This document shows positions 1 to 64,000 of a stretch of DNA of 64,000 nucleotides, one piece after another. Made by a program: the position numbers and the translations under genes. Every line of letters starts with the position of its first letter. The first letter of the stretch is position 1. Origin of the DNA: an uncultured Clostridium sp. (lineage in GTDB: Bacteria > Bacillota > Clostridia > TANB77 > CAG-508); the NCBI GenBank assembly GCA_902462295.1, contig CABQAZ010000006.1, positions 2,089 through 66,088 on the forward strand. Direction: 5' to 3'. The notes under the pieces are model-generated. The model did not search any database. It was not told the origin of the DNA and saw only the letters and a program-made list of their open reading frames with translations.

Positions 1-1204
1 TTAAACTTAGTTCTTTTTTGTTTTTTCCTTGTGCATCTGTTTCATATATCTTTATTGTTTCTGCTTTAATTGTTCTTCCTATTTGTATTTTCACATCATC
101 CAATTTTGAATTTGATTTTTTAGTTCTAATATAAGGTGAGGTACATAACATATATTCGTGAGTATTCTCATCATCTGGATAATATTCAGTTCCAAGTGTA
201 CTATCACTTACTTTACATATTGTACATTGGCCATTTTGAACATTATGTTTTTCTTCCCATACTTTTCCACATGTGTTGCAGTATTTTTCATGCCAAGCAT
301 TTCCATAATGATATGAAGTATCCTTATGTTTACACTCATATCCACATACTTTACATTTTCCGGTTACTGTATATTGATAATTGTCATTATCATTATCATA
401 TCCTCCAAATATGTGATATTCTTTTCCTAATGTTTTTCCACAATCTTTACATATTTTTGTATGTTGTGTTGCTGTTGTTTTATATTTTACATTCTCGTGT
501 GTACATGGGATTTCTGTTACATTTGTATCATCTTTTACTTCTACATCTGCTGGTAACTTAAAGGCTACATTTTTGGCTGTATATGCTCCATTTTTATCTT
601 TTACTTTTATTCTTATTCTATAATATTCATCATTCTTCAAGCTCAACTTTCCTTTACTTATTTTTACATCTGCTAGTTTATTACTTGAATACACACTTTT
701 ACTATTATTTGTATCTATTACTTCTATTGATTTTATTTCTTGTCCTGTTGATTTCATTGATATTTCTACATTATTACCTGAATATTGTATACCTGTTATA
801 TTTGGCGCATTATTTAAAACATAATATTTTCCATCTTTATTTGTTACACTTACTACTTTTCTTGTTTTTTCCATATTATTTGCTCTAGCTATTATTGTTA
901 TTACTTGTGTTTTATTCTTTTTTGGTAACGCTCTCTTTGGAATCTCATACACCATCTGTGTATAATAATTTCCACTCATTTTTGAACTATTTGCTATAAA
1001 CTTTGTACTTAAGATATCATTATTATCCATCGTACTTTTTTCTTTATTATAAATCCTTACAGCATTTAATTGAGACGTTGCTGGTGCCTTTATTGTTATT
1101 TTTATTGCTTCTAGCTTTTTATTTGATGGTTTCGCTATTGTTATTGATGGTGAATTTGCCAATTCTGTAAATCCATCTGTTGCTGCATGGCTTACATTTG
1201 TCAT
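1..1204 (-). CDS. Cys-rich secreted/surface protein, body of a phase-variable gene (continues beyond window start; lacks a functional 5' end in this orientation)
   Basis: Own translation of the reverse strand gives an open frame from 1204 to position 1 (MTNVSHAATDGFTELANSPSITIAKPSNKK...ICKDCGK...CKVCGY...CNTCGK...CTICKV). In-frame stop at 1271-1273. Absent from the ORF track because it runs off the edge. Plus-strand ORFs 136-888 are its shadows. Confidence 0.8.
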   Translation of the reverse strand, partial: MTNVSHAATDGFTELANSPSITIAKPSNKKLEAIKITIKAPATSQLNAVRIYNKEKSTMDNNDILSTKFIANSSKMSGNYYTQMVYEIPKRALPKKNKTQVITIIARANNMEKTRKVVSVTNKDGKYYVLNNAPNITGIQYSGNNVEISMKSTGQEIKSIEVIDTNNSKSVYSSNKLADVKISKGKLSLKNDEYYRIRIKVKDKNGAYTAKNVAFKLPADVEVKDDTNVTEIPCTHENVKYKTTATQHTKICKDCGKTLGKEYHIFGGYDNDNDNYQYTVTGKCKVCGYECKHKDTSYHYGNAWHEKYCNTCGKVWEEKHNVQNGQCTICKVSDSTLGTEYYPDDENTHEYMLCTSPYIRTKKSNSKLDDVKIQIGRTIKAETIKIYETDAQGKNKKELSL

Positions 1205-1220
1205 TGCGCAAATTGTAAAT
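1196..1220. repeat. Left 25-bp inverted repeat of the invertible switch
   Basis: ATTTGTCATTGCGCAAATTGTAAAT is the exact reverse complement of 1620-1644. Confidence 0.95.
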
Positions 1221-1459
1221 TTTCTGTCAAAATCAAAAGGCTTTTTTGTTTTAAAATAAAAAAATTTCTTCTACTAATAATATAAATATCTTATTATAGT
1301 ACATCAATTTCATTATTTATTATTACTACAACTGTAATGGTTTGAGTAAATTATCATTTTAAAGATGTTTATAATTGTAAATAATAAGTTTATTTGTATA
1401 AAATAATTTAGAGTTATCTGAAAGTAATTAAGGTGAAACCATAAAAAATATACATAAAA

Positions 1460-1488
1460 TTGACAATTTTGCATACTTGTGGTATAAT
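1460..1488 (+). promoter_or_regulatory. Sigma-A-type promoter inside the invertible segment
   Basis: TTGACA (1460-1465), 17-bp spacer ending in TGG (extended -10), TATAAT (1483-1488). Confidence 0.8.
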
Positions 1489-1566
1489 AAGAGGTGTAAG
1501 AAAAATTTAACAAATTCTTACTATAATTCAATTAACGCATTACAGAAGAGAAAGGGGAGATTTTAT

Positions 1567-1656
1567 ATGAGTAATAAAACTTTAAATTCATTAATAAAAA
1601 TCTTATTATTTTGCACAATATTTACAATTTGCGCAATGACAAATTTTATATTGTAA
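1567..1656 (+). CDS. Detached leader ORF: start codon plus signal-peptide codons, terminated after 29 aa in this orientation
   Basis: RBS AAAGGGGAG 8 nt upstream. Encodes MSNKTLNSLIKILLFCTIFTICAMTN then FIL*. The last 8 sense codons before FIL lie in the right IR. Confidence 0.7.
   Translation: MSNKTLNSLIKILLFCTIFTICAMTNFIL
1620..1644. repeat. Right 25-bp inverted repeat of the invertible switch
   Basis: ATTTACAATTTGCGCAATGACAAAT. Confidence 0.95.
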
Positions 1657-1911
1657 AATACAAATGCTTTCTTTTTGGAATTTATAATAAAATAACAGAA
1701 TTAATTGAACAATAACAAGATATAATTTTGTTAGTTCTTTTTTTTATTTAATAAATTTAGATTATATAACAATATTTGAAACTTATATATGAAAATCTAT
1801 AATAAAAGTCTTGAATATTAACATAATATATGATATACTATTCACGTAACAATTAACAGTTTTGCTTTATAATAAAAGTAAAAGCGCATTCAAATAATAG
1901 GAGGAAACTAT

Positions 1912-2373
1912 ATGATAACAACAAATGAAATTCGGAGTGCAAAGCTGAAGGATTTATTCTGTGCAACAATTCAAAAAGAATTGACATGGGAAGAAGCAGA
2001 AAAGTATCCATTTACGGTGGAAGAATTTCCAGAATGCAGTACAGCAAGTGAGCTGTTGAGAATAGCTGTGGAATTAACCATTGAAGAGCTGGGCGGAGAA
2101 GTTTCAGAAATGGCTGTGAGAGATATAGAAGAAGAAGTTAAAAAAGAAATCTTATCAGATTTGATAGAAACACAAGATACAATTCTATTAAAGAAAGACG
2201 GCCAATATTATGATTTGGCATACATGGAAATACTGGATCCAAGATACAAAATCATAAGAATTGAGCCACTTTATAAATATGGAACTGAAAAAGATTTTTC
2301 ACTTGAAGAGGGAGAGTTTTCTGTGGAAAAAGGAGTTTTTGAAAAATATTTGAATGAAAATAATGAGGAGTAA
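1912..2373 (+). CDS. Hypothetical acidic protein (153 aa)
   Basis: ORF with AGGAGG RBS and its own TTGAAT-17-TATACT promoter. No family recognised. Confidence 0.6.
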   Translation: MITTNEIRSAKLKDLFCATIQKELTWEEAEKYPFTVEEFPECSTASELLRIAVELTIEELGGEVSEMAVRDIEEEVKKEILSDLIETQDTILLKKDGQYYDLAYMEILDPRYKIIRIEPLYKYGTEKDFSLEEGEFSVEKGVFEKYLNENNEE

Positions 2374-2604
2374 GTAATAAACTCCCAAAAAGAACAGGGA
2401 TGGTGTTCAGTAAAATGGAACCATCTTTGTTTTTTATAAAAAAATAATTAAAAACATTATTTAGTAAGAATAAAAATAAAAAAATCATGTAAAAGTATTG
2501 TAAAAAATAAAAAAGTTGATATAATAATATATAGTTAAAGAAAATTTTACCAGTTTTGGTAAAATTTTAATAATTTAAGGGAAGACCCAATAGGAGGAAT
2601 TTAT

Positions 2605-3750
2605 ATGTTAAAAAAAGTGGCAATACTAGCAAATGGAGGAGACGTATCAGGATTTAATGCAGTTATAAGAGCTATAATAAAAACTGCAGAACATAATAAT
2701 ATAGAATGTTATGGATTTATAGACGGATACAATGGATTACTAAAAAATAATTATGTAAGACTAAGTACAGCAAATGACCAAAGTGCATCAGGAATATTAC
2801 CAAAAGGTGGTTCAATAATAGGTTCATCAACAAATGCAAATGTATTCAACTATAAAGTAGTAGGAGAAAATGGAGAAATTGAATATAAAGATTTATCAGA
2901 TGTATGTGTAGAAAATATAAAAAAAGACGGATTTGATTGTATATTTACATTAGGAGGAGATGGAACGCAAAAATCAGCAAGAGATTTTTCAACAAAAGGT
3001 GTAAATGTAATAGGTGTTCCAAAAACAATAGATAACGATGTTGCATGTACAGATATAACATTTGGATATAATACAGCAGTATCAGTTGCAGCAGAAGCAT
3101 TAGATAGATTACACACAACAGGGGAGACACATCACAGAATAATGGTATTAGAAGTTATGGGAAGATATGCAGGATGGATAGCACTAGAATCTGCAATAGC
3201 AGGAGGAGCAGATGTTGCATTAATTCCAGAAATACCATATGATATAAATAAAGCAGTTGATAAAATAAATGAAAGAAGAGCAAAAGGAAAAGAATTCAGT
3301 ATAGTTGTAGTAGCAGAAGGTGCTGCACCAAAAGGCGGAGAAATAACAGTTGAGGGAACAAGAAATAATGGTGCAGGAGTTGATAATAATAAACTTGGAG
3401 GAGTTGGTCAAGTAGTAGCAAAACAACTTGAAAAATTAACAGGTTTAGAAGCAAGAAATACAACACTTGGATATATGCAAAGAGGTGGAACTCCAACTGC
3501 ATTTGATAGAGTATTATCAACAAAATATGGAGCTAAAGCTATGGAACTTGCATTAAATGGTCAATTTGGTGTATTGGCAGTATTAAAAAATGGAAAACTT
3601 GATAGTGTTTCATTAGAAGATGTTGTTGGAAGAAACACAAAAATTGGTGCTGTTTCTGGAAATACAGCAGAAAGTAATTTAAGAAAAGTTACAATGGATG
3701 ATGATTTAGTAAAAACAGCTAGAGATATTGGACTTTGTTTAGGTGACTAA
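2605..3750 (+). CDS. pfkA: ATP-dependent 6-phosphofructokinase (long form)
   Basis: NGGDVSGFNAVIR, TLGGDGT, PKTIDND and MQRGG motifs. GGDG rather than GGDD suggests ATP dependence. Confidence 0.85.
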   Translation: MLKKVAILANGGDVSGFNAVIRAIIKTAEHNNIECYGFIDGYNGLLKNNYVRLSTANDQSASGILPKGGSIIGSSTNANVFNYKVVGENGEIEYKDLSDVCVENIKKDGFDCIFTLGGDGTQKSARDFSTKGVNVIGVPKTIDNDVACTDITFGYNTAVSVAAEALDRLHTTGETHHRIMVLEVMGRYAGWIALESAIAGGADVALIPEIPYDINKAVDKINERRAKGKEFSIVVVAEGAAPKGGEITVEGTRNNGAGVDNNKLGGVGQVVAKQLEKLTGLEARNTTLGYMQRGGTPTAFDRVLSTKYGAKAMELALNGQFGVLAVLKNGKLDSVSLEDVVGRNTKIGAVSGNTAESNLRKVTMDDDLVKTARDIGLCLGD

Positions 3751-3792
3751 TCATTATATTGTAAAATTCACATAAAATTCACAATAAATCCA

Positions 3793-3837
3793 TTGACAAA
3801 AGTGACACTGTGTCATTATAATTATGACATAGTGTTA
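3793..3837 (+). promoter_or_regulatory. Promoter with two TetR-type palindromic operators
   Basis: TTGACA at 3793. TGACACTGTGTCA (3803-3815) and the related TGACATAGTGTTA (3825-3837) overlap the -10 and start region. Confidence 0.6.
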
Positions 3838-3862
3838 TTTTATGTCGAAAGGGAGTGATTAA

Positions 3863-4483
3863 ATGCCAAAAGAAACATTTTTAAAACTTTCAAAAGAAAA
3901 ACAGCAAAAGGTAATAAACTCTGCAAAAAAAGAATTTGCAAGAGTACCAATAGAAAATGTTTCAATAAAAAATATTGTAGAAGAAGCAGATATTGCAAGA
4001 GGAAGTTTTTATCAATACTTTGAAAGTAAAGAAGATTTACTTATATATATATTAAAAGAGAACTCTGAAAAATTGAATACAAAATTAAAAAATGAAGTTA
4101 GCAAAACAAAAGGAGACATATTTAAATTATATATATTTTTATATGACTCAATGTTAGAAGAATTTATGGATAATTCAGACCAGGAATTATTTAAACAAAT
4201 ATTTATTAATCTAAAATCTTCAGATGAAAATATTTTTGATTTAGTAAAGACCACTAAACCACAAAAGATTATAGATTATTATGAGCAGATTGATAAAACA
4301 AATTTAAAAATAGAAAGTCATGAAGATTTAGTTATAATTTGTGACATGTTAAATGTAATTACAAGAAGAGCAGTAATAAAAAATTTTAAAAATAAATCAA
4401 AAGAAGAATGTAGAAAAATGTTTTTAAAAGAAATAGAATATTTAAAACATGGAATAGAAAAAAAGGAGGAAAAAAATGCTTAA
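3863..4483 (+). CDS. TetR/AcrR family transcriptional regulator
   Basis: N-terminal HTH signature (SIKNIVEEADIARGSFYQYFESKEDL). Overlaps the start of the ABC exporter genes. Confidence 0.85.
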   Translation: MPKETFLKLSKEKQQKVINSAKKEFARVPIENVSIKNIVEEADIARGSFYQYFESKEDLLIYILKENSEKLNTKLKNEVSKTKGDIFKLYIFLYDSMLEEFMDNSDQELFKQIFINLKSSDENIFDLVKTTKPQKIIDYYEQIDKTNLKIESHEDLVIICDMLNVITRRAVIKNFKNKSKEECRKMFLKEIEYLKHGIEKKEEKNA

Positions 4484-6680
4484 AATATTAAAAAACTTAA
4501 AACAATCATGGATGTCAGTACTTATAATTGTAGCCTTACTATGTGTGCAGGCAGCTGTAGACTTGGAATTACCTAATTATACTTCAAAAATAGTAAACAC
4601 AGGTATACAAGCAGGTGGAATTGAATATGCCGTACCAGAAACAATAAGTCAAAAAGATATGGACGCAATATTATTATTTTCAAATGATGATGACAAAATA
4701 TTAGAAAATTATACAACTGATAATTCAGATGGAAATTATGTTATTAAAGATTTAAAGGAAAATGAAAAAGAAGAACTTGAACAAATAATGACAAAGCCAA
4801 TTATTATATCAAGAACAGTACAAAAAGATGAAATGGCAAATCAAATAAAAGAGCAAATATTAGCAAATGTACCAGATGAGCAAAAAGAAGTGATTAAAAA
4901 TATGTCTATTATTGATATATTAAAAACAATGCCAGAAGAACAATTAAATCAAATGCTTAGCGAATCTACAAAACAAATTGATGAAATGCAAGATTCAATC
5001 AAAAGCCAAGCAGGAGTTGCATATGTAAAAGAAATTTATAAAGATGCAGGTGTAGATACTGATAAATTGCAAATGAATTATATAATGACTGCAGGATTTA
5101 AAATGTTAGTATTAGCAGCAATAAGTATGGCATCAGGTATTACAATAATGATGTTATCATCAAGAGTTGGAGCTAGAATGGCAAAAACATTAAGAGAGAA
5201 AATATTTAATAAAGTATTAAAATTTTCAACTAAAGAATTAAGAGAATTTTCAACAGCTTCTTTAATTACTCGTAGTACAAATGATGTGCAACAAATTCAA
5301 CAATTACTTGCAATGTTATTTAGAACAGTAGTATATGCTCCAATAATAGGAATAGGTGGAGTAATAAAAGTAATACATCAAAGTAATACATCGATGGCAT
5401 GGATAATAGGAGTTGCTGTAATTACAATATTAATTATTGTAGCTATACTATTCGCAGTAGCGATGCCAAAATTCAAAAAATTACAGGATTTAATAGATAA
5501 ATTAAATGGTGTAGCAAGAGAAATATTAACAGGAAAATCTGTAATAAGAGCATTTAACACAGAAGAAAAAGAAGAAAAAAGGTTTGATAATGCAAATACA
5601 GATTTAACAAAAGCAAATATATTTGTAAATAGAACAATGTCAATAATGATGCCTATGTTAATGCTTATAATGAATGGAGTTTCAATCTTAATTATATGGG
5701 TTGGAGGACACAACATAGACCAAGGTATAATGCAAGTTGGAGATATGTTAGCATTTATTCAATATGCAATGCAAATAGTAATGAGTTTCTTAATGATTTC
5801 TATGATTTCTATAATGCTTCCAAGAGCTTCTGTATCAGCTAATAGAATTACAGAAATATTAGAAACAGAACCAAGTATTAAAGACAAAGAAACAACCAAG
5901 AAATTAGATTCAAGCAAAAAAGGATTAGTAGAATTTAAAAATGTGTCTTTCAGATATCCTGACGCAGACACAGAAATACTAGAAGACATTAATTTTACAG
6001 CAGAACCTGGAAAAACAACTGCAATAATAGGAAGTACAGGAAGTGGAAAATCAACAGTAATTAATTTGATTCCTAGGTTTTATGATGTAAAAGGAGGAGA
6101 AGTCCTAGTAGATGGTGTAAATGTAAAAGACTTATCTCAAAAAGAATTAAGAGATGTTATTGGATTTGTACCACAAAAAGGAGTATTATTCTCAGGAACA
6201 ATCGAAAGTAATATAAAATACTCAGATGAAAATATGTCAGATGAAAGAATGATAGAAGCAGCAGAAATTGCACAAGCAACAGAATTTATTGATGGAAAAG
6301 ATAATAAATATAAATCAGAAATTGCACAAGGTGGAAGCAATGTTTCAGGAGGACAAAAACAAAGATTATCAATAGCAAGAGCAGTAGCCAAAGACCCAGA
6401 AATATTTGTGTTTGATGATAGTTTTTCTGCATTAGACTTTAAAACAGATGCAACATTGAGAGAAGCACTAGCAAAAAGAACAAATAATAAAACAAATATA
6501 ATTGTAGCACAAAGAATTAGTACTATTTTAAATGCAGATAAAATAATTGTTTTAGATGACGGAAAAATAGTAGGTCAAGGAACACACGAAGAATTACTTG
6601 AAAATAATGAAACATACAGAGAAATTGCATTATCACAATTATCTGAAGAAGAATTAAATAAAAAGGAAGGAGGAAAATAA
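4476..6680 (+). CDS. ABC exporter, fused permease/ATPase subunit A (large extracytoplasmic insert)
   Basis: Six-TM region plus Walker A GSTGSGKST, signature LSGGQKQR variant (VSGGQKQRLS) and Walker B FVFDD. Confidence 0.9.
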   Translation: MLKILKNLKQSWMSVLIIVALLCVQAAVDLELPNYTSKIVNTGIQAGGIEYAVPETISQKDMDAILLFSNDDDKILENYTTDNSDGNYVIKDLKENEKEELEQIMTKPIIISRTVQKDEMANQIKEQILANVPDEQKEVIKNMSIIDILKTMPEEQLNQMLSESTKQIDEMQDSIKSQAGVAYVKEIYKDAGVDTDKLQMNYIMTAGFKMLVLAAISMASGITIMMLSSRVGARMAKTLREKIFNKVLKFSTKELREFSTASLITRSTNDVQQIQQLLAMLFRTVVYAPIIGIGGVIKVIHQSNTSMAWIIGVAVITILIIVAILFAVAMPKFKKLQDLIDKLNGVAREILTGKSVIRAFNTEEKEEKRFDNANTDLTKANIFVNRTMSIMMPMLMLIMNGVSILIIWVGGHNIDQGIMQVGDMLAFIQYAMQIVMSFLMISMISIMLPRASVSANRITEILETEPSIKDKETTKKLDSSKKGLVEFKNVSFRYPDADTEILEDINFTAEPGKTTAIIGSTGSGKSTVINLIPRFYDVKGGEVLVDGVNVKDLSQKELRDVIGFVPQKGVLFSGTIESNIKYSDENMSDERMIEAAEIAQATEFIDGKDNKYKSEIAQGGSNVSGGQKQRLSIARAVAKDPEIFVFDDSFSALDFKTDATLREALAKRTNNKTNIIVAQRISTILNADKIIVLDDGKIVGQGTHEELLENNETYREIALSQLSEEELNKKEGGK

Positions 6681-6681
6681 T

Positions 6682-8517
6682 ATGCCAGGACCAATGGGAC
6701 CAAGACCAGGCCATACAACAGAAAAGGCCAAAGATTTTAAAGGAACAACAAAAAAATTAATAAAAAATTATTTGTCAAAATATAAAATTGGATTAATAAT
6801 AGTATTTATATTTGCTGTTGGAAGTACTATATTTTCTATAATAGGACCAAAAATATTAGGAAATGCAACAACAGAAATATTTAATGGATTAGTAAATAAA
6901 ATATCAGGAAATGGTGGAATAGACTTTGGAAAAGTTGGAACAATTCTACTAACTTTATTAGGATTATATGTAATAAGTGCATTGTTTTCTTTCATCCAAA
7001 GTTTTGCGATGACACAAATTGCACAAAATTTAACATATAAGCTAAGAAAAGATTTAGCACATAAAATAAATTCACTTCCAATGAACTATTTTGATAAAAA
7101 GACAAATGGAGAAGTATTGTCAATAATAACAAATGATATAGATACATTAGGAATGAATTTAAATCAAAGTGTTACACAAATAATAACATCAGTATGTACA
7201 TTAATTGGAATATTAATAATGATGCTTTCAATTAGTTGGCAAATGACATTAATTTCATTAATAGTTATGCCAATAGGAGCATTTCTTGTAAAAATAATAG
7301 TAGGAAAATCACAAAAATACTTTAAAAAGCAACAAGATTACTTAGGACATGTAAATGGTCAAGTAGAAGAAGTATTTTCTGGATTAACAATAGTAAAAGC
7401 ATTTAATGGAGAAGAAGATGCACAAAAAGAATTTGAAAAAGCAAATTCAGAATTATATAGTTCAGCTTGGAAATCACAATTTTTGTCAGGATTAATGCAT
7501 CCAATAATGAATTTTATATCAAATATTGGATATGTAGGTGTAGCAATAGCAGGAGGGTATCTAGCTATAAATGGAAATATTACAGTAGGAGATATACAAA
7601 GTTTTATACAATATAATAAACAGTTTACACAACCAATAAACCAAATTGCACAAGTATCAAGTATGTTACAAGCAATGGTTGCTGCAACTGAAAGAATATT
7701 CGAATTCTTAGAAGAAGATGAAGAAGTTGAAACATATGTAGAAGGAACAACAACAGAAGGTTTAAAAGGAAATGTAAAATTCGAACATGTAAAATTTGGT
7801 TATAATCCAGAAAATACTGTAATAAAAGATTTTAATGCAGATGTACATGAAGGACAAAAAATTGCAATTGTAGGACCAACAGGAGCAGGAAAATCAACAA
7901 TGGTAAAACTTCTTATGAGATTTTATGATGTAACAGATGGTGAAATATTACTTGATGGACATAACATCAAAGATTTCAAAAGAGGCGAATTACGTCAAAT
8001 GTTTGGAATGGTATTGCAAGATACATGGCTATTTGACGGAACTGTAAAAGATAATATTAAATATGGAAGAGAAGATGCAACAGATGATGAAGTTATTCAA
8101 TCTGCAAAAGCTGCTAGAGTACATCATTTTATAAAAACATTACCTAATGGATATAATTCGGTATTAGGAGATGAAACAAGTGGAGTTTCAGCCGGTCAAA
8201 AGCAATTGCTTACAATAGCAAGAGTAATTTTAGCAGACCCTAAGATATTAATTTTAGATGAAGCAACATCAAGTATTGATACAAGAACTGAAATAGAAAT
8301 TCAAAAAGCTATGGATAATTTAATGAAAGGTAGAACATCTTTTATTATTGCACATAGATTATCAACAATTAAAAATGCTGATTTAATATTAGTTATGGAC
8401 CATGGTGATATTGTTGAACAAGGAACACATGAGCAACTTCTTGAAAAAGGAGAAGATGGATTTTATTATAAATTATATAATAGTCAATTCCAAGATTGTA
8501 TTGATGAAGTTGAATAA
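6682..8517 (+). CDS. ABC exporter, fused permease/ATPase subunit B
   Basis: GPTGAGKST, VSAGQKQLL and LILDEATS motifs. Starts immediately after subunit A, so a heterodimer partner. Confidence 0.9.
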   Translation: MPGPMGPRPGHTTEKAKDFKGTTKKLIKNYLSKYKIGLIIVFIFAVGSTIFSIIGPKILGNATTEIFNGLVNKISGNGGIDFGKVGTILLTLLGLYVISALFSFIQSFAMTQIAQNLTYKLRKDLAHKINSLPMNYFDKKTNGEVLSIITNDIDTLGMNLNQSVTQIITSVCTLIGILIMMLSISWQMTLISLIVMPIGAFLVKIIVGKSQKYFKKQQDYLGHVNGQVEEVFSGLTIVKAFNGEEDAQKEFEKANSELYSSAWKSQFLSGLMHPIMNFISNIGYVGVAIAGGYLAINGNITVGDIQSFIQYNKQFTQPINQIAQVSSMLQAMVAATERIFEFLEEDEEVETYVEGTTTEGLKGNVKFEHVKFGYNPENTVIKDFNADVHEGQKIAIVGPTGAGKSTMVKLLMRFYDVTDGEILLDGHNIKDFKRGELRQMFGMVLQDTWLFDGTVKDNIKYGREDATDDEVIQSAKAARVHHFIKTLPNGYNSVLGDETSGVSAGQKQLLTIARVILADPKILILDEATSSIDTRTEIEIQKAMDNLMKGRTSFIIAHRLSTIKNADLILVMDHGDIVEQGTHEQLLEKGEDGFYYKLYNSQFQDCIDEVE

Positions 8518-8559
8518 ATCACTGTTTTATAGTATAATTATATTTAAGAGGTGATGAGT

Positions 8560-9435
8560 ATGAAAATAATACAGAACATATCACAATACTTAGGAGAGAA
8601 AACAGGATTTAATAGTGAATATATAAAACTTATTATATTAACGATATTAATATTTGTATTTTTTAAAATATTAAAAATCATTGTAAAATTTATATATTCA
8701 AGGGCAGATGTAAGTGACAAGAAAAAATATGTTAGGAACAGAGTAATGAAAGTAACATTAACTTCTATTTCATTTATTATTGTGTTCTTACTATGGGGAC
8801 GTAAAATATCTGGATTTGTCACGATAATAAGCTTTTTATCTGCAGGAATAACTATTTCTGTAAAGGAAATAATATTTGACTTTTTTGCTGGTTTATATAT
8901 AAATATAAAGAAACCATTTGAATTAGAAGATAGAATTGAAATAGATGGAATTAAGGGTGACATTGTTAGTATAAGGTCTCTTGGATTTGAAATGCTAGAA
9001 GTGGGAGATAGAGTAAATGCTGAACAGAGTACAGGAAGAATAATTCATATACCAAATTACCTTATATTTACAAAACCTTTGAAGAATTATACAAAAGCGT
9101 TTAAATATATATGGGATGAAGTGATTGTAAAAGTTCCATTAGATGCTGATATTGAAAAAACAAAGACGATTTTATATGATATTATTGAGAATAATGAAAT
9201 TTTGAAAAATATTCCTAGAAAGATGGAGGACGCTGTTGCTGATGTGATTTTGGAATATAGAATTTATTATAATCATTTAGATCCAATAATATATACAAAA
9301 ATTGTTGATTCACATGTTGAACTTTATTTAAGATATATTGTACATCCTAAAAAGGCTAGAAATGTACAAGATGATATATATCTAAAGGTTCTAGAAGAAT
9401 ATAGAAATGGAAATATCGAGTTGTATAAGGTATAA
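8560..9435 (+). CDS. Mechanosensitive ion channel (MscS family)
   Basis: Three N-terminal TM segments plus the MscS beta-domain pattern (IEIDGIKGDIVSIRSLGFEMLE). ATG 8560 fits RBS AAGAGG best; track start is 8551. Confidence 0.75.
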   Translation: MKIIQNISQYLGEKTGFNSEYIKLIILTILIFVFFKILKIIVKFIYSRADVSDKKKYVRNRVMKVTLTSISFIIVFLLWGRKISGFVTIISFLSAGITISVKEIIFDFFAGLYINIKKPFELEDRIEIDGIKGDIVSIRSLGFEMLEVGDRVNAEQSTGRIIHIPNYLIFTKPLKNYTKAFKYIWDEVIVKVPLDADIEKTKTILYDIIENNEILKNIPRKMEDAVADVILEYRIYYNHLDPIIYTKIVDSHVELYLRYIVHPKKARNVQDDIYLKVLEEYRNGNIELYKV

Positions 9436-9441
9436 AGTATC

Positions 9442-9479
9442 GAAATAGCTTAATTATTGAAAAATAATTGAGCTATTTC
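9442..9479 (+). terminator. Hairpin terminator after the MscS gene
   Basis: 17-bp stem GAAATAGCTTAATTATT / AATAATTGAGCTATTTC with one mismatch. Confidence 0.6.
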
Positions 9480-9631
9480 TTATATAGGTGAAAAGTCTCT
9501 TAAAAATAATTTTGTCTGTAAGATTGATAATTATCTATTTTTATGATACAAAATATTTGTGATGTTGATGATGTAACATACAATGGAGAGAAAAACTATA
9601 TATAAAGTAAGAAACGGGGGAGTTAAATTTT

Positions 9632-10348
9632 ATGAAAGAAAATAAAGGAGAAAATTTAATATGGGTTATATTTGCAATTATAGGAGCGGTGTTTACTGTA
9701 ATTGGATTAGTTGTATCTGGAAATGTTTTTAATTATAAAAATAAAGTAGAAACAACAGGAATTATTACAGAGATAACATCATATAGGGATGATTATAATG
9801 AAGATAATAATAGAAGTCACGAAGTATATGTTTCCTATACTGTTGATGGGAAAAAGTATGAATCAAAGTTAAATAGTTATTCTTTTACTTTTTATGAGGG
9901 AAAAGAAATTAACATATATTATGATAAAAATGACCCAAGTAAAATTGGAAACAAATCGTTAAATTTATTGGTATTAATGTTTCCGATTTTGGGAATGATT
10001 TTTTTGATAGTAGGAGTAAGAGGAATATTAGTAAAAGCCAAAAAGAGTAAAGATGAAAAGAACTTAAAAGAAAATGGAGAATTGATATATGCTGATTATG
10101 TTGAAACTGTTTTAAATACTTTATATGCAGTAAACGGAAAAAATCCTTATAATATTATTTGCGAATGGAATAATCCATTAGATAGTAAGAAATATATATT
10201 TAAAAGTAATAATATTTGGATAAATCCGAAAAGTATTATAGAAGAAAGAAATATAAAACAATTCCCTGTATATATTAATAGAGATAATATAGAAAAATAT
10301 GTTATTGATATAGATGTTTTAACAGAAAATATAATTGATTTAAGATAA
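9632..10348 (+). CDS. Membrane protein, DUF3592-like
   Basis: TM, beta-rich segment, TM, second beta-rich segment. Family call from memory of the architecture only. Confidence 0.5.
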   Translation: MKENKGENLIWVIFAIIGAVFTVIGLVVSGNVFNYKNKVETTGIITEITSYRDDYNEDNNRSHEVYVSYTVDGKKYESKLNSYSFTFYEGKEINIYYDKNDPSKIGNKSLNLLVLMFPILGMIFLIVGVRGILVKAKKSKDEKNLKENGELIYADYVETVLNTLYAVNGKNPYNIICEWNNPLDSKKYIFKSNNIWINPKSIIEERNIKQFPVYINRDNIEKYVIDIDVLTENIIDLR

Positions 10349-10482
10349 AAGAACAGAAATTATATTATAGAAATATGTTAAAAAATTATTATAGTATGAA
10401 CAAAATAAATATATAAAATGAACAGGCACTTTTATTTTTCTTATACATATAATTTTAGTATGAGAAAAATGGAGGTGCTTTT

Positions 10483-10860
10483 ATGTTTTCTGCACTTTGT
10501 ATTAGTGGATTCATAAATTTTTTACAAACAGCAGTATTTACAGTTGGATATATTTCAGGAGTACAGCTTTTTCCAGAACCATTGAGTGCTGAAGAAGAAC
10601 GTATATATCTTGAAAAATTAAGCACAGGTGATGAAGAAGCTCGAAATATACTTATAGAAAAAAATTTAAGATTAGTTGCTCATGTTTGTAAAAAATACAG
10701 TAATTCAAATGTAGACCAAGATGATTTAATATCTATTGGTACGATTGGACTTATTAAAGGCATTAATAGTTTTAGACCAGAAAAGGGTGCAAGACTTTCT
10801 ACATATGTTTCCAGATGTATTGATAATTTAATATTAACGTTACGGAAATATAAAAAATAA
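10483..10860 (+). CDS. sigK: Pro-sigma-K, 5' segment (spoIVCB-like); authentic coding ends at about 10827
   Basis: Pro-sequence plus regions 1.2 and 2 (FPEPLSAEEERIYL, EARNILIEKNLRLVAHVCKKY, DLISIGTIGLIKGINSF, STYVSRCIDN), then 11 unrelated codons and a stop. Confidence 0.9.
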   Translation: MFSALCISGFINFLQTAVFTVGYISGVQLFPEPLSAEEERIYLEKLSTGDEEARNILIEKNLRLVAHVCKKYSNSNVDQDDLISIGTIGLIKGINSFRPEKGARLSTYVSRCIDNLILTLRKYKK

Positions 10861-10862
10861 AC

Positions 10863-10891
10863 TTGACAAATACCCCCTGGGGGTGTAGAAT
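10863..10891 (+). promoter_or_regulatory. Promoter with CsoR-type operator
   Basis: TTGACA, 17 bp, TAGAAT. The spacer holds the GC-rich dyad ATACCCCCTGGGGGTGT typical of CsoR boxes. Confidence 0.7.
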
Positions 10892-10912
10892 AATAAATGT
10901 GGAGGTGAAAGA

Positions 10913-11215
10913 ATGGAATGTGAAAAGTGCAAAGGATGTAAGAAAACAACACATCGTTCAGAAGAAGAGAAGAAAAAAATAATAAAAAGATTAAACATTA
11001 TAGAGGGACAAGTAAGAGGAATAAAGCAAATGATAGAAGATGACAGATATTGTAGTGATGTATTAACACAAATGTCTGCAATAAATAAAGCACTAGAAAG
11101 TGTAGAAAATTCTATTTTAGAAAGTCACATTTCAAGTTGTGTTGTTCGAGAAATAAAAGACGGAAATACGGAAATAATACAAGAAGTAATGGAGTTAATT
11201 AGGAGATTACGATAA
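10913..11215 (+). CDS. csoR: Copper-sensing repressor CsoR family
   Basis: IEGQVRGIKQMIEDDRYCSDVLTQMSAINKAL with the conserved Cys and His positions. Confidence 0.85.
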   Translation: MECEKCKGCKKTTHRSEEEKKKIIKRLNIIEGQVRGIKQMIEDDRYCSDVLTQMSAINKALESVENSILESHISSCVVREIKDGNTEIIQEVMELIRRLR

Positions 11216-12125
11216 TGAATAAAATTTATATTAAAATTGAGGGAATGGTCTGTAATCATTGCTATGAAACAGTAACACAAATAATAAAAAAAGATTTCAA
11301 AGACCAGTATTATATAATTTAGGAAGATTAGTATCATATACAATTTTAGGAGGAATAATAGGTGGAATTGGAAAAATATTTAGTGTTAACTATTATATTC
11401 AAAGTGTAATAATATTAATTTCAGCAATCTTAATGATATGTATGAGTTTATCTATGTTAGGAATTATTACAATTAATAGCAAGATAAAAAGTTGCAAGAT
11501 GTTTAGAAGAGTAAAAATTAAAAATTCATTTATTATAGGAATATTAAATGGACTTATGCCATGTGGACCATTACAAGCAATGCAAATATATGCATTAAGT
11601 ACTGCTTCAATTTTTTATGGTGCAGTATCAATGTTTTTGTTTTGTCTTGGCACAATTCCACTAATGTTGTTTTTTGGAAGCTTTGTTAATTTTACAAAAG
11701 GAAAAACAAGAGTTGTTATAAACAAAATTGCATCAATTTTAATACTTATTCTTTCTATAGCAATGTTAAACAGAGCTCTGATTGGATTTGGAATAAATGT
11801 GGGAAGTATGTTAGCAGATAAATCAGAAACAAAATATATAAAAGCAGAAATAATAGATGATTATCAATATGTTGAGTTTGATTTAAATTATGATAGTTTT
11901 CAAGATATAATAGTAAAAAAAGGAATTCCTGTTAAAATGATAGTAAATGTTGATAAAAAATATTTAACAGGATGTAATAACGAAATCGTTATAAAAGAAT
12001 TTGGAATTGACCAAAAACTTCAAGTTGGTAAAAATGAAATAGAATTTCTTCCAACAAAAGATGGTGAATTTTTATATAGTTGTTGGATGAATATGATTTC
12101 TAATAATATTAAAGTAATAAATTAA
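11215..12125 (+). pseudogene. HMA-domain / TauE-SafE(DsbD_2)-like membrane protein with cupredoxin-like tail, internally deleted
   Basis: MNKIYIKIEGMVCNHCYETV (HMA start) hits a stop after 35 codons. The membrane part resumes in another frame (RLVSYTILGGIIGGIG...). Confidence 0.65.
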
Positions 12126-12140
12126 AAAAGGAGAATAGTT

Positions 12141-12347
12141 ATGAAAGAAATTAAATTAAAAATAGAGGGAATGCATTGTACAGGATGTTCAAATAGATTA
12201 GAAAAGGTACTAAATAATACTGATGGTATAGAAAAAGCTACAGTTAGTTTTGAAGAAAAACAAGCAGTAATAGAATATGATGAAAGTCAAATAGATATTG
12301 CTAAAATAAAAGAAACTATAAGTGATGCGGGTTTTAAAGGAGAATAA
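12141..12347 (+). CDS. copZ: Copper chaperone CopZ
   Basis: 68 aa HMA domain with GMHCTGCS. Confidence 0.9.
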   Translation: MKEIKLKIEGMHCTGCSNRLEKVLNNTDGIEKATVSFEEKQAVIEYDESQIDIAKIKETISDAGFKGE

Positions 12348-12349
12348 GT

Positions 12350-14545
12350 ATGAAAAAAGTATTATTGAAAATTGATGGAATGACATGTAGTGCATGTTCA
12401 TCAGGGCTAGAAAAGTTTTTAAATAAGCAAGATGGAATAGAAAATGCATCAGTCAATTTAATTATGAATAATGCAAGTATCGAATATGATGATTCAAAAT
12501 TAACTTTAGAACAAGTAGAAAAATTTATAGATAAAGCAGGATTTACAAGTTTAGGAATAGATAATTTAGAAAAAGAAGAAAAGAAAAAATCAAATGAAAA
12601 ATACAGATTAATAGGAATTTCAGTTATCTCAATATTGATATTATATATATCAATGTCACATATGGTTGGATTACCAGTGATTCCATTTTTAAATATGATG
12701 ACACATCCTATAAAATATGCAGTTTCATTATTAATATTAACAATGATAGTATTGTGGATGGGAAGAGACATTTTAAAAAATGGATATAAAAATCTTATTC
12801 ATAAAACGCCAAATATGGACACATTAGTAATGATAGGTGTTATGGCAAGTTATATATATAGTGTATATGGAACAATAAGAATTTGTAATGGAAATGCAAT
12901 GTATGTAGAAAATTTGTATTATGAATCATCAGCAATAGTAATATTTTTTATAAAAATAGGTAAATATGTAGAAAGCAAAAATAAAGACAAAACAAAAGAA
13001 GCTTTACAACAGCTAATGAGTATAACGCCAAATCATGCAATTATAATAAGAGATGGAAAAGAAGAAACAGTAACACTTGATGAAATTCAAAAAGGAGATA
13101 CTGTTATTTGTAAACCAGGAGAAAAAATTGCAGTAGATGGAGAAGTTGTAGAGGGGACAACTCATATTAATGAATCATTTATAACAGGAGAAAGTGTTCC
13201 AGTAAAAAGAGAGAAAGGCTCAAAAGTAATTGCAGGAAGTATAAATTATGAGGGAACTATAAAATACAAAGCAGAAAAAATAGGTAAAGAATCAACAGTA
13301 TCAGAAATTGTTAGACTTGTTGTAGAAGCAACAAATACAAAAGCACCTATAGCAAAGGTTGCAGATACAATAAGTGGATATTTTGTACCAACAATTATAG
13401 TAATAGCAATAATAGCATTTTTAGTATGGTTTTTAATAACTAAAAATATAGCAATAGCAATAAATATATTTGTAACAATACTAGTAGTAGCATGTCCTTG
13501 CAGTTTAGGATTAGCTACACCACTTGCAATAGTAATAGCTTCAGGAAATGCAAGTAAGAAAGGAATATTAGTAAAAACTAGTGAAGCATTAGAAAATGTA
13601 CATAAAGTAAAAACAATTTGTTTTGATAAAACAGGGACTTTAACAAAAGGTGAACTAACAATTTCTAAAATATATAATTATAGTAGTTTAAATGAAAATG
13701 AAATTATAAAATTAGTTGCAAGTATAGAAAATAAGTCAGAACATCCAATAGCAAGAGCAATTATAAATGAAGCAAAGAATAGAAAAATAGAATTAGAAGA
13801 AATATTAGAATTTAAGGCAATTCCAGGATATGGAGTGAGTGCAACTATAAACGAAAAAAAATATTTAATAGGTAACAAAAAGCTAATGTTAGAAAACAAT
13901 ATTACAATGTTACAAGAGCAAAATGAATTAGAATTAGTTTCTGATGGAAATAGTATCTTGTTTATTGCAGAAAATCAGAATTTAATTGCATTAATAGGAG
14001 TAAAAGATGTATTAAAAAAAGAAAGTAAAGATATAGTTAAAAAGTTACAAGAAAGAAATATTGAAGTTGTAATGTTAACAGGTGATAATGAAAAAACTGC
14101 AAATGCGATTGCAGAGCAAATTGGAGTAAATAAAGTAATTGCAAATGTATTACCAAAACAAAAGGCAGAAGAAATAAAAAAATTAAAAGAAAAAGGCCTT
14201 GTTATGATGTGTGGAGATGGAATAAATGATAGTGTAAGTCTTGTTACTGCTGATATTGGAGTATCAGTTTCTAGTGGTACAGATATTGCAATGGATAGTA
14301 GTAATGTTGTATTGATGAATGATAATTTAGAAAAAATAGAAGATTTACTATCTATAAGTCAAAAGACAATTAGAAATATTAAACAAAATTTATTTTGGGC
14401 ATTTTTCTACAATATTTGCATGATACCAATCGCTTGTGGTGTTTTAGAGCCACTAGGTGTTGTTATGAATCCAATGATTGCTGCTTTTGCTATGACAATT
14501 AGTAGTTTAACTGTTATTCTTAATGCTCTTAGATTGAAACGATAG
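12350..14545 (+). CDS. copA: Copper-translocating P1B-type ATPase
   Basis: GMTCSACS, TGESVPV, CPC (ACPCSLGLATP), DKTGTLT and GDGINDS motifs. Confidence 0.95.
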   Translation: MKKVLLKIDGMTCSACSSGLEKFLNKQDGIENASVNLIMNNASIEYDDSKLTLEQVEKFIDKAGFTSLGIDNLEKEEKKKSNEKYRLIGISVISILILYISMSHMVGLPVIPFLNMMTHPIKYAVSLLILTMIVLWMGRDILKNGYKNLIHKTPNMDTLVMIGVMASYIYSVYGTIRICNGNAMYVENLYYESSAIVIFFIKIGKYVESKNKDKTKEALQQLMSITPNHAIIIRDGKEETVTLDEIQKGDTVICKPGEKIAVDGEVVEGTTHINESFITGESVPVKREKGSKVIAGSINYEGTIKYKAEKIGKESTVSEIVRLVVEATNTKAPIAKVADTISGYFVPTIIVIAIIAFLVWFLITKNIAIAINIFVTILVVACPCSLGLATPLAIVIASGNASKKGILVKTSEALENVHKVKTICFDKTGTLTKGELTISKIYNYSSLNENEIIKLVASIENKSEHPIARAIINEAKNRKIELEEILEFKAIPGYGVSATINEKKYLIGNKKLMLENNITMLQEQNELELVSDGNSILFIAENQNLIALIGVKDVLKKESKDIVKKLQERNIEVVMLTGDNEKTANAIAEQIGVNKVIANVLPKQKAEEIKKLKEKGLVMMCGDGINDSVSLVTADIGVSVSSGTDIAMDSSNVVLMNDNLEKIEDLLSISQKTIRNIKQNLFWAFFYNICMIPIACGVLEPLGVVMNPMIAAFAMTISSLTVILNALRLKR

Positions 14546-14559
14546 GAGGAAATTAATTG

Positions 14560-15102
14560 ATGAAAAATAAAAATATAATAATGATAATTGCAAGTATATT
14601 AATAATAATTGCTATTATAGCGATTATAGTTAGTGGAAAAAACAAAAAAGCAACTTCTACTAACCAAACAAATTCTAATACTAATAAAAGTACAACTGAA
14701 CAGGTTAAAAAAACAAGTGAAACGGTAAAATTAACTGCTGATGATAATGGTGATGTAGTAGTAGATACAACTAATATAGGAAATACGGCTACATTTTATA
14801 ATTATGATTATAATGGAACAACAATAAAATTATTTGCGGTAAAAGCATCTGACGGAACAATAAGGATGGCATTTAATACATGTCAAGTATGCAATCCATC
14901 TCCAATGGCATATTTTAAACAAAGTGGGAAAAATTTTATATGCCAAAACTGTAAAAATTCTTTTGCAACAGATAGTATAGGAAAAGAGAGAGGAGGATGT
15001 AATCCAATTCCTATTACAACAGATGAAAGAATTGATGAAGAAAATACAATAACAATAAAAAAAGATTTTATAGAAAGTCATGCTGAGAATTTCGAGAGTT
15101 AA
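14560..15102 (+). CDS. Membrane-anchored Cys-rich protein (possibly DUF2318-like metal-binding)
   Basis: N-terminal TM plus NTCQVCNPSP...ICQNCKNSF...GGCNP. Family assignment is tentative. Confidence 0.5.
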   Translation: MKNKNIIMIIASILIIIAIIAIIVSGKNKKATSTNQTNSNTNKSTTEQVKKTSETVKLTADDNGDVVVDTTNIGNTATFYNYDYNGTTIKLFAVKASDGTIRMAFNTCQVCNPSPMAYFKQSGKNFICQNCKNSFATDSIGKERGGCNPIPITTDERIDEENTITIKKDFIESHAENFES

Positions 15103-15117
15103 AAGGTGGAATAAAAA

Positions 15118-15471
15118 ATGAATGAAAAATATATTTATTTAGACTATGCTTCAAATACACCAGTAGATAAAGAGGTTTTAGACACATTTAATGAAACAAC
15201 ATTTAGATTGTACTCAGGCTGTTGGTAAAGTGTATTAGGGACAAAGGCAACAGAATTTAAAAATAAGCTAGAAGAATATGGAATATGTGTATCTATAAAA
15301 TCTGCATGTACAGTAACAATAACACCATCAAGAATTGTATTATCAATGACACATGATAGAAAAAGGTCATTAGCATCATGGAGAATAAGCTTGAGTCATT
15401 TGGTGACAGAAGAAGAGATAAATGAATTTTTAGAGATATTTGATAAACTAGTTAGGGAGGAACAAAACTAA
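15118..15471 (+). pseudogene. Cysteine desulfurase (NifS/IscS-type) remnant with large internal deletion
   Basis: N-terminus MNEKYIYLDYASNTPVDKEVLDTFNE is joined out of frame to a C-terminal tail (EYGICVSIKSACT...ISLSHLVTEEEINEF). Confidence 0.7.
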
Positions 15472-15473
15472 AA

Positions 15474-15615
15474 TATGAAATTCAAGAAATTCTAATGCAT
15501 TTTATGGGTCCTTTCCACTATCGTGAACTCTTACCATAAAATTACATAGAATTTCTAAAATTTCTCCATGCACATTCATTATTTCATTCAAAACTTATAT
15601 TTAAAGACTTCTTGA
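15474..15615 (-). repeat. MITE-like repeat, truncated copy (left arm of a 142-bp inverted pair)
   Basis: 138 of 142 nt match the reverse complement of 18529-18670. Confidence 0.9.
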
Positions 15616-15748
15616 TGTTAATATATTAAAATCTTAATCATGTACCATTTTTATACAAAATTTGCATTTTACATAAAAAAGTGATACAATATATAACATA
15701 GAAAATTTTTTGAAACCAAAAGTATTAAGAATGACAGGAGGTAGAAAG

Positions 15749-16654
15749 ATGGATTACTATACAAGAGATGAATATTGGAAAAACAGAATAATACGGGAAT
15801 CAGATTATAAACTATATTTTTTTGATTTAAGAGGTATTTATACTTGTGCAACAGTATATGAAGTAAAAGACATGAGATTGGAAGGATTAAGTTTTTTTGG
15901 AGAACATTATTATGGTATTAACATAAGAATATATCCTCAATATGTGCAGGGGGCTATACTTGCTTTAGAAGTTGGAGATGATGTAAAAAAGTTTATAGAA
16001 TATATTGAAATGATAAAACTTTTTTATAAGGAGAATCCTATAGGAATATTTAATACCATTTATCTGATAAAAGACCAAAAATATTATTTTTTTAATAGTA
16101 ATGGTATATATTCTTGTTTGGATGAAAAGAATGTGTTAAAATCTGGAATAAGAGTAAAAGTATATACACAACATTATGATTATAAGTGTAGGGCTTTAAG
16201 TCTTAATGTGTTTGGAAAATTTTCAGGAAAAGAGTATGAACTAGATTTATTGAGAAAAGCTTTTGACAAATTGAAAATTGGTGATAAACTAGAAAAAGTA
16301 GATGAGTACTATAATGAAGCACTTAAAGAAAAGTCAAAGTTTCTTATTTCTGTAGAAAGATTTGTTACACGAATTGAAAGTCCAGATTTTGTACGTCTTC
16401 CAGAAAATTCTAAAGAAACAACATTTGATTATATTCATGTTGATGTTAATATTGTAACACAGTGGGACTCTGATAAGATAGAATTTATCAAGAGAAATTT
16501 ACAAGGAATCACTAAAATGGTTTTTAAAAGCATTGAAAACAATAGAAGATTTAAGAAATATGGAGTACCAATCAATTTCTTAAGCTTGTCTAAAGTTACA
16601 GTAAGGAGTGACTTAAATAGTTTACATTACGTATTTGAATTAAAAGAAAAGTAA
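15749..16654 (+). CDS. Hypothetical protein with internal YFF(D/N)xxGIY(T/S)C duplication
   Basis: ORF with AGGAGG RBS before ATG 15749 (track start 15710). No family recognised. Confidence 0.6.
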   Translation: MDYYTRDEYWKNRIIRESDYKLYFFDLRGIYTCATVYEVKDMRLEGLSFFGEHYYGINIRIYPQYVQGAILALEVGDDVKKFIEYIEMIKLFYKENPIGIFNTIYLIKDQKYYFFNSNGIYSCLDEKNVLKSGIRVKVYTQHYDYKCRALSLNVFGKFSGKEYELDLLRKAFDKLKIGDKLEKVDEYYNEALKEKSKFLISVERFVTRIESPDFVRLPENSKETTFDYIHVDVNIVTQWDSDKIEFIKRNLQGITKMVFKSIENNRRFKKYGVPINFLSLSKVTVRSDLNSLHYVFELKEK

Positions 16655-16657
16655 TCC

Positions 16658-16696
16658 AATGAATGGAGTCTAAAATAGGCTCCATTCATTTTTTCT
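16658..16696 (+). terminator. Rho-independent terminator
   Basis: AATGAATGGAG, 11-nt loop, CTCCATTCATT, then TTTTT. Confidence 0.85.
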
Positions 16697-16730
16697 GTTT
16701 CACAATATCTTAAAATTATAATAAAAACTA

Positions 16731-16788
16731 TTGACAAAAAATATACCTTGTAATACAATGTAAACAACAGCATAGTATTACAAGGTAT
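16731..16788 (+). promoter_or_regulatory. Promoter plus 14-bp perfect inverted repeat (likely PadR operator)
   Basis: TTGACA, 17 bp, TACAAT. ATACCTTGTAATAC (16743-16756) pairs with GTATTACAAGGTAT (16775-16788). Confidence 0.65.
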
Positions 16789-16804
16789 AAAAGGGAGGTA
16801 AGTT

Positions 16805-17143
16805 ATGAAAATTAACAAAGAATTACTAAAAGGTAGTACTGAATTAATAGTATTAAGTGTGTTAGAAAATGAAAACATGTATGGATATCAGATGATAAAA
16901 AAATTAAAAGAAAAATCTGAAGATATATTTGAATTTCAAGAAGGAACATTATACCCAATATTACATAAATTGGAAGAAAAAGGATGGATTATATCTTATT
17001 GGGATGAAATAGGAGGAAAAAAGAGAAAATATTATTCAATAACTAAAGATGGAAAAAAGAAATTGAAAGATAAAAAGGAAGAATGGCAAATATTTAGTTC
17101 GAGCATGAATAAAATAATTGGAGGTGTTTTATTTGAAAGCTAA
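16805..17143 (+). CDS. PadR family transcriptional regulator
   Basis: LKGSTELIVLSVLENENMYGYQMIKKL...GTLYPILHKLEEKGWI...RKYYSITKDGKK. Confidence 0.9.
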   Translation: MKINKELLKGSTELIVLSVLENENMYGYQMIKKLKEKSEDIFEFQEGTLYPILHKLEEKGWIISYWDEIGGKKRKYYSITKDGKKKLKDKKEEWQIFSSSMNKIIGGVLFES

Positions 17144-18509
17144 AGATTTTTTAGAAAATGTATGTAGTAATATAAAATATAAACCTGCAAGCAAACAAAT
17201 TTCAGAAGAACTAAGAACACATATAGAAGAAGCACAGGTGGAAATTATCGGTAAAGGATATTCTGAAGAAGAAGCAGAAGAGATTGCAGTTAAAAAGATG
17301 GGAAATGCAAAAGAAATAGGGAAAAAATTAAATAAGATTCATAGACCAAAGTTGGATTTAGGGATTTTAATTACTGCTATTGTTTTTAGCATATTAGATG
17401 GATGGCCAAGTATATTTTTGGGAATTGATATGTTATGGAATAAACTATATTTAGGAATCAATAATTTTATGACTGCTAAAATGATATATATAATATCTAT
17501 TTCTACAATGATATTGGCAATATGTTTATATTTTTTTGATTATAGAAAAATTTATAAGTATTCAAAAATAATATATATGTTAGCAACTATACTTAATATA
17601 GTCAGCTGTATTAGAGGTGAGAGGTATAATGGAAATATAATATGGGGATTAGAGCCTTTTACCAATGTATCAGCAACAGTTTTTTCAGTGCCACTTTATG
17701 TTATTGCTTTTTCAGGATTAGTACAAGATTATATACAAGACAAAAAGGATAATTATTTTAAATTGATTTTATTAAGTATTTTGTCAGTGATACTATCTCT
17801 AATAATAAATTTTGTTTCAGGTTTTGTACTAGCAATAGTATATATGATGATAAGTATAGTATTATTAGCAAAAAAATCTAAATACAAAAGAATTATTAGT
17901 GTGTATAGTTGTTCTATAATTGGTGTATTTTTATTAACAACAATTATATGTGTTATTCCTACCAAAATAATAAATAAACAGGAAAAATTAGAATCATCAT
18001 ATTGGTTAGGAATAGATACAATGCAAAAAGAAAAAATAGAGATAACAAGACAAGAGGTTATTCAAAATTCAAAATTATTTGGTAGTGCAGAAATAGAATT
18101 CAATCCTGAAAATATTTATGCTTTTTCAAAATGCATATTTTTAAGTGTATTATCAAAATATGGATGGGTTACTAGCATAAGTTTTGCAATAATAATAATT
18201 GGATTTGAAATTAAAATATTAATAGATGCAATAAACATAAAAGATAATTATGGGAAAACTATTATGTTGGGAATATCAATATTATATTTAACTCAAACAT
18301 TAGGAAACATAGCTATGAATTTTGGGTTTGGTGTTATTGCAGAATTTAGCTTACCATTTATTAGAGGAGGAATGACAGAAAATCTTATGAATATTATTTG
18401 TTTGTCATTAATGTTGTCGATTTATAGAAGAAAAGATATAAATTTTGAAGAGCCACAAAAGTCAAAAGTATTAGCAAAAATTGAAGATTATTTCTTTGAA
18501 AAGTGTTAA
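17133..18509 (+). CDS. Polytopic membrane protein: PadR-associated N-terminal domain plus divergent FtsW/RodA (SEDS)-like C-terminus
   Basis: Multiple TM segments and a tail LPFIRGGMTENLMNIICLSLMLSIY resembling the SEDS PF(I/V)SYGGSS motif. The start is ambiguous (17118 ATG or 17133 TTG). Confidence 0.55.
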   Translation: MKAKDFLENVCSNIKYKPASKQISEELRTHIEEAQVEIIGKGYSEEEAEEIAVKKMGNAKEIGKKLNKIHRPKLDLGILITAIVFSILDGWPSIFLGIDMLWNKLYLGINNFMTAKMIYIISISTMILAICLYFFDYRKIYKYSKIIYMLATILNIVSCIRGERYNGNIIWGLEPFTNVSATVFSVPLYVIAFSGLVQDYIQDKKDNYFKLILLSILSVILSLIINFVSGFVLAIVYMMISIVLLAKKSKYKRIISVYSCSIIGVFLLTTIICVIPTKIINKQEKLESSYWLGIDTMQKEKIEITRQEVIQNSKLFGSAEIEFNPENIYAFSKCIFLSVLSKYGWVTSISFAIIIIGFEIKILIDAINIKDNYGKTIMLGISILYLTQTLGNIAMNFGFGVIAEFSLPFIRGGMTENLMNIICLSLMLSIYRRKDINFEEPQKSKVLAKIEDYFFEKC

Positions 18510-18529
18510 TATTAGATTATTATTAGTAT

Positions 18530-18716
18530 CAAGAAGCCTTAAAATATAAGTTTTGAATGAAATAACGAATGTGCATGGAGAAATTTTAGAAATTCTATGT
18601 AATTTTATGGTAAGAGTTCACGATAGTGGAAAGGACCCATAAAATGCATTAGAATTTCTTAAATTTCATAATAAACTGAGGAATGGAATGAAAAACTTAT
18701 ATTTTAAGGCTTCTTG
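18530..18716 (+). repeat. MITE-like element, full copy (187 bp) with 25-bp terminal inverted repeats
   Basis: CAAGAAGCCTTAAAATATAAGTTTT (18530-18554) pairs with AAAACTTATATTTTAAGGCTTCTTG (18692-18716). No ORF. Confidence 0.8.
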
Positions 18717-18842
18717 TAAGTATAATAAGTAAAATGTACTATTTTATTTATTTCTATCTTGCAATTTTTGGTAAAAATTTTTTTATTAATGTAATAGTAA
18801 AAAGTACAATTAGTTAAGCATACATTGTACAGAGGTGAAAAT

Positions 18843-19007
18843 ATGTTATTAAAAATTAAAGAAACCGAAAATAAAGAAGAATTTGAAAATAAAGTAGCAC
18901 ATTTAAAAGCAATACTAATTCAAGAATATATAAATCAATTAGAAGTAAATGCAAAAACAAAAAATGAAATAAAAAAAGAAGTAATAAAAAAACTGCAAAT
19001 GACTTGA
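18843..19007 (+). CDS. Small Lys/Glu-rich protein (54 aa) immediately upstream of the recombinase
   Basis: GAGGTG RBS 5 nt before ATG 18843. No family recognised. Confidence 0.45.
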   Translation: MLLKIKETENKEEFENKVAHLKAILIQEYINQLEVNAKTKNEIKKEVIKKLQMT

Positions 19008-19052
19008 AATATATATTATTAATATTATATTAAACAAAAGGAGTTTATGCAG

Positions 19053-20708
19053 ATGAAAGTGATAGCAATTTATTCAAGAAAATCAAAGTCAACAGATAGA
19101 GGAGAATCTATTATAACACAAATGAAACTTTGTGAAGAGTATATAAAGAAAAACTATTTTGACGAAGAAATTAAAATTATATATTATAATGAGGGAGAGG
19201 GGAAATCTGGAGCAGACTCTCAAAGAATAAAATTTAATAAATTAATGAGAGATGCTAAAGAGAAAAAGTATAATGTTTTAATATGTTATAGATTGGACAG
19301 AGTTGCAAGAAATGTTTCAGATTTTTCAGATTTAATAGATGAATTAACATCATATAACATTAGTTTTATTTCAGTAAAAGAACAATTTGATACAACAACG
19401 CCTATGGGTCGTGCAATGATGTATATTGCAAGTGTATTTGCACAATTAGAAAGAGAAATAGGAGCAGAAAGAATAAAAGATAATCTTACTGAACTTGCTA
19501 AATCTGGAAGATGGCTTGGAGGAACTACACCAACAGGATATAAATCTATAGGATTTGAGACAATACAAATAAAAGAAATAAATGAAAATAATGAAATTGA
19601 AAAAAAGAGAAAAAAAGCATATAAACTTGAGAAACAAAAAGAAGAAGTTGATTTAATTGAATTGTTATTTAGAAAAATTGAAGATTTAAAGTCATTAACA
19701 GCGGTAGAGACATATCTGATTAATAATAATATACTTACTAAAAACGGAAAAAGATATACTAGATTTACGCTTTCTAATATTTATAGAAATATAGTGTATG
19801 CAAAAAATGATATAGAAATGTACCAATACTTAAAAGAGAAAAACATTGAAGTTTATGCTGTAGAACAAGATTTTAATGGCAAACAGGGAATGATTGCCTA
19901 TAATAAAACAAAACAGCAAAAACATAAGTCTGTAATTAAGAATGAAATGGATGAATGGATAATATCTGTAGGTAAACATGAGGGATACATTGATGGAAAG
20001 AGATGGATTAATATTCAAAACATATTAGATAGAAATCAAAATAAAAGATATAGAAGACCTAGAAAAAATAAAGCATTACTATCAGGTATATTAAAATGTG
20101 AATGTAATGGGTATATGAGACCAAAAATTAGTTCTGGTAGGACTGACCAATATGGAAATGATAGATTTTTTTATATGTGTGAAATAAAAGAGTTAAGCAG
20201 ATTACATAAATGTGATATAAAAAATATTGATGGAAATGAATTAGATAGAGAATTGCTAATGCAAATGAAACAATGGTATGCACCAAATTTTAAAATAGTA
20301 AAAGAGTTAAAAGGAATAGTAAACAATAAATGTGAGCAAACTGAAAATGAAATAGAAATTGATAGATTGAGCAAATTATATAAAAAAAATGAAAAAAATT
20401 TAATAAATTTGATAGATAGAATAAAATATATAGATATTAGTTTAATAGATGATATAAATAAAGAAATTAAAAGTTTAAAAGAGGAAAATAAGCAAATAAA
20501 TGAAAGTATAAATGAATTAATGAAAAATTATAATAATTATAATTTGGAAATACCTGAAGATAAAATTTCAGAATTAGCTATTCAAGTAATAGAAAAATCA
20601 TTTAAAGCATTTTATGGATTGGATATTTTAGAGCAAAGAAAAATTTTAAGAATGTTCATATCAAAAGCTGTATGGAATGGAGAATATGTTCAAATAGATT
20701 TTTTTTAG
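19053..20708 (+). CDS. Large serine recombinase (SpoIVCA-like)
   Basis: VIAIYSRKSKSTDRGESIITQ (catalytic Ser region), YRLDRVARN, resolvase core, then recombinase and zinc-ribbon (CECNG...C) plus coiled-coil tail. Track start 19047. Confidence 0.9.
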   Translation: MKVIAIYSRKSKSTDRGESIITQMKLCEEYIKKNYFDEEIKIIYYNEGEGKSGADSQRIKFNKLMRDAKEKKYNVLICYRLDRVARNVSDFSDLIDELTSYNISFISVKEQFDTTTPMGRAMMYIASVFAQLEREIGAERIKDNLTELAKSGRWLGGTTPTGYKSIGFETIQIKEINENNEIEKKRKKAYKLEKQKEEVDLIELLFRKIEDLKSLTAVETYLINNNILTKNGKRYTRFTLSNIYRNIVYAKNDIEMYQYLKEKNIEVYAVEQDFNGKQGMIAYNKTKQQKHKSVIKNEMDEWIISVGKHEGYIDGKRWINIQNILDRNQNKRYRRPRKNKALLSGILKCECNGYMRPKISSGRTDQYGNDRFFYMCEIKELSRLHKCDIKNIDGNELDRELLMQMKQWYAPNFKIVKELKGIVNNKCEQTENEIEIDRLSKLYKKNEKNLINLIDRIKYIDISLIDDINKEIKSLKEENKQINESINELMKNYNNYNLEIPEDKISELAIQVIEKSFKAFYGLDILEQRKILRMFISKAVWNGEYVQIDFF

Positions 20709-20711
20709 AAA

Positions 20712-21098
20712 TTGTGTTTCCACAATGTATGTATAGACAATGAGATTTTAATGCATTTTAGATCTACAAAGAAATTGAACAACGAGGTTTATTTAAATGA
20801 GCCAATAGGAAAAGACAAAGATGATAATGTGGTTACATTACAAGAGGTACTTGAAAATGAAGAACGTAGTGTTGAGGAATCTGTTGATTTAAAAATGAAA
20901 GTGAAACTATTATATGAAAAGATGAAAAGTGTATTAAAAGATAGAGAACGTACTATTTTAGAATTGCGTTTCGGACTTGATGGACATAAACCTAAAACTC
21001 AAATTGAAATAGCAAAAGAAATGGGGATTTCCCGTTCTTATGTTTCTAGAATTGAAACAAAAGCTATAGGAAAATTAGCAAAAGAAATTAAAGAATAA
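20712..21098 (+). CDS. sigK: Sigma-K, 3' segment (spoIIIC-like); authentic coding from about 20730
   Basis: CIDNEILMHFRSTKK...LELRFGLDG...TQIEIAKEMGISRSYVSRIETKAIGKL (regions 3 and 4). Confidence 0.9.
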   Translation: MCFHNVCIDNEILMHFRSTKKLNNEVYLNEPIGKDKDDNVVTLQEVLENEERSVEESVDLKMKVKLLYEKMKSVLKDRERTILELRFGLDGHKPKTQIEIAKEMGISRSYVSRIETKAIGKLAKEIKE

Positions 21099-21119
21099 AA
21101 AATTTTATTTATTTTAACT

Positions 21120-21151
21120 CCTATTTATCAACTATAAATAGGGCTTTTTTT
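21120..21151 (+). terminator. Rho-independent terminator after sigK
   Basis: CCTATTTA, loop, TAAATAGG, then GCTTTTTTT. Confidence 0.7.
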
Positions 21152-21276
21152 AAATTAGAAAACATAGTCGGTATATTGACAAGATATTTTTTATATGATA
21201 ATCTAGTATCGAAAACCAGATAGAGCCAAAATGATTTTCAAACATGAATATTAAGGCTCAAAGAAAGGAAAACAAA

Positions 21277-23010
21277 ATGAAAAGAGAAAGATATTTTGAA
21301 GCAATAGAATTTAAAGATATCAAAGGAATAATTTATAATTCTGCAAAACAATATGCAAAAAATACAGCATTTATATTAAAACATAAAAAAGACAAAGAAG
21401 TAACATACGAGAATATAACATATAAAAAATTATTACAAGACATTAATGCATTTGGAACAAAATTATTTAAAATGGGATTTCAAAACAAAAGAATAGCAAT
21501 AGTAGGAAGAAACAGATATGAATGGGTAATAACACATTTAGCTAATGTGTTAGGTGGAATAGTATCAGTTCCACTAGACAAGGAATTGCAAGTAGATGAA
21601 TTAGAAAGTTGTTTAGAAAGAAGCAAAGCAGATGTTGTAGTATTTGATGAAAAATATATAGAAAATATAGAAGAAATAAAAAGAAGAGGAAATACTAATT
21701 TACAACAATACATTTGTATGTCTGAAAAAGAGGGATATGAAAACTTTTGGAACTTAAAAGAACAGGGAGAAGAACTATTAAAACAAGGAGAAAAAGAGTA
21801 CACAAAAGTAAAAATAGATGAAGATAAAATGGCAATATTATTATTCACATCAGGAACAACATCAAAATCAAAAGCAGTAATGTTATCACAACACAATGTT
21901 GCCTCAAATGTATATGCAATGTTATTAGTAGAAAACTTTTTACCAACAGATGTTAACTTAGCGTTTTTACCATTTCATCATATATTTGGTTCAACAGAAA
22001 TGATAGTAATGTTAGCATCAGGTCTTGCAACAGCATTTCCTGATGGGCTAAGATATGTAGCTCAAAACTTAAGAGAATACAAAGTATCACTATTTGTTGG
22101 AGTTCCACTACTTGTAGAAGCAATATATAGAAATATAGAAAAAGAAGTTGAAAAACAAGGGAAAACAAAGACAATAAATTTCGCCAAAAAAGTAAGTAAT
22201 GCATTATTAAAATGTCATATAGATGTAAGAAAGAAAATGTTCAAACCTGTATTAGATGCACTTGGAGGAAACATGAGATTTATAGTATCAGGTGGAGCTC
22301 CATTAGATAAAAAAGTTGCACAAGGATTTAACGATTTAGGAATTGAACTTGTTCAAGGATATGGATTAACAGAAACAGCACCTGTAATATCTGCAGAAAA
22401 TGCATATAAAAAGAGAAGTGGTTCGATTGGATTTCCAATGGACAATGTAGAACTAGAAATAGTAGATAAAGATGAAAACGGAATAGGAGAACTTCGCGTA
22501 AAAGGTCCAAATGTAATGCTTGGATACTATGAAAATGAAGAGGAAACAAATAGAGTAATAAGAGATGGATGGTTTTATACAGGAGATTTAGGATATATTG
22601 ATAAAGATGGATTTATCTTTTTAACAGGGAGACAAAAAGATATGATTGTTTTAAAAAATGGTAAAAAAGTTTTTCCAGAGGAACTTGAAACATTAATCAA
22701 TAGACTTGATTTGGTTGAAGAATGTATAGTTTATGGAATGCCTGATGAAAAAGATAAAAATGATTTGAAATTGTCTGTTAAAATAGTATATAATAAAGAT
22801 GTTGTAAAGGAAAAATATCCAAATGCTACAGAAGATGAATTGAAAAAAATTATTTGGGAGAAAATAAAAGAAATAAATAAGACTTTTCCTCCTTATAAAT
22901 ATATAAAAAATATGATTTTAACTGATAAAGAGCTTATAAAAACTACAACAAAGAAAGTTAAAAGACATGAAGAAATTAAAAGAATATTAGGAGAAAATAA
23001 ACAAAATTAG
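21277..23010 (+). CDS. Long-chain acyl-CoA ligase (AMP-binding family)
   Basis: LFTSGTTSKSKAVMLS (AMP motif), GYGLTETAP, YTGDLGYIDKDGF, KNGKKV. Confidence 0.85.
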   Translation: MKRERYFEAIEFKDIKGIIYNSAKQYAKNTAFILKHKKDKEVTYENITYKKLLQDINAFGTKLFKMGFQNKRIAIVGRNRYEWVITHLANVLGGIVSVPLDKELQVDELESCLERSKADVVVFDEKYIENIEEIKRRGNTNLQQYICMSEKEGYENFWNLKEQGEELLKQGEKEYTKVKIDEDKMAILLFTSGTTSKSKAVMLSQHNVASNVYAMLLVENFLPTDVNLAFLPFHHIFGSTEMIVMLASGLATAFPDGLRYVAQNLREYKVSLFVGVPLLVEAIYRNIEKEVEKQGKTKTINFAKKVSNALLKCHIDVRKKMFKPVLDALGGNMRFIVSGGAPLDKKVAQGFNDLGIELVQGYGLTETAPVISAENAYKKRSGSIGFPMDNVELEIVDKDENGIGELRVKGPNVMLGYYENEEETNRVIRDGWFYTGDLGYIDKDGFIFLTGRQKDMIVLKNGKKVFPEELETLINRLDLVEECIVYGMPDEKDKNDLKLSVKIVYNKDVVKEKYPNATEDELKKIIWEKIKEINKTFPPYKYIKNMILTDKELIKTTTKKVKRHEEIKRILGENKQN

Positions 23011-23049
23011 CACTCTACTATTGACAGTGCTAAAATGACGTGATATAAT
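23007..23049 (+). promoter_or_regulatory. CIRCE (HrcA operator) overlapping the clpB promoter
   Basis: TTAGCACTC-N9-CAGTGCTAA (23007-23033). TTGACA (23021), 17 bp, TGaTATAAT (23044-23049). Confidence 0.8.
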
Positions 23050-23128
23050 ATTAAATGTAATAAGAAAAAGGGGCACATTCTATACTAAAAGATTGTGCTC
23101 TTAAGCTATGAAAAAGGAGGTAGATATT

Positions 23129-25723
23129 ATGAATATTCAAAAATTTACTCAAAAATCATTAGAAGCAATACAGAATGCACAAACATTAGCAATAGAAAAT
23201 CAAAATGCACAAGTAGAACAAGAACATTTATTATTAGCATTATTAGAACAAGAAAATAGTTTAATAAAAGAACTAATCAAAAAAATAGGGGACGAAGAAA
23301 GTATTGAAAATGAAATTAGAAATAAGATAGAGAATAAGCCCAAAATGACAGGAGGAGCAAGACCAAGTGATGGAATTTATGTTGCACAAGATGTTGACAA
23401 AGTTTTGGCTGATTCAGAATCGATTGCGAAAAAAATGAAAGATGAATATGTTTCTGTTGAGCATATAATGCTTGCAATTTTTAATAATGCAAATAGCAAT
23501 ATAAAAGAAATTTTTAGAAGATATAGTATTTCAAAAAATGAATTTTTAAAGGCTTTATCAGCTGTTAGAGGAAATACAAGAGTAACATCTGATAATCCAG
23601 AAGACACTTATGATGTATTAAAAAAATATGGGCAAGATTTGACTCAAATGGCTAGAGAACAAAAATTAGACCCAGTAATAGGAAGAGATACAGAAATAAG
23701 AAATGTTATTCGTATATTATCAAGAAAGACTAAGAATAATCCATGTCTAATCGGTGAACCTGGTGTAGGTAAAACAGCAATAGCAGAGGGACTTGCATTA
23801 AGAATAGTTAGAGGAGATGTACCAGAGGGTTTAAAAGAATGTACAATATTTTCACTTGATATGGGGTTACTTGTAGCAGGTGCAAAATATAGAGGAGAGT
23901 TTGAGGAAAGACTTAAAGCTGTTTTACAAGAAGTAAAGAAAAGTGAGGGTAGAATCATTTTATTTATAGATGAGATTCATACAATAGTTGGTGCAGGAAA
24001 AACAGATGGAGCAATGGATGCAGGTAATTTATTAAAACCAATGTTAGCTAGAGGAGAATTACATTGTATTGGTGCAACAACATTAAATGAATATAGACAA
24101 TATATAGAAAAAGACCAAGCACTTGAAAGACGTTTTCAACCAGTAATGGTAGATGAACCATCAGTAGAAGATACAATATCAATTTTAAGAGGTTTAAAAG
24201 AAAGGTATGAAGTATATCATGGTGTTAAGATTGCAGATAATGCTTTAATTTCGGCTGCAACATTATCACATAGATATATATCAGATAGATTTTTGCCAGA
24301 TAAAGCAATAGATTTAATTGATGAAGCTTGTGCTATGATAAAAACAGAAATGGAGTCAATGCCAACAGAATTAGATGAAGTTTCAAGAAAAATAATGCAA
24401 TTAGAAATAGAAGAAACTGCATTAAGCAAAGAAAAAGATGAAATTTCTAAACAGCGTTTGGCAGATATTCAAAAAGAAAAATCTGAATTAAAGACTAAAT
24501 TCGATGGAATGAAAGCTAAATGGGAAAATGAAAAAACAGCAATAGGAAAAGTACAAAAATTACGAGAAGAAATTGAACAAACAAATGCACAGATAGAACA
24601 AGCAGAAAGAAATTACGATTTAAATAAAGTTGCAGAATTAAGATATGGAAAATTACCAGAATTACAAAAAGAATTACAACATGAAGAAGAAATATCAGAA
24701 AAAAGCAAAGAAGATGGACTATTAAGAAATAAAGTAACAGAAGAAGAAATTACAAAAATCATTTCAAGATGGACAGGAATACCTGTTACAAAATTAATGG
24801 AGGGTGAAAGAGAAAAAATATTAAATCTTGATAAAATACTTCATAAAAGAGTAATTGGCCAAGACGAAGCAGTTGAAAAAGTTTCAGAAGCAATAATGCG
24901 TTCAAGAGCTGGGATAGGAGACCCACGTAGACCAATCGGTTCATTCATGTTCTTAGGTCCAACAGGTGTTGGAAAAACTGAACTTGCAAAATCACTAGCT
25001 GATGCATTATTTGATGATGAGCACAATATGGTAAGAATTGATATGTCTGAATATATGGAAAAATATTCTGTTTCAAGATTAATTGGTGCACCTCCAGGAT
25101 ATGTAGGATATGAAGAGGGTGGACAATTAACAGAAGCAGTTAGAAGAAAACCATATTCAGTAGTTTTATTTGATGAAATTGAAAAGGCACATCCAGATGT
25201 ATTTAACATTTTATTACAAGTACTAGATGATGGACGTATAACAGATTCACAAGGAAGAACAGTTGATTTTAAAAATACAATAATAATATTAACTTCAAAT
25301 TTGGGTTCTGATTATATATTAGAGGGAATTCAAGAAAATGGTGAAATTTCAGAAGAAGCAAAACAAAAAGTATCAGAATTATTAAAAAGAAGTTTTAGAC
25401 CTGAATTTTTAAATCGTTTAGATGAAATAGTATTTTACAAACCTCTTATGAAAAATGAAATTTCAAAGATATTGGAACTTCTTATTAAAGACTTGGAAAA
25501 AAGACTTGAAGATAAGCATATCAAGTTAGAATTAACTCAATCTGCTAAAGATTATTTGATTAATAATGGATATGATGAGGTTTACGGTGCAAGACCATTA
25601 AAGAGATTTGTACAGAAAAAACTTGAGACTTTAATTGCTAAAAAGATTTTGACACAAGAAATTTTACCTAATAGTACAGTTGTGGTTGATTTCAATGATG
25701 ATGAATTATATATACAAAAATAA
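23129..25723 (+). CDS. clpB: Chaperone disaggregase ClpB
   Basis: Two AAA modules (GEPGVGKTA and GPTGVGKTE), a long coiled-coil middle domain and a Clp N-domain. ATG 23129 follows AAGGAGG. Confidence 0.95.
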
Positions 25724-25758
25724 CATTATAATTAAACTTAACTAAAATGGAGGAAACT

Positions 25759-26520
25759 ATGAGCAAAAGAAAAAATAATAAAAAGCAAAATATATGGCAA
25801 ATAATTGCATCAATAATAATGTTAACATGTATTATTATAACGGGGTATATGACCCAGAATGAGGGGACAACAAATCAAAATGATAATACAGAAAGTATAA
25901 CACAAACGGGGACATTTGAATTATCTACAATTCCAGAATATACAACAAGTCCTTATGTGGAAATAAATAATAATATTCCATATTTTACTGATAAAGACTA
26001 TACTACGAAAAGTTTTGAAAAATACAGTGAATGGGATGATTTAGGCAGAAGTGGTGTAGCTTTTGCAAATGTGTGCAAAGAAACTATGCCTAAAGATGGA
26101 GAAGAACGTGGTGAAATAGGAAGTATAAAAAATCTTTCTGGATGGGTACAAAAAAGATATGATAATTTAATTAAAGACAAGTATTTGTATAATCGTTGTC
26201 ATTTGATAGGTTGGCAACTTTCAGCAGAAAATGCAAATAAACAAAATTTAATAACTGGAACACGATATTTAAATACAGAGGGAATGTTACCATTTGAAAA
26301 CGAGGTAGCCGAATATATTGATGGTAATGAAAAAAATCATGTTTTATATAGAGTGACACCTATTTATGAAGATGAAAATCTTCTTGCAAGTGGAGTGGAA
26401 ATGGAAGCTTGGTCAGTAGAAGATAATGGAAAAGGAATTTGCTTTAATGTTTATTGTTATAATGTACAACCAGGAATAATAATTGATTATTCAACTGGAG
26501 AAAGTCAGGCACAAAAATAA
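25759..26520 (+). CDS. Membrane-anchored DNA/RNA non-specific endonuclease (NucA/EndA-like)
   Basis: N-terminal TM plus YNRCHLIGWQLSAENANKQNLITGTRYLN active-site region. Confidence 0.75.
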   Translation: MSKRKNNKKQNIWQIIASIIMLTCIIITGYMTQNEGTTNQNDNTESITQTGTFELSTIPEYTTSPYVEINNNIPYFTDKDYTTKSFEKYSEWDDLGRSGVAFANVCKETMPKDGEERGEIGSIKNLSGWVQKRYDNLIKDKYLYNRCHLIGWQLSAENANKQNLITGTRYLNTEGMLPFENEVAEYIDGNEKNHVLYRVTPIYEDENLLASGVEMEAWSVEDNGKGICFNVYCYNVQPGIIIDYSTGESQAQK

Positions 26521-26543
26521 AATATAAAGGAGAGAAAAACTTA

Positions 26544-27227
26544 TTGAACTTAGATTTTGTTAACAATTTATTTAATAATTTAAAAGAAAACAAAACAACA
26601 AAAGATTTTATTAATGAACTATCAGATTATCTTGAGAATAATAAAACAAATATTGAATGGAATAATTTATTGGAAGATGATTTAATTATTAATGATAATA
26701 AAATAATTGCAAAATACAAAGATAAAATGCTAAAAGAAAGAGCTAGTATATTACAAAATTATGCTGAAAATACAAAAGAAGATGGAGAAATGTATTATGT
26801 TTATAATGTGAGTCAAAATGATAACAATTCTTATAATATTAGTAAAACAGATAAGAGTCATAAAGTTATTACAATAGCAATAGATAGTTTACCCCAAGGA
26901 GTTCGATTAGGTAGTGTTTTACGAGAGCAAGGAGATAAATTTGTTTTGGATGAAAAAGCAACACGAATTGTAGGAGAAAAAATAAACGATATGATAGAGA
27001 AACAGATAAAAGAACAGAATAAATTTCTTGATAGTAAAAGAATTGATGGACATATTTATGAGGTTGAAGAAAAAAGTAATGGTAGGATATGGTTATATGA
27101 TTCTAATAATATTATAGATGGAGGAATTGAAGGGTTTGAAGAGATAGAGTTTCCTAAAGATTTATATGAAGTGGCTAAAAAGGGAGATAAGTTTTTATAT
27201 AAAAATAGATGCTATCAGAAAATATAA
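26544..27227 (+). CDS. Hypothetical protein (TTG start)
   Basis: ORF 23 nt downstream of the nuclease gene with RBS AAAGGAGAG. No family recognised. Confidence 0.5.
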   Translation: MNLDFVNNLFNNLKENKTTKDFINELSDYLENNKTNIEWNNLLEDDLIINDNKIIAKYKDKMLKERASILQNYAENTKEDGEMYYVYNVSQNDNNSYNISKTDKSHKVITIAIDSLPQGVRLGSVLREQGDKFVLDEKATRIVGEKINDMIEKQIKEQNKFLDSKRIDGHIYEVEEKSNGRIWLYDSNNIIDGGIEGFEEIEFPKDLYEVAKKGDKFLYKNRCYQKI

Positions 27228-27237
27228 TATGAATAAA

Positions 27238-27276
27238 AACACTCAATAGTGTAAAATGACTATTGAGTGTTTTTGT
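27238..27276. terminator. Bidirectional terminator
   Basis: AACACTCAATAGT, loop, ACTATTGAGTGTT between convergent genes. Confidence 0.8.
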
Positions 27277-27280
27277 CTAT

Positions 27281-27898
27281 TTATAGAACAGCACCTAAAA
27301 CCAATATACCTAAATTATCTTCATAAATTTTTTTGAATTGTGTCATAGGTAGTGGATTAGTGCCTAAGCCAACTTCAATAGTATATCCAGGTCTGTTATA
27401 ATTTTGAATAAACCAGTCTTTATATCCGGCAAAGCTTGAATTATAAGGTGTAGGTTCAAGAGAATATCCACTTACATTAGCAAATTGTCTTCCAATAAAT
27501 AAAGAATTTGGCGGATTGTAGTTTTGAGACTGCAAATAAATCACTTCGCCTTGTGAATGATATGCTAAAATTAGTCTAAAATTGTGTTGAAGTGTAAAAT
27601 TATAAACAGCTAAAGCTTCAGGTTCAGTAAGTGGACCATATCCAACAAAGTCACGTGGTGCGGGTGTTGTGAAGCCTTGCTCATATTTTATTTCACGTGC
27701 TTTTTCCCATTCTGCAGGAAATTGAAGATTTAAGTCTACACCACGAATATTGGCTTTCCAACCATCTGGAAAAGGAATTGTTGCAAATCCATAAGCTATT
27801 TTTTCTGCCTGTTTATAAGATGGAGATGATTTTGGGAGTGCACCTGTGACTAAATCTACCCCGGTTGGATTAATTTTCATAGGAGTAAAAGCTAGCAA
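27281..27898 (-). CDS. M14 peptidase (gamma-D-glutamyl-L-diamino acid endopeptidase I type), 3' segment; authentic coding from about 27862
   Basis: NPTGVDLVTGALP...DFVGYGPLTEPEA...AYHSQGEVIY...FAGYKDWFIQ...GYTIEVG. Carboxypeptidase-A-fold C-terminal half with no N-terminal half. Confidence 0.8.
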   Translation of the reverse strand: MLAFTPMKINPTGVDLVTGALPKSSPSYKQAEKIAYGFATIPFPDGWKANIRGVDLNLQFPAEWEKAREIKYEQGFTTPAPRDFVGYGPLTEPEALAVYNFTLQHNFRLILAYHSQGEVIYLQSQNYNPPNSLFIGRQFANVSGYSLEPTPYNSSFAGYKDWFIQNYNRPGYTIEVGLGTNPLPMTQFKKIYEDNLGILVLGAVL

Positions 27899-28033
27899 TC
27901 ATCTGTGAATAAAAAATCTAAATATAAAAACACATTTGAATACAATGATATTTAATAAATTTCTGAAAAGATAAGTAAGTAATTGACTAAATCAAATAAT
28001 TATGTTACAATAAATGTATAGGAGGTACATAAA

Positions 28034-29335
28034 ATGGAACGAAAAATGTCGAAAAAATTGCTAGAATGGAAAAATGATACAGAAAAGACACCATTAATTT
28101 TATATGGAGCTAGACAAGTAGGAAAGACCTATACTATATTATCATTTGGAAAAGAGAACTATAAGAATGTAGCATATATAAATTTTGAGGATAATAGTGA
28201 GATATCAAAAATTTTTGAACAAGATTTAGAAGTAGAAAGAATTATAAAAGAATTAAGTGTAAAGTTAGGAATAACCATATTAGAAGAAGATACATTAATA
28301 TTTTTTGATGAGATACAAGCTTGTGAAAGAGCTTTAACATCATTAAAATATTTTGCAGAAAGTAAGACAAAATATCATGTTGTAGCAGCAGGTTCATTAC
28401 TAGGGATTGCAATTAATAGACAAAAATATTCTTTTCCAGTTGGAAAAGTAAAAATGCTTACATTATATCCATTAGATTTTGAAGAATTTTTGTGGGCATT
28501 AGACAAAAAAGATTTGGCAGATATGATAAGACAAGCTTTTTCTGAGGATAAAGAATTTTCATTACATAGTTTAGCAAATCAGTATTATAGATTATATTTG
28601 GCAATTGGTGGAATGCCTAGAGCAATTTTAGAATACAAAGAAAAACAAGATATGGATTTTGTAACAGCAATTTTGAAAGATATTAATAATTCATATATAG
28701 CAGATATGGCTAAATATGCAAGTTCCACAGAAACAACAAAAATTATGGCAGTATATAATATTATTTCAGCACAATTAGCTAAAGAAAATAAAAAATTTCA
28801 ATATAAATTAATAAAATCAAGTGCAAGAGCTTATGAATATGAAACAGCAATTAATTGGTTAAATGCTTCAGGAATCATAAATCAATGTACAAAAATCAAA
28901 GAAGGAAAATTGCCACTTTCAGCATTTATAGAGCCAGAAAGTTTTAAAATCTATATGAGTGATGTGGGATTATTGTGTAATAAATTTGGAATACCTACTA
29001 ATATTGTAATTGTGGAAAATGATAACATGAATGATTTTAAAGGAGCTTTGGCTGAAAATTATGTATGCAATAGTTTAGTTCAATGTGGATTAAAACCATA
29101 TTACTGGGAATCTAATGGAAAAGCAGAAGTGGATTTTGTAGTGCAAGATAAAGAGGGAAATATTATTCCGATTGAAGTTAAATCAAGTATACATACAAGG
29201 TCAAAAAGTCTAAATGTTTTTAAAAGTTTATATAAAATTCCTTATTCTATTAGGATATCAACTAAAAATTTTGGATTTGAAAATGATATAAAATGTATTC
29301 CTTTGTATAGTGTATTTTGTTTAGATAAGTTATAA
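28034..29335 (+). CDS. AAA-type ATPase with DUF4143-like C-terminal domain
   Basis: Walker A GARQVGKT, Walker B IFFDEIQ. Overall arrangement of the COG1373-type ATPases. Confidence 0.7.
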   Translation: MERKMSKKLLEWKNDTEKTPLILYGARQVGKTYTILSFGKENYKNVAYINFEDNSEISKIFEQDLEVERIIKELSVKLGITILEEDTLIFFDEIQACERALTSLKYFAESKTKYHVVAAGSLLGIAINRQKYSFPVGKVKMLTLYPLDFEEFLWALDKKDLADMIRQAFSEDKEFSLHSLANQYYRLYLAIGGMPRAILEYKEKQDMDFVTAILKDINNSYIADMAKYASSTETTKIMAVYNIISAQLAKENKKFQYKLIKSSARAYEYETAINWLNASGIINQCTKIKEGKLPLSAFIEPESFKIYMSDVGLLCNKFGIPTNIVIVENDNMNDFKGALAENYVCNSLVQCGLKPYYWESNGKAEVDFVVQDKEGNIIPIEVKSSIHTRSKSLNVFKSLYKIPYSIRISTKNFGFENDIKCIPLYSVFCLDKL

Positions 29336-29618
29336 GTGTTTTGATGAAGCGGATATAAAAAGTGTCCACTTCGGATAGGCTCAAAGTGTCCGTTTGAAAG
29401 CTTTTGTGAAGTGTTTCAAGCGGACATTTTGACTATATAAAAAATCCTTATATTTCAATGAAAATTAAGAAATAGGGTGTGTCGTGTTTAAAGGGTAAGA
29501 TACAGGGGCAAGGTTAAAGTTGGAAAATAGGATGTATCTTGTAAAAGATGGAAAGAAGTAGATGGAGGATAGAATAAAGGGCGAAATTAGAATTAGGATA
29601 AAATATAAATTTTCTTAA

Positions 29619-30669
29619 TATAGGTTTACAATAGATATGTCACACTAAAGAATAGAAAAAGGAAATACCAATATGATATAATGTTTTTACCACAAAACTA
29701 ATATCGAAAGAAGGTATTTCCTATGAATAGTATAACACAAGATATAATATTTAAGCAATCAGTTGTAGAATATTCATTAAAACATGGAGTGACAGAAGCA
29801 GCAAAAAGATATAAACAGCATAGAAAAACAATATACAGATGGAGAGAAAAGTATGACGGAAGCAGAAAATCATAAGTAAATAAATCAAGAAGACCCCATT
29901 CACATCCAAATCAACATACCCAGGAAGAAATAAAAATGATAAAGAAATATAAGGCACAAAATCCAGATGTTGGGTTAGTGGTATTGTGGGTAAAATTGAT
30001 GAAAAACGGATATACAAGGCAAATAACGAGTTTGTATAGGGTGATGCAAAGGCTAGGAATATATAAAAAGACACCAAGTAAGATGTGAAATATGTGCCAA
30101 AGAAGTGTATGTCAAAAGAATTAAAAGAGCTATAAGAAAAATATTATCAATATACAGCAATAGATGAGTATACAAGGCAAAGAGTATTATGGGCGAGCAA
30201 AGAACATAGTACATATGCATTAACACAATTTATAGAAATAATAATAAAGAAATTTAAATATAAAATAGAATGTATACAAACAGATAATGGATTTGAATTT
30301 ACAAATAGATTGAATTCAAAAAAAGCCAAAGAGAAGACGATGTTTGAAAAGAAGCTGGAAGAGCTAGGAATAGAACATAAACTAATAAAGCCAAGAACAC
30401 CAAGACACAATGGAAAAGTTGAAAGAAGTCATAGAAAAGACCAAGAAAGATTTTATTACAAGAGAATATTTGTAAGTTTTGAAGATTTTAAAGAAAAATT
30501 AAGGCATTGGTCAAGAGAGTACAATAACTTTCCAATGAAACCATTAGGATGGAAAAGTCCAAATGAGAAATATGAGGAATTTCAAGCATTGTAGAGCCAA
30601 CATATCATATTTGGTATATGAAACACTAGATTTATCAATAAAGTGTGACATATGTTTGACAAACCTACA
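29619..30669 (+). mobile_element. Decayed IS (IS481-family-like, rve-type transposase)
   Basis: About 26-bp imperfect terminal IRs (TATAGGTTTACAATAGATATGTCACAC and GTGTGACATATGTTTGACAAACCTACA), flanked by a 25-bp direct repeat. Confidence 0.7.
29724..30594 (+). pseudogene. Transposase pseudogene (premature stop, internal deletion/frameshift)
   Basis: The HTH part MNSITQDIIFKQSVVEYSLKHGVTEAAKRY...DGSRKS ends in a stop. The DDE part (DVKYVP...YQYTAIDEYTR...IQTDNGFEF...PRTPRHNGKVERSH) is in other frames. Confidence 0.75.
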
Positions 30670-30760
30670 TAGGATAAAATATAAATTTTCTTAAAAACTA
30701 GAAAAAATAAGAATAATATGGTACAATTTTATTATAAAAAGATTTTTATAGGAGGATAAA

Positions 30761-31180
30761 ATGAATTCTAAAGCATATACAGAAGTTAATTTTATCATAA
30801 ATGAAATGAGTAATGAATTGTCAAATAAAATTCCAAAAGAGATAAAAGAAATGATTAAAGAAAAAATGGATGAAACATATGAATTTTACATAGATGATGA
30901 AGAATGGGAAGAAAAGGAATTGTTAGAAGATACTGAAAAAATTTTATCAGTTTTATATACAGATTATATAGCAAATGAAGAAGAAAAAAAGGTAATTTTA
31001 AATAAAGAAAAGATTATTATGCAAAAAAAATACGAGAACACAATTCAAACAAAGAATTTATGCGATGTATTTCCAAATAAAAAATATTTTAATGAAGAAA
31101 AAGAAATAGTGAAAGTTGAATATAAGAAAACATGGTATCAAAAAATAATTGAATATATAAGGCTAAAGATTAAGATATAA
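30761..31180 (+). CDS. Hypothetical acidic protein (139 aa)
   Basis: ORF with AGGAGG RBS. No family recognised. Confidence 0.55.
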   Translation: MNSKAYTEVNFIINEMSNELSNKIPKEIKEMIKEKMDETYEFYIDDEEWEEKELLEDTEKILSVLYTDYIANEEEKKVILNKEKIIMQKKYENTIQTKNLCDVFPNKKYFNEEKEIVKVEYKKTWYQKIIEYIRLKIKI

Positions 31181-31233
31181 AACAACTAAAAGTGTAAGTG
31201 AAATTTATATAATAATTAATATTGGGAGGAAAA

Positions 31234-33966
31234 ATGTCAGTTAATTTAAAATATAAACATCAGCAAAAAACGTATCAACTTATGTGGCAAGAATTAGAAA
31301 AATATGGAATGGCAGCATTTTCATATCCAACAGGATGTGGAAAATCATTTCCGCCACTTAAGTATATAGAAGATTATTTAAATCATCAGCAGAAAGGAAA
31401 TACATTAATTGTTGTTCCATATAATATTATTGCTGATCAATTTAAAGATTATATAAAACAATATGTGGATAATGGAAATAAAAGATTAAAAAATAAAAAT
31501 ATTATGGTAATTACATATTCAAAACTTGCTTTATGGATGAAATATGCAAAAAATTATGAAGTCGATATAGCAATTTTTGATGAAGCTCAAATGCTTGGTG
31601 CAGAAACTTATGAACCCGCATTTGAAAAATTAAGAGAACAGTATTCAGAAGCAAAATTGATAGCAATGACTGCAACACCAGAAAGAATGGATAACAGAAA
31701 TATGTTATATGAAAAATTTGGAGAACATGTAGTATATGAAATGAGTTTAACCGAGGCATTGAGTGGTTCTAAAGAGGGGGAAGTCATTTTAAAAGCACCC
31801 AAATATGTCAGAGTAATATCTCAATTAAAACCACTTCTTTCAATATATGAAGAAAAAATTGCTAAATATAATAACCCTAATAGAAAACCAATCCTATCGG
31901 AAAAATATCAAAGATTAGCTAATATTGTAAGCAATGCTCCTGGTATGGAAGATGTCTTAGCCCAAGCAATTACTAAGAAAAATGGAAAATTTATTGTTTA
32001 TTGTAAAAATAGAGAAGATATGTTCAAAAAAATGAAAGATGCAAAAGCAATATTTGGAAAAGTAAATGATAATATAAAAATGGATTATTTGTTATCTATT
32101 GATTCTAATGGAACAGGAAAAACAACCCCACAGAACTTAAAATCATTAAGAGAATTTGAAGAAAGTGAATACAATGATACCCTTCAACTACTATTTTGTG
32201 TAGATATGCTTAACTTAGGAAAACACATTGATGGTGAAAAGCTTGATGGAGAAGTATTTTTTAGAGAAACTTATTCATCTCAAGTATATAAACAGCAAAT
32301 GGGGAGAATTATGGTTCCAGAAGATAAAGGAGAACAAAAAATAATAATAGATGCTGTAAATAACTGGCTTAGACAGGTAGATGCTTTTGATGAACTAGTT
32401 CAAGCTATTGGTATTGGAAATGGAAAAAATCCAGAAAATAACTATGATTTATTTAAATTAACAGCTGAAGAAATTGAGTTTCTAGATTTGTTAAGAGAAA
32501 TTGGTGAAGAACTAAGATATAACTGCTTTGGTACATATGAACAAATAATTGAATGGTTAGAAACTCATGATGGTAAAATGCCACAAGCTAGACTTAGAAA
32601 AAACGGCAGATATATTAACGGTGAGGAACTTGAAGAAAATGAACTTGAAGAAAGAAAATTATATGGTAGATGGCTTAACTGCCCTGAAAAGAAAATGCTT
32701 GATAAATATATAGGAATAGACATTAAAGATATACCAGAAGAATGGCAAGAAAAAATACAAAAATTAAGAAGTTTTGGGTTAGGACTAAAGAAAAAAGGGG
32801 TATATGAGAGATTAATAGAATGGTTAGATATGCATAATGGAAAAATGCCTAAAGCATCAGCTACATTTAGAGATGAAAACGGAGATTATATTAGAGCTGA
32901 AAATCTTTTGCCAGAGCAAAAAGAAGAAAAAAATTTATATAATGATTGGACTAAAAGCGATGAAATCAAAATGCTAAAAAAATATATTGGTGTTTCTCTT
33001 GAAGAAATACCAGAAAGCGAAGAATGTAAAGAAATAATAAAGATACTTAGATCTTATGGACTAGGAATTTCTTTGCATGAAGAGTATATTGACTTTTTAA
33101 AAAGATACGGAAGAGAACCACGCCAAGGAATAAGAAGAAATGGAAAAACACTTGGAAAAAATGAAACAACAGATGAGCAGAAAAAAGAAAAAAGTTTATA
33201 TTATAGATGGAATAAATCAGAAGAAAAAAAGATTTCAGATGAATATTCTGGAATGCCATTAGATGAGGTCCCAGAAAATTGGAGAAAAAAAATTGAAGAA
33301 CTCCGTATATTTAACGTAGGTAATAAAGATATAAGACCTTTGTTTGAAAAAATGGTTGAATGGCTTGAAATTCATAATGGAAGAACTCCTTTTGGGTATA
33401 ACGGTATTCCGGTTTCAGAATTAAATGAAGAATTGTTAGCAGAAAGAACACTATTTAATGAATGGATTAATAGTGATTTGAAAAAAACAACTTGGAAATA
33501 TATTAGCCGTGATTTATCAGAAGTACCTGAAGAATGGAGAGAACAAGTTGGAAAAATGAGAGAATTAGGAGTTGGGCTAGATATTTTTGATGAAATGCTT
33601 ATATGGTTTAATGAAGGTCATAAAGGAAAATTGCCTTTAGCTAGATTTTGTAAAGATGGACATGTTATTAGCTCCACTCAAATGACAGAAGAACAAAAGA
33701 AAGAATCTAGTTTTTCTCAAAGGTGGAGAATAAGTCCATTAAAAAAAGCCTTAGATACCTATGCCGATAAAACTATTGATGAAATTCCAATAGAATGGAG
33801 AAATCAAATATCAACATTAAGAAAAAATGGAATATTTGGTAAAACGAAACAGGAAAGAATTACAGAAAGATTAAAAAAATCAGTAGCAAGAAATGTAGAA
33901 TATAATTCAAATGTAAGAGAGGAGATTGGGAAAAGTATTAGAAAGGAGAAGGAAAAATTAGTATAG
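31234..33966 (+). CDS. SF2 helicase (DEAQ box) with five tandem helicase-associated (HA)-like repeats
   Basis: PTGCGKS, FDEAQMLG, MTATPER, QQMGRIM. The C-terminal half is about 85-aa repeats (EWLxxHxGxxP...LYxxW...IPEEW...LRxxGxG). Confidence 0.8.
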   Translation: MSVNLKYKHQQKTYQLMWQELEKYGMAAFSYPTGCGKSFPPLKYIEDYLNHQQKGNTLIVVPYNIIADQFKDYIKQYVDNGNKRLKNKNIMVITYSKLALWMKYAKNYEVDIAIFDEAQMLGAETYEPAFEKLREQYSEAKLIAMTATPERMDNRNMLYEKFGEHVVYEMSLTEALSGSKEGEVILKAPKYVRVISQLKPLLSIYEEKIAKYNNPNRKPILSEKYQRLANIVSNAPGMEDVLAQAITKKNGKFIVYCKNREDMFKKMKDAKAIFGKVNDNIKMDYLLSIDSNGTGKTTPQNLKSLREFEESEYNDTLQLLFCVDMLNLGKHIDGEKLDGEVFFRETYSSQVYKQQMGRIMVPEDKGEQKIIIDAVNNWLRQVDAFDELVQAIGIGNGKNPENNYDLFKLTAEEIEFLDLLREIGEELRYNCFGTYEQIIEWLETHDGKMPQARLRKNGRYINGEELEENELEERKLYGRWLNCPEKKMLDKYIGIDIKDIPEEWQEKIQKLRSFGLGLKKKGVYERLIEWLDMHNGKMPKASATFRDENGDYIRAENLLPEQKEEKNLYNDWTKSDEIKMLKKYIGVSLEEIPESEECKEIIKILRSYGLGISLHEEYIDFLKRYGREPRQGIRRNGKTLGKNETTDEQKKEKSLYYRWNKSEEKKISDEYSGMPLDEVPENWRKKIEELRIFNVGNKDIRPLFEKMVEWLEIHNGRTPFGYNGIPVSELNEELLAERTLFNEWINSDLKKTTWKYISRDLSEVPEEWREQVGKMRELGVGLDIFDEMLIWFNEGHKGKLPLARFCKDGHVISSTQMTEEQKKESSFSQRWRISPLKKALDTYADKTIDEIPIEWRNQISTLRKNGIFGKTKQERITERLKKSVARNVEYNSNVREEIGKSIRKEKEKLV
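32535..33846 (+). repeat. Five tandem coding repeats of about 255 bp (protein-level HA-like modules)
   Basis: Repeat starts: YEQIIEWLETHDGKMP, YERLIEWLDMHNGKMP, EEYIDFLKRYGREP, FEKMVEWLEIHNGRTP, FDEMLIWFNEGHKGKLP. Confidence 0.75.
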
Positions 33967-34451
33967 GCTAAAAATATCCGTTTTAAGGCTTTTTATGAAT
34001 ATTGGAAGCGGACATTTTAACTATATGGAAAATACTTATTAGTATTTTTTGAGAAGTTTGATAAAAATTAAATTTTTTTTATACACAGGGGAGGACAAAA
34101 TCGATTTTTATGAGCAAATAAGTGAAGGAGTTAAAACTCTTTCACTTATTTTAGTATTTTTCAAAAAAATAATCATAAAATTAAATAAAAAAGGAAATAA
34201 AACAAATGGCAAAACAAGAACAATTGCAATTTTTTTGCATATTCAAAGAAGAAAAAGTCGATTTTCAAACATTATTAGAAAAGGTATTTATAGAATTTAT
34301 CCAAGAAAAAGAAAATAAGAAGAAATCTTCTAAATCTTGAAATACAAGAAAGTTTCAAGAATATAGTTAAATTTTTTTTGAACTTTGTAAAATAAGAAAG
34401 AAATGATATAATATTCTTTAGCAGATGATTGCTAAAGAATAGGAGGCGAAA

Positions 34452-36074
34452 ATGATCTTTAGCAATTACAATAATCAAACATTTAAAGTAGCAATATATA
34501 TACGACTTTCACGAGAAGATGGAGACAAACAAGAAAGTGAAAGTATTGGAAATCAAAGGGACATCATAATGAGATACATTAAAGAAAATCATTTGCAATT
34601 CATAGACGAATATGTAGATGATGGAATATCTGGGACAACATTCGAAAGACCTGGTTTTCAAAGAATGATATCTGACATTGAGCAACAAAGGATTAACATG
34701 GTTATAACAAAAGACTTATCAAGGCTTGGAAGAGAGTATATACAGACAGGTCAATACATTGAAAAATATTTTCCAGAACACAATATAAGATATGTTGCTA
34801 TAAATGATGGGATTGATACATTTAGCAATACATCATGTAATGATATAACACCATTTAAATCTATTTTAAATGATATGTATGCAAAAGATATTTCAAAAAA
34901 AGTCAGAAGTGTTATAAAAGAAAAACAAATAAAAGGCGAATATATGTGTACAGTTGCACCATATGGATATAAAAAAGATAAAGTTCAAAAAAATCATTTA
35001 GTAATTGATGAAAATACAAGCTATATAGTAAAAGATATTTTTAACATGTATTTAAATGGAAATAGTGTTTATTCAATAAGAGATAATCTAAATAAAAGAA
35101 AAATTCAATCTCCAAGTGGATATGCAAAGAAACAAATTGAAATAAAAAAGTGGAACAGTGTAACAATTTTAAACATATTATCAAACAAGGCTTATATTGG
35201 AACAACAGTAGCCAATAAAAGAACTAATTTATCTTACAAATCTAAAAAAAGAATTAAGGTACCAATAGAAGAACATATCATAACAGAAAACACTCATGAA
35301 CCTATAATAGAAAAAGAAGATTTTGAAAAAGTACAATTTTTATTAGCAAAAAAAAGCATAAATAAAAAAAATAGGCATGAATACTTATTTAGAGGATTAA
35401 TTAAGTGCAAAACATGTCACAGCAATCTTGAAGTTGGTGCAAAACTAACAAAAAAAGGTAAAGAAATTAAAAATCCAATTCCATACATAACTTGTAGAAA
35501 TTCAAAAAAAGGAATTTGCCAACCACAACATTTAAATTACTATAAATTTGAAAAAGAAACATTAGAATATTTAAAAAAATTTTTAACTTTATATACAGAT
35601 AAAGACGAATTAAAGGAAATTTATAAGGAATATAAAAATAATAAAGATATTAATATTGCAAAGTACAAAAAAGAAATAAAGTTAATAGAAAGTAAGATAA
35701 GTAACATTTCAAGCCAAATTGATAACATATATTTTGACAAAATCAACCATGTTATATCACAGGAGGATTATTTTAGATATACAAATAAAATTATAAATGA
35801 AAGAGATTCTTTGATAAATCAAAAAAATGAAATAAACAAACTTATAAATAGTATAAAAGAAAAACAAGGTAAATATTCAGAAAAGGAATTAAATGAAACA
35901 GTTAAAGAATTTTTAAATAATCCATCCAAAAAAACAATATATAGATTAATAGATTATATTGAAATAGATGAAAATAAAAAAATATATATTCATTTTGCAT
36001 TTAGTAAATTAAGTTGTATAAGTGATTGGATAGATGAAACAATTGAATTAAAAGAGTTACTAAATCAGGAGTAA
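34452..36074 (+). CDS. Large serine recombinase
   Basis: VAIYIRLSREDGDKQESESIGNQ (catalytic Ser), TKDLSRLGREY, recombinase domain, Cys-rich zinc ribbon (CKTCHS...C) and coiled-coil tail. Confidence 0.9.
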   Translation: MIFSNYNNQTFKVAIYIRLSREDGDKQESESIGNQRDIIMRYIKENHLQFIDEYVDDGISGTTFERPGFQRMISDIEQQRINMVITKDLSRLGREYIQTGQYIEKYFPEHNIRYVAINDGIDTFSNTSCNDITPFKSILNDMYAKDISKKVRSVIKEKQIKGEYMCTVAPYGYKKDKVQKNHLVIDENTSYIVKDIFNMYLNGNSVYSIRDNLNKRKIQSPSGYAKKQIEIKKWNSVTILNILSNKAYIGTTVANKRTNLSYKSKKRIKVPIEEHIITENTHEPIIEKEDFEKVQFLLAKKSINKKNRHEYLFRGLIKCKTCHSNLEVGAKLTKKGKEIKNPIPYITCRNSKKGICQPQHLNYYKFEKETLEYLKKFLTLYTDKDELKEIYKEYKNNKDINIAKYKKEIKLIESKISNISSQIDNIYFDKINHVISQEDYFRYTNKIINERDSLINQKNEINKLINSIKEKQGKYSEKELNETVKEFLNNPSKKTIYRLIDYIEIDENKKIYIHFAFSKLSCISDWIDETIELKELLNQE

Positions 36075-36097
36075 AAATAACTGTGAAAATTAAGTCA

Positions 36098-36447
36098 ACC
36101 CCATCAGGATTAACCAGAGGAACAATATAAATAGAAACAGAATCAAATAAACGTCTAGCAGAAAAATTCCAAATAGTTAAATTATTCTGTATTGCATTAC
36201 AGTATTCATATAAAAATTCTAAAAGAACAATAGAAGTTATCCACTCATTTGCATGGTAACTTGCAGAATAAAAAACTTCTTTTTGTCCACGTCCAACTCT
36301 AACATAAGGAATATCTTTACCCATAATACTCTTTCCAATAGAACCTGTTTGAATAAATGGATAAGACTGTTTTAAGATATTCAAATTTTCATACAATAAA
36401 TTAGAACTAAAAACAAAATCGTCCATAAAAACCTCTTTTTCCGGCAT
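36098..36447 (-). CDS. M14 peptidase, 5' segment (the ORF as it stands reads on into the element to 36001)
   Basis: GKSIMGKDIPYVRVG...SASYHANEWITS (HxxE zinc motif)...IVPLVNPDGVDL, then unrelated residues. Confidence 0.8.
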
Positions 36448-36569
36448 ATTTTAAATAAATGCCATAAATTTCTTGCAATATTATATGACAAAATAAAAAA
36501 TATGTGATATAAATATAATAGGTTCAAAAACTTTTATAAATTAAAAATTGTAAAAAGTAGGAGAAAGAT

Positions 36570-37406
36570 ATGGATAAAAAACAAAGAGGTCAGAAAGGAA
36601 GACATAGTTCAAATACATATAGGACTGTTGTAAAAAGAGAAAATAGAAAAATAAAAAAAAGAAAATTAAATAAAAAGAAAGTTGCGATATTAATTATTTT
36701 AATAATAATGATAGGAATATTAATAACAAAGACCAAAAAGAAAAACAAAATAACAGAAACATCAGTAGAACAGAATTCAGAAATAACAAGTGAAACAAGT
36801 ACAAATGAAGAAAATCAAGAACAAAATCCAATAGAAGAAAAAGAAATAAATGATTGGAGATTAACACTTGCAAATTATGAAAATCTTTTACCAGAAAATT
36901 TTGAAGTAAAAGTAGAAAGCATAGATGGAACTCGACAATTTGATGCAAGAGCAATAGGAGAATTGAAAGACATGATGAATGCAATGAGAAATGATGGAAT
37001 AAGTAATATATGGGTACAATCAGCATATAGAAGTGTAGCAAGACAAAAAGAATTATATGATAATAGTGTACAAAAATACTTACAACAAGGAAAAACTAAA
37101 GAAGAAGCAGAAGAATTAACAAATGACTATATAAACAAACCAGGTTCAAGTGACCATAATTTAGGATTAGCTGTAGATTTTAATTATGTAGATAATAAAT
37201 TTGAAAAACTTGATGGATTTAAATGGCTTAAAGAAAATGCAGAAAACTATGGATTTATTTTAAGATATCCGAAAGATAAAGAAGATATAACAAAAATATC
37301 TTATGAATCATGGCATTGGAGATATGTAGGAGTAGAACATGCAAAAAAAATGAATGAACTTAACATGTGTTTAGAAGAGTATGTGGAATATTTAAAGAAA
37401 CAATAA
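36570..37406 (+). CDS. D-alanyl-D-alanine carboxypeptidase, VanY/M15B family, membrane-anchored
   Basis: SAYRSVARQKELY, GSSDHNLGLAVDF and ESWHWRYVG motifs. Confidence 0.85.
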   Translation: MDKKQRGQKGRHSSNTYRTVVKRENRKIKKRKLNKKKVAILIILIIMIGILITKTKKKNKITETSVEQNSEITSETSTNEENQEQNPIEEKEINDWRLTLANYENLLPENFEVKVESIDGTRQFDARAIGELKDMMNAMRNDGISNIWVQSAYRSVARQKELYDNSVQKYLQQGKTKEEAEELTNDYINKPGSSDHNLGLAVDFNYVDNKFEKLDGFKWLKENAENYGFILRYPKDKEDITKISYESWHWRYVGVEHAKKMNELNMCLEEYVEYLKKQ

Positions 37407-37459
37407 ATTATAATAAATAAAGAAACATTAATTCAGCAAAAAAGAAAGGGAAAAATAAA

Positions 37460-38038
37460 ATGAAGAAAATTTATATTGTATTAACACATACAGGAACAGC
37501 ATTATCAACAATAATAAAATATTATACTAAAGATGAATTTTCACATATTTCAATAGCATTAGATGAAGATTTAAAAGAAATGTATAGCTTTGGTAGATTA
37601 AATCCGTACAATCCCTTTTGGGGTGGTTTTGTACATGAAAATATAAAATATGGGACGTTTAGAAGATTTAAAAATACTAGAACAGAAATATATTCTTTAT
37701 TAATTGAGAATGAACAATATAACAGAATAAGAAAAGTAATTAATTATTTTAAAGAGAACAAAGAAAAATATAGATTTAATATAATTGGACTATTTTGTGT
37801 TAGTTTAAAAAAGCAAATAAAAAGAAAAAACACATTTTATTGTGCAGAATTTGTACAACATGTAATGAAATCATCTGGAATTTTAGTTAAAGATTTACCG
37901 CGTGTAATCAAACCAGAAGATTTTAAAAGAATTGAAAGATTAGAATTAGAATATCAAGGATTATTAAAAAAATATAAAAAAAGAGAAAATCCTAAATTAA
38001 AAGAAATGTTGCAAGAGAAAAAGATAAGTTATATATAA
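37460..38038 (+). CDS. Putative permuted papain-like (YiiX/NlpC-type) hydrolase
   Basis: His-containing N-terminal segment (DEFSHISIAL) precedes FYCAEFVQHV. Tentative call. Confidence 0.4.
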   Translation: MKKIYIVLTHTGTALSTIIKYYTKDEFSHISIALDEDLKEMYSFGRLNPYNPFWGGFVHENIKYGTFRRFKNTRTEIYSLLIENEQYNRIRKVINYFKENKEKYRFNIIGLFCVSLKKQIKRKNTFYCAEFVQHVMKSSGILVKDLPRVIKPEDFKRIERLELEYQGLLKKYKKRENPKLKEMLQEKKISYI

Positions 38039-38168
38039 AAGATAAAAAGTTCCCCCTTTTTTGAGAAAAGGGGGAATAAACATTATTAAGAAAAATTTAA
38101 TATTTTCTCTATTTTTTCTTAATAAAGATTTGCTATAATATAAAAAATAAAGAAAGGAAAAAATAAAA

Positions 38169-38870
38169 ATGTACAATATATTAGTGGTAGATGATGATAA
38201 AGAAATTGTAAAGGCAATCGAAATATATTTAGGAAAAGAAAACTATAAAATAATAAAAGCATATGATGGAGAACAAGCTTTAGAAAAAATTAACAGCAAT
38301 GATATACAATTAATAATATTAGATATAATGATGCCCAAAAAAGATGGAATAGAGACACTTGAGGAGATTAGAAAAAATAAAAATATACCAGTAATAATGT
38401 TATCTGCAAAATCTGAAGATATAGATAAAATAAACGGTTTAAATATAGGTGCGGATGATTATGTAACTAAACCATTCAATCCTGTGGAATTAATAGCAAG
38501 AGTTAACGCATTAATAAGAAGATATACTAAATTTGGAGGTGAAGTAAAAGAAAACGCTTCTAATAAAAGTATTATAAAAACAGGAGAGTTAATAATAAAT
38601 GATGAATTAAAGAAAGTAATTAGTGAGGGAAAAGAAGTTAAATTAACGCCAACAGAATATAACATATTAAAGTTTTTAACAAAAAACAAAGGAAAAGTTT
38701 TTTCAATAGAAGAAATATATACAAATGTATGGGACGAGGAATGCTTTTCTGCAGAAAATGTAATTGCTGTACATATTAGGCATATAAGAGAAAAAATTGA
38801 GATAAATCCAAAGGAACCCAAATATTTAAAAGTAATATGGGGAATAGGGTATAAAGTAGAATCTCTATAA
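38169..38870 (+). CDS. OmpR-family response regulator
   Basis: Receiver (DDDKEI...LDIMMPKKDG...SAK) plus winged-helix output (LTPTEYNILKFL...IWGIGYK). Confidence 0.9.
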   Translation: MYNILVVDDDKEIVKAIEIYLGKENYKIIKAYDGEQALEKINSNDIQLIILDIMMPKKDGIETLEEIRKNKNIPVIMLSAKSEDIDKINGLNIGADDYVTKPFNPVELIARVNALIRRYTKFGGEVKENASNKSIIKTGELIINDELKKVISEGKEVKLTPTEYNILKFLTKNKGKVFSIEEIYTNVWDEECFSAENVIAVHIRHIREKIEINPKEPKYLKVIWGIGYKVESL

Positions 38871-38875
38871 AGTTC

Positions 38876-38990
38876 CCCTGAAATACCCGGTCCCAGAGGT
38901 GCAAAACAAAAAAGGTACCGAAAATACCCGGTCCCAAAGGTGCAAAATAAAAAAAGGTACCTAAAATACCCGGTCCCAAAGGTGCAAAAT
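38876..38990 (+). repeat. Three tandem 41-42-bp GC-rich repeats filling the RR-HK spacer
   Basis: Core AAATACCCGGTCCCA(G/A)AGGTGCAAAA at 38881, 38922 and 38964, each followed by an A-run and GGTACC. Confidence 0.9.
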
Positions 38991-39009
38991 TAAAAAGGAG
39001 GTCTCTAAA

Positions 39010-41103
39010 TTGAAATCTAATAAAATTTTAAAAGCAATAAGTTATGTAGCATTATCAATATCAATAGTAACATTAATATTATCAATTATATGCATAGGAA
39101 TAAAAAATTCAGAATATTTAAATGAAGAAAAGTATTTAGAATCTGAGAGATTTGCATTTGATTATATAATGTCATTAAGAGATATAGCGGACAAGTTAAT
39201 ACATGATAATAGTTTATATAATAGTACAAAAGATGGAGATATTAGTATATATCATATATATAATTATGATTTAAATTGGAATAATTTGAAAATTATGAAT
39301 TTTTTGATTATTTATAAAAATAAAGCCATAACCAATGTTGAACTAAATACAATTAATGAAATAAAACAACATATTAATTCGGGAGATTCGAAAGATTCAG
39401 AAAAAGGGTATAAAAATGTCAATATTTTAGATGGAAAAATTCAAACAGATACGGAAAGTATAAGAAAATATGGAGAAAAATATTTAAGTAATTTTTTGAT
39501 TACATATTATACAACAGATACGAACAAAACAGACACAGTACTTACTGATGGTAGATATATAGAGTATATTTCAACAGATATAAATGATTTTGAAATATAT
39601 AGTTCATATACTGAAGAATTGTATATGAATTCTTCAAGACAAATGGCATTAAAGTTTGTAGATATTATGAAACCTATTTATAATAATGCTTATGTAATAT
39701 TTCCTGTTAGTTCAATATTAACAATATTATTGGTTATATATTTAGTGATAGTAATTGGATATGATGATAATGAAAATATAATAAAGATGAATAGTTTTGA
39801 CTATATCCCTATAGAAGTAATAAGCTTTTTTGCAATTCTTATTAGTTGCGTGCCATTTATAATGCTTGAAGTTGTAGAGAATGATTATAATGCAATAATT
39901 TCAATAGCAGTAACTGCATATTTTGTAATATATGTTTGTAGTACAATAACTATGACTACAATAATAAAAAGAATAAAAGCTAAAAAAGTGTTAAAGACAT
40001 CTATATCAGGAAAAATAATCCTTTTATGGTTAAAAGTTTGCAAAAAGTTGCTAAATAAAGTAAAAGATATATGGAGAACTATTACATATTCTGCCAGTAT
40101 AACGTCAAAAGTTATAATTTCTGCTAGTATAATAATTTTTATATGGATTGTAATTTTATTATTATTTGGTGAAAATAATATGTTTCCTTTATTAATAGTT
40201 GCACTTATAGGTTTTATAATATATAAAATTATAAAAATATTGAAAGAATGCTCACAAATAGAAAATAAATTAAAGGAAATATATGATGGAAATAATAAAA
40301 ATCAATTAAATATAAATGAATTTACTATGCCATTTAAAAAAGCAGTTACATATTTAAATGATATTTCAAATGGATTTGAAAATGCTGTTCAAGAAAGAAT
40401 GAAAAGTGAAAAGATGAAAGCAGAGTTAATAACAAATGTTTCCCATGATATAAAAACGCCATTGACATCTATTATCAATTATGTTAATTTACTAAAACAA
40501 GAAAACATACAAAATAAACAAGCTGAAGAATATATAGAAATATTAGATAATAAATCACAAAGGTTGAAAAAATTAACCGAAGATTTAGTAGAAGCATCTA
40601 AAATATCTACAGGAAATATATCTTTAAAATTGGAAAAAATTAATGTGGTGGAGCTTATAAAACAAGCAACAGGTGAATTTGGAGATAAGTTTCAAAAGAA
40701 AGGATTAGAAATAATAATAAATTCAGAAGAAAATGATATTTGTATTATGGCAGATAGTAGATATATGTATAGAATTATAGATAATTTATACAGTAATATA
40801 TCAAAATATGCATTAGAAAATTCAAGAGTGTATGTTGATATAAAAAAATTGCCCCTAAAATACCCGGTCCCAGAGGTGCAAAATATTATTATAGAAATTA
40901 AAAATATATCAAAGGAAAAACTTAATATCTCTGCAGAAGAACTAATGCAAAGGTTTGTTAGAGGAGATAAATCTAGAACAACTGAGGGAAGCGGACTAGG
41001 AATTTCTATTGCACAAAATTTAACAGAATTGCAAAATGGAAAGTTTGAGTTAAAACTTGATGGAGATTTATTTAAAGTTAAAATGATTTTTGAGAAGATT
41101 TAG
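39010..41103 (+). CDS. Sensor histidine kinase (large N-terminal sensor, multiple TM)
   Basis: H-box ELITNVSHDIKTPLTSI, N-box IDNLYSNISKYA, G-box GSGLGISIA. TTG start after AAAAGGAGG. Confidence 0.85.
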   Translation: MKSNKILKAISYVALSISIVTLILSIICIGIKNSEYLNEEKYLESERFAFDYIMSLRDIADKLIHDNSLYNSTKDGDISIYHIYNYDLNWNNLKIMNFLIIYKNKAITNVELNTINEIKQHINSGDSKDSEKGYKNVNILDGKIQTDTESIRKYGEKYLSNFLITYYTTDTNKTDTVLTDGRYIEYISTDINDFEIYSSYTEELYMNSSRQMALKFVDIMKPIYNNAYVIFPVSSILTILLVIYLVIVIGYDDNENIIKMNSFDYIPIEVISFFAILISCVPFIMLEVVENDYNAIISIAVTAYFVIYVCSTITMTTIIKRIKAKKVLKTSISGKIILLWLKVCKKLLNKVKDIWRTITYSASITSKVIISASIIIFIWIVILLLFGENNMFPLLIVALIGFIIYKIIKILKECSQIENKLKEIYDGNNKNQLNINEFTMPFKKAVTYLNDISNGFENAVQERMKSEKMKAELITNVSHDIKTPLTSIINYVNLLKQENIQNKQAEEYIEILDNKSQRLKKLTEDLVEASKISTGNISLKLEKINVVELIKQATGEFGDKFQKKGLEIIINSEENDICIMADSRYMYRIIDNLYSNISKYALENSRVYVDIKKLPLKYPVPEVQNIIIEIKNISKEKLNISAEELMQRFVRGDKSRTTEGSGLGISIAQNLTELQNGKFELKLDGDLFKVKMIFEKI
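40853..40884 (+). repeat. Fourth copy of the GC-rich repeat, in frame inside the kinase ATP-binding domain
   Basis: CCCCTAAAATACCCGGTCCCAGAGGTGCAAAAT encodes PLKYPVPEVQN between the N-box and the IIIEIKNIS strand. Confidence 0.85.
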
Positions 41104-41119
41104 TAAAGAGGAACAAAAT

Positions 41120-41759
41120 ATGAGGAAAAATTTAAAAATTTTAATAATAATAGTAACTTTTATAATAATAGGTGTTATAATAATAGGAGTTTTTATAAAT
41201 AATAATAATAAAATTATTGTGTGTATAGATGCTCGGACATGGTGGAACAGATGTTGGAGCGTCTAATGATAATAGATATGAAAAAGATGATACTTTGAAA
41301 GTTGCAAATATTGTACGTAAATATCTTGAGTCAAAAAACATAAAGGTTGTTATGACTAGAGATAATGATAAAACACTTACATTGCATGAGAGATGTAAAA
41401 TTGCAAATAAGAAAAAGGCTGATGCATTTGTTTCTATACATAGAAATAGTGCTGATACAGGAAGTGGAGTTGAATCATGGATTAATAGCAGACAAAGTCA
41501 AGATGATATAAATTTAGCAACGAATATTATGAATTACATATGTAAAACTAAAATTCAAAATAATAGAGGAATTAAATATGGAACAATAAAAGGGGAAGAT
41601 ACAGATTATTATGTTTTAAATAATACTAAGATGCCAAGTTGTTTAATAGAGTTAGGGTTTATTTCAGATGAGAAAGATAATGAATTGTTCGATGAAAATA
41701 TAGAAGATTATTCTAAAGCGATTGCAGATGGTATTATAGAAACTATAAATAATAGATAA
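41120..41759 (+). pseudogene. N-acetylmuramoyl-L-alanine amidase (Amidase_3) with +1 frameshift after the membrane anchor
   Basis: MRKNLKILIIIVTFIIIGVIIIGVFINNNNKIIVCIDA in one frame and GHGGTDVGAS... in the next. There is an extra C near 41232-41234. Confidence 0.7.
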
Positions 41760-41774
41760 AGAAAGGATTATGAA

Positions 41775-42497
41775 ATGAACAATAAAAATAAAAAAATAAA
41801 AATAGTAAAAATCGTTGTATTTATAATAACTATACTTCTCATGATAGGAATGACAATATATTTGTTTCCTTTAATGAAAAATTTATCTACTTATGAGGGA
41901 CAAATAGAATTTAAAGAAAAAGTGAATAACTCTGGAATATATGGATTTTTATCATTGCTTGGATTACAATTTGCACAAATATTTTTAGTTGTATTACCTG
42001 GTGAACCCCTAGAAATACTAGCTGGAATGTGTTATGGAGCAATAGGAGGTGCTTTGTTTATATTATTTTCTGTTGCACTAACAACGGCTATAATTTTCTG
42101 GATAACTAGAAAAGTTGGAAAAGAACTATTATATGATTCATTTGGAAAAGAAAAAATAGATAAAATTGAAAAAAGTAAAGTTTTTCAAAATCCTCAAAAT
42201 CTGGAATTTATATTTGCTATTTGTTTTGCGGTTGTTGGAACACCAAAAGATTTACTTACTTATATAGGTGCATTATTTCCAATAAAACCATCACGATTTA
42301 TTATTATTGCTACACTATGTAGATTTCCATCTATTGTATCATCAACTATAGTTGGACAATATTTCTCTAAAGGAAATTGGAAAGTAAGTATAATTGTATA
42401 TTTAATAACTTTTATTTTAACATTTTTAATTATTGCTTTAGTTAAATTTTTTGATAAGGAAAAAATTGCGGAAAAAGCATTGAAAGAATTGAAATAA
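41775..42497 (+). CDS. TVP38/TMEM64 (DedA-related) family membrane protein
   Basis: Polytopic, with LPGEPLEILAGMCYG signature-like segment. Confidence 0.7.
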   Translation: MNNKNKKIKIVKIVVFIITILLMIGMTIYLFPLMKNLSTYEGQIEFKEKVNNSGIYGFLSLLGLQFAQIFLVVLPGEPLEILAGMCYGAIGGALFILFSVALTTAIIFWITRKVGKELLYDSFGKEKIDKIEKSKVFQNPQNLEFIFAICFAVVGTPKDLLTYIGALFPIKPSRFIIIATLCRFPSIVSSTIVGQYFSKGNWKVSIIVYLITFILTFLIIALVKFFDKEKIAEKALKELK

Positions 42498-42629
42498 AGT
42501 GTTGACTAAGGAGGAAAATGTGTGATAAAATTATAAAAGTATAAGTAAAAACTTATTTTATATATAGTAACCTTCATGTTTTCACCAAAGGTGTTATCAT
42601 AGATTAAAAAATTTTAGGAGGAATTATTT

Positions 42630-42977
42630 ATGGCAGTAGATAATCTGAGTATTATACTTTTATTTCCAACATTTACTATTATGATTTTATTATTAATGTA
42701 TTACGATATTCGGATGGAATATATGACTCATATGATATTTATATATTATAAAAAAGAGTTTAAATATTTAGAAAAACTAAGAGAAGAATTATATAAATTG
42801 TATTTTGGTGGAGAAAAATCGAAAATAGAAAAGCTAGACAAAGAAAAAGAAATAGAAAGATTAGCTAATAAAATAATAAAATCAGGAGATTTGTATTTAA
42901 AGAAAAAATGGTTTGACCAAGAAAAAGAAAAAGAAATAAAAGAAATAGTAGAATATACAAAAGAGATATTATTATAA
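42630..42977 (+). CDS. Hypothetical small membrane protein
   Basis: One N-terminal TM, then a Lys/Glu-rich tail. Hairpin terminator at about 42990-43014. Confidence 0.45.
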   Translation: MAVDNLSIILLFPTFTIMILLLMYYDIRMEYMTHMIFIYYKKEFKYLEKLREELYKLYFGGEKSKIEKLDKEKEIERLANKIIKSGDLYLKKKWFDQEKEKEIKEIVEYTKEILL

Positions 42978-43110
42978 TAATTAAAGAAAAAGGGACTAAG
43001 CAAGTCCTTTTTTCTGCTTTATTACTAAAAATATCAAAAATAATTGCCAAAAAAAAGAGAATATGGTATAATATGATAGTATTTAAGCGAATTTGAAAGG
43101 AGTTGTACCA

Positions 43111-44331
43111 ATGACATTAGTAGAAGATTTAAAATGGAGAGGACTAATAAAAGATATATCAAGTCCAGAATTGGAAGAAAAATTAAACAAAGGTGGTTTA
43201 AAGTTTTATATAGGAACAGACCCAACAGCAGACAGCTTACATGTAGGACATTTATCAAGTTTTTTAATTTCTAAAAGATTAAAAGAAGCAGGTCATCATC
43301 CAATTCTTTTAGTAGGTGGAGGAACAGGAATGATAGGAGACCCAAGACCTACAACAGAAAGAGCTATGATAAGCAAAGAACAAGTTAAACACAATTTTGA
43401 AAGCTTAAAAGCTCAAGTAGAAAAAATATTTGGATTTGAAGTAGTAAACAATAATGATTGGTATCAAGATATAAATGTAATAGATTTTTTAAGAGATTAC
43501 GGAAAATATTTTAATGTTAATTATATGTTAGATAAAGACATTATAAGAAGAAGACTAGATACAGGAATTACATATACAGAATTTTCATATATGATATTAC
43601 AAGCACTAGATTTTAAACATTTACATGAATTCAAAGGAGTAGATTTACAATGTGCAGGTTCAGACCAATGGGGAAACATTACAGCAGGAATAGACTTAAT
43701 AAGAAGGTCAACAGGTGATGAAGTATATGGATTTACAATGCCATTAGTAACAGACTCACAAGGAAAGAAATTTGGAAAAAGTGAAGGAAATGCCTTATGG
43801 CTTGATAAAACTAAAACCTCAAGTTATAAACTATATCAATTTTTTGTAAATGTAGAAGATAGTATGGTAATAGATTATTTAAAAATATATACATTTTTAT
43901 CAAAAGAAGAAATTGAAGAATATGAAAAGAAGAACAATGAACATCCTGAATTAAGAGAAGCACATAAAGCTTTGGCAAGAGAAATAATAACATTTTTACA
44001 TGGAAAAGAAGAATATGAAAGAGCAGAAAAATTGGCACAAAATTTATTTAACAATGAATTTAAAAATCTAACAAAACAAGACATTACAGATTTATTTGAT
44101 GAACAAGATATCAAAGAAGTAGAAAGCAATATGGGATTAGTTGATATGTTAGTAAAAGTTGGAACTGCTTCTAGCAAAAGAGAAGCAAGAGAATTTATAC
44201 AAAGTGGAGCTATTTCGATAAATGGAGAAAAAGTTACAGATGTAACAACAATAATAGACGATATGTTTATAGATAATACATATATAATTATAAAAAGAGG
44301 TAAGAAAAATTACTATGTAGGTAGAAAATAA
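43111..44331 (+). CDS. tyrS: Tyrosine--tRNA ligase
   Basis: HVGHL (HIGH), KFGKS (KMSKS) and a C-terminal S4-like domain. TTGCCA-17-TGgTATAAT promoter at 43044-43072. Confidence 0.95.
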   Translation: MTLVEDLKWRGLIKDISSPELEEKLNKGGLKFYIGTDPTADSLHVGHLSSFLISKRLKEAGHHPILLVGGGTGMIGDPRPTTERAMISKEQVKHNFESLKAQVEKIFGFEVVNNNDWYQDINVIDFLRDYGKYFNVNYMLDKDIIRRRLDTGITYTEFSYMILQALDFKHLHEFKGVDLQCAGSDQWGNITAGIDLIRRSTGDEVYGFTMPLVTDSQGKKFGKSEGNALWLDKTKTSSYKLYQFFVNVEDSMVIDYLKIYTFLSKEEIEEYEKKNNEHPELREAHKALAREIITFLHGKEEYERAEKLAQNLFNNEFKNLTKQDITDLFDEQDIKEVESNMGLVDMLVKVGTASSKREAREFIQSGAISINGEKVTDVTTIIDDMFIDNTYIIIKRGKKNYYVGRK

Positions 44332-44344
44332 AATATATATAAAT

Positions 44345-44470
44345 AAAAGGAGTGTGAGGAAAATGAGTGAGGAACCGCAAGAAAATCCAAAGCTGAAAAT
44401 GGATAAAAACTTGATATATCAAAAAATAATGCAAGGTTCTGTGCTCATTTTTTGATACGTTATTTTTTAA
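44345..44470 (+). promoter_or_regulatory. Candidate structured leader of mgtE (weak M-box resemblance)
   Basis: AGTGAGGAACC, TCCAAAGCTGAAAATGGA and TAATGCAAG loosely match conserved M-box segments, followed by GTGCTCATTTTTT. Shorter than a canonical M-box. Confidence 0.3.
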
Positions 44471-44502
44471 TCCATTTCTAAAAATAAATAAGGGGGAAAG
44501 AA

Positions 44503-45840
44503 ATGGAAATAGAAGAAATAAAAGAATTAGTAGAAAATAAGAAATTCACACAATTAAAAAACAAGCTAAAAGAAATGAATAGTGCTGATATTTCAGAAAT
44601 ATTAGATGAACTAGAAGATAAAGAAAGTGTAATAATAGTATTTAGATTACTTGCAAAAGAAAAAGCAGGTGAAACATTTTCTCATATGGAATCAGATATG
44701 AGAGAAAAACTAATACAAGATTTAACAGATACAGAGTTAAAAAACGTATTAGATGAATTATTTATGGATGATACAGTAGACTTAATAGAAGAAATGCCAT
44801 CAAATGTTGTTCCTAAAATCTTAAAAGCAATTTCACATGATGACAGAAAAATTATAAATGAATTACTAAAATATCCAGACGATAGTGCTGGAAGTATAAT
44901 GACAACAGAATTTATAGACTTAAAAGAAAATATGACAGTTGAAGAAGCTTTAAAAAGAATAAGAAAAATTGCAGTAGATTCAGAAACAATATATACATGT
45001 TATGTTTTAGACGAAAAAAGAATATTAAAAGGAATTATAAATATAAAAGATATATTGTTAGGAGAAAGAGAAGTAAAAATAGGAACATTAATGGAAACTA
45101 ATATAATATCTGTAAATACTTTAGAAGACCAAGAGGATGTAGCAAAAAAATTTGATAAATATGATTTCTATGCATTGCCTGTAGTAGATTATGAAAATAG
45201 ATTAGTAGGAATTATAACAGTTGATGACGCTATTAATGTTATACAAGATGAAGTATCAGAAGATTTTGAAAAAATGGCAGCCATAACACCTACAGAAGAG
45301 GGATATTTTCAAACATCAGTATTTAAACATGCAAAAAGTAGGATATTATGGTTATTAATATTAATGTTATCATCAGCACTTACGGGTAATATATTAACTA
45401 AATATGAGGATGCATTTGCTGTAGTGCCAATATTAGTTTCATTTATCCCTATGATAATGGGAACTGGAGGAAATTGTGGTTCACAAAGTTCAACACTTAT
45501 AATTCGTGGACTTGCCACAGACGAAATAAAATTAAAAGATGTATTCAGAGTACTTTGGAAAGAAATTAGAGTTGCAATAGTTGTTGGAATTGCTTTAGCT
45601 ATTGTAAATACAATAAGAATAATGATTCAATATCACAATATACAACTTGCAATCGTTCTTGGAATAACTTTAATTGCTACAGTTGTTGTTTCTAAAGTAA
45701 TAGGCTGTACATTACCTTTACTTGCTAAAAGATTAAAATTAGACCCTGCAATTATGGCAGCACCATTAATTACAACAGTTGTTGATGTGTGTTCAATATT
45801 AGTGTATTTTCAAGTTGCAACACATATTATGGGACTTTAA
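44503..45840 (+). CDS. mgtE: Magnesium transporter MgtE (copy 1)
   Basis: N-domain, tandem CBS and TM domain (GGNCGSQSSTLIIRGLAT). Confidence 0.9.
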   Translation: MEIEEIKELVENKKFTQLKNKLKEMNSADISEILDELEDKESVIIVFRLLAKEKAGETFSHMESDMREKLIQDLTDTELKNVLDELFMDDTVDLIEEMPSNVVPKILKAISHDDRKIINELLKYPDDSAGSIMTTEFIDLKENMTVEEALKRIRKIAVDSETIYTCYVLDEKRILKGIINIKDILLGEREVKIGTLMETNIISVNTLEDQEDVAKKFDKYDFYALPVVDYENRLVGIITVDDAINVIQDEVSEDFEKMAAITPTEEGYFQTSVFKHAKSRILWLLILMLSSALTGNILTKYEDAFAVVPILVSFIPMIMGTGGNCGSQSSTLIIRGLATDEIKLKDVFRVLWKEIRVAIVVGIALAIVNTIRIMIQYHNIQLAIVLGITLIATVVVSKVIGCTLPLLAKRLKLDPAIMAAPLITTVVDVCSILVYFQVATHIMGL

Positions 45841-45862
45841 AATGATTGGAGGGTGATAAAAA

Positions 45863-47197
45863 ATGAATATAGAAGAAATAAGAGAATTAATAGAAAATAA
45901 ACAATTTACAAAATTAAAAAAAGAAATTAAAGAAATGAAAAGTGCAGATGTCTCAATGATATTGGATGAGCTTGATAAAGAACAGGCAGTTATTGTATTT
46001 AGATTACTATCAAAAGAAAAAGCAGGAATGGCATTCTCATATATGGAAACAGACATGAGAGAAAAGTTAATAAAAGATTTAACAGATACAGAATTAAAAA
46101 ATGTATTAGATGAATTATTTATGGATGATACGGTAGATTTAATAGAAGAAATGCCATCAAATGTGGTAACTAGAATTTTAAGAAATGTAGATAAAAATGA
46201 TAGAAAAATAATAAATGAATTATTAAAATATCCAGATGATAGTGCTGGAAGTATAATGACAACAGAATTTATAGATTTAAAAGAAAATATGACAATAGAA
46301 CAAGCTTTAGATAGAATACGTAAAATAGGAACAGATTCAGAAACAATATATACATGTTATGTTTTAAATCAAAATAGAAAATTACAAGGAATTATAAGTA
46401 TAAAAGAACTATTATTAGCTAAGGAAGATAGTTTGATTTCTGATAATATGGAAACTAATATAATATCTGTAAATACTTTAGAAGATAAAGAAGAAGTAGC
46501 AAAGAAATTTGATAAATATGATTTATATGCTTTGCCTGTGGTTGATAAAGAAAATAGATTAGTTGGAATAGTAACAGTTGATGATGCTATAAATGTATTA
46601 CAAGATGAAGCAGAAGAGGATTTCGAGAAAATGGCAGCCATGGCACCAACAGAAGAAAGTTATTTTGAAACATCAGTGTTTAAACATGCAAAAAATAGGA
46701 TTGTATGGTTATTAGTATTAATGCTATCATCAGCAATAACGGGAACAATTATAACAAATTATGAAAATGCATTTGCAACAGTACCATTGTTAGTAGCATT
46801 TATACCAATGTTAATGGACACTGGTGGTAACTGTGGCTCACAGAGTTCAACATTAATAATAAGAGGTCTCGCGACTGATGAACTTGAAGTAAAAGATGTG
46901 TTTAAAATTTTATGGAAAGAAGTAAGAATAGCCGTCTTAGTAGGATTATCATTAACACTTATTAATGGACTTAGAATTTTTGCACAGTATAAAAATTTAC
47001 AACTTGCATGTACAGTTGGATTAAGTATAACTGTTACTGTTATATTATCTAAATCGATTGGTTGTTTATTACCTTTACTTGCTAAAAAACTAAAATTAGA
47101 CCCAGCAATTATGGCTGCACCTTTGATTACTACTATTGTTGATATTCTTTCTGTATTGGTATATTTTAATATTGCTACAGCAATTATGGGGATTTAA
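45863..47197 (+). CDS. mgtE: Magnesium transporter MgtE (copy 2, tandem paralogue)
   Basis: Collinear with copy 1 and shares long identical stretches (LTDTELKNVLDELFMDDTVDLIEEMPSNVV). Confidence 0.9.
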   Translation: MNIEEIRELIENKQFTKLKKEIKEMKSADVSMILDELDKEQAVIVFRLLSKEKAGMAFSYMETDMREKLIKDLTDTELKNVLDELFMDDTVDLIEEMPSNVVTRILRNVDKNDRKIINELLKYPDDSAGSIMTTEFIDLKENMTIEQALDRIRKIGTDSETIYTCYVLNQNRKLQGIISIKELLLAKEDSLISDNMETNIISVNTLEDKEEVAKKFDKYDLYALPVVDKENRLVGIVTVDDAINVLQDEAEEDFEKMAAMAPTEESYFETSVFKHAKNRIVWLLVLMLSSAITGTIITNYENAFATVPLLVAFIPMLMDTGGNCGSQSSTLIIRGLATDELEVKDVFKILWKEVRIAVLVGLSLTLINGLRIFAQYKNLQLACTVGLSITVTVILSKSIGCLLPLLAKKLKLDPAIMAAPLITTIVDILSVLVYFNIATAIMGI

Positions 47198-47452
47198 AGT
47201 TACAAAATATTATAAGTTTTGAAAAAATTAACATAAATGTATTGACAAAAATTTGATATTTTAGTACAATAAAAAATATATTTAAGAGTATATCTAAGAA
47301 ATAAATAAATTTTGAGCGATATAGGATAACCAAAAAGCATAGACGGTTATTTACACGATGTATAGATTTTAAAAGTCTTGCAAAGGAGTCTTAATAAGAG
47401 ATTTCTTTGTGAGGCTTTTTTATATAAAATGAAATGAAATGAGGTGAAAACA

Positions 47453-48016
47453 ATGCCAAAGTTTATGATGATAGTTGGACCACAAGCAGTAGGAAAAATG
47501 ACTGTTGGACAAGAATTATCGGAAATAACAAATTTTAAATTATTACATAATCATATGACAATAGAATTATTAACTAAAATATTTGATTATAGTAAAGAGT
47601 CTTATACAAAACTTAATTTAGATTTTAGAACACAAATATTTGAAGAATTTTCAAAAAGTAATGAATATGGAATAATTTTTACTTGTTGCTTTGATTTTGA
47701 TGTTAAAGAAGAATGGGAAATAATTGAAAAATGGAGAAATATTTTTAAAGAAAAAGGTGGAGAATGTTATTTTGTTGAATTAGAAACGACTTTAGAAGAA
47801 AGATTACGAAGGAATAAAACAAATAATAGGTTAAGCCATAAACCATCAAAAAGAGATTTGGAGTGGAGCGAAAATGATATTATAGAATCTATGGAAAAAC
47901 ATAGACTAAATTCTTATCCTAATGAAATACAATTTGAAAATTATTATAGAATTGATAATACTAATATATCAGCAGAAGAAACTGCAAAATTAATAAAAGA
48001 AAAATTTGATTTATAG
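47453..48016 (+). CDS. P-loop kinase-like protein
   Basis: Walker A GPQAVGKMT. Small nucleotide/small-molecule kinase size. ATG 47453 follows GAGGTG. Confidence 0.55.
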   Translation: MPKFMMIVGPQAVGKMTVGQELSEITNFKLLHNHMTIELLTKIFDYSKESYTKLNLDFRTQIFEEFSKSNEYGIIFTCCFDFDVKEEWEIIEKWRNIFKEKGGECYFVELETTLEERLRRNKTNNRLSHKPSKRDLEWSENDIIESMEKHRLNSYPNEIQFENYYRIDNTNISAEETAKLIKEKFDL

Positions 48017-48032
48017 AAAGAAGGAATTATAT

Positions 48033-48605
48033 ATGAAATATTGCAAAAAATTAATAGGAGATAGAATATATTTATCTCCAAAAGGCTCATCTGAAGAAGA
48101 AATAGAAAAATTTACAGAATGGATGAATGATTTTCAAGTAACAGATTATACAGGAAGAACTAGCCAAATAATAACATACACTGGTGAAAAAGAATATCTT
48201 GAAAATGCAGAAAAGAATAAAAATAATAGAACATTTAATATAGTTAATTTAGAAGATGAAAAATTAATAGGTACAGTTGGATTAGAAAATATTAATTGGG
48301 TTAAAAGAAGTGCTGTATTGGGTATTTTTATAGGAGACAAAGATTTTAGAAGTAATGGATATGGAACAGAGTCTATAAGACTTTTATTAGAATATGGTTT
48401 TAGATATTTAAATTTACATAGTATAAGATTAGATTTATTATCAATTAATGAAAGAGCTCATAAATGTTATCTAAAATGTGGTTTTAAGGATACTGGAGCA
48501 AGTCGTGAAGAAATATTTTTAAATGGTAAGTATTATGATAAACTACATATGGATATACTTGAAAGTGAATTTGATGGGGATTATATTAGGAATAAAAATA
48601 TATAA
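48033..48605 (+). CDS. GNAT family N-acetyltransferase (RimJ/RimL-like)
   Basis: RSNGYGTESIRLLLEYGF (acetyl-CoA motif A) and KCGFKDTG. Confidence 0.8.
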   Translation: MKYCKKLIGDRIYLSPKGSSEEEIEKFTEWMNDFQVTDYTGRTSQIITYTGEKEYLENAEKNKNNRTFNIVNLEDEKLIGTVGLENINWVKRSAVLGIFIGDKDFRSNGYGTESIRLLLEYGFRYLNLHSIRLDLLSINERAHKCYLKCGFKDTGASREEIFLNGKYYDKLHMDILESEFDGDYIRNKNI

Positions 48606-48651
48606 TTAAAAGTGAAATTCAGAAATGTAAATATAAAAAATTTGTGAAAAA

Positions 48652-48694
48652 CTAGCACTCTCTTATTGACATTGCTAAAATATAGATATATAAT
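48652..48694 (+). promoter_or_regulatory. CIRCE-like operator overlapping the htpG promoter
   Basis: CTAGCACTC-N9-CATTGCTAA (48652-48678). TTGACA (48666), 17 bp, TATAAT (48689). Same geometry as at clpB. Confidence 0.7.
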
Positions 48695-48723
48695 AAGCAA
48701 TAGAAAAGGAGAGTGTATTTATT

Positions 48724-50610
48724 ATGGAAACAAAACAGTTTAAAGCAGAGTCAAAAAGACTACTAGATTTAATGATAAATTCAATATATACAAATAAGGA
48801 GATTTTTTTAAGAGAGCTTATTTCAAATGCAAGTGATGCGATAGACAAACTAGCATATCGTTCACTAACAGACAAAAATTTAAATGTAGACACATCAAAA
48901 TTAGAAATCAAAATAAAAGTTGACAAGGAAAATCGTCAAATAATAATAAAAGACAATGGATGTGGAATGACAGAACAAGAACTTGAAAACAATTTAGGAA
49001 CAATTGCTCAAAGTGGATCTTTAGCATTTAAAGAAGCTAATGAGAAAAAAGAAGATATTGATATAATAGGGCAATTTGGAGTAGGATTTTATTCTGCATT
49101 TATGGTAAGTGACAAAGTAACAGTTGAAAGCAAATCAGTTGATGAAGAACAAGCACATAAATGGGAATCAACAGGAGCAGAAGGCTATACAATAGAGCCA
49201 TGTGACAAACAAGATGTAGGGACAACAATAACATTACACATAAAAGAAGACAATGAAGATGAAAAATATAGCGAATTCTTAGATCAATATAAAATTCAAG
49301 AATTAATTAAAAGATATTCAGACTATATAAGACATCCAATAAAAATGGACATTGAGCATAAACATAAAAAAGAAGGAACAGAAGATGAATATGAAACACA
49401 TATAGAAATAGAAACTGTAAATAGTATGATTCCTATTTGGAAAAAAGAAAAAAGCAAGGTAACAAAGGAAGAATACAATAGTTTTTATACAGAAAAATTT
49501 AATGATTTTATGCCACCATTAAAAGTAATTCATTCATCAGTAGAAGGTCAATTCACATATAATGCATTATTATATATACCATCACATTTACCATATGATT
49601 ACTATTCACAAGAATATGAAAAAGGACTTCAATTATATTCAAATGGAGTACTTATAATGAATAAATGTAGTGAATTATTACCAGATTATTTTGGATTTGT
49701 AAAAGGATTAGTTGACAGTCCAGACTTATCTCTAAATATTTCAAGAGAAATGTTACAACATGACAGACAACTAAGAATTATAGCAAAAAATCTTGAAAAT
49801 AAGATAAAGTCAGAATTACAGAATATGTTAAAAAATGATAGAGAAGAATACGAAAAATTCTTCAATACATTTGGAATGCAATTAAAATATGGAACATATA
49901 ACAATTATGGTATGGACAAAGATAAATTAAAAGATTTATTAATGTTCTATTCTTCAACAGAAAAGAAACTTGTAACATTAGGTGAATATGTTTCAAGAAT
50001 GAAAGAGGGACAAGATACTATTTACTATGCTTCTGGTGAATCAGTAGATAAAATTGATATGCTACCACAGGTAGAGGGTATAAAAGATAAAGAATATGAA
50101 ATATTGTATTTAACTGAAAATGTTGATGAGTTTGTAATGCAAGTATTACAAGAATATGAGGGAAAGAAATTTGCTAATGTATGTGCAGATAATATAGATT
50201 TAGAATCTAAAGAAGAAAAAGAAGAACTAGAAAAAGTCAATGAAGAAAATAAATCTATGTTTGAAGTTATGAAAGAAGCTATAAATTCAGAAGTTCAAAA
50301 TATAAGATTTACACACAAATTAAAGAATCATCCAGTTTGTTTAACAAGTGAGGGAGCAGTTTCTATAGGTATGGAAAAGACATTAAATGCAATGCCTAAT
50401 AATAATGAAAATATTAAAGCACAAACTATCTTAGAGATTAATGAAAATCATCCTATTGTAAATAAACTAAAAGATTTGTATGAGAATAATAAAGATGGAC
50501 TAAAAGATTATACAAAGGTTTTATATTCTCAAGCAAGATTAATTGAGGGATTACCTATTGAAAACCCTACAGAAATTAGTAACTTAATTTGTAATTTAAT
50601 ATCAAAATAA
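48724..50610 (+). CDS. htpG: Chaperone HtpG (Hsp90)
   Basis: [21 protein letters not shown] and [13 protein letters not shown]. Confidence 0.95.
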
Positions 50611-50618
50611 AAATAAGT

Positions 50619-50662
50619 AAATCTGTCAAAATAAGTGATTTCTATTGACAGATTTTATTTTT
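50619..50662 (+). terminator. Rho-independent terminator after htpG
   Basis: AAATCTGTCA, loop, TGACAGATTT, then a T-run. Confidence 0.8.
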
Positions 50663-50686
50663 TCTCATAAAATTTAAAATAAGATA

Positions 50687-50717
50687 TTGACTCTTCCCTT
50701 AAGGTTAGGTGTATATT
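50687..50717 (+). promoter_or_regulatory. MerR-type promoter (19-bp spacer with dyad)
   Basis: TTGACT, 19 bp containing CCTTAAGG, then TATATT. Confidence 0.55.
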
Positions 50718-50735
50718 AAATTTAGGAGGAAAAGA

Positions 50736-52625
50736 ATGTTAAAAATAGGAGAATTTGCAAAATTATTTAATGTAACAATAAAAACAATAAGATTTTATGA
50801 AGAGAAAAAGTTATTGAAGCCATGTTATATTGATAAATATTCTGGATACAGATATTATAACGAAGAAAACATTAAGCAAATGAATGAAATATTATATTTA
50901 AAAAAATTAGGTTTTTCTTTAGACGAAATAAAAAAATATGATGAAAAACTAGTTAAAACTAAAATTGAAGAATATCAAGAAAAAATTATTCAATATACTT
51001 CTAATATTAATATTCTTAAAGACATAGATAGTACAAACAAAAAGGGAGAGGAGGTTAAAAAGACTAAGAAAAAGTTTAAATTTAATGGTTATTATAAAAA
51101 AGATTATAGAATAATAGGGTTTTGGAAAACAATAGCTTTATTAAAGAAGAATCAGAAGTTTAAATATAGAAACATAGAAATAAAACATGATTTTGAACTC
51201 GAAAGAATTACTATAAATCCTGTAGAGAATGAAGTGATTGCATATATTAATAAAAAAAGTATAATAACTAAATATACTAAAAATTATATTCTAAATATCA
51301 TAGGAAATGATATTGCAAATTATTATGAATATAAAAAAATAAATGGAAAAAAATATCTATTTCTAGAATGGAAAAATGGATATTATTATGTATTAGAAAA
51401 AATAGGAGGAATTAATTTAATGGAAGAAATGTTTGAAAACAAAGAAAGAATGTACAATATTTTAACTAAAGATGGTAAAGGTCTAACTTTAGGAAAAGAC
51501 ATTATATTGCCAGAAAATAAAAGAGGAAATGTAAATGCATTAATTGTAGGAGGGAGTGGTTCTGGAAAAACAGCCTCATATACAATAACAAATATATTAA
51601 AAATGTTAGGTTCGTATATTATAGTAGATCCTCTAGGAGAAATATATGATAAAACTAATAAATATTTAAAAAATAATGGATATAAAATAAAAGTATTGAA
51701 TTATGAAAATAGGGATATAAAAAATAAAATTGATGAAGAAGATAAATATCAATATAATCCCCTAAACTATATAAAATCTGATACAGATATAGAAAATTTA
51801 GCAAACATCTTAATAGAAGATGATGGTGGTGATGAATTTTGGAATGAAGCATCAAAAAGTTTAATGAAAGCTGTAATTTATTATGTTATAGAAAAAGAAG
51901 AGAAAAAAGATTTATTAACATGTTTTAAATTATTAGGATTACCACAACAAACATTATTTGCTAAATTTGACATATTTGAAGAAAATTCAAAGGCATATAA
52001 ATATTATACAATTTTAAAAACATTTCCAGATAAAACATATCAAAGTATAGTTTCAACAGCAATATTAAAATTATCTTTTGTAATAAATGGAATAAGAGAA
52101 GAAGCTAAAGAAAATGATAATTTTAATTTTGAAGAATTGAAAGATGGAAAAGTAGCAGTATTTTTAATGTTAAATGAAAATCATAATGAAGACATTAAAT
52201 TTAACAATATTTTTATAAGTCAATTTTTAACAACATATAAAGTTGGAGATGTAGGGCAAGAATATATATATATTATGTTAGATGAAGTTGGAAGATTGGG
52301 TAAGATTTATGATTTGGCAAGAAATATGGAATTAGCAAGATGTAGAAAATTATCGATTAGTTTTATTACAAATAATATGGAAAACATAAAAGATATCTAT
52401 GGAAAAGGATATTATAATATAATGAATTCAATAGATACACAAATGCTATTAGGAACAAATATAAAATCAGATATTATGTATTTTAGTGAATTATTAAGTA
52501 TAGATCCAGATTTTATTAAAGATGAATTGAAAATTGATGAACTTTTAATATATGAAAGAGGTCTAAAGCCAATACTTGCTAAAAAATGTTATTTTTTTGA
52601 TAGTGAAGAATGGAAGAATATATAA
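50736..52625 (+). CDS. MerR-HTH fused to a T4 coupling protein (TraG/VirD4/TraD)-like P-loop ATPase, no TM segments
   Basis: N-terminus LKIGEFAKLFNVTIKTIRFYEEKKLL...YRYY. C-terminal half VGGSGSGKTAS...IVDPLGE...YIMLDEVGRLG...LLGTN. Confidence 0.7.
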   Translation: MLKIGEFAKLFNVTIKTIRFYEEKKLLKPCYIDKYSGYRYYNEENIKQMNEILYLKKLGFSLDEIKKYDEKLVKTKIEEYQEKIIQYTSNINILKDIDSTNKKGEEVKKTKKKFKFNGYYKKDYRIIGFWKTIALLKKNQKFKYRNIEIKHDFELERITINPVENEVIAYINKKSIITKYTKNYILNIIGNDIANYYEYKKINGKKYLFLEWKNGYYYVLEKIGGINLMEEMFENKERMYNILTKDGKGLTLGKDIILPENKRGNVNALIVGGSGSGKTASYTITNILKMLGSYIIVDPLGEIYDKTNKYLKNNGYKIKVLNYENRDIKNKIDEEDKYQYNPLNYIKSDTDIENLANILIEDDGGDEFWNEASKSLMKAVIYYVIEKEEKKDLLTCFKLLGLPQQTLFAKFDIFEENSKAYKYYTILKTFPDKTYQSIVSTAILKLSFVINGIREEAKENDNFNFEELKDGKVAVFLMLNENHNEDIKFNNIFISQFLTTYKVGDVGQEYIYIMLDEVGRLGKIYDLARNMELARCRKLSISFITNNMENIKDIYGKGYYNIMNSIDTQMLLGTNIKSDIMYFSELLSIDPDFIKDELKIDELLIYERGLKPILAKKCYFFDSEEWKNI

Positions 52626-52630
52626 ATTTA

Positions 52631-52662
52631 AAGAATATGTCATATGTGGCATATTCTTTTTT
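52631..52662 (+). terminator. Rho-independent terminator
   Basis: AAGAATATG, loop, CATATTCTT, then TTTT. Confidence 0.8.
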
Positions 52663-52726
52663 GCAGATTAAGAAAAATGACAAAGATATTTTTTTTGCAT
52701 AAAATATACAAATGGAGGTATTAATT

Positions 52727-53473
52727 ATGAAGAGTATATTGGAAGTAAAAGATATTTGCAAAACATATCAAGCACAAAATGGTGAAATAGAGGCATTAAA
52801 AAATATAAGTTTTGATGTAAAAGAAGGAGAATATATAAGTATAATAGGACCAAGTGGATGTGGGAAATCAACACTATTGTCTATAATTTCAGGTCTTGAA
52901 AGCAAAAGTTCAGGAGAAATTTACATAGATGGAAAGATTGGATATATGTTACAAAAAGATAATCTTCTGGAATGGAGGACAATATATAAAAATGTATTGC
53001 TTGGTTTGGAAATCCAAAAAGAAAACACATTAGAAAATAGAAAATATGTGGAGAGTTTATTGAAAAAATATGGATTATATGAATTTAAAGATAAGTATCC
53101 AACTCAGCTTTCTGGTGGTATGAGACAAAGAGTTGCTTTAATTAGAACTCTTGCTATTCGTCCTAAGATTTTATTGTTAGATGAGGCTTTTTCTGCTTTG
53201 GATTATCAAACAAGATTAATGGTTACTGAGGATATTTTTAAAATTTTAAAGGCTGAAAATATTACTGCATTAATGGTGACTCATGATATATCAGAAGCAA
53301 TAAGTATGTCAGACAGAGTAATAGTATTAACAGAAAGACCAGCAACAGTAAAATGTATACACAATATAAATTTTGAGATGAAAAATAGAACACCACTAAA
53401 TTGTAGAGAAAATCCTAAATTTAGTAAATATTTTAATTTAATGTGGAAAGAACTTGGAGAAAAAAATATATAA
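52727..53473 (+). CDS. ABC importer ATPase (NitT/TauT family)
   Basis: GPSGCGKST, LSGGMRQRVALIRTL and LLLDEAFSALD. Confidence 0.9.
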   Translation: MKSILEVKDICKTYQAQNGEIEALKNISFDVKEGEYISIIGPSGCGKSTLLSIISGLESKSSGEIYIDGKIGYMLQKDNLLEWRTIYKNVLLGLEIQKENTLENRKYVESLLKKYGLYEFKDKYPTQLSGGMRQRVALIRTLAIRPKILLLDEAFSALDYQTRLMVTEDIFKILKAENITALMVTHDISEAISMSDRVIVLTERPATVKCIHNINFEMKNRTPLNCRENPKFSKYFNLMWKELGEKNI

Positions 53474-53475
53474 AA

Positions 53476-53503
53476 AGCCTCTGGAAATACCAGAGACTTT
53501 TTG
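53476..53503. terminator. Bidirectional hairpin between convergent genes
   Basis: AGCCTCTGG, loop, CCAGAGACT, flanked by A- and T-runs. Confidence 0.65.
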
Positions 53504-53515
53504 CATTAGAGAGCA

Positions 53516-54919
53516 TTAAATTCTGTCAAAAAGAATAGAAACATTTTTTAAAGCAGTAAATGGTTCAATATGGATATATTCCCAATTACAGCCTGTTTTA
53601 CCGAAAAAGTTAAATACTTTCTGAGATGAATCAGGGATAAATGGCTCATACAAATTTGCGATGTTGATAATTAGCTCAAGACATGTAAGTGTAACATTAT
53701 TGAAATCATCAATATTTTCTTTGACTGAAACCCAAGGTTTGTGAGTATCATAATATTTGTTTGCATATTGTACCAATTCACTGATTTTTGATATAGCAGG
53801 TTTTATTCTGCCCTGTTCAATTAATTCACTAACCACATCATAAGTTTTTGAAACATATAATTTAACATTTTCGTCAATAGTTCCATTTGGAATTACACCA
53901 TTAAACTTTTTGACTAAAAAGGCTAAGTTGCGGTTAACAAAATTTCCATATTCACCGACTAATTTTTTATTATGGAGTTGAATCAACATTTCATAACTAA
54001 AATTAGAATCTTTTTGTTCAGGGGCTTGAGAGAGCATATAATATCTGATAGTATCTGAACTGTATTTTTCAATAAGTTCTTTGGCTGTTACGCCATTTCC
54101 TTGGCTTTTGGAGATTTTTTCATCATTTACATTAAGATATTCACTAGAAATCATGTAATCTGGTAAATGATAATCTTCTTTCAAAGAAAGTAATAATGCC
54201 GGATAGATAATTGTATGGAATGGAATATTGTCTTTACCATGAATAAAATAAGATTTTACGTTATTGTTTTTGTAAAAATTTCTCCAATTTAAATCATGTT
54301 GTTTACAATAATATTTCCCTGCTGAGATATATCCGAGTACTGCATCAATCCAGACATAAATTTTTTTGTCATCATATCCTTTAAATGGAACATCAATTCC
54401 CCATTCAAGTTGACGTGTAATGGCACGGTCACGTAATCCGGCTTTTAAATATTTTTTCGATTCATTAATTGCATTAAAACGCCAGGAATCTTCATGTGCG
54501 GAAATAAAAGTTTTAATTTCATTTTGAAAAGAACTAAGTTTCCAATAAAGATGTCCGTCTTTTCTGTAAAGGTAACCATTGTCAAGAAGTTTTCTGATGC
54601 AAGTTCTTACAAAACTTTTGTGATATGTATTACATGTTAAAGTGTAATTATCATAAGAAAAGTTTAGTTTGTCAAAACAGTAACAGAATTCTTCATGATA
54701 CCGATGAACGATATCTAAAGCTTTGCAGTGTTCTTTACGAGCTCTAATTGTGATAGGTGTACCATGTGAATCTGTACCAGAAACATATAATACATTGTCT
54801 CCATTTTTTCGATAGTATCTTGCAATAACATCTCCTGGAAGAAGTGCAGCAATGTGCCCTACATGTAGATGACCATTAGCATATGGCCAAGCACCTCCTA
54901 TAAAAATATTCTGCTTCAT
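53516..54919 (-). CDS. Methionyl-tRNA synthetase-like class I enzyme lacking the CP zinc-knuckle insertion (467 aa)
   Basis: WPYANGHLHVGH (HIGH), KISKS (KMSKS), YVWIDAVLGY and an anticodon-domain helix bundle. GYLYRKD runs directly into GHLYWKLSSF where MetRS normally has about 60 aa. Confidence 0.75.
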   Translation of the reverse strand: MKQNIFIGGAWPYANGHLHVGHIAALLPGDVIARYYRKNGDNVLYVSGTDSHGTPITIRARKEHCKALDIVHRYHEEFCYCFDKLNFSYDNYTLTCNTYHKSFVRTCIRKLLDNGYLYRKDGHLYWKLSSFQNEIKTFISAHEDSWRFNAINESKKYLKAGLRDRAITRQLEWGIDVPFKGYDDKKIYVWIDAVLGYISAGKYYCKQHDLNWRNFYKNNNVKSYFIHGKDNIPFHTIIYPALLLSLKEDYHLPDYMISSEYLNVNDEKISKSQGNGVTAKELIEKYSSDTIRYYMLSQAPEQKDSNFSYEMLIQLHNKKLVGEYGNFVNRNLAFLVKKFNGVIPNGTIDENVKLYVSKTYDVVSELIEQGRIKPAISKISELVQYANKYYDTHKPWVSVKENIDDFNNVTLTCLELIINIANLYEPFIPDSSQKVFNFFGKTGCNWEYIHIEPFTALKNVSILFDRI

Positions 54920-55139
54920 TGTTTTTGCCTCCTTTTAACATGTTGTGTAACTATCAAAAGTATATAGAGATAGTTACTATAAATTAATAGTAACAATATA
55001 AAAACATTTGACAGTATTATACGAAAAATGGAAATATAAGTCAACAAAAATAGAAAAATTTGGTAAATTTTTAAAACAATTTATAATAAATATTGAAATT
55101 TTTAGTATATTGTAATATAGTAAAAAACGAGGTGTCACG

Positions 55140-55640
55140 ATGGAAAAAAGAGATTTATATAATAAATATAAGGAAAATACGCAATATACAATATTAAAAG
55201 AACAAGAAACGCCAGAAAATTATTATACATTGGTTGTAACAGTTCTTATACAAAATTCTAAAGATGAAATATTAATCCAGAAAAGAAGCAAAGAAAAAGG
55301 TGGAGAATATGGTTTAACTTCAGGTCATCCAAAATCAGGAGAGACTAGCTTAAGTGGAATGATAACTGAAATTAAAGAAGAATTAGGTGTTGAAGCATAT
55401 CCACATGAATTAAAATTAATGTATTCAGAAAGAGATGATATAAATAAATGCTTTTATGATTTATATTACTTAAAAAAAGACTATAAAAAAGAAAAAATGC
55501 TGTTACAGAAAGAAGAAGTAGATAAAGTTTATTGGTTGCCAGAAGAGAAAATAAATGAATTATGCAAAAATGGAGAGTTTAAAGAAAGCCATATAGAGGC
55601 ATTTAAAATTTTAATGAAAAAAATTAATGGAAAATATTGA
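55140..55640 (+). CDS. NUDIX hydrolase
   Basis: Nudix box GHPKSGETSLSGMITEIKEELGV. Confidence 0.8.
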   Translation: MEKRDLYNKYKENTQYTILKEQETPENYYTLVVTVLIQNSKDEILIQKRSKEKGGEYGLTSGHPKSGETSLSGMITEIKEELGVEAYPHELKLMYSERDDINKCFYDLYYLKKDYKKEKMLLQKEEVDKVYWLPEEKINELCKNGEFKESHIEAFKILMKKINGKY

Positions 55641-55699
55641 CAAATATAAATTGTAGGTATAAAATGGTAAAAACTGGAATAAAAGGAGGGCGAACAAAT

Positions 55700-56686
55700 A
55701 TGCCTATGGTTGCTCAATGGGATATAAATGATGATTGTAATCTTAATTGTAAACATTGCAGAGTTTTAGAAAAAAATACAAAAGAAAAAGAGTTAACATT
55801 AGAACAAGCAAAAAGTTTATTATCCCAGTTATATTACTGTGGTACAACCAAATTAAATCTTTCAGGAGGAGAACCATTTTTAAGAAAAGACTTATTTGAA
55901 ATATTAGATTATGCCACAAAATTTGAAGATATAGTAATAACAACAAATTGTACATTGATAAATGAAAAAACAGCAAAAAAATTAGCTCAATATCCAAATG
56001 TAAGATTATCAATAAGTATAGATGGAATGCAAGAAATTCATGATAAATTCAGAGGAAGAAAAGGAACATTTCAAAAAGTAGTTGATACACTACCTATATT
56101 AAAAGAAAATGGAGTCAAATTTTCAATAAGGTATACACTTACAAAAGAAACGATAAAAGACGCAAAAGAAGTATTGAGATTAGCAAGTAAAAATGGAGCA
56201 GATGAATTTAATACAAGAAGAGTTATATTAACAGGTAATGCAAGTGAAGATTTAATGATATCTAATGACGAATATAAAAAAATAATCAAAGATTTGATAC
56301 AAGAATGTAAAAAATTAAACATAAAATTCAGAACAGGAGATCCATTACTAATTCCAATATTTCCAGAAGTATTTGGAATTGATTTAAAAGAAGCAAGTCA
56401 ATATTATGCAGGATGTGAAGCTGGAGATGAGATTATATATATTGATTTTAAAGGAAATGTAGGCGCATGTTCATATATTCCTATGTTTGCAGATAATATC
56501 AAAGATAAAGCATTAGATGAAATTTTAAAAAATAACAAATTATTTGTCACACTAAAAGAGTATAAAGAAAGCTTAAAAGGAAAATGTAAAGAGTGTACAT
56601 ATAAAATGATATGTGGAGGATGTAGAGCTACAGCATTATCGCTAAAAAAATCATTGCTAGAAGAGGACCCTTTATGTTTGTTATAG
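55700..56686 (+). CDS. Radical SAM enzyme with C-terminal SPASM-type Cys cluster
   Basis: CNLNCKHC (CxxxCxxC) at residues 13-20, GGEP, and C-terminal GCEAG...GACSY...CKECTYKMICGGCRA. ATG 55700 follows AAGGAGG. Confidence 0.85.
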   Translation: MPMVAQWDINDDCNLNCKHCRVLEKNTKEKELTLEQAKSLLSQLYYCGTTKLNLSGGEPFLRKDLFEILDYATKFEDIVITTNCTLINEKTAKKLAQYPNVRLSISIDGMQEIHDKFRGRKGTFQKVVDTLPILKENGVKFSIRYTLTKETIKDAKEVLRLASKNGADEFNTRRVILTGNASEDLMISNDEYKKIIKDLIQECKKLNIKFRTGDPLLIPIFPEVFGIDLKEASQYYAGCEAGDEIIYIDFKGNVGACSYIPMFADNIKDKALDEILKNNKLFVTLKEYKESLKGKCKECTYKMICGGCRATALSLKKSLLEEDPLCLL

Positions 56687-56754
56687 TTATTAACATTGCA
56701 ATTTTTGCAATACATATAAATTTAATAGGTTAATTACCTAGAAAGGAGTTCAAA

Positions 56755-56862
56755 ATGAAAAAAGAAGTAATGAAAACAGAGGTAAAAAACAAACCAGTAA
56801 ATGAAGTGAAAAATGAAACAAATAATAAAAAGAAAATACTTACATGTAGAATGTGCGGATAA
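56755..56862 (+). CDS. 35-aa Lys/Asn-rich peptide ending in ILTCRMCG (candidate RiPP precursor; not in the ORF track)
   Basis: AAAGGAG RBS 7 nt before the ATG. Encodes MKKEVMKTEVKNKPVNEVKNETNNKKKILTCRMCG*. A strong terminator follows directly. Confidence 0.6.
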   Translation: MKKEVMKTEVKNKPVNEVKNETNNKKKILTCRMCG

Positions 56863-56872
56863 GATAATTTTA

Positions 56873-56906
56873 AAAGGTGACAATTTTGATTATGTCACCT
56901 TTTTAT
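56873..56906 (+). terminator. Rho-independent terminator after the small peptide ORF
   Basis: AAAGGTGACA, loop, TGTCACCTTT, then TTATT. Confidence 0.85.
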
Positions 56907-56919
56907 TAATATAGAGAGG

Positions 56920-57255
56920 ATGATAGAAGTGAGTATATTTCCAAAAAAGGTAGTAAAAGGTAAAGACATGTTTACAACATTTCATATGAAAATTTGTAAT
57001 AATTCAAATGAAGATGTTAGTGGGCAGATTAGATATAAAGTAGTTATGCCAAATGGGAAAATAGACGAATTTAATTTAAATAGAACAGAGGAAATAAAAG
57101 CAGAGTCTGAGTTAAATAAATATGATAAATATTATATAAAAGATAATTTTCCAATAGGAAGATATTTTGTAGATGGTACATTTTGGTGGGACGGTATGAA
57201 TATATTATCAGAAACAAATAAAAATGATTTTTTTGATGTGGTAGAAAGGGAGTAA
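56920..57255 (+). CDS. Hypothetical protein (111 aa)
   Basis: ORF. No family recognised. Confidence 0.5.
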   Translation: MIEVSIFPKKVVKGKDMFTTFHMKICNNSNEDVSGQIRYKVVMPNGKIDEFNLNRTEEIKAESELNKYDKYYIKDNFPIGRYFVDGTFWWDGMNILSETNKNDFFDVVERE

Positions 57256-57256
57256 T

Positions 57257-57979
57257 ATGAGAAAAATAGATGGATTAAAATTTTTACAAAAAAATTTTCC
57301 TAATTTAACAGTTGATTGTTTATTTGTAGATAAAGTTGAAAATTTGGATGAAAAACAATTGGAAAAAAGCAAATTATGGAGAGTGCGAGGTGGACGTACA
57401 ATAGGCTCGGAATTAAATTTGCCACAAGGTACTTTTTCAGATAAAAAAGAATTGAAAAAATTTATGAAAGAACAGAAACAAAAAGATAAAAATATGGAGT
57501 TTGTAATTCATAGAGTATCACCAGAGTATTTTTCCGCACCTTTTGTAGGAACTTTAGCTGTATATAATAAAGGTGATAGACCAGGAATAAAGATTGAATT
57601 ACAAGAAGTTACTAAAGAATTAGTTGATTCAATCGATAAAGGAAAAAGACCAAGAGATTGGGAAGCGAGCCTAATACTTGATTATGAATTTTTAAGTAAA
57701 GCTCCAAAAGTTTTAAAAAAATCTCCTAATTTGAATATGGATTTCTTGAAATATCCTATAGTTGTTATCCATGAGATTGGTGAGCAAATTTTTGAATTAT
57801 ATGAAAATAATGGACAAGAAGCGGAGACTTATACAAGATTTAATATTTATGATTTAGGACAAGTTGTTTTAGATGACCATAGAAGTAAAGAATCCTTTAT
57901 GGAAAAATATAAGTTTACGCCATCTCCTATAACTAATTCTAAATCGTGTAAAAACACTAAAAAAGAGATTGAACGATGA
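57257..57979 (+). CDS. Hypothetical protein (240 aa)
   Basis: ORF abutting the previous one (its ATG begins 1 nt after the stop). No family recognised. Confidence 0.55.
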   Translation: MRKIDGLKFLQKNFPNLTVDCLFVDKVENLDEKQLEKSKLWRVRGGRTIGSELNLPQGTFSDKKELKKFMKEQKQKDKNMEFVIHRVSPEYFSAPFVGTLAVYNKGDRPGIKIELQEVTKELVDSIDKGKRPRDWEASLILDYEFLSKAPKVLKKSPNLNMDFLKYPIVVIHEIGEQIFELYENNGQEAETYTRFNIYDLGQVVLDDHRSKESFMEKYKFTPSPITNSKSCKNTKKEIER

Positions 57980-58029
57980 TTTTTACAGAGAGGGTACAAT
58001 GTATCCTCTTGATTTTTTCTAAGACATTT

Positions 58030-58106
58030 AATTATCACATCAATATTGAATTTTACATAAAATATACAAGAAATACAAATGTAAAATTGAAAGTGATGTG
58101 ATAATT
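58030..58106 (+). promoter_or_regulatory. Long imperfect hairpin ending 1 nt before the permease start codon
   Basis: AATTATCACATC (58030-58041) pairs with GATGTGATAATT (58095-58106). Inner arms TTGAATTTTACA and TGTAAAATTGAA extend it. Confidence 0.5.
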
Positions 58107-58107
58107 T

Positions 58108-58905
58108 ATGAATAAGAAAGAAACAATTTCTAATGAAAGAAAAAAATATTTAAAAAAGATAAAAATAAGAAAAATTGAAATATTAATGACACAAGTTTTT
58201 ATAATTATAGTATTTATATTATTGTGGGAAATGCTTGCAAGAAAAGGAATAATAGATAGTTTTATAGCTAGTCAACCATCTAGAATAGTAAAGACATTTA
58301 TGAATTTATCTTCAAATAATTTATTGGAACATTTAAAAATAACATGTGAAGAAACATTAATAGGATTTGGATTAGGAAGCATTGCTGGAGTTATAATTGC
58401 AATAATATTATGGTGGTCACCGTTTATTTCTAAAGTATCTGAACCTTTTTTAGTTGTTTTAAATAGTTTACCTAAAATTGCACTTGGTCCAGTAATTATA
58501 ATTTGGGTTGGTGCTGGAATGCCTGCAATAATTGTGATGGCATTGGCAATCTCATTAATAGTTACAATACTTGATATATTAAATGGATTTTTACATACAG
58601 ATAAAGAAAAAATAAAAATGGTAAGAACATTTAATGCAAGTAAAATTCAAGTATTAACCAAAATCGTAATTCCATCAAATATATCAACTTTTTTTAATAC
58701 ATTAAAAGTTAATATAGGACTTTCATTAGTAGGAGTAATATCTGGAGAGTTTTTAGTATCTAAAGGAGGATTAGGTTATCTAATAGTTTATGGAGGGCAA
58801 GTATTTCAATTAGATTTAGTTATGACTAGTGTTATTATTCTTGCTATTGTTGCAGCTCTTATGTATGAAACTATAGTTATATTAGAAAAGAAAATAGTAA
58901 AGTAA
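58108..58905 (+). CDS. ABC importer permease (NitT/TauT family)
   Basis: Six-TM BPD-transport pattern with an EAA-like loop (NASKIQVLTKIVIPS). Confidence 0.85.
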   Translation: MNKKETISNERKKYLKKIKIRKIEILMTQVFIIIVFILLWEMLARKGIIDSFIASQPSRIVKTFMNLSSNNLLEHLKITCEETLIGFGLGSIAGVIIAIILWWSPFISKVSEPFLVVLNSLPKIALGPVIIIWVGAGMPAIIVMALAISLIVTILDILNGFLHTDKEKIKMVRTFNASKIQVLTKIVIPSNISTFFNTLKVNIGLSLVGVISGEFLVSKGGLGYLIVYGGQVFQLDLVMTSVIILAIVAALMYETIVILEKKIVK

Positions 58906-58997
58906 AAGAGACACATTGTTGTCTCTTTATAAGTATTATTTATAAAAGTAACCTTTTAATAAATGTTTTCATAAAATAGACTAAAAGGAGGGAAAAT

Positions 58998-60020
58998 ATG
59001 AAAAAGATTGTAATTAGTATTTTAGTAGTTGTACTTATAGCTGTTATAATATTGGGAATATATTGTTTGACAAATAAAAATAAAGAAGAAAATGTTGGAT
59101 TGAAAACTATACAATTAAATGAAGTAACTCGTTCTGTGTTTTATGCACCACAATATGTAGCAATTTCAAATGGTTTCTTTGAGCAAGAAGGATTAAAATT
59201 GGACATTACAACAGGGCAAGGGGCAGACAAAGTTATGACTGCAATATTATCAGGTCAAAGTGATATAGGACTATGTGGACCAGAAGCAGCAATATATGTG
59301 TATAATGAAGGAAAAGAAGATTATGTTGAAGTATTTGCACAATTAACCAAAAAGGATGGTTCTTTTTTAGTAAGTAAAACACAAAATGATAATTTTTCAT
59401 GGCAGGATTTAAAAGGAAAAACTGTGATACCAGGAAGAAAAGGTGGGGTACCATATATGACATTGGAATATGTTTTAAAACAAAATGGGTTAAATCCACA
59501 AACAGACTTAATTTTAGATGATAGTATAAAATTTGACTTAATGGCAGGTGCTTTTTCAGGAGGAAATGCAGAATATGTAACATTATTTGAGCCTACAGCT
59601 TCAATGACACAAGATGCAGGAAAAGGTTATATTGTAGCTTCTGTTGGCGAATCTGCAGGAGAAGTACCGTATACTGCTTATTGTGCAAAGAAAAGTTATA
59701 TTAAAAATAATTCTGATATTATTGAAAAATTTACTAAAGCAACATATATGGGTGAACAATGGGTTAAAGAACATACTGCTAAAGAAATTGCAGAGAAAAT
59801 ACAAGAATTTTTTCCAGATACAACAATAGAGTCATTGGAAAATTCTGTTCAGAAATATAAAGACATAGATGCATGGAATGATAATCCGATTTTAAAAGAG
59901 TCAGCATTTAATAAATTACAAGAAATTATGTCAGAAGCGGGAGAACTTACTACAAAAGCACCATATGATAAAATTGTAAATAATTCATTTGCAGAAAAAG
60001 TTTCTAAAAGTGAGTCCTAA
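58998..60020 (+). CDS. ABC importer substrate-binding protein (NMT1/THI5-like)
   Basis: Signal anchor plus the SsuA/NMT1-type fold pattern (YAPQYVAISNGFFEQEGL). Confidence 0.75.
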   Translation: MKKIVISILVVVLIAVIILGIYCLTNKNKEENVGLKTIQLNEVTRSVFYAPQYVAISNGFFEQEGLKLDITTGQGADKVMTAILSGQSDIGLCGPEAAIYVYNEGKEDYVEVFAQLTKKDGSFLVSKTQNDNFSWQDLKGKTVIPGRKGGVPYMTLEYVLKQNGLNPQTDLILDDSIKFDLMAGAFSGGNAEYVTLFEPTASMTQDAGKGYIVASVGESAGEVPYTAYCAKKSYIKNNSDIIEKFTKATYMGEQWVKEHTAKEIAEKIQEFFPDTTIESLENSVQKYKDIDAWNDNPILKESAFNKLQEIMSEAGELTTKAPYDKIVNNSFAEKVSKSES

Positions 60021-60048
60021 TTTTAGGACTCTTATTACATATTAATGG

Positions 60049-60125
60049 TTTAAAATATAAGCTTTTTATTACATTCCTCAGCTTATTACAAAATTTAAGA
60101 AATTCTAGTAACGACTCTTCAAGAT
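60049..60125 (-). repeat. Internally deleted third copy of the MITE-like element
   Basis: TTAAAATATAAGCTTTTTATTACATTCCTCAGCTTATTACAAAATTTAAGAAATTCTA resembles the reverse complement of 18650-18710. Confidence 0.6.
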
Positions 60126-60203
60126 ATTTGACTATATTTCTTTACTTATCGTTTTTAAAATGATATAATAGTGCTATCAAATTATTAAAAGAAGAGGTAT
60201 AAG

Positions 60204-61514
60204 ATGAAAGAGATAGAACTAAGAAATGTAAAAGGATGTGCAGATTATTCACCAAGAGAACAATATATTAGAAATTATATATCAGACACACTAAAAAGAG
60301 TATTTGAAAAATATGGATTCAAACCATTACAAACACCAATATTATGTTATTATGATTTATTAGCTTTAAAATACGATGAAGAAAACGATATATTAAAAGA
60401 GGTATATAAAGTAACAGACCAAGGAAATAGAAACTTAGCATTAAGATATGACTTAACAGTACCATTTGCAAAATACATAGCTATAAATCAAAATACAAAA
60501 TTACCATTTAAAAGATATGAAATAGGAGAAGTATTTAGAAATGGACCTGTAAAACTAGGAAGAGATAGAGAGTTTATTCAATGTGATGTAGATAGTGTAG
60601 GAATAGAGGGACAATTAGTAGAAGCTGAATTTGTTGCTTTATATGTAGAAGCATATAAAGAATTAGGAATTGATATTATAATAAAATATAATAACAGAAA
60701 ATTCTTGTCAGGAATAATTATTGAAGCAGGTATTCCTGAAGAGCTAATAACAGAAACAATAACTATAATAGATAAGTTTGAAAAACTATCAAAACAAGAA
60801 CTAGAAAAAGAGTTTCAGAAAATTGGATTAAACAGTAAGCAAATGGAAAAACTATTTATATATTTAAATATGGATGCAAATCAACTTATAAATATTGAGG
60901 ATAAAAATGATGTATTGTCAGATGGAATAAAAGAACTTAATACATTAAAAAAATATATAGAAAAACTTGACTTGTTAAATTATGTTCAATTTTCACCATC
61001 ACTTGCAAGAGGTCAAGAATACTACACAGGAACTGTTTTTGAAGTATATGTCAAAGATGGAAGTATTACCTCAAGCATTGGAGGAGGAGGACGTTATGAT
61101 AAAATGATAACAGACTTCATAAAAAATGGTACAACATATCCAGCAGTAGGAGTTAGTTTTGGATTAAATGTCATTTATGAAATTTTAAGAAATAGAGAGG
61201 AATTTGCAGAAAAAGCATTAACAGATATTTATATTATTCCTATGGGGACAGAAATAGAATGTCTAAAAATAGCACAAGTATTAAGAAATGGTGGATACAA
61301 AGTTGAAGTTGAGATGAAAAATAGAAAAATGAAAAAAGCTTTAGAATATGCTAATACAGAACATATTCCATATGTGTTTATACTTGGCGAAGATGAGCTT
61401 GCAAATAATAGTATAGCATTAAAAAATATGAATGAAAAGACTCAAGTACAAATTCCTATTAATAATATTGTAGAAGAATTTAATAAAATACGAATGAAAA
61501 ACATTAATCAGTAA
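60204..61514 (+). CDS. hisS: Histidine--tRNA ligase
   Basis: Class II motifs (ALRYDLTVPFAKY, FRNGPVKLGRDREFIQCDVD, GGGGRYD) and an anticodon-binding domain. Confidence 0.8.
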   Translation: MKEIELRNVKGCADYSPREQYIRNYISDTLKRVFEKYGFKPLQTPILCYYDLLALKYDEENDILKEVYKVTDQGNRNLALRYDLTVPFAKYIAINQNTKLPFKRYEIGEVFRNGPVKLGRDREFIQCDVDSVGIEGQLVEAEFVALYVEAYKELGIDIIIKYNNRKFLSGIIIEAGIPEELITETITIIDKFEKLSKQELEKEFQKIGLNSKQMEKLFIYLNMDANQLINIEDKNDVLSDGIKELNTLKKYIEKLDLLNYVQFSPSLARGQEYYTGTVFEVYVKDGSITSSIGGGGRYDKMITDFIKNGTTYPAVGVSFGLNVIYEILRNREEFAEKALTDIYIIPMGTEIECLKIAQVLRNGGYKVEVEMKNRKMKKALEYANTEHIPYVFILGEDELANNSIALKNMNEKTQVQIPINNIVEEFNKIRMKNINQ

Positions 61515-61647
61515 CAATAAATTTTATATATTATTAAAAAAATGTAGACAATAAAAAGAGTATATGATACAATAACATCTAGTATTAAAAACTAGATGTT
61601 ATTTTTGAAATATTAATACATTTTGTTTGGGTTTAAGGAGGTATTTT

Positions 61648-62322
61648 ATGAAAAGAACAAAATTAGCAGATAGAATTTTACCAACATATACAAAAGGTGA
61701 AGAAATCTTTAATATGGTATCACACATTGTTGGGGGCGTTGCAGGAATTGTAACAATAGTATTGTGTAGTGTTTTGGGAGCAATCAGACATAATCCATAT
61801 GGGATTGTAAGTGGGGTGATTTTTGGTGTATCAATGTTATTTTTATATACAATGTCAAGCATATATCATGGGTTAAGTCCAAAACTAAAATCAAAAAAGG
61901 TTTTTCAAGTTTTAGATCATTGTGCTATTTTTGTATTAATTGCGGGTTCATATACACCATTTGCATTGTGTACATTAAGAGAATATAATACAGCATTAGG
62001 TTGGACTATATTTGGAATAATATGGGGATTTGCAATATTAGGTATTACATTAAATTCTATTGATTTAAAAAAATATAAAATATTTTCAATGATATGCTAT
62101 TTGGTAATGGGATGGTGTATTATAATAAAAGCAAATTTGTTACCCAATTTATTAGGTATGTCTGGATTTTTAATGTTATTATTTGGAGGTATTATATATA
62201 CAATAGGAGCAATTCTTTATGGCGTTGGAAAAAAATATAAATATATGCATTCTGTTTTTCATTTGTGTGTATTTTTAGGAAATATATTGCATGTTTTATG
62301 TATTTTTATATATGTTATATAA
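61648..62322 (+). CDS. Hemolysin III / PAQR family membrane protein
   Basis: Seven TM segments, with HxxG, SSIYH, LDHCAIF and HxFH motifs. Confidence 0.85.
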   Translation: MKRTKLADRILPTYTKGEEIFNMVSHIVGGVAGIVTIVLCSVLGAIRHNPYGIVSGVIFGVSMLFLYTMSSIYHGLSPKLKSKKVFQVLDHCAIFVLIAGSYTPFALCTLREYNTALGWTIFGIIWGFAILGITLNSIDLKKYKIFSMICYLVMGWCIIIKANLLPNLLGMSGFLMLLFGGIIYTIGAILYGVGKKYKYMHSVFHLCVFLGNILHVLCIFIYVI

Positions 62323-62327
62323 AAAAT

Positions 62328-62357
62328 AAGGCACTACCATTATGGTAATGCCTTTTG
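62328..62357. terminator. Bidirectional terminator
   Basis: AAGGCACTACCA, loop, TGGTAATGCCTT. Confidence 0.75.
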
Positions 62358-62382
62358 TTGACTTTTGCACTAAATTCAGCTG

Positions 62383-62919
62383 TTATAATACATTAATTGA
62401 TAATTTCAGCTCATTCGAAATTGTTTCTATGAACTGAAAATTTGTAGGCTTTCCTTTTGAATCAGATATTGCGTATCCAAATAACTTGTGTTGTTTTTCA
62501 GTGCTTCCATTTGTCCATGAAGACTCGATCGCATGTCTGATACTCCGTTCTACCCGACTTGGTGTTGAACCAAATTGTTTTGCAATCATCGGATATAATA
62601 CTTTTGTTACGCTTGTTACTTCTGGATTTTTGTACTTGTAACAAATTGCTGAAATAAGGTATTTATATCCGCCCAAGTGCTGTGGGACTCCAAGTTCCTT
62701 CAGACATTTAACAACAGCTTCTTCAACTGTAAGTGCTTCCTCCTGTTCAACTGTTTCCTCAAAACAGCGTTTAATGTTTCTGCTTGCATCCTTGAAATTT
62801 AACATTTTTTCATAGGACACATCTTGACCATTTGCGATTTCTTCAATAATCCGCTCGACTGTATCTACATATGCAAGAAAACAGTCATTTGTTTTGATTC
62901 TTTTGTTTCGACTCATCAT
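62383..62919 (-). CDS. Receiver-less Spo0A C-terminal (DNA-binding) domain protein
   Basis: GVPQHLGGYKYLISAICY...VTKVLYPMIAKQFGSTPSRVERSIRHAIESSW...LFGY...KPTNFQFI aligns with the Spo0A effector domain. The N-terminal 75 aa are unrelated to a receiver. Confidence 0.8.
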   Translation of the reverse strand: MMSRNKRIKTNDCFLAYVDTVERIIEEIANGQDVSYEKMLNFKDASRNIKRCFEETVEQEEALTVEEAVVKCLKELGVPQHLGGYKYLISAICYKYKNPEVTSVTKVLYPMIAKQFGSTPSRVERSIRHAIESSWTNGSTEKQHKLFGYAISDSKGKPTNFQFIETISNELKLSINVL

Positions 62920-63133
62920 ACGTCAACCTCCTAAATACTGTAAATTTTTACTGCTTTTTTATTATAGCACAAAATATTTTCGAATGTCAATAATTACCAA
63001 TACAAAAATTGTAAAAAATGGCAAATAAAGTAATTAAAAGTTACGCAAAATAATTTAAATCAGGCAAAAACTTCGACAAAATTCTCTCAAAAATCATATT
63101 ATATATAAATATTATGAAAGGAGGATTTGAAAT

Positions 63134-63712
63134 GTGAATTTAGAAAAGAAAAGAATAGGATTTGTAATGACAGGCTCATTTTGTACTTTTAGAAAGACAA
63201 TAGATGAGCTAAAAAAAATTGTTAAGATGAATACTGAAATTGTTCCAATAATGTCAGAGAACAGTTATACAATGGATACTAAATTTGGAAAATCAGAAGA
63301 TTTTATAAATGAAATCGAAAACATAACTGGAACTAAAGTTTTACACACAATTCAAGAAGTAGAACCATTAGGACCAAAGGATATGTTAGATATATTAGTG
63401 GTAGCACCAGCAACAGGTAATACCATAGCAAAACTTGCAAATGATATAATAGATGGACCTGCAACTATGGCAGTGAAATCTCATTTGAGAAGAGAAAAAC
63501 CTGTAGTTATTGCAATATCAACTAATAATGGACTTTCGGGTGCAGGGGAAAACATAGGAAGATTACTTAATAGAAAACATTATTATTTTGTTCCATTTAA
63601 ACAAGATAATCCAATTACTAAACCTCGTTCTATTGTATTTGATACATCTTATTTGATTAAAACTATAGAATATGCTTTAGATGGAGAACAGATTCAACCA
63701 ATTTTGTTATGA
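63134..63712 (+). CDS. dpaB: Dipicolinate synthase subunit B
   Basis: KRIGFVMTGSFCT...EPLGPK...VAPATGNTIAKLANDI...FVPFKQDNP...QIQPILL is collinear with SpoVFB. GTG start after AAGGAGG. Confidence 0.85.
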   Translation: MNLEKKRIGFVMTGSFCTFRKTIDELKKIVKMNTEIVPIMSENSYTMDTKFGKSEDFINEIENITGTKVLHTIQEVEPLGPKDMLDILVVAPATGNTIAKLANDIIDGPATMAVKSHLRREKPVVIAISTNNGLSGAGENIGRLLNRKHYYFVPFKQDNPITKPRSIVFDTSYLIKTIEYALDGEQIQPILL

Positions 63713-63724
63713 ATATGATAATTT

Positions 63725-63756
63725 AGCAAGTGACCAAAAGTATCACTTGCTTTTCT
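63725..63756. terminator. Bidirectional terminator
   Basis: AGCAAGTGA, loop, TCACTTGCT. Confidence 0.8.
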
Positions 63757-63760
63757 AATT

Positions 63761-64000
63761 TTATTTTTGTTTTCTATATTTAAATAGACATTTTTTCTTT
63801 ATAAATTTACTAAATTCTTCGGCAGTACCAATTTCAAAACATTTTTTATTAACAAGCATTGCATAATCAGGTGTTAAATATAAATAAAAATAGTCTTTAG
63901 TTTCAAAAATCTTGTATAATTTAAAATAGTAAATAGGTTTTTTATCTATTAAAAAATATAAATCGTAAAATGAAAATACAAATCCTGTTTCTTTGAATTT
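63761..64000 (-). CDS. 3' end of an unidentified gene (start beyond the window)
   Basis: The reverse strand is open from the window edge to the stop at 63761-63763 (...DYAMLVNKKCFEIGTAEEFSKFIKKKCLFKYRKQK*). Confidence 0.5.
   Translation of the reverse strand, partial: KFKETGFVFSFYDLYFLIDKKPIYYFKLYKIFETKDYFYLYLTPDYAMLVNKKCFEIGTAEEFSKFIKKKCLFKYRKQK

Follow-up and report, generated by a model that had tools for sequence, protein, structure and literature searches.

An ultrashort ribosomal peptide encoded by an uncultured Clostridium sp. is probably the substrate of a radical SAM/SPASM enzyme with which it shares a five-gene module. Within the window, i.e., the whole stretch of 64,000 nucleotides that was analyzed, this module occupies positions 55140-57979 and comprises the genes for a NUDIX hydrolase, the radical SAM/SPASM enzyme, the peptide, an Ig-like protein and an ATP-grasp-like protein. 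It is best read as a new RiPP-like family with an enzyme-modified peptide. Since the peptide paired with the enzyme always ends in TCRMCG, a previously undescribed family of modified peptides is very likely; neither curated families nor the literature cover the module. A preliminary description had proposed a candidate RiPP cassette here. All features that it listed were recovered where it had placed them, and the proposal was supported both by the conservation of the small ORF and by the comparison of the enzyme with curated families. The locus contains the following features:

53516-54919, minus strand: MetRS-like gene
55060-55121, plus strand: two sigma-70-like promoter matches (TTGGTA-16-TATAAT and TTGAAA-17-TATAGT) 5' of the NUDIX gene (consensus only)
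55140-55640, plus strand: NUDIX hydrolase, 166 aa (Pfam PF00293, E 2.7e-11)
55637-55665, plus strand: promoter-like TTGACA-17-TAAAAT 5' of the radical SAM gene (11/12 matches, consensus only)
55700-56686, plus strand: radical SAM/SPASM enzyme, 328 aa, without N-terminal RRE (PF04055, PF13186, PF13353)
56690-56721, plus strand: conserved element TTAAC-ATTGCAA-N3-TTGCAAT-ACATATAAAT between enzyme and peptide (intergenic alignment)
56755-56862, plus strand: precursor-like peptide, 35 aa, MKKEVMKTEVKNKPVNEVKNETNNKKKILTCRMCG (RBS, conservation)
56872-56910, plus strand: intrinsic-terminator-like hairpin with U-run directly 3' of the peptide (11-bp stem, 10-nt loop)
56929-57255, plus strand: Ig/FnIII-like beta-sandwich protein, 108 aa (AF2 mean pLDDT 91, Foldseek)
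57257-57979, plus strand: clade-specific protein with ATP-grasp-like fold, 240 aa (AF2, Foldseek)
57988-58020, plus strand: intrinsic terminator closing the module (10-bp stem with 4 GC pairs, T-run)

The small ORF starts 68 nt past the stop codon of the enzyme gene and is preceded by AAAGGAG, 7 nt upstream of its start, in agreement with the strong RBS and the 35-aa product ending in CRMCG reported before. Its product consists of a variable Lys/Asn/Glu-rich N-terminal part followed by the invariant core I-L-T-C-R-M-C-G. In 51 of 52 related loci, whose enzymes share 63-100% identity, a small ORF follows the enzyme gene; the peptide is absent only from locus L055. These loci encode 20 distinct peptides of 14-35 aa, every one of which ends in [I/L/V/M]-T-C-R-M-C-G-stop, while the third codon positions of the core vary freely and only synonymously (ACA/ACT, TGT/TGC, AGA/AGG, GGA/GGT/GGC, TAA/TAG). 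Thus, the ORF is more than a chance reading frame, and the same observations support the peptide as substrate of the enzyme. Peptide gene and enzyme co-occur almost without exception, and the isolated case of L055 counts against this assignment. Strong selection at the protein level acts only on the C-terminal [basic]-[I/V]-[I/L/V/M]-T-C-R-M-C-G and on the position of the stop codon after it. The N-terminal part, which had been taken for a long leader, is not a classical leader: its length ranges between 6 and 27 residues without sequence conservation, and recognition must therefore rest on the core. The peptide had also been called untracked, which is only partly true. Relatives carry a near-identical 35-aa variant that differs by four substitutions, all of them N-terminal; it has been entered as CDD36557.1 ('unknown [Clostridium sp. 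CAG:356]') and occurs on at least 1000 contigs. The exact sequence of the window is likewise present in the collection, without a name.

The enzyme is translated from an ATG at 55700 with GGAGG 9 nt upstream, and its stop codon ends at 56686. As anticipated in the preliminary description, it combines a radical SAM motif near the N-terminus with a C-terminal Cys cluster. The CX3CX2C motif reads CNLNCKHC (residues 13-20) with C13, C17 and C20 invariant, and the alignment revealed seven more invariant Cys in the C-terminal part (C239, C257, C296, C299, C305, C308 and C326). PF04055 scored 100.7 bits (threshold 29.5) and the SPASM domain PF13186 scored 27 bits (threshold 21.5); the SPASM spacing is CX2CX5CX2C in place of the usual CX2CX5CX3C. 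A search for homologues returned 493 proteins at E<=1e-20, and the best 120 of these 493 were at least 65% identical. Since the homologues are 327-335 aa long and share the same N-terminus, there is no room for an N-terminal, PqqD-like RRE, just as had been supposed; only 12 residues precede the first cluster Cys. No protein of the module matched PqqD/RRE models in Pfam or NCBIfam. Because an RRE is missing and the peptide can have as few as 6 residues ahead of its core, the core itself must be recognized by the enzyme.

The enzyme reached no cut-off of a curated NCBIfam family. The top model was AhbD (213.6 bits, cut-off 500), followed by TIGR04053 (208, cut-off 395), NirJ2 (195.5, cut-off 500), NirJ (162.5, cut-off 515) and AhbC (153.6, cut-off 650). 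The remaining scores were 128.5 for MftC (cut-off 265), 117.7 for StsB (cut-off 625), 100.8 for PapB (cut-off 340), 87.5 for AlbA (cut-off 850), 85 for PqqE (cut-off 381) and 83.9 for SkfB (cut-off 300). The best models thus represent tetrapyrrole enzymes (AhbD, NirJ2) and not peptide maturases, which speaks against a peptide substrate. In comparison, the sequence relatives with solved structures are the peptide maturases SkfB, CteB (5wgg) and PqqE, and together with the CX3CX2C motif and the SPASM set of seven Cys they speak for it. It is very unlikely that the enzyme acts on a small molecule, either on a tetrapyrrole like AhbD/NirJ or on a nucleotide passed to the NUDIX protein, with the peptide as an unrelated hitch-hiker. 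Such a function would fit the three best HMMs and the fact that NUDIX and ATP-grasp enzymes mostly use small molecules. The enzyme also resembles AhbD, NirJ2 and TIGR04053 in its end-to-end alignment, its length of about 330 aa and the lack of an N-terminal extension. However, the scores of these three models lie far below the family cut-offs, so that the enzyme is not firmly placed in a non-RiPP family; genes for haem or haem d1 biosynthesis were found neither in the flanks of the window's module nor in the contexts of L009, L012 and L015, and no tetrapyrrole genes occur in the module itself. Moreover, a conserved peptide gene adjoins this enzyme and accompanies it across 44-100% identity in several lineages.

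The small ORF was also found beside more distant enzymes. In L020, the genes for two different peptide copies, MQRRRKITCRVCG and MKKTSRIRKVSCRCCG, immediately precede that for an enzyme of 44% identity. In L019, a peptide gene that overlaps neighboring genes lies at the 3' end of an enzyme with 45% identity; its product (...KKTKKVVSCAMCE) ends in KKVVSCAMCE. With the ends ITCRVCG, VSCRCCG and VSCAMCE, the same arrangement and the motif [I/V]-[S/T]-C-x-x-C-[G/E]-stop recur beside 44-45% identical enzymes from other lineages. Enzymes of 36-39% identity likewise adjoin small Cys-rich ORFs, here with WICGGSCFPNC, WACCCVCC and LSCMCDN patterns. Both the motif kept in L020 and L019 and these Cys-rich ORFs support the peptide as substrate.

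C-x-x-C-G is the classical knuckle of rubredoxins and zinc ribbons. The peptide might accordingly be a metal-binding mini-protein that serves as cluster ligand, electron-transfer partner or regulatory subunit of the enzyme. The position of the motif at the extreme C-terminus with both Cys strictly conserved, the lack of processing or export genes and the RRE-free enzyme would all be compatible with this function. We nevertheless regard it as improbable: a single knuckle provides two ligands only, the Thr/Ser and hydrophobic residues that precede the first Cys are conserved without being needed for metal binding, the Cys patterns beside the 36-39% identical enzymes suit substrates better, and L020 encodes two different copies.

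The other three genes of the module were characterized by sequence and predicted structure. A NUDIX hydrolase gene, which had been noted 5' of the cassette, lies directly upstream of the radical SAM gene in each related locus with enough flank. Its product scored 44 bits for PF00293 (threshold 21.1), and its Nudix box (GX5EX7REUXEEXGU) reads GHPKSGETSLSGMITEIKEELGV and is intact except for an exchange of Arg to Thr. It reached no NCBIfam equivalog cut-off and was assigned to no specific subfamily. The literature search returned no link between NUDIX hydrolases and RiPP tailoring, and we know of no such role for these enzymes.

For the Ig-like protein, a GTG start at 56929 is likelier than the start at 56920 of the '111-aa' ORF given before, since all homologues have 108 aa. 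Foldseek aligned its model best with the Ig-like domain of AlkC and with RbmA (TMq 0.67-0.72). Homologues occur in the distant clusters of L019 (30% identity, E 3e-19) and L020, yet the protein is missing from the subgroup of 65-70% identity; it may thus help in recognition without being indispensable, and its absence from this subgroup weighs against the peptide-substrate assignment. The gene of the 240-aa protein was recovered from all related loci whose flanks were long enough. It had no sequence match in Pfam, NCBIfam or PDB, and none of its 173 homologues carries a Pfam domain. Its AF2 model (pLDDT 80) resembled D-Ala-D-Ala ligase (Ddl), PurK and tubulin tyrosine ligase (TTL) in Foldseek with a probability of 1.00 and E values of about 2e-5, at a TMq of only 0.45-0.51. 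The ATP-grasp assignment of this protein is one of moderate fold similarity without sequence support, which counts against the favored reading of the module. The earlier suggestion that the enzyme may rely on one of the two downstream proteins for recognition holds in part: the Ig-like protein may act as a binding module, but the 240-aa protein is probably an ATP-grasp-like enzyme and not a recognition protein.

The module travels as one unit and was seen in three genomic contexts, which supports the peptide-substrate assignment. In the subgroup of the window, it is embedded in an operon for a NitT/TauT (Ssu-like) importer; these flanking ABC importer genes are missing from other contexts (L009, L012). 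The divergent MetRS paralogue pointed out before is present on the minus strand, but it does not belong to the conserved module. As also stated before, no transporter or protease gene is obvious other than those of the surrounding importer; by gene content, Pfam and NCBIfam, the module contains no leader protease, exporter or immunity gene. This lack, like the NUDIX protein without a link to RiPPs, argues against the peptide as a substrate of RiPP type.

Since the core is invariant and neither protease nor exporter is present, the peptide could also be the scaffold from which an intracellular cofactor or metabolite is made, as with mycofactocin and PQQ. The enzyme would modify the C-x-x-C-G end; a scaffold as small as 13-14 aa would contribute its invariant S/T-C-x-x-C-G end to a novel product, excised and finished by lineage-specific enzymes: the NUDIX and ATP-grasp-like proteins in the clade of the window, which is abundant in the human gut, and amidohydrolase/HDAC-like and dipeptide-epimerase-like enzymes as well as a PEP-utiliser phosphotransfer domain in the distant clusters. 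This outcome is possible, though unlikely. Unlike in fast-evolving bacteriocins, the core is invariant throughout the clade while the rest drifts and shrinks; the module has been retained in a genome of 1.55 Mb; immunity genes are absent as well; and the accessory enzymes of the distant clusters (L-Ala-D/L-Glu-epimerase-like MR_MLE, HDAC-like amidohydrolase and PEP-utiliser swivel domain proteins) are small-molecule enzymes. On the other hand, redox or dehydrogenase partners like those found with mycofactocin or PQQ are missing, and the accessory enzymes differ wholly between the clade of the window and the distant clusters.

Between enzyme and peptide, TTGCAA-N(3-9)-TTGCAAT-(A/T)ACATATA is kept in the alignment across the groups of 65-100% identity that have an intergenic spacer; this element is possibly a promoter or operator for the peptide. 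The number of sigma-70-like matches like those at 55060-55121 did not exceed the shuffle expectation in the region. The ORF's own terminator was confirmed as an 11-bp hairpin followed by a U-run. The hairpin at 56872-56903 has a folding energy of -12.9 kcal/mol (z = -3.45), and 0 of 200 shuffled sequences were as stable; a simple terminator scan missed it because of its 10-nt loop. Apart from the L037 group, every subgroup has a hairpin with T-run after the peptide, and the stem sequences differ. In the L037 group, the peptide gene lies between the enzyme stop and the next start with a perfect AGGAGG RBS.

The Cys-Arg-Met-Cys stretch just before the stop codon, the hairpin 9 nt further on and the importer operon around the module would be expected of a regulatory leader peptide, at whose Cys/Met codons ribosomes stall under sulfur limitation, mask the terminator and turn on the genes further downstream, those of the sulfonate-type ABC importer among them. 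This explanation is very improbable: conservation is as high for Thr, Arg, Gly and the site of the stop codon as for Cys and Met, the peptide is kept without a terminator (L037 group) and without following ABC genes (L009, L012), it overlaps neighboring genes in L019 and precedes the enzyme twice in L020, and no alternative antiterminator structure stands out (z -0.66).

If the peptide is the substrate of the enzyme, the pathway may operate as follows. The intergenic element and the terminator hairpin would provide peptide transcript in excess over the downstream genes. The enzyme would recognize the short C-terminal core directly, possibly aided by the Ig-like beta-sandwich protein, and would modify it by means of the radical SAM cluster and two auxiliary clusters. 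We infer sacti- or ranthipeptide-type chemistry, and the likeliest reaction would be a thioether between the sulfur of one Cys and a carbon of a neighboring residue; the foremost candidate for the acceptor is the invariant Ser/Thr that directly precedes the first Cys, by analogy with the Thr in SCIFF/thermocellin. The ATP-grasp-like protein may then act on a carboxylate. This would be the C-terminal Gly carboxylate, ligated or cyclized, as it is the only conserved carboxylate in the clade of the window. The NUDIX hydrolase may supply a nucleotide-linked step.

The module resembles the SCIFF/thermocellin (CteB), PapB, AlbA and SkfB systems in that a SPASM enzyme with two auxiliary clusters adjoins a short Cys-containing precursor, and with SCIFF/thermocellin it also shares the clostridial host and a Thr next to Cys as plausible thioether acceptor. 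In contrast to the SCIFF, ranthipeptide and sactipeptide maturases, its enzyme lacks an N-terminal RRE, the peptide can comprise as few as 14 aa with an unconserved, variable N-terminal part and a two-Cys core, and the partners are NUDIX, ATP-grasp-like and Ig-like proteins. As in the mycofactocin (MftA/MftB/MftC) and PQQ (PqqA/PqqD/PqqE) systems, only the C-terminal residues of the peptide are conserved, a SPASM enzyme is the predicted modifier, and the missing exporter and clade-invariant core suggest a cofactor-like product. However, there is no MftB/PqqD RRE chaperone, the downstream enzymes differ, and the core is C-x-x-C-G at a CRMCG end instead of G-V-Y or E...Y. RRE-free action of a SPASM maturase on a short core is also found with DarE of darobactin, whereas DarA is long and its crosslinks involve Trp. 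In graspetide-type loci of Bacteroidetes (Makarova et al. 2022, PMC8939145), ATP-grasp and SPASM enzymes occur together with a small auxiliary protein. These published loci, with a short Cys-conserved precursor and with the small protein, no RRE, proposed to be a PqqD analogue, lend support to the peptide as substrate. They differ from the present module by their C39 peptidase/ABC exporter and by the lack of a NUDIX protein, and the ATP-grasp-like protein here matched no family by sequence. The core I-[ILVM]-T-C-R-M-C-G also does not agree with a graspetide: it contains no acidic residue, whereas the side-chain ester or amide rings of graspetides require Asp/Glu in addition to Ser/Thr/Lys. Precursor genes as small as 5 aa exist for biarylitides (PMC12951456), the modifier there being a P450 and here a radical SAM enzyme.

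Human-gut metagenomes frequently contain the module; the near-identical peptide variant by itself accounts for at least 1000 contigs. If the peptide is the substrate, it would define a new family of radical SAM-modified peptides with an unusually small precursor; to our knowledge, a peptide of 13-14 aa would be the shortest radical SAM peptide substrate. Core-based, RRE-free recognition would then inform the understanding of substrate binding by SPASM enzymes as well as genome-mining tools that rely on RREs or leaders. With one enzyme and a 14-residue peptide accessible by synthesis, this small system lends itself to direct testing. If the peptide is instead a cofactor scaffold, strict anaerobes would thereby possess a sulfur-containing equivalent of mycofactocin or PQQ. 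A physiological role, e.g., as cofactor, redox peptide or signal, is conceivable rather than that of an antibiotic, given that the hexapeptide is invariant, that genes for export and processing are missing and that the module is retained in a 1.55-Mb genome.

Re-reading of the sequence confirmed the preliminary description of the module in every detail. The five plus-strand ORFs were present at 55140-57979 as described, and the small ORF was found 68 nt past the stop codon of the enzyme gene, with the claimed ribosome binding site (RBS) and a terminator of its own.

Features of the module and its surroundings (window positions)
52712-53473, 58108-58905 and 58998-60020, plus strand: NitT/TauT-type ABC importer genes (best models Sao and Ssu/taurine, all below cut-off)
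53516-54919, minus strand: MetRS-like gene, 467 aa (metG model 384 bits, cut-off 336)
55140-55640, plus strand: NUDIX hydrolase (PF00293, E 2.7e-11)
55700-56686, plus strand: radical SAM/SPASM enzyme, 328 aa (ATG start, GGAGG 9 nt upstream; PF04055, PF13353, PF13186)
56755-56862, plus strand: small ORF of 35 codons, MKKEVMKTEVKNKPVNEVKNETNNKKKILTCRMCG (AAAGGAG 7 nt upstream)
56872-56903, 3' of the small ORF: hairpin of 11 bp followed by a U-run (-12.9 kcal/mol)
56929 (GTG start, set by homologues), plus strand: 108-aa protein
57257-57979, plus strand: 240-aa protein
57988-58020, end of the module: second terminator

Folding of shuffled sequences yielded no structure as stable as the hairpin 3' of the small ORF (0 of 200). 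Since promoter-like sites were found upstream of the NUDIX gene and of the enzyme gene, and terminators within and at the end of the module, the module appears to be a separate transcription unit. A tandem palindromic hexamer element, TTGCAA-N(3-9)-TTGCAAT-(A/T)ACATATA, was located at 56690-56721 between the enzyme stop codon and the RBS of the peptide, and was kept in most subgroups in an alignment of loci L001-L054. This element did not match canonical sigma-70 spacing in the window and may act as promoter or operator. Its position 5' of the peptide gene, together with the terminator 3' of it, would suit a precursor expressed separately and at a high level.

Related loci were drawn from GTDB genomes, contigs encoding individual homologues and a metagenome scan. 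The GTDB genomes with the module belonged to 8 species, all uncultured human-gut Clostridia, and included one closed 1.55-Mb genome. Peptides were counted at 52 loci with at least 220 nt of downstream sequence and enzymes 63-100% identical to that of the window (identities of loci refer to the enzyme throughout). The small ORF stood directly 3' of the enzyme gene in 51 of these, and is thus conserved beside orthologous enzymes. Among the 51 loci, 20 different peptides were encoded; their length ranged from 14 to 35 residues, and they always ended in [I/L/V/M]-T-C-R-M-C-G-stop. Their N-terminal part was rich in Lys, Asn and Glu and unconserved, being reduced to MDDKKK in the L037 group of loci or MKEDKQT in locus L015, while nucleotide changes in the core were confined to synonymous third positions and the stop codon. 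Since the core was invariant in 51 of 52 loci and varied only synonymously, the small ORF is best read as a translated gene under protein-level purifying selection and not as a chance ORF. The sole exception, locus L055 (1186-1855) on a 1.8-kb contig, had neither the peptide nor the 240-aa gene; it diverged right 3' of the enzyme gene into a 151-aa ORF, which could reflect rearrangement, loss or misassembly. The only name in databases was 'unknown [Clostridium sp. CAG:356]', given to a peptide nearly identical to that of the window. Two proteins of 455 and 564 aa in the 90% identity clusters of the 35-aa peptide (P0482 and P0453) were dismissed as unrelated and due to a database clustering artefact.

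A Cys/Met-sensing leader peptide acting by attenuation was considered for the small ORF. However, the ORF was kept in loci that lack the terminator or the ABC genes, and it also occurred as an overlap with other genes and as two copies. In the L037 group, the peptide fits between the enzyme stop codon and the next gene start; its RBS is a perfect AGGAGG, and no terminator follows. Moreover, no antiterminator fold stood out. Attenuation is hardly credible on these grounds and was rejected.

The enzyme carries CX3CX2C at residues 13-20, and seven more Cys did not vary among 15 aligned homologues (66-88% identity). Its best 120 homologues were 327-345 aa long with an N-terminus alike; therefore, the enzyme has no N-terminal RRE, as had been proposed. 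The closest solved structures by sequence were SkfB, CteB (5wgg) and PqqE. In the NCBIfam search, the enzyme was not above the cut-off of any curated HMM, and the top models were AhbD with 214 bits (cut-off 500), TIGR04053 with 208 (395) and NirJ2 with 196 (500), so that it did not fall firmly in a non-RiPP family. An AhbD-like enzyme acting on a small molecule, with the peptide unrelated to it, is very improbable, given scores below thresholds, a missing haem context and the co-occurrence of enzyme and peptide. A defence system was rejected as well, PADLOC having returned only generic viperin-core and NUDIX similarity.

When 1.84 billion cluster representatives were searched exhaustively, the enzyme family of the window formed one 50% identity cluster. 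The next relatives were a handful of proteins at 36-46% identity (P0242-P0246), beyond which scores fell steeply. Two distant clusters, with enzymes 44-45% identical, also encoded small peptides. In L020/L021 (44%), two mini-ORFs, MQRRRKITCRVCG and MKKTSRIRKVSCRCCG, lay immediately upstream of the enzyme gene, and in L019 (45%) a peptide ...MKKTKKVVSCAMCE ended 31 nt past the enzyme stop codon. A motif [basic]-[I/V]-[I/V/L]-[S/T]-C-x-x-C-[G/E]-stop thus goes with the enzyme clade across lineages. A third, frame-overlapping candidate in L020, ...KKKLLCRQCRV, ended at 6703 and had no ATG start. Enzymes 36-39% identical adjoined other small Cys-rich ORFs (MKKNKKSSKVEKKILTPKEFVELSCMCDN, ...DWICGGSCFPNC and MKNETIIVWACCCVCC...). 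Because relatives down to this identity adjoin such ORFs, the enzyme is probably surrounded in sequence space by peptide-associated maturases. CxxCG is also the knuckle of rubredoxins and zinc ribbons, and the peptide might accordingly bind metal in the service of the enzyme. This is quite improbable, since the conserved Thr and hydrophobic residues fit a knuckle poorly and the Cys peptides beside related enzymes are varied.

The distant clusters (L020 6514-12067, L019 1334-7881) combine the enzyme, mini-peptides and an Ig-like protein with other accessory genes. They encode an MR_MLE enzyme resembling L-Ala-D/L-Glu epimerase, helical proteins of 341/360 aa homologous to each other, proteins of 321/327 aa likewise homologous to each other, and one of two further partners, an HDAC-like amidohydrolase or a PEP-utiliser swivel domain. 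The latter stands alone in L019; the 46% identical enzyme P0245 (L018 28-1371) carries a PEP-utiliser mobile (phospho-histidine swivel) domain as an N-terminal fusion, which would imply that phosphotransfer is coupled to the radical enzyme in this lineage. At L068 (2133-7968) and L069, the small ORF MKKNKKSSKVEKKILTPKEFVELSCMCDN was followed by a 663-aa protein in which two radical SAM/SPASM modules stand in tandem, and 3' of its gene by Amidohydro_2, a third radical SAM/SPASM gene and a TPR protein.

The NUDIX and 240-aa genes were found in related loci wherever the flank was long enough. Since the closest solved structures to the NUDIX protein were generic MutT/NUDT18/YfcD relatives, its substrate could not be inferred. 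Pfam and NCBIfam searches with the peptide, the 108-aa and the 240-aa proteins gave no match even at E<=1. The preliminary description had suggested that recognition may rely on one of the two downstream proteins, or work differently. For the 108-aa protein, a role as an optional helper is possible. Its model (pLDDT 91) showed an Ig/FnIII-like beta-sandwich, predicting a binding module and not an enzyme. It was the only accessory protein that the module shared with the distant clusters (L019, 30% identity, E 3e-19; L020), and was missing from the 65-70% identity subgroup. The 240-aa protein, in contrast, is probably ATP-grasp-like, an assignment of moderate confidence. None of its 173 homologues had a Pfam domain, and PDB sequence and profile searches returned nothing or one chance PKS match; its AlphaFold model (pLDDT 80) resembled D-Ala-D-Ala ligase, PurK and tubulin tyrosine ligase (E about 2e-5, TMq 0.45-0.51). 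Profile-profile comparison revealed no relation to the 321/327-aa or 341/360-aa proteins of the distant clusters; therefore, a common ATP-dependent partner was not demonstrated.

The module was observed in at least three genomic contexts, namely within the NitT/TauT-type ABC importer operon (window), after a Laminin_G_3 gene and after an HTH regulator. Thus, it travels as a unit. It divides the importer into an upstream ATPase gene and downstream permease and binding-protein genes in all loci of at least 75% identity, and not in the 63-70% identity groups. Upstream at 50709-52625 (plus strand), a 638-aa ORF that joins a MerR-type HTH N-terminus to a coupling protein resembling VirD4/TraG (CD1115 family, 180 bits, cut-off 250) hints at a conjugative-element remnant beside the ABC genes. 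At L009 (8888-11452; 69% identity group), a pair of M16 peptidase genes followed the module at a distance of about 1 kb; the L012 and window contexts had no such pair. PqqF and AlbE/AlbF are M16 peptidases.

The MetRS-like gene was rejected as part of the module for the clade of the window, occurring only in some loci of at least 87% identity and on the opposite strand. Its product matched the metG model in two stretches with a gap at roughly profile positions 120-178, which is the connective-peptide zinc-knuckle region with the usual C-x-x-C knuckles. Since the match skips this region, the knuckles are deleted. A HisRS gene lies 2.2 kb downstream (60204-61514), so the neighbourhood seems simply rich in housekeeping genes. 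The L019 operon begins with a full-length MetRS gene, and a CysRS gene lies 3' of the L069 cluster; tRNA synthetase adjacency may be due to chance.

Enzyme and peptide are tightly coupled, and selection acts solely on the C-terminal core of the peptide and on the position of its stop codon. The peptide would be the substrate of the radical SAM/SPASM enzyme, recognized through the core itself, with the beta-sandwich protein as an optional helper. The enzyme would modify the S/T-C-x-x-C segment. Since SPASM enzymes acting on Cys-containing peptides in Clostridia form thioethers, chemistry established for CteB, PapB, AlbA and SkfB, a Cys-derived thioether is the likeliest reaction, with the invariant Ser/Thr as candidate acceptor. 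The ATP-grasp-like protein might then activate a carboxylate. Because the C-terminal Gly offers the only conserved carboxylate in the clade of the window, a C-terminal ligation or cyclisation is proposed as a guess. A variant of this substrate reading, in which the product is a peptide-derived cofactor or metabolite, is rather unlikely; it draws on the invariant core, the lack of export, protease or immunity genes in the module, the retention of the module in a genome of small size and the occurrence of small-molecule enzymes in the distant clusters.

The module would work like radical SAM RiPP cassettes, yet it belongs to no described family. Its enzyme scored under every curated cut-off of the sacti-/ranthipeptide, mycofactocin, PQQ, AhbD and NirJ models, an RRE is absent, and its partner set is unique. 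Rings of graspetides need acidic residues, which the peptide core lacks. The nearest architectural precedent is provided by loci of Bacteroidetes with SPASM, ATP-grasp and small auxiliary proteins (PMC8939145), to which the module is unrelated in sequence. Literature searches for CRMCG peptides, this module, TIGR04053 and a link between NUDIX and SPASM proteins found nothing. The system is compact, abundant and amenable to experiments, and its precursor is unusually minimal.
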